Source: a virus
Taxonomy: Duplodnaviria > Heunggongvirae > Uroviricota > Caudoviricetes
Strand: one strand, 5' to 3'
Length of the DNA stretch: 13,954 bases
Virus record (IMG/VR): IMGVR_UViG_2778261136_000001
Location: 1-13,954 of that record
Part shown: positions 1-13,954 of the stretch, piece after piece
How the letters are laid out: every line of letters starts with the position of its first letter
Numbering within the stretch: position 1 is the first letter of the stretch
Translations under genes and position numbers: made by a program
Notes under the pieces: generated by a model
Databases searched by the model: none
What the model was told of the DNA's origin: nothing
Seen by the model: the letters and a program-made list of their open reading frames with translations, nothing else

Positions 1-141
1 CAGTTGCTGGACAGGGTTTCCCCGTCTCAGTGGGCGGCAATAGGCGTGCTGGGGAGTCTGCTGTTTGGTCTGCTGACGTACCTGACGAACCTGTATTTCA
101 AAATCAGAGAGGACCGGCGTAAGGCGGCGCGGGGAGAGTAA
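1..141 (+). CDS. S: Holin, C-terminal fragment (phage 21 S21 pinholin-like); 5' end lies outside the window
   Basis: Frame 1 is open from base 1 to TAA at 139-141. It translates to ...[40 protein letters not shown]: a hydrophobic transmembrane stretch followed by a charged C-terminal tail. From memory this closely matches the C-terminus of the phage 21 pinholin. It sits 4 nt upstream of the endolysin start. Confidence 0.7.
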
Positions 142-145
142 GCTG

Positions 146-679
146 ATGAGCCGGAAATTCCGCTATGGTTTATCAGCTGTCGTTCTGGCGCTGATTGCCG
201 CAGGGGCTTCTGCGCCTGAAATCCTCGACCAGTTTCTTGACGAAAAAGAAGGTAACCACACTACGGCATACCGTGATGGTGCGGGTATCTGGACCATCTG
301 CCGTGGAGCCACCCGGGTGGATGGTAAGCCTGTTATTCCTAGCATGAAGCTGTCGAAGGGGAAATGCGACCAGGTTAACGCCATTGAGCGTGATAAGGCG
401 CTGGCATGGGTGGCGAAAAACATCAAAGTGCCACTGACTGAACCCCAGAAAGCGGGTATTGCGTCATTCTGTCCTTACAACATTGGCCCGGGTAAGTGTT
501 TCAGCTCAACGTTTTACCGGAAACTGAACGCCGGAGACCGTAAAGGCGCATGTGCTGAAATTCGTCGCTGGATATATGACGGTGGTCAGGACTGCCGTAT
601 TCGTTCAAACAACTGTTACGGTCAGGTATCCCGTCGTGACCAGGAGAGCGCGCTGGCGTGCTGGGGTATCGACAGGTAG
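146..679 (+). CDS. R: SAR endolysin (T4-type lysozyme / muramidase, phage 21 R-like)
   Basis: 177-aa ORF with SD GGGGAGAG at 131-138. N-terminus MSRKFRYGLSAVVLALIAAGASAPE is a weakly hydrophobic Gly/Ala-rich signal-anchor-release segment. It is followed by the lysozyme catalytic arrangement E...(8)...D...(5)...T in ...KEGNHTTAYRDGAGIWTICRG. Position immediately after a holin gene. Confidence 0.9.
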   Translation: MSRKFRYGLSAVVLALIAAGASAPEILDQFLDEKEGNHTTAYRDGAGIWTICRGATRVDGKPVIPSMKLSKGKCDQVNAIERDKALAWVAKNIKVPLTEPQKAGIASFCPYNIGPGKCFSSTFYRKLNAGDRKGACAEIRRWIYDGGQDCRIRSNNCYGQVSRRDQESALACWGIDR

Positions 680-814
680 CAGAATATTTTGCTGAAAAAT
701 GACGCTTGCTCACGCGGGCTGATAACACGAAATCCTGCGAACTGGCAAAATGCAAGTGAATAAAGTCAGGAAGATTGTTTCACGCAGAGGCACCGTAATG
801 GTGTCTTTGTCATT

Positions 815-952
815 TCTGCGCTTCGCACAAGCGTAAATAAACCAAAGAACCTTTCAGGATGAGCCCTGGTGGATAACCGGCAGTGGTCTGGTTAACCCTC
901 TTTGGGCTGGTTATTCCTGTGCGCAGGGTTCATCACTAAAAGGAAATAACCG
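815..952 (+). promoter_or_regulatory. Conserved 5' leader element, copy 1 (paralog of 2185..2318), upstream of the antirepressor-like gene
   Basis: Shares with copy 2 a GC hairpin (819-833, CGCTT-CGCAC-AAGCG), a 5' box AGAACCTTTCAGGATGA (846-862), a 3' box GGTTCATCACTAAAAGG (927-943) containing the SD, and the same 9-nt SD-to-ATG spacing with ATGAAT start context. The ~65-nt core between the boxes diverges. Confidence 0.6.
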
Positions 953-1522
953 ATGAATATGATGACCGTGCCGTTTCACGGCGATTCTCTTTATGTGGTT
1001 AACCATAACGGTGAGCCATACGTTCCCATGAAACCTGTCGTTGCGGGGATGGGGCTGGCCTGGCAATCACAGTTGGCTAAGTTAAGACAGCGTTTTGTGT
1101 CAACTATAACGGAAATCGTTATGGTTGCTGAGGATGGGAAACGACGCAATATGGTGTCCCTGCCACTTCGAAAACTTGCAGGCTGGTTACAAACCATCAA
1201 TCCCAACAAAGTAAAACCCGAAATCCGCGACAAGGTAATCCAGTATCAGGAAGAGTGCGACGATGTTCTCTATGAATACTGGACGAAGGGTTTTGTCGTT
1301 AATCCTCGTCAAATGAGCGTGATGGAAGAACTCAATCAGGCCTGCGCTGACATGAAACGGGATAAAAACATTGCCAGTGTGTTTTCTACCGGGCTGAATG
1401 AGTGGAAACAGGTTAAAGCCGCGCATGTATCAAAAATCCGCACATTGATAAACGAAGCGAATCTGCTGATTGATTTTGTCCTGGCTGATACAGGCAAAGG
1501 GAAAATAACAAAGGCGGATTGA
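953..1522 (+). CDS. Antirepressor-like phage regulatory protein (moron inserted between R and Rz)
   Basis: 189-aa ORF with SD AAAAGG 9 nt upstream. N-terminal region MNMMTVPFHGDSLYVVNHNGEPYVPMKPVVAGMGLAWQSQLAKL... resembles, from memory, the N-terminal domain family of P22-type antirepressors found in enterobacterial prophages. The function is not established from sequence alone. Confidence 0.55.
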   Translation: MNMMTVPFHGDSLYVVNHNGEPYVPMKPVVAGMGLAWQSQLAKLRQRFVSTITEIVMVAEDGKRRNMVSLPLRKLAGWLQTINPNKVKPEIRDKVIQYQEECDDVLYEYWTKGFVVNPRQMSVMEELNQACADMKRDKNIASVFSTGLNEWKQVKAAHVSKIRTLINEANLLIDFVLADTGKGKITKAD

Positions 1523-1536
1523 TGGAGTGGTGGCTA

Positions 1537-1671
1537 ATGATATCGGATAAACTCATAACGCTGGCGAAGATTCTCTGTGTAATCGTCGGCATTTCATTTT
1601 TAGTCATGCTGGTTGCCATTTTCTTTTCCACCGCCTGGAGAGTCCTGACGTTATCGGGACTGGTGGGGTGA
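1537..1671 (+). CDS. Small hydrophobic protein (44 aa, predicted single transmembrane helix); not in the supplied ORF track
   Basis: ATG at 1537 with GGAG at 1524-1527, TGA at 1669-1671. Translation MISDKLITLAKILCVIVGISFLVMLVAIFFSTAWRVLTLSGLVG is almost entirely one hydrophobic helix. It fills the gap between the ant-like gene and Rz with no wasted sequence. Coding status is unproven. Confidence 0.35.
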   Translation: MISDKLITLAKILCVIVGISFLVMLVAIFFSTAWRVLTLSGLVG

Positions 1672-1678
1672 AAGAGAG

Positions 1679-2116
1679 ATGAACCGTGTTCTGTGTGTGG
1701 TGATTATTGTCCTGGCGGTTGGCTGTGGTGCGCTGTGGCTGGCAACAAACCATTACCGTGACAACGCGCTCACCTACAAAGCGCAGCGCGATAAAGCCAC
1801 ATCCATCATCGCAGATATGCAGAAGCGGCAACGTGATGTAGCAGAACTTGACGCCAGATACACAAAGGAGCTTGCTGATGCTAATGCGACTATCGAAAGT
1901 CTCCGTGCTGATGTTTCTGCTGGGCGTAAGCGCCTGCAAGTCGCCGCCACCTGTGCAAAGTCAACGACCGGAGCCAGCAGCATGGGCGATGGAGAAAGCC
2001 CAGGACTTACAGCAGATGCTGAACTCAATTATTACCGTCTCAGAAGTGGAATCGACAAGATAACCGCGCAGGTTAACTACCTGCAGGAATACATCAGGAC
2101 GCAATGCCTGAAATAA
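1679..2116 (+). CDS. Rz: Rz inner-membrane spanin (i-spanin)
   Basis: 145-aa ORF with N-terminal TM segment and the motif ATNHYRDNALTYKAQRDK...DARYTKELADA...DVSAGRKRL, which closely parallels lambda Rz (VNHYRDNAITYKAQRDK...AKYTKELADA...DVAAGRRRL) as I recall it. Coiled-coil periplasmic domain. It contains the embedded Rz1 frame. Confidence 0.9.
   Translation: MNRVLCVVIIVLAVGCGALWLATNHYRDNALTYKAQRDKATSIIADMQKRQRDVAELDARYTKELADANATIESLRADVSAGRKRLQVAATCAKSTTGASSMGDGESPGLTADAELNYYRLRSGIDKITAQVNYLQEYIRTQCLK
1878..2063 (+). CDS. Rz1: Rz1 outer-membrane lipoprotein spanin (o-spanin), embedded in the +1 frame of Rz
   Basis: Perfect SD AAGGAG at 1865-1870, 7 nt before ATG 1878. N-terminus MLMRLSKVSVLMFLLGVSAC is a signal peptide ending in a lipobox (VSAC), followed by the Pro-rich mature region KSPPPVQSQRPEP. 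It lies entirely inside Rz in a different frame. The track ORF 1848..2063 is the same frame with an upstream start. Confidence 0.8.
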   Translation: MLMRLSKVSVLMFLLGVSACKSPPPVQSQRPEPAAWAMEKAQDLQQMLNSIITVSEVESTR

Positions 2117-2148
2117 TTTTTTTGCAAATCACAAAGTCCATTTAATGA

Positions 2149-2172
2149 GCCCCGCGATGCGGGGCTTTTTTA
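2149..2172 (+). terminator. Rho-independent terminator after Rz/Rz1
   Basis: Perfect 7-bp GC stem GCCCCGC (2149-2155) / GCGGGGC (2159-2165) with a short loop, followed by TTTTTTAT. Confidence 0.7.
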
Positions 2173-2184
2173 TGTACGCAGTAA

Positions 2185-2318
2185 ACGCGCTTCACACGCG
2201 CGACTTATGAACACAGAACCTTTCAGGATGACCCTTGAGGATGCCGGTTTGGTGATCGGTGCCTTTCTGTGGGCCGGAATCCTGTGTGACAAGGTTCATC
2301 ACTAAAAGGTGTGCACTG
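2185..2318 (+). promoter_or_regulatory. Conserved 5' leader element, copy 2 (paralog of 815..952), upstream of the Rha-family gene
   Basis: Hairpin CGCGC-TTCACAC-GCGCG at 2186-2202, 5' box AGAACCTTTCAGGATGA at 2215-2231, 3' box GGTTCATCACTAAAAGG at 2293-2309, then 9 nt to ATGAAT at 2319. It begins about 13 nt after the Rz terminator. Confidence 0.6.
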
Positions 2319-2861
2319 ATGAATTATCCAACTATCGTTAACGGCATCGATTTTCGAGATCTGATTTTTGTGGCAAACAACGATCCGGTTACAGATTCTT
2401 TTATGGTGGCAAAAGCATTTGGAAAGCTGCCGAAGAACGTAGTTCGTGACATTGAACGAACCATAGAAGCTTGCCCTCCTGAGTTTGATACAAAGCTCAA
2501 CTTTGAGCTTTGCTATAAAAACAATGAGTTACAGAATGGTAAGCCGCAAAAATTCTACCGTCTCCGCAAGGATGGGTTGATGCTTTTGGTTATGTCCTAC
2601 ACCAAAAAAGAAGCAATGCGTATCAAAATTGCTTACATCAACGCATTTAACTGGATGTACGCCATGCTTCAGGTTGGTCATCGTCAATTTGAAGAAGAGA
2701 GAAATGCCGTAATGCTGGAGTACATGAAAGAGAAGGATGTTGCCAGCATGTCAGGTCGCCTGCTAAATCGCTGGGGCAAAATTAAGAAGCCACAGCTGCT
2801 GGCTAGAATTGAACGCCTTGAACAGCACGGGCAAACCGTAATCCCCGGACTCATCAATTAA
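2319..2861 (+). CDS. Rha-family phage regulatory protein
   Basis: The track ORF 2259..2861 starts at GTG and reads through the leader. The likely true start is ATG 2319 (MNYPTIVNG...) with SD AAAAGG at 2304-2309. The region ...NDPVTDSFMVAKAFGKLPKNVVRDIERTIE...KFYRLRKDGLMLLVMSYTKKEAMRIKIAYINAFNWM matches my memory of the Rha regulatory protein family (HTH-like N-terminal domain). Confidence 0.7.
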   Translation: MNYPTIVNGIDFRDLIFVANNDPVTDSFMVAKAFGKLPKNVVRDIERTIEACPPEFDTKLNFELCYKNNELQNGKPQKFYRLRKDGLMLLVMSYTKKEAMRIKIAYINAFNWMYAMLQVGHRQFEEERNAVMLEYMKEKDVASMSGRLLNRWGKIKKPQLLARIERLEQHGQTVIPGLIN

Positions 2862-3019
2862 CGGCAGTACCGCGAAACAACCCAAGCCAGAAAGTGGGGA
2901 AATAACACTGGCAGCCACTGAAAGATGAACCTCCTGCCTTATGGCAAAAAAGATTCTTTGTGGTGGCGGACTGATGGAAAGACATCCTAATCAAGCAACC
3001 ACTCCACAGGGTCATAATT

Positions 3020-3400
3020 ATGAACGACCAGCAAATCGAAAAAGAAATCGTTGAGAAAGGCAAAACGGCACCGCGAATCACCCAGCAGCACATCGAAGAC
3101 GTGATTAAAAGCGAGCATTACTTTACTGCTTATGATGGACGAAATGGTGCCATTTCCAGCAACGAATATTGTGGCAGGGAAAAACCAGAAGAAGGAGATC
3201 GTGATTTATCACCATTGAAGTTGCTCACTTTCTGCGTACTGGTGCTGAAGAATGGCTTCACTGTCACCGGAGAGAGTGCCTGTGCAAGCCCGGAAAACTT
3301 TGATGCAGAAATTGGTCGGAAGATTGCCCGGCAGAATGCTGTAAACAAAATCTGGATGCTCGAAGGTTACTTGCTGAAGCAGAAGCTAAGCGAACAGTAG
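3020..3400 (+). CDS. Small conserved phage protein of unknown function (resembles the family I recall as N4 gp49 / Sf6 gp66-like)
   Basis: 126-aa ORF. The C-terminal part LTFCVLVLKNGFTVTGESACASPENFDAEIGRKIARQNAVNKIWMLEGYLLKQ matches my recollection of a widespread small phage protein family often found near terminase genes. The start codon has a weak SD, so the exact start is uncertain. Confidence 0.5.
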   Translation: MNDQQIEKEIVEKGKTAPRITQQHIEDVIKSEHYFTAYDGRNGAISSNEYCGREKPEEGDRDLSPLKLLTFCVLVLKNGFTVTGESACASPENFDAEIGRKIARQNAVNKIWMLEGYLLKQKLSEQ

Positions 3401-3799
3401 TTATTACAAAAGCCATTCCCTACAGAGTGGCTTTGATAATGGCTTATACCCTACACGGGATAACTTAATTGATATCCTTTTTAACGGATAAAGGCATTTC
3501 AGCCTGACATAGCCATGCGCCGCATCGTCGCCGTATTCCCGCATTAACAGAGACCGCAGCCACCTTATCTGCGTGAGTGTGCGGGGATAATCAAAAACGA
3601 TGCACACCGGGTTTTCTCATTTTTCACGAGATGGGAGCGATTTCCCGCGAAGCCGCCTGTCCGGTGCGGTGGTGGAAGAAACCGGATAAAACAACCGCAT
3701 TGTGCAAATATCGATCAAATATGGTGCTGCTGTGTGAAATCTGAAAAATCACAGCGGTCATTATGCATCAGTTTTTAACACAGGACGTCAGAACGTGAC

Positions 3800-4606
3800 A
3801 TGGCAAAGCTGGACTGGAAAAAGCTGGAGCAGGCATTCCGACGCGAACATGCCGAAACGGGAATAACATTACTGGACTGGTGCCGGAAGAAAAAGATTAA
3901 TTACAACACCGCCAGAACCCGTATAAAAATGGGCAAAATCGATCATGAAATTGATCATAAAACCGATCATGAAATCGATCATGACATCTTAGATGAAGAA
4001 CCCTGCAATGACGCGGGTTCCGGCGATGAAAAATGCGCAAAAAACTCTGAAAAAAACTGCGCAAATTCGGCAGAAACGAAACGGATTCGTGGTTCCCGAC
4101 TTTTACCTCCTTCAAACGCTTTTTCTCAGCGCAACACCCACGCCGTAAGACACCGTGGATATGCGAAGTATCTTGAGGCAGATAACCTCATGGATGATGC
4201 TTCCGACATGGTGCTGTTCGATGAACTGGTGTTCACCCGGGCCCGCGCACTTTCAGTAACTAAGGCACTTAAAGGGATGTTCGCCGACCTGGAAGAGGCA
4301 ACTGACGTGGAAACCCGTGTTGCTCTTTACGACAAAATACTCAAAGCTGAACAGGCCCTTGACCGGAATATTGCCCGTATCGAGTCAATTGAACGCTCAT
4401 TGCTGACGCTGGACGTCCTGGCTGAGACAGCACCAAAACTTCGTGCTGACCGGGAAAGAATCAACGCCGCCAGAGATAAACTCAGAGCTGAAACCGATAT
4501 TCTGACCAGCCAGCGTCGGGGCGTTGTTACGCCTGTCAGTGACATCGTGTCATCGCTGCATGAAATGAGTAATTCGGGGAGACTGGATGACATTCCGGAA
4601 GAATGA
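3800..4606 (+). CDS. terS: Terminase small subunit (putative)
   Basis: 268-aa ORF immediately upstream of, and overlapping by 20 nt, the large terminase gene. The N-terminus (KLEQAFRREHAETGITLLDWCRKKKINYNTARTRIKMGK) looks like a helix-turn-helix DNA-binding region, and the C-terminal half is predicted coiled-coil/oligomerisation. It contains an internal GATC-bearing tandem repeat. Assignment is by position and architecture. Confidence 0.65.
   Translation: MAKLDWKKLEQAFRREHAETGITLLDWCRKKKINYNTARTRIKMGKIDHEIDHKTDHEIDHDILDEEPCNDAGSGDEKCAKNSEKNCANSAETKRIRGSRLLPPSNAFSQRNTHAVRHRGYAKYLEADNLMDDASDMVLFDELVFTRARALSVTKALKGMFADLEEATDVETRVALYDKILKAEQALDRNIARIESIERSLLTLDVLAETAPKLRADRERINAARDKLRAETDILTSQRRGVVTPVSDIVSSLHEMSNSGRLDDIPEE
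3938..3985 (+). repeat. Four tandem 12-bp repeats (ATCGATCATGAA-like), each carrying a GATC, inside terS
   Basis: Units ATCGATCATGAA / ATTGATCATAAA / ACCGATCATGAA / ATCGATCATGAC encode IDHE-IDHK-TDHE-IDHD. GATC occurs at 3941, 3953, 3965 and 3977, exactly 12 bp apart. Confidence 0.9.
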
Positions 4607-6293
4607 ACCGCGATGTGATGAGCCGTCAGAAATGACCGAGGCTGAACAACGTCTGTTCATCATGACTAAACTGAGCAATCCCTGGTGGCGGCTCAATCAT
4701 CTCTACAAAATACAGAACGAAAAAGGTGAACTGGTCACCTTCAGAATGCGACCGGCGCAGCGCCAGTTATTCCGGAGCATGCACAATAAAAATATTATCC
4801 TGAAAGCGCGCCAGCTGGGATTTTCCACAGCCATTGATATTTATCTTCTCGACCAGGCATTATTCATTCCGCATCTCAAATGCGGGATCGTCGCTCAGGA
4901 TAAACAGGCTGCCAGTGAAATTTTCCGCACAAAAATTGCTGTACCGTTTGATCATCTCCCTGACTGGCTGAGAGCCTCATTCACCATCGTTGAACGTCGT
5001 AGCGGTGCCAGCGGTGGCTATATCCTGTTTGGTCACGGCTCGAGTATCCAGGTGGCAACCTCATTCCGTTCAGGTACGGTGCAGCGCCTGCATATCTCAG
5101 AGCACGGCAAAATTTGCGCGAAATATCCGGCTAAGGCGAAAGAACTGCGAACCGGTACGCTTAATGCCGTCTCTGATGAATGCATTATTTTTGATGAGTC
5201 CACAGCTGAAGGCGTGGGTGGTGATTTTTACGAGATGAGTAACCGAGCACAGGAGATCACTGCATCAGGCTTATCGTTGACGGCACAGGATTATAAATTC
5301 CATTTTTACGCCTGGTGGCAGGATCCTAAATACAGCGCCCGAGTGCCGGAAAGCGGGCTGAAGCTGTCACGGGAAAAAATGACGTATTTTTCTGCGGTTG
5401 AGAAGGCAATGAACATCACGCTTACTGATGAACAGAAGCAGTGGTACATCAATAAGGAAACTGAACAGCGTGAGGAAATGAAGCAGGAGTTTCCCTCAAC
5501 GCCACAGGAGGCGTTTCTGACGTCCGGACGACGTGTGTTCAGTGCCGAAAGTACGTTGCAGGCAGAATCATTCTGTTCGCCACCGCTGATTGTTTATGAC
5601 ATTGAACCTGTTACAGGAAGGAAGACTAAAGCGCAGTCTCTGCGTGACGGGAATAAAGCCGAACAGCTCCGGACGCTGATGAATTATCTGCTGGTCTGGG
5701 AGCTACCGGATCCAGATGAAGAGTATGTCTGCGGAGCGGATATTGCTGAGGGGCTTGAGCACGGGGACCGCTCATCGCTGGATATCATCAGATGCAGTAA
5801 TGGTGAGCAGGTGGCCCACTGGTTTGGTCATCTTGATGCGGAGCTTTTTGCTCATCTCATTGCGCAGGTCTGTCGTATGTACAACAACGCGTTTGTGGGG
5901 CCGGAGCGTAACAATCACGGACATGCCGTTATTCTGAAACTCAGGGAGCTCTATCCGACGCGTTATATCTACAACGAACAGCACCTTGATCAGGCATATG
6001 ATGACGATACGCCCCGCCTTGGCTGGCTGACAACCCGTCAGAGCAAACCTGTTCTGACCGAAGGAATGAAAACGCTCCTGAATAATGGAATATCAGGGAT
6101 CCGCTGGTCAGGCACATTATCGGAAATGAACACCTACGTTTATGACGCGAAAGGCTCCATGAATGCACAGGAAGGCTGTTTTGATGATCAACTCATGAGC
6201 TACATGATTGCCCAGGAGATGCGCGCCAGAATGCCTGTGAGGGTAAAACAGAAAACGGATAAACGCAGAACTACACACTGGATGGCTCACTGA
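4587..6293 (+). CDS. terL: Terminase large subunit
   Basis: 568-aa ORF with SD GGGAGA at 4574-4579. The N-terminal ATPase region carries a deviant Walker A-like KARQLGFST, and the acidic C-terminal half fits a nuclease domain. It is followed by the portal gene with an ATGA stop/start overlap. An alternative start at ATG 4632 is possible. Confidence 0.85.
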   Translation: MTFRKNEPRCDEPSEMTEAEQRLFIMTKLSNPWWRLNHLYKIQNEKGELVTFRMRPAQRQLFRSMHNKNIILKARQLGFSTAIDIYLLDQALFIPHLKCGIVAQDKQAASEIFRTKIAVPFDHLPDWLRASFTIVERRSGASGGYILFGHGSSIQVATSFRSGTVQRLHISEHGKICAKYPAKAKELRTGTLNAVSDECIIFDESTAEGVGGDFYEMSNRAQEITASGLSLTAQDYKFHFYAWWQDPKYSARVPESGLKLSREKMTYFSAVEKAMNITLTDEQKQWYINKETEQREEMKQEFPSTPQEAFLTSGRRVFSAESTLQAESFCSPPLIVYDIEPVTGRKTKAQSLRDGNKAEQLRTLMNYLLVWELPDPDEEYVCGADIAEGLEHGDRSSLDIIRCSNGEQVAHWFGHLDAELFAHLIAQVCRMYNNAFVGPERNNHGHAVILKLRELYPTRYIYNEQHLDQAYDDDTPRLGWLTTRQSKPVLTEGMKTLLNNGISGIRWSGTLSEMNTYVYDAKGSMNAQEGCFDDQLMSYMIAQEMRARMPVRVKQKTDKRRTTHWMAH

Positions 6294-8437
6294 TGAAAAA
6301 TGAAACTAACACCATGGCGACGAAAAACGACAATGGAGCCACGCCGCGTTTTTCTCAGCGCCAGTTACAGGCGCTTTGTTCTGATATTGACAGCCAGCCT
6401 AAATGGCGTGATGCCGCAAACAAGGCCTGTGCGTATTACGATGGCGATCAGTTGCCACCGGAAGTTCTTCAGGTACTGAAAGATCGCGGTCAGCCGATGA
6501 CTATCCATAACCTCATCGCGCCTACCGTCGATGGCGTTCTGGGAATGGAGGCCAAAACACGGACTGATCTGGTGGTGATGTCAGACGAGCCAGATGATGA
6601 AACTGAAAAACTGGCTGAAGCTATTAATGCTGAATTTGCCGATGCATGCCGCCTTGGCAATATGAATAAAGCCCGCTCTGATGCCTATGCGGAACAAATC
6701 AAGGCGGGCCTCAGTTGGGTGGAGGTCAGACGAAACAGCGATCCGTTCGGGCCTGAATTTAAGGTGTCTACTGTCAGCCGGAATGAGGTTTTCTGGGACT
6801 GGCTGAGCCGGGAGGCTGATTTAAGTGACTGCCGCTGGCTGATGCGTCGCCGCTGGATGGATACCGATGAGGCAAAAGCTACATTCCCGGGAATGGCTCA
6901 GGTTATCGATTATGCCATTGATGACTGGCGTGGTTTTGTCGATAGCACGGTTACTGAAGGCCAGCCCAGTCCGTTGATGAGTGCATGGGAAGAGTATCAG
7001 TCATGGGATCGACAGCAGAACGAATGGCTTCAGCGTGAACGCCGTCGTGTGCTGCTTCAGGTGGTTTATTACCGTACATTCGAGCGTCTTCCGGTGATTG
7101 AACTCAGTAATGGACGGGTGGTGGCCTTTGATAAAAATAATCTGATGCAGGCGGTAGCTGTGGCATCCGGGCGGGTTCAGGTGAAAGTCGGGCGGGTAAG
7201 CCGTATTCGTGAAGCCTGGTTTGTCGGGCCACACTTTATTGTGGATCGCCCCTGTAGTGCTCCGCAGGGGATGTTTCCGCTGGTTCCTTTCTGGGGATAC
7301 CGAAAGGATAAAACCGGGGAGCCATACGGGCTAATTTCCCGCGCCATTCCGGCACAGGATGAGGTGAATTTTCGTCGTATCAAGCTGACCTGGTTGCTTC
7401 AGGCCAAACGCGTGATTATGGACGAGGATGCCACCCAGTTGTCAGACAACGACCTGATGGAGCAGATCGAACGTCCGGATGGCATTATTAAACTGAATCC
7501 GGTCCGAAAAAATCAGAAAAGTGTCGCAGATGTTTTTCGGGTTGAGCAGGATTTTCAGGTTGCCAGCCAGCAGTTTCAGGTCATGCAGGAATCGGAAAAA
7601 CTTATCCAGGATACCATGGGAGTGTATTCCGCATTTCTCGGGCAGGAGTCAGGTGCGACGTCAGGCGTGGCTATCAGTAACCTGGTGGAGCAGGGGGCCA
7701 CAACCCTTGCGGAAATCAACGATAACTACCAGTTTGCCTGCCAGCAGGTGGGAAGACTGTTGCTGGCTTATCTTCTCGATGACCTGAAAAAACGCCGTAA
7801 TCATGCAGTAGTGATTAATCGCGATGATCGTCAGCGTCGCCAGACCATTGTCCTCAATGCTGAAGGTGATAATGGTGAACTGACCAATGATATTTCAAGG
7901 TTAAATACACATATTGCGCTGGCTCCTGTTCAGCAGACACCTGCGTTTAAGGCACAGCTTGCACAGAGAATGTCAGAGGTTATTCAGGGGCTGCCGCCTC
8001 AGGTGCAGGCTGTTGTGCTCGACCTGTGGGTTAATCTTCTGGATGTGCCGCAGAAACAGGAGTTTGTTGAGCGTATTCGTGCTGCGCTGGGGACGCCAAA
8101 ATCACCGGATGAAATGACGCCGGAAGAACAGGAAGTAGCGGCACAACAACAGGCACTTCAGCAACAACAGGCAGAACTCCAGATGCGCGAGATGGCTGGC
8201 AGAGTGGCAAAACTGGAAGCTGACGCCGCCAGGGCTCATGCTGCTGCACAACGGGATAATGCCAGTGCACAGCGGGAAGTTGCCCTGACACAGGGGCAGC
8301 GTTATGTGGATGCGCTTAACCAGGCACATACGGCAGAAATCATTACCGGCATACAGAATATGGAACAGGAGCAGGACGTTCTTCAGCAACAGATGCTGTA
8401 TACGTTACAACAGCGGATGAATGAAATGTCGCTCTGA
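6293..8437 (+). CDS. Portal protein, with a Gln-rich C-terminal coiled-coil extension
   Basis: 714-aa ORF directly after terL (TGATGA overlap). The size and the long C-terminal helical Gln/Ala-rich tail (...AAQQQALQQQQAELQMREMAGRVAKLEADAARAHAAAQ...) are reminiscent of P22-type portals with a C-terminal barrel. Assignment is by position, size and composition. Confidence 0.8.
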   Translation: MKNETNTMATKNDNGATPRFSQRQLQALCSDIDSQPKWRDAANKACAYYDGDQLPPEVLQVLKDRGQPMTIHNLIAPTVDGVLGMEAKTRTDLVVMSDEPDDETEKLAEAINAEFADACRLGNMNKARSDAYAEQIKAGLSWVEVRRNSDPFGPEFKVSTVSRNEVFWDWLSREADLSDCRWLMRRRWMDTDEAKATFPGMAQVIDYAIDDWRGFVDSTVTEGQPSPLMSAWEEYQSWDRQQNEWLQRERRRVLLQVVYYRTFERLPVIELSNGRVVAFDKNNLMQAVAVASGRVQVKVGRVSRIREAWFVGPHFIVDRPCSAPQGMFPLVPFWGYRKDKTGEPYGLISRAIPAQDEVNFRRIKLTWLLQAKRVIMDEDATQLSDNDLMEQIERPDGIIKLNPVRKNQKSVADVFRVEQDFQVASQQFQVMQESEKLIQDTMGVYSAFLGQESGATSGVAISNLVEQGATTLAEINDNYQFACQQVGRLLLAYLLDDLKKRRNHAVVINRDDRQRRQTIVLNAEGDNGELTNDISRLNTHIALAPVQQTPAFKAQLAQRMSEVIQGLPPQVQAVVLDLWVNLLDVPQKQEFVERIRAALGTPKSPDEMTPEEQEVAAQQQALQQQQAELQMREMAGRVAKLEADAARAHAAAQRDNASAQREVALTQGQRYVDALNQAHTAEIITGIQNMEQEQDVLQQQMLYTLQQRMNEMSL

Positions 8438-8455
8438 AAACTCTGGCTTCAACTG

Positions 8456-8482
8456 AACCCCGTCATCGTACGGGGTTTTTTG
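8456..8482 (+). terminator. Rho-independent terminator after the portal gene
   Basis: Stem AACCCCGT (8456-8463) / ACGGGGTT (8470-8477), loop CATCGT, followed by a T-run (TTTTTTGTTT). Confidence 0.65.
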
Positions 8483-8594
8483 TTTCCGGAGGTAAGCGTT
8501 CCGGGAGCGGTGCGCTTATTCGCGGGGGCAGCGATAAGCCTTATTTACTCAACCATTCGGATCTGTCCGATAAACAGACCATGCGGAGTTATTT

Positions 8595-9602
8595 ATGGAT
8601 TTTGAATTTACGGGTGAAGAAACCCCGGAACAACTGGAAAAAATGCTGGAAGGACTTGGGGATGTGGATATTGACAGTCACGCACAGGACGTCGTGACGG
8701 AAGATACCACGGAAAAAAATGCGGATGAGGAAGCACAGACTCAGACGGGCGATAACAATGTGGCACCGACGCCGGATGCCAGTGTGGAGCAGACGCAGGA
8801 CGTGAAGGAGCCGGAAGTGAAGGGGGTGCTCACCCGCGACGGTAAACACGTCATTCCCTATGAAGTCCTTGAGGCTGAACGTTCCGGTAAGCAACGGGCC
8901 GAACAGGAAGCCGCACTTCTTCGTGGGCAGATAGCTGAAGAAAAACGCAGGGTGGAACTGCTGACGTCTCAGATCCACCAGGCCGGTATGAAGCCCACAC
9001 CGTTACCGGAAAACGAAAAAATTTCTGATGAGCAGATTGCCCGTATCAGGGAGATGTATCCGGAAATTGGTGACGCGGTGGCTTCGCTCATCCGTAAAAA
9101 TAACTATCTCCAGTCCCGTGTTCAGCAATCAACACAGCAGGCAGAAGGTAATGGTGGTGAGGATTTATCACCGGTTCTTGATGCGATGAATGCCGTGCCG
9201 GTGCTGAAAACGTGGCAGGAGTCCGATCCGGATCGCTTCTCGGTTGCTGTATCCATCGACGGGAAGCTCCAGAATGACCCCGCATGGAAAGACAAAACGC
9301 TCACTGAACGTTTCGCTGAAGTGGCCCGTCGTACGCAGGTTGCTTTCGGTGAAGTCAGTGAGTCGTCTGCTGACAACCAGGCAGACAAAACGGATATCCG
9401 GAAAACGGCGGAAGAGAAAGTGAAGACCGCTGAACGGGAGCAGGCAGTACCAGCTTCCCCGTCAGATTTAGGCACCACGGCCTCCGTCGGAACCGGTGAT
9501 AATTTTGAACGGTTACTTGGCGCTTCTCATTCAGAGGCAGAGGCGATTATGCGTGGTATGACGAATGCTGAAATAGACGCGCTTCTGGAGAAGCTCGGGT
9601 AA
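8595..9602 (+). CDS. Scaffolding protein (putative)
   Basis: 335-aa ORF between portal and capsid genes. It is highly acidic and low-complexity at the N-terminus (DVDIDSHAQDVVTEDTTEKNADEEAQTQTGDNN), with a charged, predicted helical middle and C-terminus. Assignment is by position and composition only. Confidence 0.55.
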   Translation: MDFEFTGEETPEQLEKMLEGLGDVDIDSHAQDVVTEDTTEKNADEEAQTQTGDNNVAPTPDASVEQTQDVKEPEVKGVLTRDGKHVIPYEVLEAERSGKQRAEQEAALLRGQIAEEKRRVELLTSQIHQAGMKPTPLPENEKISDEQIARIREMYPEIGDAVASLIRKNNYLQSRVQQSTQQAEGNGGEDLSPVLDAMNAVPVLKTWQESDPDRFSVAVSIDGKLQNDPAWKDKTLTERFAEVARRTQVAFGEVSESSADNQADKTDIRKTAEEKVKTAEREQAVPASPSDLGTTASVGTGDNFERLLGASHSEAEAIMRGMTNAEIDALLEKLG

Positions 9603-9625
9603 CTTACTGAAGGAGTACTGAAGTA

Positions 9626-10840
9626 ATGACGACTGTAACATCAGCCCAGGCGAATAAGCTGTATCAGGTGGCGCTTTTTACCGCTGCCAATCGCAACCGC
9701 TCGATGGTCAATATCCTCACTGAACAGCAGGAAGCGCCAAAAGCAGTTTCGCCGGACAAGAAAAGCACAAAGCAGACCAGCGCGGGTGCGCCGGTTGTCC
9801 GTATCACAGACCTTAACAAACAGGCCGGTGATGAAGTGGCGTTCAGCATCATGCATAAACTCTCAAAGCGTCCGACGATGGGAGATGAGCGTGTTGAAGG
9901 TCGTGGTGAAGACCTTAGCCATGCTGATTTTTCCCTGAAAATTAATCAGGGCCGTCACCTGGTGGATGCGGGCGGACGCATGAGCCAGCAGCGTACGAAG
10001 TTCAACCTGGCATCCTCTGCCAGAACGCTTCTGGGGACGTACTTTAATGACCTGCAGGACCAGTGTGCGATAGTGCATCTTGCTGGAGCTCGCGGTGATT
10101 TTGTTGCTGACGACACTATTCTGCCGACAGCGGAGCACCCTGAATTCAAAAAAATCATGATCAACGATGTACTGCCTCCGACACATGACCGTCACTTTTT
10201 TGGCGGTGATGCGACAAGCTTTGAGCAGATCGAAGCGGCAGATATTTTTTCTATTGGCCTGGTGGACAATCTCTCCCTGTTCATTGACGAAATGGCGCAT
10301 CCGTTACAGCCGGTTCGTCTGTCCGGTGATGAACTTCACGGAGAAGATCCATATTACGTCCTGTACGTCACGCCGCGTCAGTGGAATGACTGGTACACCT
10401 CGACTTCCGGGAAGGACTGGAACCAGATGATGGTTCGTGCCGTGAACCGTGCAAAAGGTTTTAACCATCCGCTGTTCAAAGGTGAATGTGCGATGTGGCG
10501 GAATATCCTGGTTCGTAAGTATGCGGGTATGCCGATCCGTTTCTATCAGGGTTCAAAGGTTCTGGTATCAGAGAATAACCTGACGGCAACAACGAAAGAG
10601 GTCGCTGCTGCAACCAATATTGACCGCGCCATGTTACTGGGGGCTCAGGCGCTGGCAAATGCTTACGGTCAGAAGGCAGGCGGTCACTTCAACATGGTTG
10701 AGAAGAAAACGGATATGGATAACCGTACTGAGATAGCAATCAGCTGGATCAACGGTCTGAAAAAAATCCGTTTCCCCGAGAAGAGCGGCAAGATGCAGGA
10801 TCACGGCGTGATTGCCGTTGATACCGCAGTGAAGCTCTGA
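9626..10840 (+). CDS. Major capsid (coat) protein (putative)
   Basis: 404-aa ORF with strong SD AAGGAG at 9610-9615, immediately after the scaffold gene and followed by a strong terminator, as expected for a highly expressed coat gene. The family is not recognised from memory; assignment is positional. Confidence 0.6.
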   Translation: MTTVTSAQANKLYQVALFTAANRNRSMVNILTEQQEAPKAVSPDKKSTKQTSAGAPVVRITDLNKQAGDEVAFSIMHKLSKRPTMGDERVEGRGEDLSHADFSLKINQGRHLVDAGGRMSQQRTKFNLASSARTLLGTYFNDLQDQCAIVHLAGARGDFVADDTILPTAEHPEFKKIMINDVLPPTHDRHFFGGDATSFEQIEAADIFSIGLVDNLSLFIDEMAHPLQPVRLSGDELHGEDPYYVLYVTPRQWNDWYTSTSGKDWNQMMVRAVNRAKGFNHPLFKGECAMWRNILVRKYAGMPIRFYQGSKVLVSENNLTATTKEVAAATNIDRAMLLGAQALANAYGQKAGGHFNMVEKKTDMDNRTEIAISWINGLKKIRFPEKSGKMQDHGVIAVDTAVKL

Positions 10841-10856
10841 TTTTTCCTTTCCCCAT

Positions 10857-10880
10857 GCCGGGTTTTCGCCCGGCTTTTTC
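10857..10880 (+). terminator. Rho-independent terminator after the putative coat gene
   Basis: Stem GCCGGG (10857-10862) / CCCGGC (10869-10874), loop TTTTCG, then TTTTT. Confidence 0.65.
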
Positions 10881-10894
10881 TGGAGTCATTAATT

Positions 10895-11284
10895 ATGGCA
10901 AAGACTATTCTTGCCCCGTCACTGAGTGAACGGGTCTATACGGGCACGCACGGTAATGAGTCGGTGGCAGAAGGCGTATTTACGGTGAATGCTGCGGAAG
11001 CGGACAGTGTTATTCATCTTCTCTCACTGCCAGTTGGCATCCGTATCAACTCACTCCAGCTGGTTTCAACGGGCGGTCTGGGTACTGCAACCGTCAGCAT
11101 TAAGTCTGGTGAGCATGTTCTCATCGATAACAGCGAAGCTGTTTCTGCAAAATTTGCCAGATATGTGCCAGTGGAGCCGTACACCACACAGCGTGACGGA
11201 GAGCTGGTTACTGTCACCATTAAGACTGCCGCTGCAACCGGCACCCTGAATGTTCTGCTGCGTTATACCGTGGTGGGATACTGA
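10895..11284 (+). CDS. Small beta-rich virion-associated protein (possible head decoration/accessory protein)
   Basis: 129-aa ORF with GGAG 9 nt upstream. Gly/Thr/Val-rich composition consistent with a beta-sandwich. Located directly after the coat gene and bracketed by terminators. Function inferred from position only. Confidence 0.45.
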   Translation: MAKTILAPSLSERVYTGTHGNESVAEGVFTVNAAEADSVIHLLSLPVGIRINSLQLVSTGGLGTATVSIKSGEHVLIDNSEAVSAKFARYVPVEPYTTQRDGELVTVTIKTAAATGTLNVLLRYTVVGY

Positions 11285-11297
11285 TTAAAACCTTCCG

Positions 11298-11320
11298 GCC
11301 CGCGTTATGCGGGCTTTTTA
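11298..11320 (+). terminator. Rho-independent terminator after the small capsid-associated gene
   Basis: Stem GCCCGC (11298-11303) / GCGGGC (11309-11314), loop GTTAT, then TTTTTA. Confidence 0.65.
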
Positions 11321-11334
11321 TCCGGGGAATTTAT

Positions 11335-11796
11335 ATGAGCGAGAAAATTGCCGTTGTCTATATCGGCCCAAAACCCGTGAAAAAGGACACCATTACCGGA
11401 AGTCGCACGCTGTTCCCACGTCTTGAGCCGGTGCATGTTGACAGCGCGATGGCCTGGCAACTGCTGGGGTTTCCGGATGTCTGGGTTCGTCATGAAGAGC
11501 TTGATGATGTTCTGAAAAAGCAACAACAGAATGAGCAGTTGCGGCAGGCACAGCAGGCGCAGGAAAGAGTGCTTGCTGCGCTGGCAGAAGCGGAGAACAG
11601 TTTTGTTGTTTCTGTTAACGGGCAGGAGGTGGATTTAAGTAAGCTCACCTCAGCACGGCTGGCGACGCTGTGTGAGGCAGAAGAGCTGGATATTCACAAA
11701 GACCCGAAAGAAACGGCTGAGGCATTCCGTATCCGGGTGCGTGAGGCATTTCGCCGTCGTGTTGCGGAGACTGAACAGCATGGCGGAACTGAGTGA
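11335..11796 (+). CDS. Hypothetical virion morphogenesis protein (possible head completion/adaptor)
   Basis: 153-aa ORF with coding-like composition. Its stop overlaps the next gene's start by 17 nt. No family recognised. Confidence 0.55.
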   Translation: MSEKIAVVYIGPKPVKKDTITGSRTLFPRLEPVHVDSAMAWQLLGFPDVWVRHEELDDVLKKQQQNEQLRQAQQAQERVLAALAEAENSFVVSVNGQEVDLSKLTSARLATLCEAEELDIHKDPKETAEAFRIRVREAFRRRVAETEQHGGTE

Positions 11797-12343
11797 TTTT
11801 TTACCATATGTCCGTCGTCATATCAGCGGTCCACTGAACATTATGATGACGGATGCTCTGTCAATGGCTGCCGTGGCATTCAGCCGCCAGTCGTTGGTGT
11901 GCCGTCGGGAGGTTACTGTTGTACCGGTGGCAGGAAAAGAAATCGTGCTTCCGTATGACAAAGATGATGAGGAGTGCGTTCATATCATCCGTATCTCTGA
12001 CGATAATCATGAGCTTTTTGTCGGTCGGGATGTGGATATCAGCTCCGGACGCTCCCTGCGATTTGCCTGTTCTCCCGGTGAGGTGAGCGTGCTTTATGCC
12101 GTCGCTCCGAAAGCTGGACGCAGCCAGATACCGGATGAACTCCTCACATGGCCTGAAGAAGTGGCTGCGGGGGCACTTGAGCGGTTGTTCATGCAGACTG
12201 GTGTTTCATGGTCAGACCCGTCGCGCGCACAGTATTTTTCTGTGCAGTTTTCTGAGGGGATCCGTCGGGCATATCGTCATACATTGGCGACAAGCCCGTA
12301 CTCTTCATACCGCAACCCTGTACGCAGGCAGAGGTTTTACTGA
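11780..12343 (+). CDS. Hypothetical virion morphogenesis protein
   Basis: The track ORF 11672..12343 has an Arg-rich N-terminal extension that overlaps the previous gene and looks non-coding. The likely start is ATG 11780 (MAELSDFLPYVRRH...). Its stop overlaps the next start (TGATG at 12341-12345). Confidence 0.55.
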   Translation: MAELSDFLPYVRRHISGPLNIMMTDALSMAAVAFSRQSLVCRREVTVVPVAGKEIVLPYDKDDEECVHIIRISDDNHELFVGRDVDISSGRSLRFACSPGEVSVLYAVAPKAGRSQIPDELLTWPEEVAAGALERLFMQTGVSWSDPSRAQYFSVQFSEGIRRAYRHTLATSPYSSYRNPVRRQRFY

Positions 12344-12993
12344 TGACGACGATTACAGAAATCATCGGACGTGTGAATACACAACTGGTTGACCCGATGA
12401 TGGTTCGCTGGCCCCTGCAGGAATTGTGCGATTATTACAATGATGCTGTGAGGGCAGTGATTCTGGCGAGACCGGATGCTGGCGCAAGCCTGGAAACAAT
12501 CAGTTGTGTTCCTGGCGCCCGTCAGGTTTTGCCCGATGGTGTAATACAACTTCTTGACGTGATATGCCTCAGTGACGGTAGTGCAGTCAGACCATTATCC
12601 CGGGAGGTGCTGGATGCGCAGTATCCTGAGTGGCCCACAATGAAGGGCATTCCTGAATGTTTTATCAGCAACGACCTGTCCCCGCGCGTATTCTGGCTGT
12701 TTCCTGTCCCTGACAAAGAGATAAGTATTGATGCAGTGGTAAGCCGGATACCGGAGGCAGTGTATGTTCTGACGCAGGACGATGATACGCCAGTTCCACT
12801 GGAAGAGGCTTATGTTAACCCACTGGTGGACTGGATGTTGTTTCGTGCTTTCAGTAAGGATGCTGCCGGTGGTGCAGAATCGGGGCTGGCTGCGCAGCAT
12901 TATCAGAGTTTTGTTGAGCAACTTGGGATCAAACAGGGGGCAGACAGTGCATTGTCTGCCCGTAAAAAAGTGTTTAACGGAGGTGGAGTGTGA
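12343..12993 (+). CDS. Hypothetical virion morphogenesis protein (possible tail/neck component)
   Basis: 216-aa ORF translationally coupled to both neighbours (ATGA overlap upstream, GTGTGA overlap downstream). No family recognised. Confidence 0.6.
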
Positions 12994-13954
12994 GTGTTGT
13001 TGTTTCGGGGACGCTGAAATCTCCTGATGGTGAGGCGATATCAGGAGCAAATATTACCCTGACGGCGCTGACAGTTTCACCGGATGCGCTCAGCGGCACC
13101 AGTGCGTCGGCAGTGACCCGTGAAGGTGGATATTACGGAATGACGATGGATCCGGGGGAGTATGCGGTTTCGGTGACGGTGAAAGGGAAGACAGCTGTCT
13201 ACGGACGTGTGCGTATTGAGGGGACCGAAAGTACGGTGACGCTCAATATGCTGTTACGCCGCAGTCTTGTTGAGGTGAGCATACCCGGAGAGCTGCTGAC
13301 AGATTTCCGGCAGATACAGAATAATGTGGCTGATGACCTTGCCACTATTCGTCGCCTGAATGAAGACACGGCGACAAAAAACACTCAGGCCACACAGTCA
13401 AAAGAAAGTGCAGCAGCCAGTGCGAAGAGTGCATCTGACAGTGCAAAGACGGCAACCAGCAGGGCGGCTGAAGCCGGACAAAAAGCGACTGATGCCACTG
13501 AGGCCGCGACCCGTGCAATCACAGCAGCGGGGAATGCAGAGGAAAGCTCGACCCGTGCCGGAGAGTCTGAAAAAGCCGCCGGAGCTGATGCAGAAAAAGC
13601 CAGACAGCATGCTGAAAAGGCCAGGCTGGCGCAGGAGAGCGCCGGAGAGATCCTTAAGCGGGCAGAGGCTGCCACTGTCAGTGCTGAAGAGGCCAGACGT
13701 ATGGCTGAGAATGCACGGGGGCCCCGGGGGCCTCAGGGAGAAACTGGTCCGAAGGGGGATGTCGGTCCTAAAGGCGAAACAGGTCCAGTGGGCCCTCAAG
13801 GGCCCGCAGGGCCGAAAGGTGAGCGTGGTGACGTTGGTGCTCAGGGGGCTGTAGGGCCCGCTGGTCCGCGTGGTGAGAAGGGCGAACAGGGGGAGCGAGG
13901 ACCGCAGGGAATACCAGGCCTGAAGGGGGATACCGGAGAGCGGGGGCCTAAAGG
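12990..13954 (+). CDS. Side tail fiber protein, N-terminal part (continues past the window end), with collagen-like Gly-X-Y repeats
   Basis: GTG start at 12990 with SD GGAGG at 12979-12983; the frame stays open to the window end. The N-terminus [26 protein letters not shown]...[22 protein letters not shown] parallels the lambda Stf N-terminal domain (MAVKISGVLKDGTGKP...GRYSMDVEYGQYSV) as I recall it. An Ala/Ser/Thr-rich repetitive segment is followed from about 13716 by uninterrupted G-X-Y triplets ([40 protein letters not shown]...). Confidence 0.8.
13716..13954 (+). repeat. Collagen-like Gly-X-Y triplet repeat region within the tail fiber gene
   Basis: About 26 consecutive G-X-Y codon triplets in the tail-fiber frame, extending to the window end. 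Confidence 0.85.

Follow-up and report, generated by a model that had tools for sequence, protein, structure and literature searches.

A predicted pseudoknotted leader RNA precedes interchangeable Bro-network genes in the lysis region of a 933W-type prophage

Immunity or leader RNAs stand before antirepressor-type genes in c4-icd-ant of phages P1 and P7 and in P4 CI. The morons, accessory genes in the late operons of lambdoid phages, were reportedly described by Juhala and colleagues in 2000 as units of promoter, gene and terminator, and the Bro network is said to have been presented by Iyer and colleagues in 2002 as a network of domain-shuffling phage proteins that interact with DNA. A definition of the Bro network and a list of its domains are given in PMC10111431, which also mentions immunity RNAs of the c4, CI and IsrK type before antirepressor or Bro genes. 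At the Gifsy-1 isrK-orf45-anrP locus the mRNA is transcribed yet translationally silent (PMC4825925). SAR endolysins and Ant families were found in 126 of 279 Shiga-toxin (Stx) phages, whose endolysin families are described as including R21-like SAR endolysins (PMC8136144). Rha is detrimental without IHF, according to a passage of PMC4936722 that cites Henthorn & Friedman 1995. Finally, an RNA-seq study of P22 infection from 2026 reported P22F, an abundant and discrete sncRNA of ~89 nt (926-2054 RPM, validated by RT-PCR) “partially overlapping ORF201, no known function” (PMC13397905).

We analyzed the lysis region at the start of a 13,954-nt stretch of viral DNA (the window; IMG/VR record IMGVR_UViG_2778261136_000001). 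The original prediction had called late expression among lysis genes an unusual timing for a regulator such as the antirepressor-like gene found here. The gene order is instead that of the ordinary annotated lysis block of Stx-type prophages: S-R-ant-(ORF53)-Rz is annotated in POCJ13, P13374 and 933W, in the last since 1999, and the order is also that of VT2-Sakai. These four phages have the same genes in the same order, with the leader upstream of ant, and the parts shared with the window are 91-95% identical in nucleotide sequence. Many phage records carry this order in their annotation, so it is not due to chance. The lysis block matches 576 phage records (the best at 95.5% identity and 96% query coverage). 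Of 5426 complete E. coli genomes, 1090 contain the 1-kb insert, at a median of 4 copies per carrying genome. The window differs from 933W in its ant allele (55% query coverage at the megablast level) and in what follows Rz, which is bor in 933W and a second cassette of leader plus Rha in the window, P13374 and POCJ13. Nor is a regulator exceptional at this position. Bro-network genes (Rha, KilA-N, Ant) are the rule there, standing behind the same leader at 58 of the 79 loci that were sampled through Rz alone, and P22 and phi80 likewise carry a leader and a Bro-network gene in the late operon near their lysis genes. The gene order is thus nothing new: annotations have recorded it for 25 years, and about one in five complete E. 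coli genomes carries it. The value of the locus lies in its leader, a covariation-supported pseudoknotted RNA before Rha, KilA-N, Ant and related genes.

Lysis genes, the ant-like gene and orf49

By Pfam and inspection, all the genes that had been named from the sequence are present on the plus strand, essentially where they had been placed (Table 1). The window begins inside the holin gene, whose frame is open from base 1 and whose N-terminus lies outside. The 45 residues present match 'P21 holin S' (E=2.8e-21, profile positions 23-63 of 64), which places the fragment in the phage-21 holin S family, and its counterpart is the S/holin gene in the 933W, P13374 and POCJ13 annotations. The best PDB sequence matches of the endolysin are 3hde/3hdf and 4zpu RrrD. 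Its catalytic triad, E35-x8-D44-x5-T50, was read by inspection, and the alignment to 3hde spans it. The N-terminal segment at residues ~8-24 (GLSAVVLALIAAGASAP) is Gly/Ala-rich and weakly hydrophobic, with a maximum Kyte-Doolittle value of 1.96 (17-residue window) versus 3.14 for the transmembrane domain of orf49. With its lysozyme fold, triad and Gly/Ala/Ser-rich putative signal-anchor, the protein has the sequence features of a SAR endolysin, and by sequence family the predicted pairing of a pinholin with a SAR endolysin was right. The spanins are of the two-component embedded type, with an N-terminal transmembrane domain in Rz and a lipoprotein, Rz1, in its +1 frame. Rz1 has a lipobox cysteine (...LLGVSAC) and probably starts at ATG 1878, which gives 61 aa, the length annotated for Rz1 in 933W. 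The proposed insert of about 1 kb is real, as R and Rz lie 999 nt apart here, and the two genes overlap in lambda-type relatives without the insert (L208).

Table 1. Features of the lysis region and of the cassette that follows it, in window positions
Feature	Positions	Strand	Evidence
S21-type holin (class II, pinholin-family), C-terminal 45-46 codons	1..141 (match 4-141)	+	PF04971 Phage_holin_2_1
SAR-type endolysin (T4-lysozyme fold, R21/RrrD-like)	146..679	+	PF00959, E=1.5e-25
Hairpin + U-rich tract	784..810	+	MFE fold of 95 nt upstream of leader copy 1
P0 small hairpin, leader copy 1	818..834	+	loop CGCACA 824-829 complementary to bulge 918-923
Long rod-like hairpin, leader copy 1	850..943	+	fold, CM, covariation
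Ant-like Bro-network gene (P22_AR_N + ORF11CD3), 189 aa	953..1522	+	Pfam; phrog_524
orf49, single-pass membrane protein, 49 aa	1522..1671	+	phrog_4906 end to end, E=1.4e-33
Rz i-spanin	1679..2116	+	PF03245, E=4.5e-35; phrog_13
Rz1 o-spanin, embedded in +1 frame of Rz	1878..2063	+	PF06085, E=4.2e-20 on ORF 1848-2063
Strong intrinsic terminator after Rz (9-bp GC-rich stem + U-run)	2147..2174	+	terminator consensus scan
P0 hairpin, leader copy 2	2186..2202	+	loop UCACAC 2192-2197 complementary to bulge 2284-2289
Long hairpin, leader copy 2	2218..2310	+	bulge GUGUGA 2284-2289; paired Shine-Dalgarno AAAGG 2305-2309
Rha-like Bro-network gene (Phage_pRha + ORF11CD3), 180 aa	2319..2861	+	Pfam; TIGR02681; phrog_518

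The antirepressor-family homology proposed for the ant-like gene is present, in the form of PF10547 P22_AR_N (E=2.1e-45, residues 5-113) next to PF10549 ORF11CD3, a match to phrog_524 'anti-repressor Ant' (E=1.4e-112) and 49% identity to P22 Ant over 129 aa. This alignment covers residues 10-136 of the 300 of P22 Ant; the C-terminal half, and with it the full P22_AR_N + P22_AR_C architecture, is missing. Because the protein corresponds to P22 Ant in the N-terminal domain alone, 'antirepressor' is, judged by homology, a name and not a demonstrated activity. The controlling elements of P22 Ant (arc, mnt, Pant and sar) do not occur around 680-1680, where Rfam gave no match either. Relatives of the protein number 2364 across Enterobacterales. 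A PDB sequence search found no solved homologue, and its AlphaFold model (pLDDT 72) had no significant PDB fold match, just a weak resemblance to the Ski/Dachshund domain (E>0.04). PADLOC gave no match, and our literature search found no published function for the gene.

The tiny membrane ORF behind ant is real and hydrophobic (core at residues 17-35, KD 3.1), although its predicted length of 44 aa is less likely than 49 aa from ATG 1522, a start that shares TGATG with the ant stop. The ORF is ORF53 in the P13374 annotation; it keeps its frame behind ant in all intact relatives, 933W included, and is missing from 78 of 78 Rz loci without ant. It belongs to the ant cassette, not to the core lysis genes; its occurrence only with ant, together with the R/Rz overlap in relatives without the insert, counts in favor of a cassette.

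Co-transcription of the insert from the late promoter, as originally predicted, is likely, since the genes share one strand and consensus scans found neither a terminator between ant/orf49 and Rz nor, in a crude search of 1-2700 (including 680-952 and 2117-2318), a sigma-70-like promoter. Nonetheless, each Bro-network gene stands behind a conserved leader that pairs with its Shine-Dalgarno (SD) sequence, so co-transcription need not mean co-expression.

A structured leader upstream of Bro-network genes

The insert begins with a hairpin, followed by P0, an A/C-rich linker, a rod hairpin of ~95 nt, the ant-like gene and the overlapping orf49. The first hairpin sits where other copies of the cassette have a strong intrinsic terminator, although the consensus scan did not call it as one. 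The long hairpin of leader copy 1 (MFE -43 to -50 kcal/mol, z=-3.1 to -4.0; covariance model (CM) scores R1 88.9 bits, R2 97.9 bits) closes by pairing its 5' CCUUU (850-854) with the SD sequence AAAGG (939-943) and has the 3'-side bulge UGUGCG. A second leader of the same type (R1 130.9 bits, R2 143.9 bits) lies 3' of Rz, with the Rha-like gene as its cargo. The terminator after Rz forms the 5' edge of this second cassette, and the same element is found upstream of nearly all leader copies. The two window leaders have conserved ends, a divergent middle and similar folds.

In CM-fitted alignments, which lean towards structure, 93.6% of cells were paired among 52 distinct leaders including P0 (82.1% when shuffled), with double changes in 31 of 40 pairs and a covariation score of 0.353 versus 0.144, a value reached by none of 500 shuffles. 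For 45 non-redundant leaders in such alignments the figures were 94.2% paired, against 82.4% shuffled and 38-51% with slid partners, and double changes in 25 of 29 pairs. On a sequence-only alignment, which represents one closely related leader subtype, pair 23-119 occurs as GC (17), AU (10) and UA (9). The leader has many G-U pairs, and the CM scores are strand-asymmetric, at 89-134 bits forward versus 17-23 bits reverse. These comparisons show the leader to be a predicted sense-strand RNA structure under selection. They also show that its basal helix, as predicted, pairs an anti-SD CCUUU with the SD sequence of the cargo, a pairing that compensatory changes maintain (in L139, for instance, as CCUUA/UAAGG). 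The interaction between the P0 loop and the bulge lies outside the CM. It is 96.2% paired, 4 of its 6 pairs covary, and an exact complement of the bulge is present in the P0 loop of 44 of the 45 leaders. The stem of P0 covaries as well. The bulge is 6 nt long in the window leaders, and there are >10 covarying loop/bulge sequence types; three further types occur in APSE and Proteus. The P0 loop and the bulge of the long hairpin are thereby shown to form a putative covarying pseudoknot of 5-7 bp. The computed cost of opening -15..+5 is 6.0 kcal/mol for ant and 8.6 kcal/mol for rha, comparable to other window genes, which makes SD occlusion by the terminal 5 bp modest.

Phages with the leader include the textbook examples P22 and phi80, Stx phages such as 933W and the aphid-symbiont phage APSE. 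Leaders of type A follow Rz (34), the SAR endolysin (30) or other late genes (45), and the order endolysin-leader-ant-Rz is found again in APSE (Hamiltonella) and in a prophage of Proteus, both of which have other holin and endolysin types. Cargo of sister cassettes includes Rha, KilA-N, ANT, AntA, Bro-N, HNH, T5orf172, GIY-YIG-like and other genes, and the two cargo genes of the window combine P22_AR_N or pRha with ORF11CD3. Across many enterobacterial phages, homology searches thus show the same predicted leader before interchangeable cargo at several late-operon sites, and the cargo genes, which are hypervariable, belong by their domains to the Bro/KilA-N/Rha/Ant network. The leader had no match in Rfam 15, and neither the window leaders nor those of P22 and subtype B matched Rfam C4 (RF01695) or isrK (RF01394) at E<=10. 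Within Rfam 15 and a limited search of open-access full texts, the family does not seem to have been described.

One member has been seen as RNA. P22F (NC_002371 39550-39638) lies inside the CM match of the P22 leader (39496-39642), 6 nt before the rha ATG, and by these coordinates is the P22 member of what is now a large family. It corresponds to the long hairpin, not to P0, excludes the anti-SD segment and has its 3' end between SD and AUG, ends that fit processing or decay as well as gating; they come from a size-selected library and are weak evidence for processing. The position of the leader also suggests that the annotated rha starts in P22 (GTG 39575) and phi80, which fall inside it, are too far upstream.

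How the leader and its cargo may act

Our preferred reading, at a probability of about 0.6, is of a 933W-type lysis block with portable Bro-network cassettes behind a conserved structured leader, their cargo kept low or conditional or their mRNA processed. On this reading, positions 1-2116 are the lysis block in the late operon of an E. coli prophage of the 933W type (Sepvirinae, lambdoid), holding between endolysin and spanins a portable accessory cassette and not a lysis gene. Q-antiterminated polymerase from pR' would read through the cassette, which the upstream terminator would insulate in the lysogen. The folded leader would keep translation of the cargo low or conditional, or mark the mRNA for processing. 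A Bro-network protein could harm the phage, as Rha does in hosts deficient in IHF, and it would then be produced late and only in small or regulated amounts. For the leader's mode of action we infer a translational gate, a processing site or a trans-acting RNA.

It is possible, if tentative, that the leader is mainly a processing or stability element or a P22F-like precursor of a trans-acting sRNA rather than a translational gate, with the P0-loop/bulge code setting specificity. That the long hairpin accumulates as a discrete RNA of 89 nt during P22 infection (PMC13397905) fits this, as do the high stability of the hairpin (-37 to -56 kcal/mol), the modest SD occlusion and a loop-target covariation resembling that of c4/CI/IsrK-type immunity RNAs (PMC10111431). 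The compensatory maintenance of the SD/anti-SD pairing itself speaks against it, however, and the library-derived read ends of P22F add little. That P0 and the bulge it matches stand in cis is what an intramolecular fold predicts, although a trans code is also compatible with it; by inspection, either copy in the window could pair with the other if one G-U pair is allowed, and hence the two are not orthogonal. A more far-reaching version, in which processed leader RNAs recognize matching leaders of other cassettes or prophages through the loop/bulge types and so time Bro-network proteins between prophages at lysis, we regard as improbable. If true, such a code would amount to RNA-level inter-prophage control of Ant-like and Bro-network proteins at lysis time. 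That the ant-like protein is a genuine antirepressor timed with lysis, with a role in cross-talk, superinfection or anti-defence, appears unlikely. Its P22_AR_N homology to P22 Ant is in favor, as is the retention of the endolysin-to-Rz position in phages as distant as APSE and Proteus. The several insert copies per genome mean that targets in trans exist, and trans-acting antirepressors are known in Gifsy phages (PMC3121763). The protein nevertheless lacks the C-terminal half of P22 Ant and has no solved homologue, fold match, PADLOC match or published function in our searches, and Rha, KilA-N, AntA, Bro-N, HNH and T5orf172 proteins take its place interchangeably, so that position does not select for antirepressor activity.

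We consider it very improbable that the leader is only a DNA-level cassette boundary, whether a linker for homologous recombination or a nuclease or recombinase site, with an incidental RNA fold. A conserved leader does precede hypervariable cargo in several genomic places, some of the cargo being HNH or GIY-YIG-like nucleases, and HNH_3 has been suggested to mobilise Bro genes (PMC10111431). Pairing kept by compensatory double changes, abundant G-U pairs, strong CM strand asymmetry and the accumulation of P22F in vivo all argue against this, and nothing at the DNA level would account for the long-range covariation of loop and bulge. Just as remote is a short upstream ORF coupled in translation to the cargo, for which orf45 of Gifsy-1 isrK-orf45-anrP is a precedent (PMC4825925). 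Leader copy 2 has a 32-aa ORF (2207-2305) ending at the UAA inside CACUAAAAGG, and a 44-aa ORF is annotated across the POCJ13 leader, but the frame is not conserved: the equivalent AUG of copy 1 (859) opens a 5-codon ORF, subtype B leaders lack an AUG, and the variation preserves pairs and is not codon-like. Under the preferred reading of a restrained cargo, the leader offers a testable handle on how widespread, functionally obscure Bro-network late genes are held in check, including the Rha/IHF phenotype.

Comparison with described systems

P22F was reported with no description of a structure, a pseudoknot, a distribution across a family or a link to cargo (PMC13397905). P22 immI (Pant-arc-ant, with the antisense sar RNA) shares the homologous N-terminal Ant domain with the window, and the P22 annotation resembles the window cassette in having an antirepressor-family gene inside the late operon under RNA-level control. 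In contrast to immI, the window has no arc, mnt, Pant or sar, and control would lie in a sense-strand structure acting in cis, not in an antisense RNA. In c4, CI and isrK a structured RNA likewise lies directly upstream of an antirepressor-type gene, and the P0 loop, like the hairpin loops of the c4/isrK type, is complementary to and covaries with a downstream site on the same transcript. The target differs, being a bulge that lies ~20 nt 5' of the SD sequence and not the ribosome-binding site; the window leader also has no conserved upstream ORF, unlike the isrK locus, and no sequence similarity to the Gifsy-1 locus. Like a moron, the insert is an accessory gene between conserved late genes that is missing in close relatives. 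Unlike a moron, it lacks a promoter-like site of its own and a downstream terminator, and the cassette has its terminator upstream and carries a conserved structured leader.

Lysis genes and the insert between endolysin and Rz

The lysis genes, the Ant-like gene and the small ORF named in the original prediction are all present as profile matches on the plus strand, with small corrections. By sequence match, the solved structures nearest to the lysozyme are 3hde/3hdf, which we take to be the SAR endolysin R21 of phage 21, and 4zpu (RrrD). By inspection, E35, D44 and T50 show the same spacing as in the 3hde/3hdf relatives, and the N-terminal segment is rich in Gly/Ala and only moderately hydrophobic (KD 1.96). 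The proposed SAR endolysin is borne out at the level of sequence by the PF00959 match, the R21-type relatives, these three residues and the Gly/Ala-rich N-terminus.

Features of the window
Feature	Position	Strand	Match or remark
Holin, C-terminal part	codons up to 141; window opens inside gene	+	PF04971 'phage P21 holin S', E=2.8e-21
Lysozyme, 177 aa	146-679, four bases after holin	+	PF00959, E=1.5e-25
Hairpin and U-rich tract before ant	784-810	+	in terminator position
Ant-like gene (ant), 189 aa	953-1522	+	P22_AR_N (E=2.1e-45), weak ORF11CD3 match
Small hydrophobic ORF (orf49)	most likely start ATG 1522, overlapping ant stop (TGATG)	+	phrog_4906, whole length
Rz	1679-2116	+	PF03245
Rz1, embedded in +1 frame of Rz, lipobox Cys	likely start ATG 1878	+	PF06085
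Strong intrinsic terminator before leader copy 2	2147-2174	+	
Rha+ORF11CD3 gene (rha), cargo of leader copy 2	2319-2861	+	next accessory gene
N4 gp49 / Sf6 gp66 family gene, 126 aa	3020-3400		PF13876, E=4.1e-35; between Rha cassette and terS
terS	3800-4606		

The gap between the endolysin (R) and Rz is 999 nt long and holds two genes. The Ant-like protein shares only its N-terminal domain with P22 Ant. A PDB sequence search with it gave zero matches, Foldseek with its AlphaFold model (pLDDT 72) returned nothing at E≤0.001, and the defence-system models of PADLOC did not match it; the AlphaFold model bears a weak likeness to Ski/Dachshund-type domains. A literature search found no published experimental work on ant (953-1522). 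In Phi24B, the 'ant' studied by Fogg et al. is like the C-terminal portion of P22 Ant, so it is probably not the same gene. The second gene, predicted as a 44-aa hydrophobic ORF, is real but more likely 49 aa long. It has one strongly hydrophobic segment, and its open frame behind ant is kept in all intact relatives, 933W included; it is part of the insert and not of the core lysis genes.

This insert is a discrete cassette. Among 79 IMG/VR loci, selected solely for a close Rz homologue, the ant-like gene and orf49 were both absent from 78, and R and Rz overlap where inspected (L208). APSE of Hamiltonella defensa, where a KilA-N gene is inserted too, and a prophage of Proteus mirabilis repeat the order endolysin, ant-like gene, Rz with different lysis genes. 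Genes of this kind have therefore landed repeatedly at the endolysin/Rz junction, and the order kept in these two suggests an R-Rz hotspot or a functional tie to lysis. Endolysin, leader (see below), P22_AR_N-ORF11CD3 gene and Rz span 1645-4815 in APSE (L286) and 1588-3568 in Proteus (L288), with other holin and endolysin families.

Just 3' of the Rz stop, a ~32-nt segment (window 2117-2148, TTTTTTTGCAAATCACAAAGTCCATTTAATGA) is found near-unchanged ahead of the terminator in phi80 and in many IMG/VR loci. Its presence may reflect mere linkage to the 3' end of Rz, or the segment may bind a protein; by eye, it contained no convincing match to an IHF site.

A structured leader with interchangeable cargo

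The ~140 nt 5' of ant (~818-952; copy 1) are related to ~2186-2318, 5' of rha (copy 2); the two agree almost completely at their ends and diverge in the middle. Both leaders fold as a long rod-like hairpin, in whose basal helix CCUUU pairs with the Shine-Dalgarno (SD) sequence AAAGG, 8-10 nt 5' of the ATG. In nearly every copy the rod is preceded by a strong intrinsic terminator, a small hairpin (P0) and a 10-15-nt A/C-rich linker, in that order. An exact-pattern scan of IMG/VR for the leader yielded more than 120 loci, with at least 40 distinct cores among the matches listed. The cargo 3' of the leader is interchangeable and hypervariable, comprising P22_AR_N, Rha, ANT, AntA, Bro-N, T5orf172/MUG113, KilA-N with or without ORF11CD3 or P63C, and HNH_3 with or without AP2. 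This is the set known as the 'Bro network' of domain-shuffling phage DNA-interactive proteins (PMC10111431).

A first covariance model (CM) of the leader was built from close copies and then used to find divergent ones. It located divergent leaders 90-240 nt 3' of Rz in prophages of Erwinia, Pantoea, Scandinavium, Shimwellia, Izhakiella, Buttiauxella, Enterobacter, Pectobacterium and Phytobacter, and found the leader in 58 of the 79 Rz-selected loci, 5' of rha in P22 and phi80, and 5' of the ant-like gene in APSE and Proteus. Type-A leaders were placed after Rz (34), after a SAR endolysin (30) or after other late genes (45). Several phages carry at least two copies per late region (phi80 (L285) 3400-3526, L192 5644-5791, APSE (L286) 3463-3611); the L192 copy at 5668-5791 is without a recognisable P0 of matching loop.

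The annotated rha starts of P22 (L284; GTG 39575 vs ATG 39644) and phi80 (L285; 1910 vs ~1947) fall inside the leader. In both phages an ATG with a conserved SD lies ~40-70 nt 3' of the annotated start, which is probably too far upstream. Short ORFs also run through the leader (32 aa at window 2207-2305; the 44-aa 'hypothetical protein' gp44 of POCJ13 (L002), 4711-4845). Their frame differs between copies, and they probably reflect mis-annotation of the RNA element. A leader-peptide reading was rejected because the frame is not conserved.

Covariation and the loop-bulge pseudoknot

In 45 leaders of mutual identity below 95%, 94.2% of cells formed standard pairs, compared with 82.4% after shuffling and 38-51% with slid partners, these figures coming from model-fitted alignments, which lean towards the model. 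Changes on both sides were seen in 25 of the 29 pairs, and the covariation score was 0.381 versus 0.158 for shuffled alignments, a value reached in 0 of 500 shuffles. Single MFE folds of divergent members gave the same rod with compensated helices (GAUGA/UCAUC, AAAGU/ACUUU, GGGUGA/UCACC, CCUUG/CAAGG, GCCUG/CAGGC, CCUUU/AAAGG and CCUUA/UAAGG). RNAalifold on a MAFFT alignment of the pattern-selected set was uninformative because the sequences were too conserved, and MAFFT misaligned the divergent leaders, so CM-guided alignments were used for covariation instead. G-U pairs are abundant, and the CM scored 89-134 bits on the forward strand versus 17-23 on the reverse; the structure is therefore that of the sense-strand RNA.

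Watson-Crick pairing is possible between the P0 loop and a conserved 6-nt bulge in the rod's 3' strand, and loop and bulge covary.

Complementary P0 loops and rod bulges in the window and compared loci
Leader	P0 loop	Bulge
Window, ant copy	CGCACA	UGUGCG
Window, rha copy	UCACAC	GUGUGA
933W, phi80	UCUCAC	GUGAGA
L005, L070, L185, L177	UCGCAC	GUGCGA
P22	CCGCA	UGCGG
L139	UGCCC	GGGCA
L255	UUCUCG	CGAGAA
L202	UUCGCG	CGCGAA
APSE, one leader	CGCAU	AUGCG
APSE, another leader	UGUCC	GGACA
Proteus	CCGAAA	UUUCGG

The exact bulge complement was found inside the P0 loop in 44 of 45 non-redundant leaders. Among 39 close leaders aligned with MAFFT by sequence only, the variable loop-bulge pair was GC in 17, AU in 10, UA in 9, GU in 1 and other in 2. 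A second CM, spanning P0 and the rod with the pseudoknot excluded, aligned 52 distinct leaders, in which the pseudoknot helix was 96.2% paired, with double changes in 4 of 6 pairs, and the full structure 93.6% paired versus 82.1% shuffled. These cassettes are defined by a conserved leader with a pseudoknot, for which there is good support, and the sequence comparisons show that the sense-strand fold, SD and pseudoknot included, is under selection. Searches of Rfam 15 (gathering thresholds and E≤10) with the window, the P22 leader and a subtype-B leader returned terminator- or hairpin-like noise only; neither Rfam 15 nor the literature that could be searched describes this leader as a family.

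Possible working of the leader and known arrangements

RNA homologous to the leader accumulates in vivo in P22. RNA-seq of P22 infection (June 2026) reported an 89-nt RNA, P22F, confirmed by RT-PCR, with the remark 'partially overlapping ORF201, no known function' (PMC13397905). In NC_002371 it occupies 39550-39638, the rod hairpin in the leader of P22, and its 3' end lies 6 nt before ATG 39644, which opens a 178-aa Rha protein. Separately, window 2805-2986 (rha-like gene 3' end and intergenic) is 94% identical (173/184) to P22G, a 204-nt RNA from P22 infection with no reported function (PMC13397905).

A consensus scan gave no sigma-70 promoter, internal or upstream, and no conserved -10 was seen by eye in upstream alignments. 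Because no promoter-like site was found, we infer transcription from pR', with Q-modified polymerase reading through the upstream terminator into the cassette. The leader fold would limit or condition translation of the cargo, or direct processing. We tentatively favor a translational gate for the cargo, at a probability of about 0.45. In line with the idea that the cargo needs restraint, the Rha proteins of phi80 and P22 are reported to harm lytic growth when the host is deficient in IHF (PMC4936722, citing Henthorn & Friedman 1995). A somewhat less likely alternative is that the leader serves as a processing, stability or trans-RNA element, with the remaining probability left to other functions. 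The ends of P22F fit processing or decay equally well, and the energies for opening positions -15 to +5, 6.0 (ant) and 8.6 (rha) kcal/mol, are unremarkable within the window, a result that also favors this alternative and points to modest rather than strong SD sequestration. Whether as translational gate or otherwise, the leader opens the regulation of Bro-network cassette genes directly to experiment.

A transcribed, translationally silent leader before an antirepressor-like gene is known from the Gifsy-1 isrK-orf45-anrP locus (PMC4825925), to which no homology was found in DNA or protein. The insert is not the site of the EHEC anti-sRNAs AgvB/AsxR or of the Pas sRNAs, which lie 5' of the holin.

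The gene order itself is common. Megablast of window 1-3500 against phage records matched 576, the best being a Stx2a-converting phage (95.5% identity, 96% of the query), and a survey of 279 Stx phages called their endolysins R21-like SAR endolysins and found Ant families in 126 of the genomes (PMC8136144). Of 5426 complete E. coli genomes, 1090 carry the 999-nt insert, at a median of 4 places per genome, and strain RM10410 has it at 100% identity. The original prediction had considered late expression with the lysis genes unusual for a regulator, an inference that is not supported because Bro-network genes beside lysis genes are the norm; the arrangement that it described is real but ordinary and long annotated. 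The comparison with 933W (AF125520) that it had suggested gave S (holin), R, Ant, Rz and Rz1 in the window's order, followed in the annotation by bor, with Ant entered as a putative antirepressor with 'possible regulation of host cell lysis'. The window's exact arrangement is also that of Shigella phage POCJ13 and of P13374, the phage of the O104:H4 outbreak, with holin, lysozyme and Ant followed by (ORF53), Rz and a Rha-like regulator.

Follow-up and report, generated by a model that had tools for sequence, protein, structure and literature searches.

An Ant-like gene and a Rha gene in the late region of a Shiga-toxin phage are each preceded by a folded leader RNA of ~145 nt. Within the window analysed here (the whole stretch of DNA, 13,954 nt), the + strand carries one RNA element twice, at 807-958 and 2176-2324, and this element represents a family of structured mRNA leaders that is widespread in temperate phages of enterobacteria and has so far gone uncatalogued. 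We consider it probable (roughly 0.6) that the element acts in cis as a translational lock or insulator for moron genes, a terminator-plus-leader cassette in which a rod-shaped hairpin would form the lock and a pseudoknot would accompany it. The parts of the two copies are as follows.

Copy 1, upstream of the Ant-like gene
789-815, +: terminator-like hairpin GGCACC GUAAU GGUGUC, then UUUGUCAUUU, as read from the sequence; weaker than the strict pattern used in our terminator scans
807-958, +: whole leader, match to covariance model R1 (94.3 bits, E 4e-22)
817-835, +: P1 hairpin in the MFE fold; loop CGCAC at 824-828, P(unpaired) 1.00; A829 can add a sixth pair
836-845, +: A/C-rich single-stranded linker, by family composition
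846-862, +: 5' box AGAACCUUUCAGGAUGA, holding the anti-SD CCUUU (850-854) and box1 GAACCUU (847-853)
850-943, +: rod hairpin, helices P2-P6, by fold (-50.3 kcal/mol, z -3.65) and covariation; its base pairs 850-854 with the Shine-Dalgarno sequence (SD) at 939-943
918-923, +: bulge UGUGCG on the 3' arm, by complementarity the pseudoknot partner of P1 loop 824-829; CGCAC(A)/(U)GUGCG duplex -6.0 kcal/mol, bulge P(unpaired) 0.63
927-943, +: 3' box GGUUCAUCACUAAAAGG with SD AAAGG at 939-943, P(unpaired) 0.03; Ant-like start codon at 953-955, AUG P(unpaired) 0.96
953-1522, +: putatively controlled gene 1, an Ant-like protein with P22_AR_N and a weak ORF11CD3 domain

Copy 2, upstream of the Rha gene
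2147-2173, +: intrinsic-terminator hairpin GAGCCCCGCGAUGCGGGGCUU plus U-tract, directly 3' of Rz
2176-2324, +: whole leader, match to R1 (129.9 bits, E 1.7e-31)
2186-2202, +: P1 hairpin CGCGC-UUCACAC-GCGCG in the MFE fold; loop at 2191-2197, P(unpaired) 0.99
2203-2214, +: A/C-rich linker, by family composition
2215-2231, +: 5' box, with the anti-SD at 2219-2223 and box1 GAACCUU at 2216-2222
2218-2310, +: rod hairpin, by fold (-45.7 kcal/mol, z -2.06) and covariation; its base pairs ACCUUU with AAAGGU
2284-2289, +: bulge GUGUGA, pseudoknot partner of loop UCACAC at 2192-2197; UCACAC/GUGUGA duplex -6.4 kcal/mol, bulge P(unpaired) 0.99
2293-2309, +: 3' box with SD at 2305-2309, P(unpaired) 0.03; Rha start codon at 2319-2321, predicted largely paired
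2319-2861, +: putatively controlled gene 2, Rha, with Phage_pRha and ORF11CD3 domains

A sequence-only reading of this DNA had proposed that the two leaders are related, and aligning both regions bore this out, with 76% column identity. The two boxes it named occur exactly twice each in the window, on the + strand and where it had placed them: AGAACCTTTCAGGATGA at 846-862 and 2215-2231, GGTTCATCACTAAAAGG at 927-943 and 2293-2309. Dinucleotide shuffles gave no box match even when 2 mismatches were allowed. R1, built from a seed of 39 leaders, gave two matches in the window and no others, 807-958 with 94 bits and 2176-2324 with 130 bits, each on the + strand; because both copies are in the seed, these matches show uniqueness within the window and not independent membership. 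The GC hairpin noted at the 5' end of each copy is present (817-835, loop CGCAC; 2186-2202, loop UUCACAC). The spacer between SD and ATG, thought to be identical, has the same 9-nt length in both copies but a different sequence (AAATAACCG versus TGTGCACTG). Likewise, the two proteins had been called unrelated and do differ in their N-terminal domains (P22_AR_N versus Phage_pRha), but both end in an ORF11CD3 domain, which scores 26 bits in the Ant-like protein and 91 bits in Rha. The supposedly divergent core between the boxes is no unstructured filler; it is the upper rod hairpin, held intact by compensatory changes.

Across the family the order of parts is conserved: a terminator-like hairpin, the small 5' hairpin P1, an A/C-rich linker of 9-17 nt (A 46%, C 29%, U 19%, G 6%) and a rod hairpin of ~95 nt. 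At the base of the rod, CCUUU is paired with the SD AAAGG, in both window copies in the MFE fold, and the start codon lies 9 nt 3' of the SD, outside the rod. The earlier suggestion that the 5' box pairs with and sequesters the SD is well supported, with the base helix kept in ~97% of cells across 86 distinct sequences and compensatory changes within it. Divergent leader L092 keeps this helix despite a changed SD-side sequence (CACAUAG/CUAUGUG). Repression could be mild, given a short SD helix (5 bp, then 2 bp past a 1-nt bulge) and, in copy 1, an unpaired AUG.

Covariation was assessed in the R1 alignment of those 86 distinct sequences (set A6). Here 96.4% of cells were paired, against 84.1% in shuffles, although such counts exaggerate how many independent events there were, because the sequences come from related, recombining prophages. 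Both sides changed in 28 of 35 pairs, and the covariation score was 0.358 versus 0.142, a level reached in 0 of 500 shuffles; controls with slid positions were 34-45% paired. An independent MAFFT alignment gave the same picture, and compensatory double substitutions run through six helices. On the sense strand we counted 181 G·U wobbles versus 28 A·C, an excess indicating that the sense-strand RNA is the folded molecule. The sequence-only reading had staked its view on covariation among homologous leaders, which proved strong once they were collected and supports the functional cis element it favoured, at the RNA level and as a structured 5' leader; the operator it also offered does not fit the wobble counts. 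Very few unpaired nucleotides are invariant; nearly all the invariant columns belong to helices or the SD box. By sequence reading, no upstream open reading frame (uORF) is conserved across the members compared: copy 2 has one of 25 aa (ATG 2228 to TAA 2305), copy 1 one of 5 codons and phi80 none, and in the L139 type it is out of frame. A leader peptide was rejected, its reading frame being unconserved.

The most informative feature, which the earlier reading missed, is a loop-to-bulge pseudoknot. Its partners are the P1 loop and a complementary 6-nt bulge in the rod's 3' arm, ~95 nt downstream and 15-20 nt upstream of the SD. In A6 the pairing is kept at 96%, and 5 of its 6 pairs show changes on both sides; it lies outside R1, so it was not fitted to the model. 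All four Watson-Crick pairs occur at the central position (UA 30, GC 26, AU 18, CG 8, UG 2, other 1). Divergent members are complementary with wholly different sequences (CUGACA/UGUCAG, UUCGCG/CGCGAA, ACGCCC/GGGCGU and UCACCC/GGGUGA), and at least 14 different matched loop/bulge sequences were found. A Watson-Crick loop-bulge match of at least 5 nt is present in 120 of 129 distinct leaders, against a mode of 3-4 nt for non-cognate partners. These many independent double substitutions that keep the pairing argue that a long-range pseudoknot forms.

One rod body carries various alleles of this pseudoknot, one allele sits on various bodies, and alleles are independent of the downstream gene family. 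The two copies in phi80 carry different alleles. Multi-copy loci have a different allele for each copy in 25 of 26 cases, which come down to 8 of 9 independent arrangements, a proportion not clearly above the ~75% expected from allele frequencies.

The leader may also adopt a second fold. A conserved upstream box, GARCC, can pair instead with GGYUC on the 3' arm, which frees the SD; we counted 63 GAACC/GGUUC and 38 GAGCC/GGCUC pairings and 18 wobble intermediates. No A·C pair was seen among the classifiable pairs, and in L221 UAACC stands opposite GGCUC by eye. Forcing this helix cost +4.7 kcal/mol in copy 2 and +9.6 kcal/mol in copy 1, with the SD freed. Independent changes in it are few, and L221 and phi80 copy 2 have it weakly or not at all. 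On these folding calculations, the element may switch between closed and open forms through the GARCC/GGYUC helix.

We gathered ~290 copies (R1 matches) from phages and prophages of Escherichia, Salmonella, Klebsiella, Serratia, Pantoea, Erwinia, Arsenophonus and other hosts. Members include the rha leaders of phi80 and P22 and the leader of HK97 gp73. Outside the seed, R1 scored 72 bits for P22, 80 bits for HK97 and 74.5 bits for the second phi80 copy; the phi80 rha leader, a seed member, scored 128 bits. With the exception of two weak mirror matches, all R1 matches lie on the gene-sense strand, immediately 5' of a start codon. A loose-pattern search of a species-representative genome collection returned 81 matches, many of them chance ones in unrelated phyla, and none of these chance matches scored with R1. 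Copies resembling type A alone, one of the two sequence types (A and D) in the window, are found in 809 of 5,426 complete E. coli genomes, where a single genome may hold as many as 8. Many copies are near-identical, and the element is highly mobile and sits at module junctions: after Rz, after R or inside a tail region.

Membership in the c4 antisense family or another Rfam family, suggested earlier, was not borne out: no family matched the window or 7 related loci at gathering thresholds, and c4 and IsrK gave no match even at E<=10. At that relaxed threshold positions 650-2400 gave only chance matches (asX2, rimP and F6), all driven by the upstream terminator hairpin. In the literature we found the element nowhere described as a family, and papers on phi24B ant contain nothing on the leader.

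A strict hairpin with a T-run ends 7-22 nt 5' of P1 in 117 of 126 distinct upstream contexts, and no sigma-70-like promoter was predicted upstream of either window copy. At least 7 Pfam families are represented among the genes downstream. The element is most likely a portable terminator-plus-leader cassette for morons of the Rha, Ant, KilA-N, HNH-AP2 or T5orf172 type. Shiga-toxin phages have one copy inside the lysis cassette, beside genes co-expressed with toxin release. A locus-tag search of the literature gave nothing useful on transcription start sites at the locus.

One member has been seen as RNA. P22F is reported, in a study of P22 infection, as an 89-nt read-coverage small RNA with 'no known function' (Noncoding RNA 2026;12:21, PMC13397905). 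The P22 rha leader lies at L321:848-1000 (72 bits with R1), and P22F at L321:901-989 covers the rod from the P3 5' strand to just beyond the SD; its 5' end falls inside the 5' arm and its 3' end 6 nt before the rha AUG. This shows that the leader of the P22 member is transcribed and its rod is stable in infected cells. P22F is of the same family as the window copies, which are different sequence types (A and D) and carry other loop/bulge alleles, and the accessible part of its description makes no mention of structure, family, P1 hairpin or pseudoknot (PMC13397905). Among small RNAs of EHEC prophages, EcOnc, AsxR and AgvB were set aside as located at the pR' moron site, elsewhere than the leaders. 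HnrS, 66 nt long, terminated and placed 'within late genes', may or may not coincide with the upstream terminator region. Secondary sources state that IHF regulates rha (PMC4936722); by eye only, the linker holds no full match to the IHF consensus WATCAANNNNTTR.

If the element is a translational lock, the leader would be transcribed within the Q-antiterminated late transcript from pR', which would read through the upstream terminator. The rod would then keep translation initiation of a potentially harmful regulator low, independently of upstream sequence, while the loop-bulge pairing might guide or clamp the correct fold. Different alleles on copies sharing one polycistronic RNA could prevent mis-pairing between copies, and the GARCC/GGYUC helix, by freeing the SD, might provide a closed/open toggle. 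For the pseudoknot itself, the roles of clamp, activator and trans address are all compatible with the results.

The last of these roles is the core of a trans 'address code', which we think unlikely. Loop and bulge would pair between molecules, for instance a P22F-like rod with the P1 loop of a same-allele nascent leader or the reverse, and would switch translation in an IsrK-like or c4-like way, with allele-specific cross-talk or insulation among co-resident prophages. The partners, however, always lie ~95 nt from each other on one molecule, which gives cis pairing the kinetic advantage, even though both are predicted single-stranded and hence accessible for pairing in trans. The at least 14 discrete matched alleles do resemble specificity classes, copies in one phage nearly always differ and E. 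coli genomes hold up to 8 copies, but the allele differences are equally explained by avoidance of misfolding on one polycistronic RNA. A stable rod-sized RNA does occur in P22 infection; no separate promoter or terminator, however, delimits a small RNA containing P1. Nor does a further hairpin consistently show the allele sequence in HK97, phi80 or the window, where hairpins with allele 6-mers elsewhere were scattered chance-level matches, such as one inside the HK97 holin gene. We similarly regard it as improbable that the alleles are natural orthogonal RNA 'addresses', with P22F-like rods pairing in trans with same-allele P1 loops on the same or other prophages to switch Ant, Rha or KilA-N translation.

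Doubtful, too, is a signal for RNA processing or stability, in which the rod would be an RNase III or RNase E substrate that excises the moron mRNA from the late transcript. Cleavage would activate, as in the lambda N leader, or inactivate by parting the SD from the AUG, and the pseudoknot would set the geometry. SD pairing is the strictest conserved base feature and would be needless for a pure processing signal, and the helices of the long, nearly continuous rod are broken every 4-7 bp. The two P22F ends suggest endonucleolytic cutting, but they come from read coverage and are unstaggered, unlike RNase III cuts. Even so, a stable processed rod such as P22F is explained no worse by a trans-acting or processing role than by a cis lock.

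We give still less weight to a sensor (a riboswitch, an RNA thermometer or a target of IHF, Hfq or the downstream regulator) whose signal opens the rod. The SD-sequestering architecture with a possible two-state helix would suit it, the linker is A-rich and G-poor, and secondary sources place rha under IHF (PMC4936722), but the helices are conserved while the pseudoknot sequence is free to vary, unlike ligand-binding cores, and no Rfam riboswitch matches. The downstream proteins differ, making autoregulation by one protein family unlikely. A DNA-level role of the inverted repeats, as operators or as 'boundary' sequences for recombination of mosaic modules, or a recent horizontally spread duplication, would agree with the mobility, the junction sites and the many near-identical copies, but is highly improbable and largely refuted by compensatory double substitutions in six helices and by G·U being tolerated and A·C avoided on one strand only, and it does not account for partners displayed in a hairpin loop and a bulge or for sense-oriented matches right before a start codon.

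The leaders would define a new, abundant RNA family in P22, phi80, HK97 and Shiga-toxin phages with textbook long-range pseudoknot covariation. They offer a concrete handle on how late-operon moron regulators (Rha, Ant and KilA-N) stay in check, may be relevant to the IHF-dependent Rha phenotype of phi80 and P22, old and still unexplained, and point to a possible function for P22F. With their natural diversity, the 5-6-nt loop/bulge pairs make a set of RNA-RNA interaction modules that may be orthogonal to one another; if trans addresses did exist, they would couple or insulate the induction of co-resident prophages, an RNA specificity layer analogous to immunity groups.

Among known regulatory RNAs, no riboswitch class was matched in Rfam, and the leaders have hardly any invariant unpaired nucleotides of the kind that form a ligand pocket. 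The IsrK/orf45-anrP locus of Salmonella Gifsy-1 is alike in having a prophage leader 5' of an antirepressor-like gene, where long-range pairing gives a translationally inactive fold and alternative conformers decide translation (PMC4825925). IsrK, however, is made separately, as a small RNA that has a promoter and a terminator to itself and acts in trans on the read-through transcript via a 45-codon uORF, and it follows antQ (PMC4825925), whereas the leaders here follow lysis genes. The terminator of the phage leaders lies upstream of P1, not downstream as the IsrK type needs; with this misplaced terminator, an unmatched Rfam IsrK model and no conserved uORF, we rejected IsrK membership.

In the c4/immI system of P1 and P7, an antirepressor is controlled by short allele-specific loop-target pairings that covary between heteroimmune phages, with regulator and target on the same transcript. 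There, c4 is a processed trans-acting RNA whose loops a' and b' pair over the icd ribosome binding site (RBS), leading to Rho-dependent termination before ant. c4 has two loops, whereas the phage leaders have one loop-bulge pair inside one folded leader. With this single pair, unmatched Rfam models and no icd-like ORF, c4 membership was rejected; given the pseudoknot, the earlier idea of c4-like specific loop-target pairing retains some indirect merit as an analogy.

A pseudoknot switch also operates in the repZ/repA leaders of IncI-alpha (ColIb-P9), IncB (pMU720) and IncL/M plasmids, where it reportedly governs translation initiation. These plasmids need a leader-peptide ORF, whereas the phage leaders lack a conserved uORF. 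The plasmid target is buried in a stem and exposed by repY/repB leader-peptide translation; in the phage leaders it is a bulge that stays exposed throughout. The plasmids also encode an antisense RNA opposite stem-loop I, whereas none is evident for the phage leaders: a consensus scan, which weak promoters could escape, found no promoter-like site or minus-strand terminator for an antisense gene opposite the 5' stem-loop, and on the minus strand the upstream terminator lacks a U-tract. The two groups have no sequence relationship. What the IncI-alpha and IncB rep leaders share with the phage leaders is the architecture, a 5' stem-loop that pairs with a short sequence ~100 nt on, beside a hairpin that sequesters the RBS.

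The window belongs to a Stx1a-converting lambdoid phage and represents its late region; by BLAST, it is 99.6% identical to LC727903. It holds two related leaders on the + strand, copy 1 (807-958) before an Ant-like gene and copy 2 (2176-2324) before Rha.

Features of the window (positions, strand, feature)
4-141, +, holin gene, end only
146-679, +, lysozyme R
789-815, +, weaker terminator-like hairpin upstream of copy 1
953-1522, +, Ant-like gene (N-terminal P22_AR_N; C-terminal ORF11CD3, 26 bits)
1519-1671, +, small ORF between the Ant-like gene and Rz
1679-2116, +, Rz
2147-2167, +, strong terminator upstream of copy 2
2319-2861, +, Rha (N-terminal Phage_pRha; C-terminal ORF11CD3, 91 bits)
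3020-3400, +, ORF 3′ of Rha
after ORF 3020-3400, +, terminase and head genes

The Ant cassette (terminator-like hairpin, leader, ant and small ORF) sits within the lysis cassette, between lysozyme R and Rz (stretch 680-2116), so that leader and gene break an otherwise contiguous R-Rz unit. The sequence-only reading had called the two downstream proteins unrelated, which holds for their N-terminal domains but not for the shared C-terminal ORF11CD3; this looks like domain shuffling behind one leader type.

As that reading had proposed, the regions upstream of the two genes are related, with 76% column identity when aligned. The 5′ box AGAACCTTTCAGGATGA occurs exactly twice in the window (846 and 2215), as does the 3′ box GGTTCATCACTAAAAGG (927 and 2293), and neither has a match in shuffled sequence. 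Both copies fold as a small 5′ hairpin (P1) followed by a long rod (copy 1, -50.3 kcal/mol, z = -3.65; copy 2, -45.7 kcal/mol, z = -2.06). The suspected pairing of the 5′ box with the Shine-Dalgarno sequence (SD) is found at the rod base of each, (A)CCUUU to AAAGG(U), and the partition function buries the SD in both alike (P unpaired 0.03). The core between the boxes, taken earlier for a divergent stretch, is itself structured, and the 9-nt SD-ATG spacer is equal in length but not, as had been stated, in sequence. A 25-codon ORF in copy 2 (2228-2305, MTLEDAGLVIGAFLWAGILCDKVHH) crosses the rod, terminates at the 3′-box TAA and has no SD; its counterpart has 5 codons in copy 1, is absent from phi80 and is out of frame in other types. 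Since neither length nor frame is kept and an SD is lacking, the ORF is probably untranslated. A consensus scan labels the apical rod hairpin of copy 2 (2242-2261) and the following CCUUUCUGUG ‘terminator-like’; in phi80-type leaders, UUUUCUGUG comes after the upper rod.

Relatives were gathered by BLAST against phage records and then by pattern scans, two of IMG/VR and one of species-representative genomes, which contributed ~300 further loci. By BLAST, leader variants precede ant in hundreds of Stx phages, rha in phi80, gp73 in HK97, sb54 in ST64B, an HNH gene in phage Dewey, and KilA-N genes in ST104-like phages, phage 2851 and one Klebsiella phage, where the leader lies within the tail region. 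A covariance model, R1 (39 diverse seed leaders, 146 positions, 29 base pairs; E-values approximate owing to shortened calibration), matches ~290 copies in the collected loci, all on the gene-sense strand save two weak mirror matches, and rejected all the pattern matches that had arisen by chance in unrelated phyla. Among the hosts are Escherichia, Salmonella, Klebsiella, Raoultella, Enterobacter, Serratia, Pantoea, Erwinia, Tatumella, Rosenbergiella, Arsenophonus, Symbiopectobacterium, Shimwellia, Trabulsiella and Chimaeribacter, and one Cobetia contig also carries the leader. Counting only type-A-like copies, 809 of the 5426 complete E. coli genomes are positive (median 2, maximum 8 per genome). 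The leader is portable across unrelated genes: KilA-N (102 copies), Rha-ORF11CD3 (93), P22_AR_N Ant (43), more rarely HNH_3-AP2 (17) and T5orf172/MUG113 (14), and single TerB, ANT/KilAC and other genes. In phi80 (L319), a second, shorter copy (45230-45357, 74.5 bits) lies immediately 5′ of PHI80_66 and close to cos, overlapped by PHI80_65, an ORF annotated on the minus strand; no terminator is obvious upstream of this copy.

Across relatives, the leader is a conserved sense-strand RNA fold with the SD paired at its base. In the covariance-model alignment of 86 distinct sequences, which come from related, recombining prophages, 96.4% of cells form standard pairs (84.1% after column shuffling), 28 of 35 pairs vary on both sides, and the covariation score of 0.358 (versus 0.142) was matched by none of 500 shuffles. 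Shifting the partners by 1-3 columns leaves only 34-45% paired, and a MAFFT alignment made without a structural model agrees (94.1% paired). Sequence types exchange whole helices: GAUGA-CCCUUG/CAAGG-UCAUC in the window copies corresponds to AAGCGAGCCUG/CAGGCUCACUU in phi80 and GAUAUGAG/CUCAUAUC in HK97, and the SD-containing base helix is retained despite sequence change (CACAUAG/CUAUGUG in member L092). A DNA-level feature would be one rival explanation; G·U pairs exceed A·C oppositions by 181 to 28, which identifies the folded molecule as sense-strand RNA.

A covarying pseudoknot is added by the P1 loop, whose complement is a bulge in the rod's 3′ arm, located just 5′ of the strand descending to the SD.

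Pseudoknots of the window (positions, strand, pairing)
824-829 with 918-923, +, copy 1, CGCAC(A) with (U)GUGCG
2192-2197 with 2284-2289, +, copy 2, UCACAC with GUGUGA

Loop and bulge are unpaired in R1, so their alignment was not fitted to any pairing; in the 86-sequence alignment 96% of loop-bulge cells nevertheless pair, with double changes at 5 of 6 positions. The central pair is U-A in 30, G-C in 26, A-U in 18, C-G in 8, U·G in 2 and unpaired in 1 (MAFFT: UA 14, GC 12, AU 6, CG 5, unpaired 0). At least 14 distinct matched loop/bulge alleles occur in the family.

Matched loop/bulge alleles
1-5: UCACAC/GUGUGA, UCUCAC/GUGAGA, UCGCAC/GUGCGA, CCCAC/GUGGG, UCACCC/GGGUGA
6-10: UUCCCC/GGGGAA, UUCUCG/CGAGAA, CGCACA/UGUGCG, CCGCA/UGCGG, ACGCCC/GGGCGU
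11-14: UGCCC/GGGCA, GCCCA/UGGGC, CUGACA/UGUCAG, UUCGCG/CGCGAA

Different alleles sit on near-identical rod bodies and the same allele on unrelated ones, so the double substitutions are repeated events, not a single inherited change. In the partition function, the P1 loop nucleotides are fully unpaired in both copies (P unpaired 1.00 in copy 1, 0.99 in copy 2); the bulge is open in copy 2 (0.99) and only in part in copy 1 (0.63). On its own, the loop-bulge duplex contributes about -6 kcal/mol. Structure and pseudoknot are almost certainly real. L130/L199-type Stx-phage ant leaders carry the loop 6-mer UCUCAC a second time, in the linker directly after P1 (GCGCAUCUCACGCGCAUCUCACAAC), where it is a potential second partner for the bulge. 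A hairpin in the HK97 holin gene (L318, 36282) shows the loop UUCUCG, the P1-loop 6-mer of the gp73 leader, probably by chance.

Alleles do not follow the downstream gene family, which argues against an operator for the encoded protein. At multi-copy loci, copies bear different alleles in 25 of 26 cases (8 of 9 independent arrangements), a pattern compatible with avoidance of cross-pairing within a single polycistronic RNA, though it does not clearly exceed the ~75% expected by chance; the second phi80 copy (UCGCAC/GUGCGA) also differs from the first. A trans-acting address code is the rival reading of these alleles.

Of the 126 distinct upstream contexts, 117 contain a terminator-like hairpin and T-run that end 7-22 nt 5′ of P1, and the consensus scan predicted no sigma-70-like promoter upstream of either window copy. 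The A/C-rich linker between P1 and rod (9-17 nt; A 46%, C 29%, U 19%, G 6%, against ~25% each in the whole leader) has the composition expected of a strand kept single and spanning a helix. We favour translational control in cis, at a probability of roughly 0.6: Q-modified polymerase would read the cassette within the late transcript, and the rod would hold translation of a regulator able to harm phage or host at a low rate, independent of context. The pseudoknot may guide or clamp the fold or may, as in the IncI case, help it open; confidence in the direction of its effect is low. An RNase processing signal or a sensor are the other rival explanations for the leader.

A possible second state involves a conserved GARCC box immediately 5′ of the base helix (847-851, 2216-2220), complementary to GGYUC on the 3′ arm after the bulge. 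The two co-vary: 63 distinct leaders combine GAACC with GGUUC, 38 combine GAGCC with GGCUC and 18 show wobble intermediates, with zero A·C among classifiable pairs; in member L221, unclassified in that scan, UAACC faces GGCUC. In the folding model, imposing this helix releases the SD; the cost is +4.7 kcal/mol for copy 2 and +9.6 for copy 1. With few independent events, and with the helix missing from two members, L221 and phi80 copy 2, we treat the predicted state as a lead rather than a result.

Among known systems, membership of the c4 family, to which the earlier reading had pointed, found no support: a scan of Rfam 15 returned no family at gathering thresholds and no c4 or IsrK match at E ≤ 10. 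Of the leader family, the one earlier trace that we found is the P22 small RNA P22F (89 nt, ending 6 nt ahead of the rha AUG, ‘no known function’; PMC13397905). P22F is the rod of the P22 member, which scores 72 bits with R1 and pairs P1 loop ACCGCA with bulge UGCGG. P22 record AB362338 (L321) annotates rha (ORF201) at 926-1531, starting inside the leader; family alignment and SD put the true start codon at the ATG in locus positions 996-998. PMC13397905 also reports a second P22 small RNA, P22G (204 nt, downstream of ORF201), whose counterpart in the window appears, by eye against the published sequence, to be the Rha 3′ end and the intergenic stretch before ORF 3020-3400 (~2810-3010). At the Gifsy-1 IsrK locus, the translationally silent leader of an antirepressor-like gene is opened by RNA pairing (PMC4825925). 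That locus is a functional analogue with a different architecture. The rep leaders of IncI-alpha and IncB plasmids form a long-range pseudoknot; the phage leaders lack their leader-peptide feature and show no evident antisense-RNA gene, yet the IncI-alpha/IncB pseudoknot, which helps opening in IncI, is the closest mechanistic precedent.

What the first reader, a model, noticed from the sequence alone, without database searches (positions are those of the whole stretch)
1537..1671. Unannotated 44-aa single-helix membrane peptide between the ant-like gene and Rz
The ORF is below the threshold of the supplied track but has a start codon with an upstream GGAG, exactly fills the gap to the Rz SD, and encodes an almost purely hydrophobic helix (KILCVIVGISFLVMLVAIFFSTAW). 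Small membrane peptides within lysis cassettes can act as antiholins, lysis modulators or toxic membrane-depolarising peptides. Alternatively it is a chance ORF.
Basis: partly seen in the sequence, partly recalled or inferred. Interest (0 to 1): 0.5.

Follow-up and report, generated by a model that had tools for sequence, protein, structure and literature searches.

The report
Small membrane protein gene before Rz
The 44-codon reading frame between the antirepressor-like gene and Rz is a real, conserved gene for a tiny one-helix membrane protein found in the lysis cassettes of many E. coli Shiga-toxin and lambda-like prophages; databases already list it as a hypothetical protein, but nobody has tested what it does.

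Summary
Window 1537..1671 (+) encodes a 44-aa peptide, MISDKLITLAKILCVIVGISFLVMLVAIFFSTAWRVLTLSGLVG. A GGAG lies 9 nt upstream, and the stop lies 7 nt before the Rz start.

It is not a chance ORF. In 228 homologous places the frame is intact at 42-46 aa. dN/dS is about 0.28 in this frame against 0.45-1.75 in the other five, which is comparable to Rz. In divergent prophages, homology blocks begin and end at the ORF boundaries.

It is not new. It belongs to PHROG phrog_4906 (function unknown). PGAP annotates it (WP_000455406.1; ECs_1966 in Sakai). Hücker et al. 2017 reported the Sakai copy as the translated small gene XECs191, from ribosome footprints.

The family is confined to E. coli/Shigella lambdoid phages, including 933W, where it is unannotated. 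It always lies in a lysis cassette after the endolysin. It abuts Rz/Rz1 or, in phiP27-like GH108 cassettes, a small lipoprotein. It has no promoter of its own.

AlphaFold2 predicts one long helix (pLDDT 90). The best reading is a late-expressed, dispensable inner-membrane accessory of lysis. That mechanism is inferred, not shown. Interest is moderate to low.

The parts
1537..1671 (+). ORF44: 44-aa single-helix membrane protein gene (family phrog_4906; the Sakai copy is XECs191/ECs_1966). The start at the ATG at 1537 is favoured.
   Evidence: sequence. (phrog_4906, E 6.4e-29). (dN/dS 0.28, frame-specific). (228/228 intact). (helix 2-39, pLDDT 90). (RIBOseq for XECs191 = ECs_1966).
1522..1536 (+). 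Optional 5-codon N-terminal extension (MEWWL) used by PGAP. Its ATG overlaps the ant stop (TGATG). It is probably untranslated leader that contains the ribosome-binding site (GGAG 1524-1527, GGTGG 1529-1533).
   Evidence: PGAP CDS of 49 aa. (extension varies in sequence and length). (a TAG inside the extension in 3 loci; purine-rich SD-like motifs 5-10 nt before the conserved ATG in every context).
953..1522 (+). Antirepressor-like gene (P22_AR_N + ORF11CD3). It is the variable upstream neighbour of ORF44; other prophages carry small TM genes in its place.
   Evidence: PF10547, E 2e-45. (upstream slot varies: ant, ANT, TM60, TM70).
1679..2116 (+). Rz i-spanin gene. It starts 7 nt after the ORF44 stop.
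   Evidence: PF03245, E 4.5e-35. (the next gene starts between -8 and +7 nt of the ORF44 stop in 215 of 222 loci).
1878..2063 (+). Rz1 o-spanin lipoprotein gene embedded in Rz in the +1 frame (MLMRLSKVSVLMFLLGVSAC...).
   Evidence: sequence; AAGGAG at 1865-1870. (a 186-nt Rz1 is annotated at the same place in AP005153).
146..679 (+). Endolysin: a phage lysozyme with an N-terminal SAR-like hydrophobic segment.
   Evidence: PF00959. (weakly hydrophobic N-terminal segment). PMC8136144, read, describes the Stx-phage endolysins as R21-like SAR endolysins.
4..141 (+). 3' end of the class II (S21-like) holin gene, cut by the window edge.
   Evidence: ORF. (class II holin annotated at this place in the identical prophage).
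2147..2167 (+). Terminator-like hairpin after Rz/Rz1: 9-bp stem with 7 GC pairs, then a T run. It is the first such signal downstream of ORF44.
   Evidence: The same scan found no sigma-70-like promoter on either strand between 600 and 2400.

Best explanation
Window 1537..1671 is a genuine protein-coding gene. Its product is a 44-residue bitopic inner-membrane protein with three parts. A short amphipathic, lysine-bearing N-terminus (SDKLITLAK) is probably cytoplasmic. One very hydrophobic helix follows. The tail is about 10 residues, rich in small residues, and carries invariant W34 and L37 and near-invariant G41 and G44. The gene has no promoter of its own. It is transcribed with the lysis genes on the late (Q-dependent) transcript in the order S, R, ant, ORF44, Rz/Rz1. 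It is translated from its own Shine-Dalgarno, with its stop abutting or overlapping the start of the next gene. My committed reading is that it is a dispensable accessory of the lysis programme. It would act in the inner membrane through helix-helix contacts to tune a late envelope step. Holin or pinholin triggering, or i-spanin function, are the likeliest targets. It would not itself be a holin, endolysin or spanin. What is shown: coding status, conservation, membrane character, operon position, dispensability. What is inferred: topology, late expression, and any effect on lysis.
For: Coding status. The frame is intact at 42-46 aa in 228/228 places in 227 loci, with 29 protein variants. NG86 dN/dS has a median of 0.28 over 126 pairs. 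Contrasts chosen as roughly independent give Fisher p from 2e-4 to 0.018. The other five frames give 0.45-1.75, and four of them carry stops. Its omega is comparable to that of the adjacent Rz (0.28-0.51), while the endolysin is at 0.03-0.16. In divergent prophages the DNA homology block runs over query positions 41-173 of window:1500-1700, which is the ORF itself. Translation. Ribosome footprints were published for the Sakai orthologue XECs191 = ECs_1966. In LB the translatome RPKM is 12.6, the RCV 0.43 and the coverage 0.55. That study predicted inner-membrane location and one TM helix. SD-like motifs precede the conserved ATG in every context. Membrane helix. AlphaFold2 gives a helix over residues 2-39 at pLDDT 90.4. 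The Kyte-Doolittle score is 3.14. Lysis-module membership. In all 226 loci where downstream sequence is held, the ORF lies after an endolysin. It directly precedes Rz (174 loci), a 51-62 aa lipoprotein (48 loci), or a small TM gene followed by Rz (4 loci). The next gene starts -8 to +7 nt from its stop in 215 of 222 loci. It occurs in two unrelated cassettes. One is pinholin / SAR lysozyme / Rz. The other is holin_8 + holin_3_7 / GH108 / lipoprotein. It also occurs in phages with different virion modules. No promoter-like site lies on its strand nearby in three contexts. Dispensability. K-12 DLP12 and Qin have adjacent or overlapping rrr and rzp genes with no room for it. phiP27 and phiSTEC1575 have the lipoprotein without it.
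Against: No experiment links the gene to lysis. The RIBOseq signal is weak, comes from uninduced cultures, and cannot assign a reading frame; the peptide also occurs in several prophage copies per genome, so read mapping is ambiguous. No phage-encoded membrane partner is common to all contexts. Holin, endolysin and outer-membrane-step genes all differ, and the Rz anchor sequences next to it vary. That weakens a specific partner model and leaves self-association or a host target open. Conservation does not show significant helical periodicity (510 of 5000 shuffles reach the observed power). One lineage (P0104, in L098) shows dN/dS above 1 against its nearest relatives. The promoter scan is a crude consensus match.
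Confidence: 0.5

Rival explanations
1. It is a chance ORF or non-coding spacer. The frame happens to be open and the region is conserved only as DNA, for instance as the Rz ribosome-binding region.
For: ORFs of this length are common by chance (48 of at least 30 aa in 4 kb). There is no Pfam or NCBIfam match. The antisense -2 frame is also open in all variants.
Against: Substitutions are frame-specific (omega 0.28 against 0.8-1.75; the open -2 frame gives 0.45, as expected for the mirror of a coding frame). dS reaches 0.5-1.9 while the frame and its length are preserved in 228/228 places. Homology blocks end at the ORF boundaries. Ribosome footprints are published.
Confidence: 0.03
2. It is a lysogenic-conversion or superinfection-exclusion gene. 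A small inner-membrane protein would protect the lysogen or the infected cell, for example by blocking DNA entry of other phages as HK97 gp15 does. On this reading it is not a lysis factor.
For: The lambdoid lysis region is a known site for accessory genes such as bor (annotated). The gene is dispensable and moves by mosaic exchange. Low-level transcripts and footprints are seen in uninduced cultures. No common phage partner exists.
Against: No promoter-like site lies on its strand upstream in three contexts, and no terminator lies between it and Rz. It is packed within -8 to +7 nt of the next lysis gene. It tracks the lysis module rather than tail or receptor modules: it is found in Sepvirinae-type, lambda-like Sp10 and phiP27-like GH108-cassette genomes. 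PADLOC gives no match. The uninduced signal can be explained by spontaneous induction.
Confidence: 0.15
3. It is a membrane-damaging peptide. Accumulation would depolarise the inner membrane and so help trigger the pinholin, SAR-endolysin release and spanins. It would work like a mini-holin or a type I toxin.
For: It is extremely hydrophobic, 44 aa and a single helix, like Hok, TisB or Ldr-class toxins and the single-TMD lysis peptides of small phages (own knowledge). It is co-expressed with a pinholin/SAR-endolysin system that responds to depolarisation (own knowledge; cassette content).
Against: It lacks the charged C-terminal domain typical of holins, and no holin Pfam family matches. No antisense promoter or other type I toxin regulatory signal was found. 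It also occurs with GH108 and large-holin cassettes that need no depolarising helper. It is carried in up to 11 places per genome without evident cost.
Confidence: 0.15
4. It is a translational-coupling leader ORF. Its translation matters because it delivers ribosomes to, or unmasks, the Rz start; the peptide itself would be irrelevant.
For: Its stop lies -8 to +7 nt from the next start in 215 of 222 loci. The Rz ribosome-binding region overlaps its last codons.
Against: Purifying selection acts on the amino-acid sequence, with invariant F21, W34 and L37 and near-invariant C14, G18, S20, M24 and G41. Many lambdoid phages express Rz directly after R without it. It also precedes a different gene, the lipoprotein.
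Confidence: 0.07

Closest known systems
PHROG phrog_4906; RefSeq hypothetical proteins WP_000455406.1 and ECs_1966 (NP_309993.2); 'XECs191' of Hücker et al. 2017 (PMC5597208)
   Same: It is the same family. The HMM match is E 6.4e-29 over the whole peptide. The locus matches the RM10410 prophage at 100% DNA identity. The Sakai Sp10 copy sits in the same ant / ORF / Rz position.
   Different: Only minor sequence variation. The window copy has the MEWWL upstream extension and the 'FLVMLVAIFFSTAWRVLTLSGLVG' C-terminal half. None of these records assigns a function.
Antiholins and holin modulators (S21-71 of phage 21, P1 LydB, P2 LysA, T4 RI)
   Same: They are small membrane-associated products of lysis cassettes, are dispensable, and act through protein contacts to set lysis timing (own knowledge; reviews listed).
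   Different: There is no sequence relation. S21-71 and lambda S107 are alternative starts of the holin itself. LysA has several TMDs. RI has a periplasmic domain. ORF44 is a bare single helix, and it occurs with unrelated holin types.
Phage Mu releasin gp25 (DUF2730; Chamblee et al. 2022, PMC9239132)
   Same: It has a single N-terminal TMD, is encoded with a SAR endolysin, and is an accessory that acts on membrane-embedded lysis proteins (abstract seen; details from own knowledge).
   Different: gp25 is a membrane-tethered cytoplasmic protein with a sizeable soluble domain. ORF44 has none, does not match DUF2730 or any other Pfam family, and also occurs with a non-SAR GH108 endolysin.
i-spanin Rz N-terminal membrane anchor
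   Same: It is adjacent to Rz and similarly hydrophobic. There is a short local resemblance: KILCVIV in ORF44 against RVLCVVI in Rz.
   Different: There is no periplasmic coiled-coil domain; only about 10 residues follow the helix. The resemblance is too short to claim homology. Other Rz alleles next to ORF44 have different anchors (MLSAFIVILLVACG).
Other small TM genes of the endolysin-Rz gap in E. coli prophages (phrog_1115 'TM60', phrog_4493 'TM28/TM57', phrog_6632 'TM70')
   Same: They occupy the same genomic slot and have the same size class, with a short polar N-terminus followed by one TM helix. They are often adjacent to ORF44 and are equally uncharacterised.
   Different: HMM searches detect no homology between phrog_4906 and these families.
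Type I toxins and single-gene lysis peptides (Hok, TisB, Ldr; LysM of ssRNA phage M)
   Same: They are peptides of about 30-50 aa with a single TM helix that act in the inner membrane (own knowledge).
   Different: No antisense RNA or promoter signals were found. ORF44 is embedded in a multi-gene late operon that already has a holin, an endolysin and spanins. There is no sequence similarity.

Membership tests
PHROG phrog_4906 (phage protein family of unknown function) | Significant full-length match to the family HMM | tested here: met
   E 6.4e-29, 100.7 bits, residues 1-44 on profile positions 6-49 of 49. The divergent GH108-context homologue also matches (E 1.6e-19).
Protein-coding gene (as opposed to a chance ORF) | Frame preserved and under purifying selection in diverged homologues | tested here: met
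   228/228 places intact; omega 0.28 in frame +1 against 0.45-1.75 in the other frames; comparable to Rz.
Protein-coding gene (as opposed to a chance ORF) | Evidence of translation | tested here: inconclusive
   published RIBOseq of the Sakai orthologue (RPKM 12.6, RCV 0.43, coverage 0.55 in LB). The signal is weak, the cultures were uninduced, the data have no frame resolution, and the locus is multi-copy.
Holin | At least one TMD, small size, encoded in a lysis cassette | tested here: met
Holin | Membership of a recognised holin family and a hydrophilic, highly charged C-terminal domain | tested here: not met
   no Pfam family at E up to 1. The C-terminal tail is RVLTLSGLVG, or MMLSSSGLLG in the other subfamily, carrying 0-1 charge. 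A class II holin is already present upstream.
Holin | Lethal, timed hole formation that releases or activates the endolysin | not testable with these tools
   Needs inducible expression and lysis curves.
i-spanin (Rz-like) | N-terminal TMD plus a periplasmic coiled-coil domain long enough to reach the o-spanin | tested here: not met
   Only about 10 residues follow the TM helix. There is no PF03245 match.
Releasin (Mu gp25, DUF2730) | DUF2730 family membership: N-terminal TMD plus a cytoplasmic domain | tested here: not met
   no Pfam match. The peptide has no soluble domain.
Type I toxin | Own promoter and an overlapping or adjacent antisense RNA regulator | tested here: not met
   no promoter-like site on either strand between 600 and 2400; no Rfam match in the region. 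The scan is crude, so this is weak negative evidence.
Moron (autonomously expressed lysogenic-conversion gene) | Flanked by its own promoter and terminator and expressed from the repressed prophage | tested here: not met
   no promoter-like site on its strand upstream in three contexts. The first terminator-like hairpin lies only after Rz/Rz1 (2147-2167). The ORF sits -8 to +7 nt from the next gene.
Anti-phage defence proteins (PADLOC) | Match to a known defence-system component | tested here: not met
   no family at E up to 1.

The most novel reading that the evidence does not exclude
ORF44, together with the interchangeable small TM genes of the same slot (phrog_1115, phrog_4493, phrog_6632), would represent an unrecognised class of 'micro-TM' lysis accessories. 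These bare transmembrane helices would dock onto the membrane anchors of pinholins, SAR endolysins or i-spanins, or onto a host inner-membrane factor. They would set when the last envelope barriers fall, and in Stx phages this would also affect the timing and amount of toxin and phage release.
Probability: 0.25. Interest if true: 0.6.

Novelty: already known. Interest (0 to 1): 0.33.

Why it matters
Lysis by Stx prophages is the step that releases Shiga toxin. The textbook cassette is holin, endolysin and spanins, yet many of these phages, including the paradigm 933W, carry this additional conserved membrane gene, and it has been ignored. 933W's GenBank record does not annotate it (hit H127). 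If it tunes lysis timing or spanin action, it would add a regulatory layer to a well-studied pathway, and it would be cheap to test. If it has no phenotype, it is one more small accessory gene. Either way the comparative evidence settles that the ORF should be annotated, with its start at the conserved ATG (window 1537) rather than at PGAP's upstream ATG.

Tried and rejected
- **Remote homology.** Pfam, NCBIfam, PADLOC and a PDB profile search gave nothing. A full HMM scan of 1.84 billion representative proteins found only 28 clusters, all the same tight family or fragments of it. A scan of species-representative genomes found only a 328-bp contig in a Xanthomonas pisi assembly, 100% identical to the window peptide and probably contamination.
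- **Conserved helical face.** I looked for helical periodicity in the conservation pattern as a sign of a binding surface. It was not significant: 510 of 5000 shuffles reached the observed power.
- **Co-variation with a partner.** The N- and C-terminal halves of the ORF recombine independently. The same C-terminal type occurs with Rz and with the lipoprotein, and different Rz anchors occur next to it. No partner can be inferred.
- **Duplicated Rz anchor.** I considered whether the ORF is a duplicated Rz membrane anchor. Only a 7-residue resemblance exists, so I did not pursue it.
- **Mini-spanin.** I considered whether ORF44 plus the small lipoprotein form a mini-spanin in cassettes lacking Rz. 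The periplasmic segments are far too short, and phiP27 and phiSTEC1575 carry the lipoprotein without ORF44, so I rejected it.
- **K-12 orthologue.** I looked for one in order to exploit K-12 small-protein studies. There is none: rrrD/rzpD and rrrQ/rzpQ overlap.
- **Literature.** Full-text searches for the peptide, for accession numbers and for lysis-cassette small proteins found no functional study.
- **Rfam.** A scan of the window found no family in this region.

Full report
**What is in the window.** The first 3 kb are the lysis region of a lambdoid Stx-type prophage. They hold, in order:
- the 3' end of a class II holin gene (4..141);
- a lysozyme-family endolysin with an N-terminal SAR-like segment (146..679, PF00959);
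- an antirepressor-like gene (953..1522, P22_AR_N);
- the ORF in question (1537..1671);
- Rz (1679..2116, PF03245) with Rz1 embedded (1878..2063);
- a terminator-like hairpin (2147..2167);
- a Rha-like gene (2319..2861).

The stretch 1500-1700 is 100% identical to the Stx1a prophage of E. coli RM10410. That prophage shows the same gene order downstream of stx1AB.

**Check of the observation.** The ATG is at 1537, with GGAG at 1524-1527 (9 nt upstream) and GGTGG at 1529-1533. The TGA is at 1669-1671, and the Rz ATG is at 1679. The peptide is MISDKLITLAKILCVIVGISFLVMLVAIFFSTAWRVLTLSGLVG. It is very hydrophobic, with GRAVY 1.81. Its best 19-residue Kyte-Doolittle window scores 3.14, against 2.84 for the Rz anchor and 1.91 for the endolysin SAR segment. 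AlphaFold2, run with a 22-sequence alignment, gives one continuous helix over residues 2-39 at mean pLDDT 90.4. An ORF of this size is not unusual by chance, since 48 ORFs of at least 30 aa overlap the first 4 kb. The verdict therefore rests on comparative data.

**It is a real gene.** I collected 227 related loci from annotated phage records, complete E. coli genomes, IMG/VR contigs and public assemblies.
- All 228 copies keep the frame open at 42-46 aa. They comprise 29 distinct protein variants.
- Among the 19 distinct DNA variants in the first 96 loci, Nei-Gojobori dN/dS has a median of 0.28 over 126 pairs. For the deepest comparisons dS reaches 0.5-1.9 while dN stays at 0.13-0.32.
- The signal is specific to this frame. 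The other five frames give 0.45-1.75, and four of them contain stops. The open antisense -2 frame, at 0.45, is the usual mirror effect of a coding frame.
- Five contrasts chosen as roughly independent give Fisher p between 2e-4 and 0.018 for an excess of synonymous change.
- Measured on the same genome pairs, the ORF's omega is usually 0.22-0.5. That is comparable to Rz (0.28-0.51) and higher than the endolysin (0.03-0.16).
- In divergent E. coli prophages the DNA homology block covers query positions 41-173 of window:1500-1700. This is the ORF and nothing else.
- Rare frameshifted or internally deleted variants exist in the protein database, mostly as singletons. Intact forms are seen on hundreds to more than a thousand contigs.

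**Start codon.** PGAP calls a 49-aa product from the ATG at 1522, which overlaps the ant stop. The five extra codons differ between copies (MEWWL, MGWL, MERWL, MEWRL). They contain a TAG in three loci, and they do not exist where another gene precedes the ORF. The ATG aligned with window 1537 is universal and is always preceded by a purine-rich SD-like motif.

**It is already catalogued.**
- The peptide matches PHROG phrog_4906, of unknown function, at E 6.4e-29.
- Several phage records annotate it as a hypothetical protein: phi191 AHJ10600.1, phiON-2011 ORF49 and PhiR12 phages.
- PGAP annotates it widely.
- In the Sakai reference genome it is ECs_1966 in prophage Sp10, between the antirepressor and the endopeptidase.
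- Hücker et al. 2017 (PMC5597208) listed that copy as the novel small gene XECs191 on the basis of RNA-seq and RIBOseq. In LB the transcriptome RPKM is 30.0, the translatome RPKM 12.6, the ribosome coverage value 0.43 and the coverage 0.55. The values are lower in BHI. PredictProtein called it inner membrane with one TM helix, and their classifier called it 'real'. This is weak but direct evidence of ribosome occupancy, obtained in uninduced cultures.
- No paper in the searchable library reports a functional test.

**Distribution.** The family is narrow.
- All 67 word-indexed protein hits are E. coli.
- A full HMM scan of 1.84 billion representative proteins gave 28 clusters, all variants or fragments of the same family.
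- tblastn found it in 276 of 50,697 phage records, all from Escherichia or Shigella phages. These include 933W, phi24B, Min27 and the O104:H4 Stx2a phage, often unannotated.
- The DNA query matched 1750 of 5426 complete E. coli genomes, 767 of them over at least 80% of the query, with up to 11 places per genome.
- K-12 lacks it. In DLP12 and Qin the lysozyme and Rz-like genes overlap.

**Genomic context.** The loci are a biased sample (the best hits of three searches), so counts describe architectures rather than frequencies. The rule has no exception in this sample: the ORF lies inside a lysis cassette, after the endolysin.
- Of the 226 loci where downstream sequence is held, Rz follows directly in 174. 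A 51-62 aa lipoprotein follows in 48. A small TM gene and then Rz follow in 4.
- The next gene starts between -8 and +7 nt of the ORF's stop in 215 of 222 cases.
- Two unrelated cassettes carry it. One is S21-type holin (with or without YdfR), SAR lysozyme, a variable slot, ORF44, Rz/Rz1. The other is holin_8, holin_3_7, GH108 endolysin, a variable slot, ORF44, lipoprotein, with no Rz at all.
- The variable slot upstream holds a P22_AR_N antirepressor (as in this window), a KilAC/ANT antirepressor, or other small TM genes: TM60 = phrog_1115 and TM70 = phrog_6632.
- The cassettes sit in genomes with different virion modules: N4-gp56-type capsid in RM10410, lambda-like Sp10, and phiP27-like GH108-cassette genomes (L101/L102) with HNH and terminase genes.
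- No sigma-70-like promoter was found on its strand between the endolysin and Rz in three contexts. The first terminator-like hairpin follows Rz/Rz1.
- The gene is dispensable for a lysis cassette. K-12 prophages lack it, and phiP27 and phiSTEC1575 have the lipoprotein but lack it.

**How it most likely works.** The shown facts are these: it is a conserved, probably translated, very hydrophobic single-helix peptide gene embedded in the late lysis operon and packed against the gene for the outer-membrane step. From these I infer three things.
- It is expressed only with the late transcript.
- It inserts into the inner membrane with the lysine-bearing N-terminus in the cytoplasm. The positive-inside bias is weak: K5 and K11 against R35 in some subfamilies and no C-terminal charge in others.
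- It acts there through helix-helix contacts as a non-essential modulator of a late lysis step.

That it tracks the lysis module rather than tail or immunity modules, and lacks its own promoter, argues for a role at lysis time and against lysogenic conversion or exclusion. I cannot name the target. No phage-encoded membrane protein is shared by all contexts, the neighbouring Rz anchors differ, and conservation shows no significant helical face. Self-association or a host inner-membrane target is as compatible with the data as holin or spanin binding.

My confidences are as follows:

| Claim | Confidence |
|---|---|
| It is a real gene encoding a membrane peptide | about 0.9 |
| It is a late-operon member | about 0.8 |
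| It affects lysis timing or efficiency | about 0.45 |

**Comparison with known systems.** It works most like the accessory membrane proteins of lysis cassettes, such as antiholins and the Mu releasin. It fails the testable membership criteria of each family considered.
- There is no holin Pfam family match and no charged C-terminal domain.
- There is no periplasmic domain, so it is not an i-spanin.
- There is no DUF2730 match and no soluble domain, so it is not a releasin.
- There are no type I toxin regulatory signals.
- There is no PADLOC match.

The only family to which it demonstrably belongs is phrog_4906/XECs191, whose function is unknown.

**Verdict.** It is in RefSeq, in PHROGs and in a 2017 ribosome-profiling paper. 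What remains open is its function, which is experimentally cheap to address and relevant to Stx-phage lysis. Interest is moderate to low (0.33). The most novel reading still allowed is a class of bare-helix 'micro-TM' lysis modulators, with probability about 0.25.

Noticed in passing
window 843-946 and 2216-2312: Two copies (about 78% identical) of a roughly 100-nt leader lie directly upstream of the ant-like gene and the Rha-like gene. Each folds into a long hairpin (MFE -43.1 kcal/mol, z -3.6; -36.0 kcal/mol, z -2.6). In the fold, a 5' CCUUU pairs with the AAAGG Shine-Dalgarno of the downstream gene. This may be an SD-sequestering translational control element for the inserted regulator genes. 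No Rfam family matches.
   Followed up: partly
L006 2804-2986; L007 2786-2998 and 3263-3349; L230 2826-2999: The endolysin-Rz gap of E. coli lambdoid prophages holds a set of interchangeable, uncharacterised small single-TM genes: TM60 (phrog_1115), TM70 (phrog_6632) and TM28/TM57 (phrog_4493). They often lie next to ORF44. TM28/TM57 and TM60 appear related to each other but not detectably to ORF44.
   Followed up: partly
L193 3625-3822; L005 3148-3330; L101 4167-4322; L229 2995-3183: phiP27-type lysis cassettes (holin_8 + holin_3_7 + GH108 or M15 endolysin) have no Rz/Rz1. They end instead with a 51-62 aa lipoprotein (LVGC lipobox, three Cys in a 30-residue mature part; phrog_7528) of unknown role. 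How these phages breach the outer membrane is unclear.
   Followed up: partly
window 1522-1536 (L004 8023-8037): PGAP and Hücker et al. start the gene 5 codons upstream, at an ATG overlapping the ant stop. This extension is variable, is interrupted by a TAG in three loci, and is absent in other contexts, so the annotated start is probably wrong.
   Followed up: yes
L013 (NZ_JPLE01000251.1, 328 bp): A 328-bp contig in the Xanthomonas pisi DSM 18956 assembly encodes a peptide 100% identical to the window's ORF44. It is almost certainly contamination of that assembly with E. coli prophage DNA.
   Followed up: no
L098 3749-3880 (protein P0104): One lineage of the family (MSGKLTKLAEILWIIACISFSATLAAFLLSMAWMALSSSGLVG) has lost the otherwise near-invariant Cys14. 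It shows dN/dS above 1 against its closest relatives (1.13-1.52). This could be relaxed or diversifying selection in that branch.
   Followed up: no
window 1413-1631 and 1604-1939, minus strand: Long antisense ORFs (72 and 111 aa) overlap ORF44. The antisense -2 frame is open in all 19 variants with an apparent dN/dS of 0.45. This is the expected mirror of a hydrophobic coding frame and is not evidence for an antisense gene.
   Followed up: yes

Follow-up and report, generated by a model that had tools for sequence, protein, structure and literature searches.

A 5' leader RNA with two pseudoknots that probably hides the Shine-Dalgarno sequence of late-operon accessory genes in lambda-like and P22-like phages

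The DNA studied here, referred to as the window, is a stretch of 13,954 nucleotides from a virus of the Caudoviricetes (IMG/VR record IMGVR_UViG_2778261136_000001), which carries in its late operon two copies of a leader RNA of about 125 nt (copy 1, 817-944; copy 2, 2186-2310). Copy 1 is followed by an antirepressor-like gene, the counterpart of which is annotated as ‘ant' in phage 933W, and copy 2 by a gene for a Rha-type protein. No annotation covers the leader in those E. coli and phage records for which annotation was listed at the match. Its helices P1 to P4, the two pseudoknots PK1 and PK2 and the Shine-Dalgarno (SD) sequences are listed in Table 1; P2 and P3 together form a near-continuous duplex of about 28 bp.

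Table 1. Positions in the window of the two leader copies, their structural elements and the adjoining genes and terminators.
Feature	Position	Strand	Basis or remark
Weak terminator-like hairpin GGCACC..GGUGUC with U-rich tail	789-815	+	5' of copy 1; read from the sequence and a custom scan, not listed by the terminator scan that called the Rz terminator
Copy 1 P1 hairpin	817-835	+	Loop CGCAC (824-828) is the PK1 5' strand
Copy 1 PK2, CCAAAGA with UCUUUGG	842-848 with 899-905	+
Copy 1 P2	850-868 with 924-943	+
Copy 1 P3	871-881 with 906-917	+
Copy 1 P4	885-887 with 895-897	+
Copy 1 PK1 3' strand GUGCG	919-923	+
Copy 1 SD AAAGGA	939-944	+
Antirepressor-like gene after copy 1, P22_AR_N and ORF11CD3 domains	953-1522	+	Pfam
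Intrinsic terminator after Rz	Stem-loop 2147-2167, T-run to 2173	+	Terminator scan; just 5' of copy 2
Copy 2 P1 hairpin, CGCGC/GCGCG, loop UUCACAC	2186-2202	+	Sequence, MFE fold, family covariation
Copy 2 PK1 5' strand, P1 loop UCACAC	2192-2197	+	Partner 2284-2289
Copy 2 PK2 5' strand CACAGAA, P1-P2 linker	2212-2218	+	Partner 2265-2271
Copy 2 candidate alternative helix GAACCUU/AAGGUUC	2216-2222 with 2291-2297	+	Prediction only
Copy 2 P2 5' strand CCUUUCAGGAUGACCCUUG	2219-2237	+	First five bases are the anti-SD
Copy 2 P3	2239-2242 and 2244-2247 with 2274-2277 and 2279-2282	+	Span 2239-2282, encloses P4
Copy 2 P4	2251-2253 with 2261-2263	+	Covariation; helices recur in diverged members
Copy 2 PK2 3' strand UUCUGUG	2265-2271	+	Between P4 and the P3 3' strand
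Copy 2 PK1 3' strand GUGUGA	2284-2289	+	Internal loop between P3 and P2
Copy 2 P2 3' strand CAAGGUUCAUCACUAAAAGG	2290-2309	+	Terminal AAAGG (2305-2309) is the SD
Rha-type gene after copy 2, Phage_pRha and ORF11CD3 domains	2319-2861	+	Pfam; ATG at 2319

About 100 distinct homologues of the leader were collected from phages and prophages of the Enterobacterales and of Gilliamella and from one Actinobacillus phage, while about 15 exact 15-mer matches in viral contigs were discarded as chance matches in unrelated phages. Hundreds of lambda-like and P22-like phages carry the leader, and it was found in 809 of 5426 complete genomes, with up to 8 per E. coli genome. The homologues have one architecture in common, made up of the hairpin P1, the two pseudoknots and a long, irregular P2-P3-P4 hairpin in which the SD of the downstream gene is paired within the basal helix. 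Covariance-model E-values range from 1e-7 to 1e-39 across more than 100 loci, well outside what chance would produce; with model R1, the scores are 144.8 bits (E=3e-34) for copy 2 and 102.7 bits (E=3e-23) for copy 1, and both have the features of the R1 family, namely nested P1 and P2-P3-P4 ending at the start codon and complementarity for PK1 and PK2. The matches to R1 end at the start codon; in nearly all of the roughly 100 cases the last position lies 4-9 nt beyond the ATG, and in two Gilliamella loci 20 nt beyond it. Conservation lies mostly in the helices and not in a junction core, and the conserved unpaired bases are few (an A after P2, a U before P4, GG after the PK2 3' strand and a U before the PK1 3' strand).

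An earlier note on this DNA had described the 5' hairpins as CGCTT-CGCAC-AAGCG (819-833) and CGCGC-TTCACAC-GCGCG (2186-2202), and both are present in the sequence and in the respective MFE folds. It had also stated that the stems differ in sequence and register. The register shift is real and is caused by two extra A residues on the 3' side in copy 1, but the stems differ less than claimed, as the 5' strand GCGC (818-821 in copy 1, 2187-2190 in copy 2) is common to both. True stem covariation becomes visible only family-wide, with the stem versions GCGC/GCGC, GCGU/ACGC, UGCC/GGCA, GUGUC/GACAC and GCGCC/GGCGC and double-sided changes in 5 of 5 P1 pairs of the family alignment. Preservation in related prophages had been named in advance as the point on which the proposed selection for an RNA structure could fail; hairpin and pairing are retained in essentially all homologues, which supports such selection. 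Compared across the family, P1 is the 5' stem of a conserved structure of about 125 nt and not an isolated element.

This larger structure was evaluated on two alignments. In the covariance-model alignment of 53 sequences (A3), 93.9% of the cells are paired and 41 of 46 pairs show double-sided changes, the nested helices being counted on an alignment fitted to those same helices; none of 500 shuffles attained these values, and slid controls gave 32-53%. The MAFFT alignment (A2) has 95.3% of its cells paired. Independent MFE folds of diverged members give the same layout of P1 and P2-P3-P4, with the partner strands of both pseudoknots unpaired, and many G-U pairs are valid on the gene strand only. 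The distal P3 pairing and the short P4 covary, and the same helices are found in the diverged Sf101, phi80, HK544 and P22; they replace a local hairpin CCGG..UCGG and a ‘P5' stem GCC/GGC, both of which came from the single-sequence MFE of copy 2 and were rejected. An outer helix (‘P0') between the 16 nt 5' of P1 and the SD-to-AUG spacer was likewise discarded, since its own mean duplex energy (-4.56 kcal/mol) gives no signal when set beside the -4.65 kcal/mol obtained with permuted partners.

In PK1, the loop of P1 is base-paired to a stretch some 90 nt further 3', just 5' of the P2 3' strand (UCACAC/GUGUGA in copy 2, CGCAC/GUGCG in copy 1). In PK2, the linker between P1 and P2 pairs, across the family, with the segment that separates P4 from P3; this helix lies immediately next to the base of P2. 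The partner of the copy 2 loop (2284-2289) is unpaired in all nested MFE folds. Even though the pseudoknots had been left out of the covariance model, 6 of 6 PK1 pairs covary in the 53-sequence alignment, with 94% of the cells paired, and so do 5 of 7 PK2 pairs. On A2, one PK1 pair occurs as GC 18, AU 8, UA 8 and CG 1 and one PK2 pair as AU 20, UA 10 and CG 8. An alignment-free test of 62 non-redundant leaders found at least 5 contiguous pairs with the leader's own partner in 58 (PK1) and 59 (PK2), compared with means of 29 and 26 and maxima of 38 and 37 when the partners were permuted (2000 permutations). Across the family there are 19 sequence versions of PK1 (loop/partner) and 27 of PK2, and the loop itself appears as UCACAC, UCUCAC, UCGCAC, CCGCA, UGCCC, CGCCC, CCGAAU and others. 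Only one leader among about 99 distinct ones has broken pseudoknots, namely the recombinant L056, in which the 5' half of one type is joined to the 3' half of another. Since the P1 loop covaries with a complementary segment, the partner of the loop is RNA. What had been seen earlier as a retained loop core is thus a retained pairing, with a variable sequence in which the G/A difference between the two copies is compensated in the PK1 partner, and the loop is kept because of its pairing with the downstream segment. A leader structure composed of P1, P2-P3-P4 and two pseudoknots is demonstrated by this comparative evidence.

The genes directly 3' of the leader encode Rha, KilA-N, AntA, ANT, P22_AR_N, HNH or TerB proteins, which makes it a shared sequence ahead of many different gene cassettes. 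It is found at 19 of 21 Rha loci from different species, the remaining two being without an upstream region, whereas none was found upstream of stx in 933W (locus L126). Of the 98 distinct leaders, 87 are preceded by a terminator-like hairpin with a T-run, at a distance from P1 that is mostly 5-24 nt, and the terminator scan agrees with the Rz terminator noted about 13 nt 5' of the copy 2 hairpin. The only terminators called lie upstream of P1; P1 itself was rejected as an intrinsic terminator or attenuator, as it is followed by GACUUAUGAAC in copy 2 and by UAAAUAAACC in copy 1 and not by a U-run. A leader peptide starting at the AUG in CAGGAUGA was also rejected, given that the ORF has 25, 5 or 12 codons depending on the member, that the CAGGAUGA AUG is absent in the Sf101/phi80 class and that the indels are not multiples of three. 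A simple consensus scan, beyond the reach of which weak or activator-dependent promoters lie, found no sigma-70-like promoter near the leaders (600-3100). Of the two sources of the transcript that had been considered, read-through or an unseen promoter, the first is therefore likely, with the Q-antiterminated late transcript being read through. The arrangement had further been called moron-like, and the conserved order of terminator, leader and gene agrees with this. However, a true moron carries its own promoter, which was not found here, and by the criteria of an own promoter and a terminator flanking the gene, the terminator lies on the other side, upstream of the gene and not downstream.

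Taken together, the feature is probably a 5' leader RNA that acts in cis and, folded into two pseudoknots, conceals the SD of the next gene and holds its translation off or very low. The Q-antiterminated late transcript would read through the adjacent upstream terminator and yield the leader. The comparative evidence shows that its basal P2 helix pairs the SD AAAGG with CCUUU and that the 5' domain clamps the P2-P3-P4 hairpin shut via PK1 and PK2; translation of the downstream accessory gene would be held off or very low. The genes gated in this way would be those for Rha, KilA-N and Ant-type ‘Bro network' proteins, HNH endonucleases or TerB, toxic in many cases. The most likely role of the leader is that of a translational gate for toxic accessory genes in late transcripts produced by read-through. 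The SD/anti-SD pairs are retained in all classes, with a few compensatory changes, and energy calculations that ignore pseudoknots predict the SD bases to be unpaired with a probability of 0.002-0.12. Going by the published Rha phenotype as summarised in PMC4936722, Rha is evidently made in phi80 and P22 infections, so the block must be leaky or relieved. Moreover, a plain hairpin would be sufficient to hide an SD, and the double pseudoknot is therefore not explained by occlusion alone.

The 5' half of the leader is an imperfect direct repeat, and therefore the anti-SD can also pair with an SD-like decoy (GAACCUU/AAGGUUC). This helix is predicted to exclude P2 and PK2 and to leave the SD free. 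When the transcript is cut before the SD, the MFE fold pairs the anti-SD with the decoy in 37 of 42 non-redundant members, and at full length it pairs the anti-SD with the SD strand in 39 of 42; the alternative fold is the prefix MFE in copy 2, phi80 and P22. It is predicted to form on nascent RNA as long as the true SD has yet to be transcribed, which may give a brief ON window after synthesis, or an ON state when pseudoknot formation is prevented. As this fold would be incompatible with PK2 and P2, the leader could work as a switch, either kinetic or regulated. The covariation of the alternative helix is modest (own mean 6.03 pairs, permuted 5.69 +/- 0.14, with some permutations equalling it), and the helix could be a mere by-product of the internal repeat. 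We offer it only as a tentative proposal that the leader represents a new class of regulated switch, in which a double-pseudoknot sensor would choose between an SD-free and a clamped, SD-occluded fold and so time the expression of toxic accessory genes; if true, it would do so in lambda-like and P22-like phages, including the Shiga-toxin phages. The signal sensed by such a switch could be a small molecule, a host factor or the speed of RNA polymerase on Q-modified transcripts.

A riboswitch for a small molecule or ion, with the double pseudoknot as the aptamer and a ligand that stabilises or destabilises the SD-sequestering P2, is unlikely. In its favour are the compact multi-helix fold with its two pseudoknots, the few conserved unpaired junction bases, the position of the SD in the closing helix, as in translational OFF riboswitches, and the conserved alternative fold; however, the downstream genes named above are unrelated to any metabolic pathway, conservation is mainly helical and not in the junction core, and there is no similarity to the riboswitches in Rfam.

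We consider it rather improbable that the leader serves RNA processing or RNA stability or gives rise to an sRNA that acts in trans. As a substrate of RNase III or RNase E, for which the near-continuous P2-P3 duplex would be suited, or as a protective cap, it would either be cleaved in the P2 5' strand, removing the anti-SD and activating translation, or release a stable RNA with a function of its own. A candidate for the latter is P22F, a small non-coding RNA of P22 reported in 2026 as an RNA-seq species with ‘no known function' (PMC13397905), which is abundant and 89 nt long; it starts within the P2 5' strand and stops 6 nt short of the rha AUG. These ends are known from one small-RNA sequencing study, though, and could be those of degradation products, and a cleavage site does not explain two covarying pseudoknots. 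In addition, the pseudoknot sequences differ among phages, which makes a common trans target unlikely.

The earlier note had also suggested a loop-specific protein-binding site, and a P1 hairpin bound by a phage late regulator or a host protein, comparable to boxB and N, would account for the similar loop core in both window copies and the GC-rich, well-conserved stem. Family-wide, however, the loop sequence is not conserved but varies widely and always together with its RNA partner, it is 5-8 nt long and not GNRA-like, and the strict IHF consensus WATCAANNNNTTR is absent from seven leader regions. The downstream proteins differ between loci, so autoregulation by a shared product cannot be general, and we regard protein binding by P1 as very unlikely. 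Hardly credible is a DNA-level feature without an RNA role, either a recombination ‘linker' between mosaic phage modules or a promoter/operator, since this reading, which is suggested by the same sequence heading many cassettes and by the recombinant L056, is largely refuted by covariation (compensatory changes in 41 of 46 pairs, long-range ones included) and is further opposed by the strand-specific G-U pairs, by the uniqueness of the broken recombinant and by the absence of a promoter-like site.

A search of the window against Rfam 15 at gathering thresholds, covering isrK (RF01394), C4 antisense RNA (RF01695), Proteo-phage-1 (RF03044) and the riboswitch and ribozyme families, gave no match; at E<=10 there were only terminator-driven chance matches around 2115-2226, and on 14 loci with diverged members nothing was found over any leader. 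A literature search with conserved 15-17-mers and with Rha or KilA plus structured RNA, the scope of which did not extend to Henthorn and Friedman, 1995 (phi80/P22 rha), returned no description. The family is absent from Rfam 15, and its 3' part in P22 has been reported previously, as P22F. P22, phi80, the HK97-like and the Shiga-toxin phages are among the best-studied viruses, yet the leader, for which the comparative evidence is strong, is missing from Rfam. It offers a testable handle on the control of toxic ‘Bro network' proteins (Rha, KilA, Ant) and free-standing HNH nucleases inside the late operon, on the dependence of the Rha phenotype on a host factor (IHF) and on the exchange of accessory cassettes as terminator-leader-gene modules, and its two covarying pseudoknots also recommend it for structural studies and as a starting point for engineered translational gates.

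P22F maps to the 3' two-thirds of the P22 rha leader (P2(mid)-P3-P4-P2 3'), a region that scores 53 bits with model R1; its report is without the 5' domain, the pseudoknots, the SD pairing, the family and its distribution (PMC13397905). The IsrK/orf45-anrP leader of Gifsy-1 (RF01394) is similar in that a prophage RNA fold silences an antirepressor-like gene and has an alternative active conformer, but it lies just downstream of a Q-like gene, has its own promoter and is switched on by a trans-acting short RNA, IsrK, by way of an upstream ORF (PMC4825925). Homology with IsrK was rejected on account of the different locus and the lack of a model match, the Rfam isrK match in locus L084 being separate from all three leaders there. 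The boxB/nut hairpin, which is bound by N in early operons, has a short stem and a conserved, GNRA-like loop of 5 nt; a hairpin of this type was ruled out for P1 in view of its late-operon location and its variable loop, which covaries with a distal RNA segment. Pseudoknots that include or abut the ribosome binding site (RBS) and govern 30S access are known from the alpha-operon/S4, rpsO/S15, SAM-II and preQ1-II systems, each with a defined protein or ligand effector and one gene family, whereas the leader has no Rfam match and precedes many unrelated genes. The SD of the MS2 maturation gene and of hok-type mRNAs is shut by long-distance pairing, with translation only on the nascent RNA before the final fold, which parallels the predicted succession from the alternative fold to P2; those systems belong to RNA phages or plasmids, fold differently and lack a double pseudoknot. 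Simple RBS-sequestering hairpins silence upstream-initiated transcripts of gene e, soc, I-TevI and free-standing endonucleases in T4, and relief is provided by a late promoter within the hairpin itself. The leader is more complex than these simple hairpins and has no detectable internal promoter, and the likeness lies in the silencing of toxic or timing-sensitive phage genes, homing endonucleases included, by pairing of the RBS.

By megablast, the window is late-region DNA of a lambdoid, Shiga-toxin-converting phage of the 933W/P13374 type. Two leader RNAs in it belong to a widespread but uncatalogued family, doubly pseudoknotted and predicted to occlude the Shine-Dalgarno sequence (SD) of the downstream gene; in lambdoid and P22-like phages, the members occur in modules of the order terminator, leader, gene. 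The 5' hairpins (P1), CGCGC-UUCACAC-GCGCG in copy 2 and CGCUU-CGCAC-AAGCG in copy 1, lie where an earlier note made from the sequence alone had placed them, as confirmed by the sequence and by single-sequence folds of both copies. The leader element proposed there is real but was described incompletely, as the hairpin is only one of its parts. The copies are alignable over about 135 nt and share the conserved blocks AACCUUUCAGGAUGA and GGUUCAUCACUAAAAGG.

Table. Leader copies, genes and further features of the window.
Feature	Position	Details
Endolysin gene R	146-679	
Leader RNA, copy 1	817-944	P1 at 819-833
SD pairing, copy 1	850-854 with 939-943	ATG at 953
Antirepressor-like gene	953-1522	P22_AR_N and ORF11CD3
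ORF of 50 codons	1519-1671	ATG at 1523
Rz	1679-2116	
Rz terminator	2147-2173	
Leader RNA, copy 2	2186-2310	P1 at 2186-2202
SD pairing, copy 2	2219-2223 with 2305-2309	CCUUU with SD AAAGG, 9 nt before ATG 2319
Alternative helix, copy 2	2216-2222 with 2291-2297	GAACCUU with AAGGUUC
Rha-type gene	2319-2861	Phage_pRha and ORF11CD3
Intergenic stretch	2862-3019	Weak, sub-threshold Proteo-phage-1 match at 2881-2916
gp49-like gene, then terminase and head genes	3' of Rha-type gene	
Tandem 12-nt units	3935-3994	Within ORF 3800-4606

Three further features of the window are listed. The product of the 50-codon ORF is hydrophobic (MEWWLMISDKLITLAKILCVIVGISFLVMLVAIFF...) and may be a small membrane protein of the lysis cassette. 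The tandem units number about five (AAAATCGATCAT and variants). The stretch between the Rha-type and gp49-like genes, which has visible homology to the P22 small RNA 'P22G' (PMC13397905) and a weak, sub-threshold Rfam match (E=8.3), may represent a second conserved RNA.

Scanned for exact occurrences of the first conserved block, viral contigs yielded at least 120 loci, with at least 76 distinct true elements among the matches listed; about 15 matches were due to chance and were discarded. In blastn against phage records, the copy-2 class matched 234 and a diverged class 154, and diverged members were read in Sf101, FSL SP-016, HK544, phi80, HK639, an Enterobacter phage and an Actinobacillus phage. 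A covariance model of the family (model R1; 38 sequences, nested pairs only) found additional diverged copies in the loci in hand. Among 21 loci retrieved by their Rha protein, with each species represented by a single genome, 19 had a model R1 match ending at the Rha start codon and the remaining two had no upstream region; loci with a leader include Raoultella, Trabulsiella, Rosenbergiella, Xenorhabdus, Mixta, Erwinia, Rouxiella, Scandinavium and Gilliamella. The leader is also present in P22, 5' of rha. The copy-2 class alone occurs in 809 of 5426 complete E. coli genomes with up to 8 copies per genome; PGAP has no annotation over the non-coding part of these matches, and for the two reaching the ATG it lists just the adjoining Rha gene.

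Every diverged member folded singly shows the same nested layout of P1, a linker of about 14-22 nt and a long irregular hairpin (P2-P3-P4), in which P2 comprises about 19 bp with conserved C·A and C·U mismatches and one bulge, and P4 is short and apical. Two segments are unpaired in all nested folds, namely an internal loop of 5-7 nt in the P3/P2 3' strand and the strand from P4 to the P3 3' strand. The internal loop is complementary to the P1 loop (pseudoknot PK1), with UCACAC/GUGUGA in copy 2, CGCAC/GUGCG in copy 1 and, among others, UCUCAC/GUGAGA, UCGCAC/GUGCGA, CCGCA/UGCGG, UGCCC/GGGCA, ACGCCCG/CGGGCGU and CCGAAU/AUUCGG, 19 versions in total. The second segment is complementary to the linker (PK2) in 27 versions, including CACAGAA/UUCUGUG in copy 2, CCAAAGA/UCUUUGG in copy 1, CUCAGAA/UUCUGAG, CCAAGAA/UUCUUGG, CGAGAG/CUCUCG, CACCGA/UCGGUG, CAUCGAA/UUCGAUG and GCAUAGAG/CUCUAUGC. 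The earlier note had called the retained loop core compatible with selection for a structure or a loop-specific binding site. Selection for RNA structure is borne out, as the layout recurs in diverged members and its pairs covary, but the loop is retained for another reason, its complementarity to a distal RNA segment, and the lone G/A loop difference is offset by C/U in that partner (922 versus 2287).

In the MAFFT alignment, 95.3% of cells were paired, with three to four Watson-Crick types at pseudoknot pairs. The corresponding value in the 53-sequence covariance-model alignment, to which both pseudoknots were added by hand, was 93.9% as opposed to 32-53% in slid controls; 41 of its 46 pairs had changes on both sides, and its whole-structure covariation score was 0.432 versus 0.155 for shuffles, the observed values being reached by none of 500 shuffles. 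The nested helices are favoured in these counts by an alignment fitted to them, whereas the pseudoknots were absent from the model. At the sequence level, both pseudoknots are confirmed by an alignment-free permutation test: at least five contiguous pairs with the own partner occur in 58 (PK1) and 59 (PK2) of 62 non-redundant leaders, compared with means of 29 and 26 and maxima of 38 and 37 for permuted partners (2000 permutations). G-U pairs are frequent and compatible with the gene strand only. We regard the architecture of P1, P2-P3-P4 and two pseudoknots as very probable.

A recombinant leader (L056, 2504-2659) combines a copy-1 type 5' part with a 933W type 3' part. It is the sole recombinant with both pseudoknots mismatched among about 99 distinct leaders, which suggests that exchange within the leader occurs and is, as a rule, removed by selection. 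Where a phage has two or three leaders, each copy has its own PK1 and PK2 sequences (window, 802-960 and 2171-2325; L010, L015, L084, L097 and L146), which would prevent cross-pairing of leaders on one long transcript; locus L005 is a partial exception, as its two copies have the PK2 core CACAGA in common.

The SD is paired with the five bases that open the P2 5' strand. No class has lost this pairing, even where the remaining P2 sequence is wholly different, such as AGAAAG/CUUUCU in Sf101 and GGGUGAGC/GCUCACCC in the GC-rich class. The SD bases have an unpaired probability of 0.002-0.12 in a thermodynamic ensemble without pseudoknots. PK2 ends exactly where P2 begins and therefore caps the SD helix; PK1 is located at the P2/P3 junction, and the duplex energies of the pseudoknots are about -6 and -7 kcal/mol. 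In the simplest reading, the pseudoknots would act as a clamp holding the ribosome-binding site closed, and translational occlusion by the leader is predicted with reasonable confidence.

A regulated or kinetic switch is a more tentative proposal. An imperfect direct repeat makes up the 5' half of the leader (R1, GAACCUUUCAGGAUGA; R2, GACCCUUGAGGAUGC), and the 3' strand AAUCCUG...CAAGGUUC, paired with repeat R2 in the main fold, can pair with repeat R1 instead, through seven Watson-Crick pairs in copy 2; the conserved C·U mismatch belongs to the pairing with repeat R2. The alternative helix takes up the anti-SD together with the final three bases of the PK2 strand. It is thus incompatible with P2 and PK2, and the true SD has no partner left. 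For a transcript ending just before the SD strand, the alternative is the minimum free energy fold in copy 2, phi80 and P22, and within 0.1 kcal/mol of it in copy 1. Among 42 non-redundant members, 37 prefix folds pair the anti-SD with the decoy, and 39 full-length folds pair it with the SD strand. As these predictions exclude pseudoknot energies and covariation of the helix is modest (mean of 6.03 pairs with the own partner versus 5.69 +/- 0.14 with permuted partners), the switch is plausible but unproven. It might open a brief translation window on the nascent RNA, or its state might be set by whatever controls early PK2 formation.

Of 98 distinct leaders, 87 are preceded by a terminator-like hairpin with a T-run, which in most cases lies 5-24 nt from P1, and several of the others have imperfect versions. 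The lambdoid late transcript reads through terminators under the action of Q. Because no sigma-70-like promoter was detectable in or near either copy, we infer from this established biology that the leader RNA derives from the Q read-through transcript. The downstream genes encode Rha, KilA-N (with ORF11CD3 or P63C), P22_AR_N, AntA, ANT/KilAC, two kinds of HNH endonuclease and a TerB-domain protein, so that autoregulation by the encoded protein is excluded as a general mechanism. For many of the products, toxicity is known or expected; in hosts deficient in IHF, Rha inhibits phage growth (summarised in PMC4936722). The TerB-domain gene sits in the stx slot of stx-negative relatives, 3' of Q and tRNA genes. 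In stx-negative 933W-like prophages this slot holds the GC-rich leader class (L005, 2106-2254; L084, 9809-9957, minus strand; L032, 3259-3407), in the order Q, tRNA genes, terminator, leader, 143-aa TerB-domain gene (frameshifted in L005) and Rfam STnc100. Tandem leaders about 160 nt apart were also observed (L010, 2329-2477 and 2641-2797; also L013 and L072); all that follows the first of the two is what remains of an AntA-type gene, whose intact form is found in L004.

The leader has no match among Rfam 15 families, a search of the available literature for its conserved blocks gave no description, and the structured-RNA surveys examined contain nothing comparable. The closest published item is 'P22F' of P22, an RNA-seq species of 89 nt that stops 6 nt short of the rha AUG and for which no function was reported (PMC13397905). 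By sequence it maps to the 3' two-thirds of the P22 leader, which shows that this part of the leader is expressed and fairly stable. The annotated P22 rha/ORF201 start (CDS L153 576-1181, NC_002371.2) falls inside the leader (L153 493-654), in the P3/P4 region; the family SD and AUG lie at about L153 640, so the true start is probably about 21 codons downstream of the annotated one. IsrK of Gifsy-1 follows a similar principle, a fold silencing an antirepressor-like gene, but at a different, non-homologous locus. The possible translation window on the nascent leader resembles the MS2 maturation gene, which is controlled by delayed folding.

Follow-up and report, generated by a model that had tools for sequence, protein, structure and literature searches.

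The Pfam family PF13876, named after N4 gp49 and Sf6 gp66, was defined in 2024 as the Acb4 anti-CBASS family of tetrameric cyclic-dinucleotide sponges, with 1,331 listed members and a crystal structure of the SPO1 Acb4 tetramer with 3'3'-cGAMP (bioRxiv 10.1101/2024.12.30.630793). Its founding member is Acb4 of the Bacillus phage SPO1 (PDB 9E4W). According to the same study, the homotetramer forms a pinwheel with four inter-subunit pockets, the eight homologues modelled by the authors were all predicted as tetramers, and 3'3'-cGAMP was bound by each of the eight diverse homologues tested, c-di-GMP by none. N4 gp49 binds c-di-AMP (Kd 111 nM) and sets off PanDA, a guard system that fires upon c-di-AMP sequestration. 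Across SPO1 Acb4, the eight homologues and N4 gp49, experiments have thus covered nanomolar capture of CBASS cyclic dinucleotides and the rescue of phages from CBASS. The Rha protein is known from old genetics, where it inhibits phage growth in IHF-deficient hosts, a phenotype that leaves its molecular role undefined.

The window analysed here, 13,954 nt of viral DNA, belongs to a Stx1a-converting lambdoid prophage that is 100% identical to the Stx1a prophage of E. coli O43 RM10042. It carries rha (ORF A, 180 aa) and a second gene for a 126-aa protein (ORF B) between Rz and terS. In the RM10042 prophage, RefSeq gives these two genes the names 'Rha family transcriptional regulator' and, for the second, 'Gp49 family protein'. 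We consider it likely that the two are independent and dispensable genes of the late operon, ORF B encoding a predicted Acb4-family sponge and ORF A being a P22/phi80-type rha.

The interval between the lysis and packaging genes

Both ORFs are genuine conserved genes, and chance ORFs are excluded. The original prediction had placed a Rha-family gene and a 126-aa gene between the lysis genes and terS, and its coordinates proved exact to the base, with endolysin, Rz, terS, terL and portal as the flanks (Table 1). The arrangement of Rz, rha and packaging genes was found in most of the 80 related loci, each with a Rha at least 88% identical, that made up our comparison set.

Table 1. Features of the window from the endolysin to the portal gene
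Feature	Position	Strand	Remarks
Endolysin	146-679		Lysis side
Second leader copy	798..961	+	Precedes the ant-like gene within the lysis cassette; direct repeats, model R1
Ant-like gene	953..1522	+	Bro network; P22_AR_N and ORF11CD3 domain matches; C-terminal domain type and leader type as in rha
Rz	1679-2116		
Intrinsic terminator	2147..2175	+	Directly 3' of Rz; GAGCCCCGC-GAT-GCGGGGCTT, then a T-run; terminator scan
rha leader RNA	2167..2327	+	Covariance model R1, MFE fold, covariation
rha (ORF A)	2319..2861	+	ATG 2319, TAA 2861; 180 aa
rha-distal spacer	2862..2986	+	Conserved; alignments with POCJ13 and P22
acb4 cassette	2987..3400	+	414 bp; exact presence/absence in relatives
acb4 homologue (ORF B)	3020..3400	+	ATG 3020, TAG 3400; 126 aa
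Non-coding spacer upstream of terS	3401..3799	+	Alignment with POCJ13 and P13374
terS	3800-4606		phrog_370
terL	4587-6293		
Portal	6293-8437		

The terminator behind Rz, which has a 9-bp stem with seven GC pairs in the terminator scan, is conserved in POCJ13, P13374 and P22. Expression of rha and acb4 would require read-through of this element, presumably by Q-modified RNA polymerase. A crude promoter scan revealed no sigma-70-like promoter between the terminator and rha and none that was convincing for acb4 either, which lends no support to 'moron'-like expression of the genes on their own in the prophage. The spacer of ~125 nt that follows rha is 97-99% identical in most of the 80 loci and is kept also in relatives without acb4; the 3' end of rha and this spacer jointly correspond to the 5' portion of P22G, a small RNA of P22. 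The region upstream of acb4 (2840-3030), which includes this spacer, displayed no significant RNA structure (z -0.9). Between acb4 and terS, the final ~313 bp of the non-coding spacer are nearly invariant in POCJ13 and P13374, with a handful of substitutions; this spacer, for which no Rfam match was obtained, may be a terS leader or a packaging-site region. None of the PADLOC models matched Rha, Acb4, Ant or a 50-aa ORF, so these are not components of known defence systems.

Rha and its leader RNA

ORF A matched Pfam Phage_pRha (PF09669; E 1.7e-21, 77 bits, cut-off 29.9), ORF11CD3 (E 4.7e-26, 91 bits), NCBIfam TIGR02681 (84.8 bits against 45.95) and phrog_518 (2e-81). The protein consists of an N-terminal winged-helix-like Phage_pRha domain (residues ~16-118) and a C-terminal helical ORF11CD3 domain (residues ~125-176), which appear in the AF2 model (pLDDT 82) as a wHTH-like part with a helix-helix-hairpin layout and two long helices. 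Foldseek on AlphaFold models, a check that came with the original prediction, connected the 126-aa protein to 9E4W and gave no significant PDB match for Rha (best E 0.27), with weak PadR/MarR-type wHTH matches (E 0.27-3, probability at most 0.3). The BFVD matches of the Rha model were all uncharacterised proteins of the Rha, antirepressor or Bro-N type, and the Rha sequence, when searched against the PDB, retrieved chance-level matches only.

Rha of the window and that of P22 are 55% identical overall, the C-terminal ~60 aa being nearly identical and the N-terminal winged-helix-like domain only ~40% identical, suggesting that the DNA or partner specificity of the window protein may differ. The same gradient is seen when conservation is taken by part, with 80% for ORF11CD3 versus 58-61% for the wHTH-like part. 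ORF A is an orthologue, mosaic in make-up, of the classical rha/ORF201 of P22, with which it has the slot, the leader, the C-terminal domain and the 3' flank in common, and the rha gene of the window adds nothing new by itself. The ant-like protein also contains an ORF11CD3 region (26 bits), 29% identical to that of Rha, while the N-domains of the two differ, Phage_pRha in Rha versus P22_AR_N in the ant-like protein. The combination of ORF11CD3 with a swappable, putatively DNA-binding N-terminal domain places Rha in the Bro network.

The rha gene is preceded by a leader of ~140 nt that ends at its ATG and folds into a short GC hairpin followed by a ~100-nt hairpin, at the base of which the AAAGG Shine-Dalgarno (about 2306-2310) is paired with CCUUU (about 2209-2213). 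As the long hairpin buries the ribosome-binding site, translation of rha is probably gated. Covariance model R1 scored 178 bits on this leader and 142 bits on that of the ant-like gene; the two were also detected as direct repeats, covariation was observed in 24 of the 33 pairs, and the fold of the ant-like gene leader has a z-score of -3.1 to -3.8. In other phages, this leader also stands before KilA-N genes and HNH genes, and the rha copy is homologous to the P22 small RNA P22F. POCJ13 has an annotated mini-ORF of 32 hydrophobic codons here (2208-2306), which we rejected as a gene, for its frame is interrupted by stops and frameshifts in the copies of 933W, ECP1 and Klebsiella 2b, while their nucleotide sequence and pairing are kept. 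Rfam over the whole window returned nothing at the gathering threshold and hence no match for the leader; the only match at E <= 5, a sub-threshold asX2 that overlaps the Rz terminator on the minus strand, was taken as spurious. Homology to IsrK or C4 was likewise rejected, given that RF01394, RF01695 and RF03163 (isrK, C4, c4-a1b1) match the Gifsy-1 anrP leader and never the window, even at E <= 5; model R1 in turn gives no match in Gifsy-1. It is quite possible, if somewhat short of probable, that the leader represents an undescribed cis-regulatory RNA family which gates translation of a Bro-network regulator in the late transcript and is processed to a stable small RNA, in parallel with IsrK/C4 and unrelated to them.

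Rha, transcribed through read-through of the terminator after Rz, would most likely be a dispensable protein of the regulator or antirepressor type that acts on DNA of phage, co-resident prophage or satellite origin. P22 rha carries the RefSeq label 'anti-repressor', and among PHROG relatives the annotation is antirepressor too. Regulation of other elements is frequent for Bro-network proteins, examples being the ORF6N protein AnrP of Gifsy-1 and CapR of PLE, and Gifsy antirepressors work in trans on other prophages (PMC3121763). Read in this way, Rha would be a true antirepressor that is made late in the lytic cycle of a phage in polylysogenic STEC, where it binds and inactivates repressors that belong to co-resident prophages or satellites, leading to cross-induction. 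However, the name given to P22 rha is an annotation label, and the Rha domain resembles a DNA-binding wHTH, unlike the small repressor-binding Gifsy proteins; we hold a true antirepressor to be rather unlikely.

ORF B and the Acb4 family

ORF B matched the whole Pfam profile PF13876 (Phage_gp49_66; positions 1-82 of 82) with E 4.1e-35 and 120.6 bits, the gathering score being 27, and also phrog_322. It is 98% identical to Sf6 gp66, 45% to N4 gp49/Acb4 and only 27% to SPO1 Acb4, and the published Acb4 family table includes Sf6 gp66 as well as E. coli sequences that are 1-2 residues off ORF B. A phmmer search reached 9E4W at E 0.006, and the best 13 Foldseek matches of the AF2 model (pLDDT 89) in the PDB were all 9E4W chains (probability 1.0, E 1e-3 to 5e-3, target TM 0.60-0.68), the first match after them having an E of 0.26. 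The model follows the element order H-H-E-(H-H insert)-E-E-H and contains the core fold of SPO1 Acb4, namely three antiparallel strands with flanking helices and then a long C-terminal helix. ORF B is an Acb4-family protein, with family membership and fold established here.

The 126-aa protein had been put down as one of unknown function with no mechanism assignable from sequence. Neither statement stands, since membership in PF13876/Acb4 permits a mechanism to be assigned by homology; we infer the oligomeric state, the ligand and the anti-CBASS activity of ORF B from its characterised homologues. The protein would assemble into a homotetramer whose inter-subunit pockets take up cyclic dinucleotides from CBASS cyclases, 3'3'-cGAMP-type signals and probably also c-di-AMP, as in Gram-negative homologues such as N4 gp49. 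With the signal sequestered, the CBASS effector would stay off and the lytic cycle could be completed. Homologues of ORF B are also fused to other sponges, Tad2 (P0101) and Sequestin PF21825 (P0113), and sponge fusions of such kind have already been described in the literature. Of the accessory roles that had been suggested for both genes, anti-defence agrees with the 126-aa protein being an Acb4-family member; for Rha nothing we found speaks for exclusion or anti-defence.

We compared the ligand contacts of SPO1 Acb4 (K36, F48, E49, V56, Y57, F62, N63, I66, T70, and K81) with ORF B. Three of the ten are identical, F48, F62 and I66, corresponding to F80, F94 and I98 in ORF B, and the remaining positions are occupied by L68, T81, C88, A89, D95, I102 and M113. 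The changes affect the guanine-reading K36 and E49 as well as the phosphate contacts Y57, T70 and K81; the contact of N63 in SPO1 Acb4 runs via its backbone. ORF B furthermore contains a helical insert of ~30 aa (residues 37-68) between beta1 and beta2, its least conserved part, with 58% mean and 25% minimum identity versus 87% for the core. In SPO1 Acb4 a beta1-beta2 loop with K36 takes the place of this insert, which makes the ligand specificity of ORF B uncertain.

These seven altered contacts and the variable insert at the position of the K36 loop, together with the remarks of the Acb4 authors on possible additional functions of the extensions seen in some homologues and on the likeness of the fold to dsRNA-binding domains (bioRxiv 10.1101/2024.12.30.630793), raise the question of whether ORF B combines an Acb4 fold with a diverged job, such as capture of another signal (cyclic trinucleotides, Thoeris gcADPR-type molecules or host c-di-GMP) or dsRBD-like binding of RNA. 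We find this improbable. The binding profile of the eight tested homologues, uniform for 3'3'-cGAMP and blank for c-di-GMP, argues against it, and the nanomolar c-di-AMP binder N4 gp49 has the same Thr and Cys as ORF B (T81 and C88) at the E49 and V56 positions. In addition, the core is ~58% identical to N4 gp49 by a hand count on the alignment, and in the pocket the stacking and hydrophobic residues, F80, F94 and I98, are kept. Weaker than the proposal of a new leader RNA family is the possibility that enterobacterial Acb4 proteins, as predicted cyclic-dinucleotide sponges, have their choice of alarm nucleotides altered by the hypervariable insert, which could be a response to guards such as PanDA.

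Accessory status and relation to known systems

The view of the lysis-terS interval as a hotspot for accessory cargo was borne out, as its content differs among relatives. The acb4 cassette is occupied in 12 of the 80 loci; most of the others have an empty junction, which in P22 and POCJ13 joins GGAAAGACATC directly to GGTTATTGCAGAGGCC, and a minority lack detectable flanking sequence. Other phages carry Tad2-like, KilA-N or small genes in place of rha, and in phage Huey a Tad2-like gene sits at the position of rha immediately upstream of acb4. Comparative genomics of the slot, which had been suggested along with the original prediction, therefore reveals exchange in the place of rha and presence or absence of the 414-bp cassette, and bears out the view that neither gene is needed for lysis or packaging. 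From these comparisons, both rha and acb4 are accessory. They assort independently among relatives and do not form a functional pair.

A role of Rha in DNA packaging or on host nucleoid functions would account for both its terS-side position and its IHF-dependent toxicity. The gene lies directly upstream of the packaging genes whatever terminase type follows, the classical phenotype is IHF-dependent, and the C-terminal domain is nearly invariant across phages, suggesting a conserved and possibly host partner. Nevertheless, many phages with the same terminase modules lack rha (933W, Sf6, Huey), from which it follows that Rha is not a required packaging factor, and we regard such a role as very unlikely. 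That both products are fixed structural or packaging cofactors, the finding named in advance as one that would overturn an accessory reading, has nothing more than the location next to terS in its favour and can practically be dismissed, considering that the presence of both genes varies among near-identical phages, that both occur with unrelated terminase types, and that family membership suggests a nucleotide sponge for the one and a DNA-binding regulator for the other.

Two independent accessory genes, a predicted sponge and a P22/phi80-type rha, thus remain our preferred reading, and both proteins are of already known kinds. For annotation, genes that Stx, P22-like and other lambdoid prophages carry under the label 'Gp49 family protein' or 'hypothetical protein' can be renamed 'Acb4-family anti-CBASS sponge'; close DNA relatives of acb4 are present in 527 of 5,426 complete E. 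coli genomes (~10%). An optional anti-CBASS sponge in Shiga-toxin phages could shape which E. coli strains become productively infected, and such a CBASS-linked host range could in turn affect the spread of stx. Phages of this kind that carry a sponge would at the same time become targets of sponge-sensing guard systems. The conserved rha leader offers a direct handle on Bro-network regulators that would be silent and then released in the late phase.

Among the described systems, the sponges found in the same slot (the Huey Tad2-like protein, PF11195, and the Tad2-Acb4 and Sequestin-Acb4 fusions) are likewise small anti-signalling proteins that adjoin or are fused to acb4. They differ from ORF B in fold and ligand (Thoeris gcADPR), and the window has rha at that place instead of a second sponge. 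The rha leader resembles the IsrK-orf45-anrP system of Gifsy-1 and the c4/C4 RNA-icd-ant system of P1/P7 in that a structured leader before a Bro-network gene hides a ribosome-binding site, and in that a stable small RNA accumulates from it (P22F in P22). In contrast to these systems, the window pairs the regulator's own Shine-Dalgarno within one long hairpin, with no conserved upstream ORF, and the leaders share neither sequence nor model homology. For rha of P22 (ORF201) and phi80, the order of the genomic slot is the same (Rz, terminator, leader, rha and then the packaging genes) and rha is a dispensable late-operon gene downstream of the lysis genes; the leader RNA type, the near-identical ORF11CD3 domain and the 3' flank are shared as well. 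Relative to SPO1 Acb4, ORF B has an N-terminal extension, the variable helical insert between beta1 and beta2, and altered base-specific and phosphate-contacting residues. With SPO1 Acb4 and N4 gp49 it has in common the Pfam match, the core fold, the small size of a phage-encoded protein and the aromatic and hydrophobic pocket residues, and its near-identical counterpart Sf6 gp66 is one of the two proteins that gave PF13876 its name.

Gene order and expression

The window comes from a lambdoid, 933W-like Shiga-toxin prophage. Between positions 2100 and 3850 it is 100% identical to chromosomal DNA of E. coli O43 RM10042 and RM10410; in RM10042, Q, stx1AB, holin and lysozyme genes precede this region, and terS, terL, portal and a capsid gene of N4-gp56 type follow it. 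The original prediction had given the coordinates of both slot genes, ORF A (rha) and ORF B (acb4 homologue), exactly: the same ORFs were recovered, both have profile matches, and RefSeq carries the same two genes in RM10042. Both are already known kinds of protein.

Features of the region from endolysin to terS
Feature	Position	Strand	Remarks
Endolysin	146-679	+	
Leader copy, ~140 nt	about 798-961	+	upstream of Ant-like gene
Ant-like gene (P22_AR_N + ORF11CD3)	953-1522	+	
50-codon ORF, phrog_4906	1519-1671	+	hydrophobic
Rz	1679-2116	+	
Strong intrinsic terminator	2147-2175	+	directly 3' of Rz
Leader copy, ~140 nt	about 2167-2327	+	upstream of rha
ORF A (rha)	2319-2861	+	ATG 2319, TAA 2861, 180 aa
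ORF B (acb4)	3020-3400	+	ATG 3020, TAG 3400, 126 aa
Spacer, 400 bp	between ORF B and terS		
terS	3800-4606	+	then terL, portal

The Ant-like gene and the 50-codon ORF (953-1671) sit inside the lysis cassette, between endolysin and Rz, as they do in 933W and P13374, and the 933W annotation of this insert proposes "possible regulation of host cell lysis". A scan upstream of rha and acb4 found no sigma-70-like promoter; together with the strong terminator after Rz, this makes it the simplest reading that both genes would be transcribed late, via Q-antiterminated read-through past that terminator.

Immediately upstream of terS, ~313 bp (3487-3799) are essentially invariant in POCJ13 and P13374, with a handful of substitutions, and the DNA just 5' of them varies. 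The stretch 3487-3799 has no notable ORF and gave no Rfam match; it could be a terS leader or packaging-recognition region. In terS itself, repeated GATCATGAAAT(T/C)GATCAT units encode a short tandem peptide repeat, KIDHEIDHKTDHEIDHD, in the N-terminal region of the protein (residues ~46-63; 3935-3990).

ORF B as an Acb4-family protein

ORF B aligns with the whole PF13876 "Phage_gp49_66" profile (E 4.1e-35) and also matches phrog_322; searching PDB sequences with it gave one match, "anti-CBASS 4 (Acb4)" 9E4W (E 0.006). A model built from 40 homologues (pLDDT 89) was compared with the PDB by Foldseek, in which the top 13 matches were all 9E4W chains (prob 1.0, target TM 0.60-0.68), the first other match following at E 0.26. 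ORF B shares 98% identity with Sf6 gp66, 45% with N4 Acb4 and 27% with SPO1 Acb4; moreover, Table S3 of Chang et al. includes Sf6 gp66 (Q716B1) and E. coli entries one or two residues from ORF B (bioRxiv 10.1101/2024.12.30.630793). Because of the PF13876 match, the 9E4W matches and the identities to characterised homologues, we regard family membership and the predicted Acb4 fold as established at the level of sequence and model. The 126-aa protein, originally put down as of unknown function, can now carry the name Acb4-family anti-CBASS sponge, and for this gene the earlier guess of an anti-defence role is borne out as far as homology goes.

SPO1 Acb4, a 96-aa protein of the 1,331-member family PF13876, forms a pinwheel tetramer that takes four 3'3'-cGAMP (Kd ~157 nM) and inhibits CBASS in vitro and in vivo; all eight Acb4 homologues tested bound cGAMP and none c-di-GMP, and those from phages of Gram-negative hosts bound c-di-AMP too (bioRxiv 10.1101/2024.12.30.630793). 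N4 gp49, the other namesake of the Pfam family, binds c-di-AMP at 111 nM, thereby triggering the PanDA guard system (10.64898/2026.08.10.743972). For ORF B itself, we treat the tetramer, the ligand and any anti-CBASS activity as putative. Among the ten contact residues of SPO1 Acb4, the stacking and hydrophobic contacts F80, F94 and I98 are kept in ORF B, whereas the base-specific and phosphate contacts are not conserved; the positions of E49 and V56 hold T and C, as in N4 Acb4. Compared with SPO1 Acb4, ORF B is also extended at its N-terminus and carries, between beta1 and beta2, a helical insert of ~30 residues (37-68; window 3128-3223), which replaces the SPO1 loop bearing the guanine-reading K36. 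Conservation within the protein is lowest in this insert (mean identity 58%, minimum 25%, compared with 87% and 78% for the core), which may tune ligand specificity. The insert is hypervariable among enterobacterial Acb4 alleles, which is why DNA matches to acb4 are split in other E. coli genomes.

rha, acb4 and the content of the slot

ORF A is a classical rha gene. It matches Phage_pRha (E 1.7e-21), ORF11CD3 (E 4.7e-26), TIGR02681 and phrog_518; in P22, gene 15 (Rz) is followed by a terminator, rha (ORF201), orf25, orf80 and gene 3, and the DNA 3' of the rha stop codon is co-linear with P22 as far as window 2986. Window and P22 Rha are 55% identical overall, almost identical in the C-terminal ~60 residues (ORF11CD3) but only ~40% in the N-terminal domain; likewise, the ORF11CD3 part is best conserved among 42 Rha homologues (80%, against 58-61% for the winged-helix part). 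The AF2 model (pLDDT 82) predicts an N-domain helix-helix-beta-hairpin followed by two long helices. No significant match was found among solved structures, PadR and MarR-type proteins coming closest (E at least 0.27); among predicted viral structures it matched Rha, antirepressor, Bro-N or KilA "regulatory proteins", whose functions come from annotation. In phi80 and P22, rha is a late-operon gene whose product prevents phages from growing in hosts deficient in IHF. A regulatory role is presumed for Rha domains, and Rha belongs to a domain-swapping "Bro network" (ANT, Bro-N, KilA-N, ORF11CD3, ORF6N, P22_AR_N/C, Phage_ASH, Phage_pRha). The literature found gives only this late-operon/IHF phenotype, presumed regulation and network membership; we therefore read Rha, with modest confidence, as a non-essential DNA-binding regulator or antirepressor-type protein.

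Relatives fill the slot differently. The slot holds rha without acb4 in POCJ13 and in P13374, the O104:H4 phage, and acb4 without rha in Sf6; in 933W it holds neither, with bor after Rz. In Huey, a Tad2-like Thoeris sponge gene (PF11195, E 1.7e-24; L004 1930-2430) occupies the rha position directly upstream of acb4, while mEpX1 has a KilA-N/P63C gene, then acb4. Phages with and without acb4 differ by a clean 414-bp indel (window 2987-3400), and P22 and POCJ13 share the empty junction, which reads GGAAAGACATC joined to GGTTATT. Across 80 IMG/VR loci encoding Rha at least 88% identical, acb4 lies directly 3' of rha in 12 (five with a 98-99% allele, seven with a 73-75% allele), and most of the others have the empty junction; a DUF2560/orf80-like gene follows in 40 of these loci, then at least five unrelated terS types. 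Close DNA relatives of acb4 occur in 527 of 5,426 complete E. coli genomes, and 642 phage records, spread over many genera, contain homologues by tblastn. Fusions also occur among homologues of ORF B (P0101, P0113), namely Tad2-Acb4 (PF11195 + PF13876) and Sequestin-Acb4 (PF21825 + PF13876).

This slot acts as a sponge-gene hotspot. In agreement with the original prediction, both genes are accessory, as slot content varies among relatives and acb4 shows clean presence/absence; the slot comparisons speak against fixed structural or packaging cofactors. They are independent of each other and form no joint system.

A conserved leader RNA upstream of rha and the Ant-like gene

We consider a conserved leader RNA the most interesting item of the region. 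The ~140 nt ahead of rha (about 2183-2324) and those ahead of the Ant-like gene (about 815-958) are homologous. In the fold of each, a short GC hairpin precedes a ~100-nt hairpin, at whose base an AAAGG Shine-Dalgarno pairs with CCUUU. By blastn, the leader occurs in 305 phage records, always just 5' of a gene: in the cases where this gene was inspected, it was ant in 933W, Rha-type genes in SPN9CC and Oslo, KilA-N genes in Klebsiella phage 2b, mEpX1 and locus L078, an HNH_3 gene in ECP1 and an uncharacterised 242-aa ORF in locus L079. The regions 5' of rha in the 80 Rha loci comprise at least four sequence types. Single-sequence folding, which is independent of covariance model R1, gave the same shape for 21 of 21 representatives (z -1.1 to -4.0). 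R1, built from six leader copies, matched at full length and on the plus strand 40 times in 39 sources; the window holds exactly two of these matches. In the alignment fitted to R1, 94.8% of cells are paired (82.3% in the shuffled and 33-47% in the slid control), 24 of 33 pairs are changed on both sides (11.7 and 1-8), and the covariation score is 0.389 (0.159 and at most 0.074). The apparent role of the leader is to gate the translation of both rha and ant.

A small ORF within the leader (window 2208-2306) was rejected as a gene, since its reading frame is not conserved. Several coding sequences annotated in public records also lie inside the non-coding leader and are probable annotation errors, namely a POCJ13 "hypothetical protein" (L002 2608-2742) and 25 codons at the start of both the mEpX1 KilA-N gene (L005 2149-2223) and P22 ORF201; the ATG that directly follows the leader is the conserved start codon.

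Rfam gave no match to the element, and among the papers searched by sequence string, PMC13397905 was the sole match. The leader corresponds to the 89-nt P22 small RNA "P22F" described there, which ends a few nt before the rha start codon (PMC13397905). Another P22 RNA, P22G (204 nt; L014 ~1290-1500), runs from the rha 3' end through the spacer and across the exact empty acb4 junction, equivalent to window 2805-2990 and 3401-3420 (PMC13397905). No significant structure was predicted for this region in the window (z -0.9), and in acb4-positive phages a P22G-type RNA would be interrupted or become the acb4 5' UTR. The nearest known analogue of the leader is the isrK-orf45-anrP leader of Gifsy-1, where AnrP is an ORF6N Bro-network protein. 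Since the Gifsy-1 leader matches the Rfam models isrK, C4 and c4-a1b1 but not R1, the rha/ant leader is analogous, rather than homologous, to this IsrK/C4-type leader.

Follow-up and report, generated by a model that had tools for sequence, protein, structure and literature searches.

A block of 12-bp tandem repeats inside the small terminase gene, with a GATC in each unit, is judged here, at slightly better than an even chance, to be the array that TerS recognizes at the pac site of headful phages of the 933W type; comparison of related terS loci suggests that it would be a lineage-specific derivative of a family-wide TGCGCA array. The stretch of DNA analysed (13,954 bases, referred to below as the window) represents the late region of a Shiga-toxin phage resembling 933W (Sepvirinae); its bases 3700–4700 are 99.2–99.7% identical to 933W, VT2-Sakai, Stx2 phage 86, the Shigella phages POCJ13 and 75/02 and many others. 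The small terminase subunit gene, terS (3800..4606, + strand), was identified from its open reading frame and translation; it encodes 268 amino acids, which match the PHROG 370 profile (‘terminase small subunit’, the 933W-type TerS family) over their full length (aa 1–268, E=1.7e-124), and has 379 homologues at E≤1e-3. Its counterpart is named terminase or terS in the records of 933W, VT2-Sakai and others. Downstream of it lie terL (4587..6293, + strand), the large terminase gene of the ‘933W-type headful’ class (phrog_2, terminase large subunit, E=2e-53; record annotations; PMC7317114), and the gene for a P22-like portal protein (6293..8437, + strand; Pfam PF16510, E=1.5e-128). A Pfam scan of the TerS and TerL of the window gave no match. 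A scan of 3400–4700 for sites resembling promoters or terminators was empty, and a Dam-regulated promoter was rejected on this basis as the role of the repeat.

The repeat (3936..3988) comprises four 12-bp units of the form AAA(T/C)(C/T)GATCAT(G/A), each with one Dam site, and a partial fifth: AAATCGATCATG at 3936–3947, AAATTGATCATA at 3948–3959, AAACCGATCATG at 3960–3971 and AAATCGATCATG again at 3972–3983, followed by a partial ACATC. Tandem Repeats Finder delimits it as 3936–3988, with a period of 12, 4.4 copies, 82% matches and a score of 78. The GATC sites start at 3941, 3953, 3965 and 3977, exactly 12 bp apart; there is no other between 3716 and 4886, where the next site lies. Only one hexamer is a full TGATCA (3952–3957), the remaining three being CGATCA. 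GATC is depleted across the window (39 observed versus 57.8 ± 7.3 expected), and at least four GATC inside 48 bp were seen in 3.5% of 600 first-order Markov simulations. That there are several is more readily accounted for by a unit with one GATC having been duplicated in tandem than by sites arising independently. From its positions and register, the block is proposed to be the left arm of a TerS array.

Downstream of these units lies an A-rich imperfect direct repeat, GAAAAATGCGCAAA at 4028–4041 and GAAAAAAACTGCGCAAA at 4049–4065. An earlier reading of this DNA (the sequence-only reading) had described both this repeat and the four GATC units with their single full TGATCA, and both descriptions are borne out by the sequence, the latter also by Tandem Repeats Finder and the GATC positions. 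The direct repeat consists of two A-tract motifs with TGCGCA (4028..4065; hexamers at 4034–4039 and 4058–4063, 24 bp apart), which hold two of the six TGCGCA present in the 13,954 bases. It turns out, from comparison with related loci, to be an ancestral motif shared by the whole family, and these retained hexamers may form a right arm. On the upstream side, a degenerate hexamer, TGGGCA (3930..3935), stands at gene nt 131, where GER2-type loci and three Salmonella loci (L113, L121 and L123) have TGCGCA. Between the GATC arm and the two TGCGCA lies a spacer of some 44 bp (3984..4027), a candidate terminase cut zone by analogy with P1, because the annotated P1 cleavage sites fall between its two hexamer arms.

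The repeat is in frame with terS, encodes K-IDHE-IDHK-TDHE-IDHD and corresponds to codons 46–61, straight after helix 3 of the HTH (aa 35–41). AlphaFold2 models of TerS, built on an alignment of 13–15 homologues, predict an N-terminal three-helix HTH domain (aa 6–41; 3815..3922, + strand) with helices at aa 6–20, 24–31 and 35–41 (pLDDT 75–89), the third of which is the putative recognition helix (YNTARTR, nt 3902–3922). Residues 46–125 are predicted to be disordered (pLDDT <50), with long C-terminal helices beyond them. The repeat is, then, predicted to encode the first residues of a flexible linker, about 80 residues long, that follows directly on the putative recognition helix. The top Foldseek neighbours of the N-domain model are almost all HTH DNA-binding domains, yet all have E>0.3 and none is significant. 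The matches of the full-length model are mostly coiled coils, and a PDB sequence search with the TerS family profile gave no meaningful match.

The evidence that carries the argument comes from a survey of terS relatives. Loci were taken from IMG/VR, GTDB species genomes and individual assemblies, at protein identities from 100% down to 37%, and the commonest hexamer in the 222 nt that follow the helix was determined for 57 distinct linkers. This hexamer matches the class of the helix without exception, in 57/57 distinct linkers, a number behind which stand just 4–6 or so independent lineage switches. The helix (S/T)ARR(Y/H) is found with five to seven copies of TGCGCA (43/43 linkers, from Aeromonas, Serratia, Yersinia, Brenneria, Citrobacter and GER2-type E. 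coli), the helix SAKRY with five copies of TTCGCA (5/5 linkers, from Pectobacterium, Brenneria and Symbiopectobacterium), and the helix TART(R/Q) with three to six copies of the GATC-containing (C/T)GATCA at a 12-bp period (9/9 linkers, from 933W-type E. coli and Salmonella). The GATC array was found only together with an ART(R/Q) helix. Klebsiella phage RothC, which has an AKRY helix and carries TGCGAATTCGCA, fits the pattern; in four additional Salmonella ARTQ genes, AAAAGTGATCAA or AAAAACGATCAT recurs three to five times, exactly every 12 bp. The hexamers of the Salmonella GATC relatives are mostly TGATCA. Other arrays occupy the same place in TerS with unrelated N-domains: GTACGCA in Klebsiella phages GZ7 and ST512-KPC3phi13.5, and TCCGTC/GACGGA at the equivalent position in a Salmonella prophage.

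The sequence-only reading had proposed to check whether the DNA repeat persists where the protein linker diverges, and had named its absence from functional close relatives as grounds for refutation. On the first count, a hexamer array is found at the position in every relative examined, but the GATC form of it occurs only with ART(R/Q). On the second, the result literally goes against that reading: GER2-type phages, whose TerS is about 75% identical, are without the GATC repeat. What these phages have instead, in the same register, is a TGCGCA array, and their helix is changed as well, which, on the sequence comparison, supports the pac interpretation over its refutation. The GATC hexamers lie at gene nt 141+12n, in the register and frame of the GER2-type TGCGCA at 165, 177 and 189. 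The GER2-type and 933W-type hexamers differ in their centre, CG versus AT (T GCG CA versus T GAT CA), and the recognition helices differ at R40-Y41, replaced by T-R or T-Q in the genes with GATC arrays. Divergence between the two types is confined to a cassette of HTH helices 2–3 and the array (about 3838–4068; feature 3838..4068), in which DNA identity to GER2-type loci is 25–80%, versus mostly 87–100% in the flanks. Between the class-B GATC arrays of E. coli and Salmonella, three of the four residues per unit differ (IDHE versus SDQK), while both keep GATCA, the A-tract and the period of 12 bp. Over a longer distance, from Aeromonas to E. coli, the TGCGCA motif is kept while the linker peptides become unalignable.

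The family's TGCGCA and TTCGCA arrays, from prophages of GER2-type E. coli, Citrobacter, Salmonella, Yersinia, Serratia, Brenneria, Pectobacterium and Aeromonas and from Klebsiella phage RothC, have in common with the repeat of the window the gene, the position after the HTH and the proposed role, and those of the E. coli and Salmonella members also share the 12-bp register and the A-rich flanks. They differ from it in having no Dam site, in their ARRY or AKRY rather than ART(R/Q) helix, and in running through several reading frames with irregular spacings (9, 10, 14 and 27 bp). No description of such terS arrays was found in the searchable literature.

Whether the constraint acts on DNA or on protein was examined by synonymous recoding, with 5000 recodings per gene, for 14 genes with TGCGCA or TTCGCA arrays. 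The observed counts exceed those of all 5000 recodings in 13/14 genes; in the exception (L097) the count was reached by 7/5000. These hexamers are read in two to three frames (as S-A-Q, V-R-K, L-R-K, M-R-N or C-A), and their spacings include non-multiples of 3 (10 and 14 bp). The remainder of each gene holds 0–1 copies outside the array, and none of 5624 flanking 222-nt windows (0/5624) has more than four copies of any hexamer; as a positive control, the same hexamer scan picks up TGATCA in P1 pacA. The TGCGCA and TTCGCA arrays are clearly under a constraint on DNA. The GATC array gave no significant result in the same test, with four sites observed versus a mean of 2.83, and 1434/5000 recodings reaching four, because Asp-His codons nearly force GATC. 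The case for the 933W repeat therefore rests on positional homology, conservation between E. coli and Salmonella, the coupled helix change, the mosaic structure of the locus and the P1 precedent.

In P1, pac contains seven TGATCA/G hexamers and its cleavage is Dam-dependent; P1 encodes its own Dam. The annotated record of P1 places both the pac cleavage sites, which were mapped by experiment, and these hexamers within pacA, shortly 3' of the HTH coding region; the hexamers start at codon 65, past the aligned helix. Most of them read as Asp-His or Asp-Gln, like the repeat of the window, and in a PacA relative with 70% identity, TGATCA hexamers 12 bp apart are preserved though the peptide changes. 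The proteins also show some similarity. The N-terminus of TerS matches phrog_1711, the P1 PacA family (E=2.5e-5, aa 5–96), and P1 PacA matches phrog_370, the 933W TerS family, in return (E=1.9e-4, aa 3–104); PacA scores E=4e-202 against its own family, phrog_1711. An hhalign comparison of TerS 6–48 with PacA 3–45 gave E=1.2e-4 at a probability of only 55%, and BLASTP of TerS against PacA gave E=0.009. The similarity is limited to about 43–100 N-terminal residues with modest E-values, and the C-terminal bodies are unrelated. BLASTP of the TerL of the window against P1 PacB gave a best E of 3.9, both matching only the very broad phrog_2, and the resemblance to P1 is therefore confined to the recognition module. 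A ‘P1-type pacase’ was rejected as an identity for the whole enzyme, given this TerL without similarity to PacB detectable by BLASTP.

At the level of the site, the window and P1 share a location inside the small-subunit gene, 3' of the region for the DNA-binding domain, and multiple hexamers that each contain a Dam site (in the window, one TGATCA and three CGATCA). They also share spacings of 11–12 bp, found in the right arm of P1 and in the 70%-identical PacA relative, a phage-encoded Dam (recognized in 933W by PF05869), and, according to the literature, headful packaging with generalized transduction. P1 pac differs in having two GATC arms, of four and three hexamers, whereas the window has one arm of four strictly tandem units, and the second arm of the window, if there is one, would be the two TGCGCA rather than Dam hexamers. 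The P1 hexamers are TGATCA/G, unlike the CGATCA that makes up three-quarters of those in the window. P1 also has an IHF site near the cut, whereas the IHF consensus WATCAANNNNTTR, sought with at most one mismatch in 2531–4785, had no match in the window, a consensus scan being a weak test. PacA is longer (397 aa versus 268 aa for TerS, with another C-terminal body) and its recognition helix is ARRY rather than ARTR. PacA combines this ARRY helix with TGATCA hexamers, and there is hence no simple universal helix-hexamer code. With a single GATC arm and no IHF-like site, the repeat of the window is no copy of P1 pac. This kind of element is known from P1; what is new here is the array in a different terminase lineage, the family-wide series of motifs and the covariation of helix and hexamer. 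The proposal of the sequence-only reading, that the repeat is a packaging-recognition element akin to P1 pac and not just a linker, survives in part, with substantial support from comparison: the reciprocal PacA matches, the P1 hexamers in the same place, the arrays that track the helix and the headful literature speak for it, and for the GATC array itself the recoding test does not tell a constraint on DNA from one on protein.

Other phages provide a looser comparison. In P22, Sf6 and SPP1, a TerS site in or near terS serves as pac, and SPP1 pacL and pacR are made up of repeated, A-tract-rich motifs. The window has in common with these phages a recognition site (a putative one in the window) within or beside the small-terminase gene, a TerS composed of an N-terminal HTH and an oligomerization domain (predicted from the model in the case of the window) and a P22-like portal; the repeated, A-tract-rich character of its array is shared with SPP1. 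P22 pac differs in being one asymmetric sequence of about 22 bp with no hexamer array, and the TerS of P22, Sf6 and SPP1 have no sequence relationship to that of the window (no Pfam match), the TerL class differing too.

In the literature, 933W is classed as a headful phage. It performs generalized transduction, and its genome ends were unsequenceable, which was read as terminal redundancy (PMC3752737). ‘Headful (933W type)’ denotes a TerL class (PMC7317114; PMC6029569), and recognition of the initiation site has been termed unresolved (PMC7317114). No mapped pac site, terminus or coverage data for Stx phages or the 933W-type TerS group were found in the searchable literature, and the ends of GenBank records provide nothing useful on termini, the phi419-type records having merely been re-opened at terL. 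A Dam gene is carried by 933W itself (16823–17350 in 933W; PF05869, E=1e-64), the hosts are Dam-positive, and every GATC hexamer of the window holds a Dam target.

These observations can be combined into a possible mechanism for the preferred reading, the GATC repeat as the recognition array of a pac site. TerS would assemble into a ring through its C-terminal helices, and its N-terminal HTH domains, held on disordered linkers of about 80 residues, would each bind one (C/T)GATCA, 12 bp apart with short A-tracts between them; some HTH domains might also sit on the two downstream TGCGCA hexamers. The bound array would mark concatemeric phage DNA as pac, and TerL would then be recruited, cut nearby and begin headful packaging. 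The ancestral TGCGCA would, in the 933W/Salmonella lineage, have exchanged its central CG for AT (TGATCA/CGATCA), together with a change of helix residues 40–41 from R-Y to T-R or T-Q, and this CG-to-AT change would have placed a Dam site in every hexamer. Since each hexamer has such a site, it is plausible, by analogy with P1 pac, that recognition or cleavage responds to the N6-methyladenine state; this is the least certain step of the scheme and a tentative one, with chances well short of even.

The main rival to the pac reading is that the DNA has no function of its own, the repeat being a slippage-prone, low-complexity (I/T)DH(E/K) linker in which GATC is a by-product of Asp-His codons (GAT CAY). 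The recoding result is what this explanation would lead one to expect, four GATC being unremarkable given the peptide. A single frame and a strict 12-nt period in all units are likewise the outcome expected from simple codon-repeat slippage, the linker is predicted to be disordered, and near-identical genes range from one to seven copies. However, the homologous position in relatives holds arrays constrained at the DNA level, read in two to three frames and beating 5000 recodings in 13/14 genes, and the motif of these relatives is kept from Aeromonas to E. coli through linkers that can no longer be aligned. The GATC units share register and flanks with the TGCGCA arrays, motif and recognition helix switch together, and the units of E. 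coli and Salmonella preserve GATCA, the A-tract and the period despite differing at three of four residues. Copy number itself can be read in both ways. The array is present in 387/5426 complete E. coli genomes, with an identity of 99% or more in nearly all cases; the number of units among the collected loci is four in 41, three in two and five in one, and protein clusters with one, two or seven units also exist. The unit number is a tolerated variable and four is the stable form, and this stability across the 387 genomes speaks against a linker free to slip. An array without function in DNA is regarded as unlikely, though it deserves serious consideration.

Two further explanations accept that a protein reads the array and differ as to which, or to what end. 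DNA-binding proteins commonly autoregulate by self-binding, and TerS might bind the array to control expression of terS and terL, by roadblock or at translation, and not to choose where packaging starts. The array does lie within the coding part of terS, some 130 nt past the start codon, and covariation of helix and hexamer would suit any TerS-DNA interaction equally well. This explanation is considered improbable, however, given the empty promoter and terminator scan of 3400–4700, given that a TerS site in or near terS serves as pac in every characterized case (P1, P22, Sf6 and SPP1), and given that phages of the 933W type must have a pac site, for which no other location is known. More improbable still is sequestration by SeqA and Dam, in which host SeqA would bind the hemimethylated GATC cluster, for example to organize or time replication of the phage DNA, with the terminase uninvolved. 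Helically phased GATC sites favour SeqA binding, and the window has four at 12-bp spacing, roughly on one helix face, a SeqA-binding cluster being defined by at least two phased sites within about 30 bp; GATC is otherwise depleted in the window, and the phage encodes Dam. But close relatives carry TGCGCA, which is no target for Dam or SeqA, at this position, without another GATC cluster, and covariation with the TerS helix would be left unexplained.

A wider proposal goes beyond the preferred reading and is put forward as doubtful. Terminases with a PacA-like HTH would carry a re-programmable cassette, consisting of helix-3 residues 39–41 and self-encoded linker hexamers, in which replacement of Arg by Lys or Thr would track the loss of guanine (TGCGCA to TTCGCA/TGATCA). 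The CG-to-AT change in the Stx lineage would have put pac under Dam control, making phage Dam a checkpoint on the timing of packaging, and a P1-like solution would have arisen in an unrelated terminase lineage.

For annotation, the case is a caution that a stretch of terS taken for a ‘low-complexity linker’ can be an overprinted DNA signal. The candidate, of about 130 bp, makes the question of where packaging starts in the ‘933W-type headful’ class directly testable. If the preferred reading is true, the array would be a second Dam-gated pac site, 35 years after that of P1, and the natural specificity series TGCGCA, TTCGCA and TGATCA, with its matching helices, would provide a way into how a ring-shaped TerS reads DNA. 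933W-type phages carry the Shiga toxin genes in EHEC, including O157:H7 and O104:H4, and the array, if it is indeed the packaging start, would predict where and in which direction host DNA adjacent to the prophage is packaged, and hence the lateral or generalized transduction of virulence and resistance genes.

[quoted passage not shown] DNA identity between the window and L005/L054 is 25-80% across ~3838-4068, and mostly 87-100% in the flanks. Such confined divergence is the pattern expected of a specificity cassette, either exchangeable or rapidly co-evolving. Among near-identical terS genes (including P0001, P0016, P0020, L002 and L038), the number of 12-bp GATC units (positions 3936-3983 of the window) is 1, 2, 3, 4, 5 or 7, with four units predominating; the versions with one or two units are known from short contigs that encode only part of the protein. 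GATC is depleted in the window as a whole: it occurs 39 times in positions 1-13954, where 57.8 ± 7.3 occurrences are expected, and none of 200 shuffles of the window contained fewer than 39. The cluster of four GATC sites in terS is conspicuous against this GATC-poor background.

In a set of Stx2a prophage records from Japan (LC7278xx), an IS3-family element directly adjoins the 3' end of a three-unit GATC array, at the position just past 3988 of the window. In L004 (LC727841.1), this element lies at ~3277-4588, has terminal repeats beginning TGAACCGCCCCGGG, and carries ORFs for an rve protein (296 aa) and an HTH_Tnp_1 protein (108 aa). The remainder of terS is absent from the IS-carrying prophages, which should therefore be incapable of packaging. 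A mosaic difference from the 933W reference record lies a short way upstream of terS: the window has a plus-strand ORF of the PF13876 family (N4 gp49/Sf6 gp66; positions 3020-3400, E=4e-35), whereas that record annotates bor on the opposite strand of the Rz-terS interval. A 21-bp tandem repeat (two copies, 81% match, AGTGCAGCAGACAGTGCAAAG) is found in a downstream structural-gene region, at 13407-13449.

A relative of the P1 small terminase subunit PacA (70% identity), encoded by a P1-like IMG/VR contig (L175), retains TGATCA hexamers at nt 195-350 of pacA, some of them 12 bp apart. The peptide encoded at these hexamers (NDQSSDHKNSDH) closely resembles the linker (KSDQKSDHKNDH) of the Salmonella class-B TerS, an ARTQ-helix protein with GATC units. 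This likeness could have arisen by convergence, or by an ancient exchange of sequence between the terminase genes of P1-like and lambdoid phages. TerS proteins in which a similar C-terminal body is fused to an unrelated N-terminal domain have their own repeat arrays at the matching position: five to six copies of GTACGCA in two reading frames (terS nt 100-300) in the Klebsiella phages GZ7 and ST512-KPC3phi13.5 (L119/L120), and TCCGTC/GACGGA in both orientations (terS nt 130-210) in a Salmonella prophage (L117, P0068). The presence of arrays beside unrelated N-terminal domains suggests a general cassette, consisting of a DNA-binding domain plus a self-encoded site.
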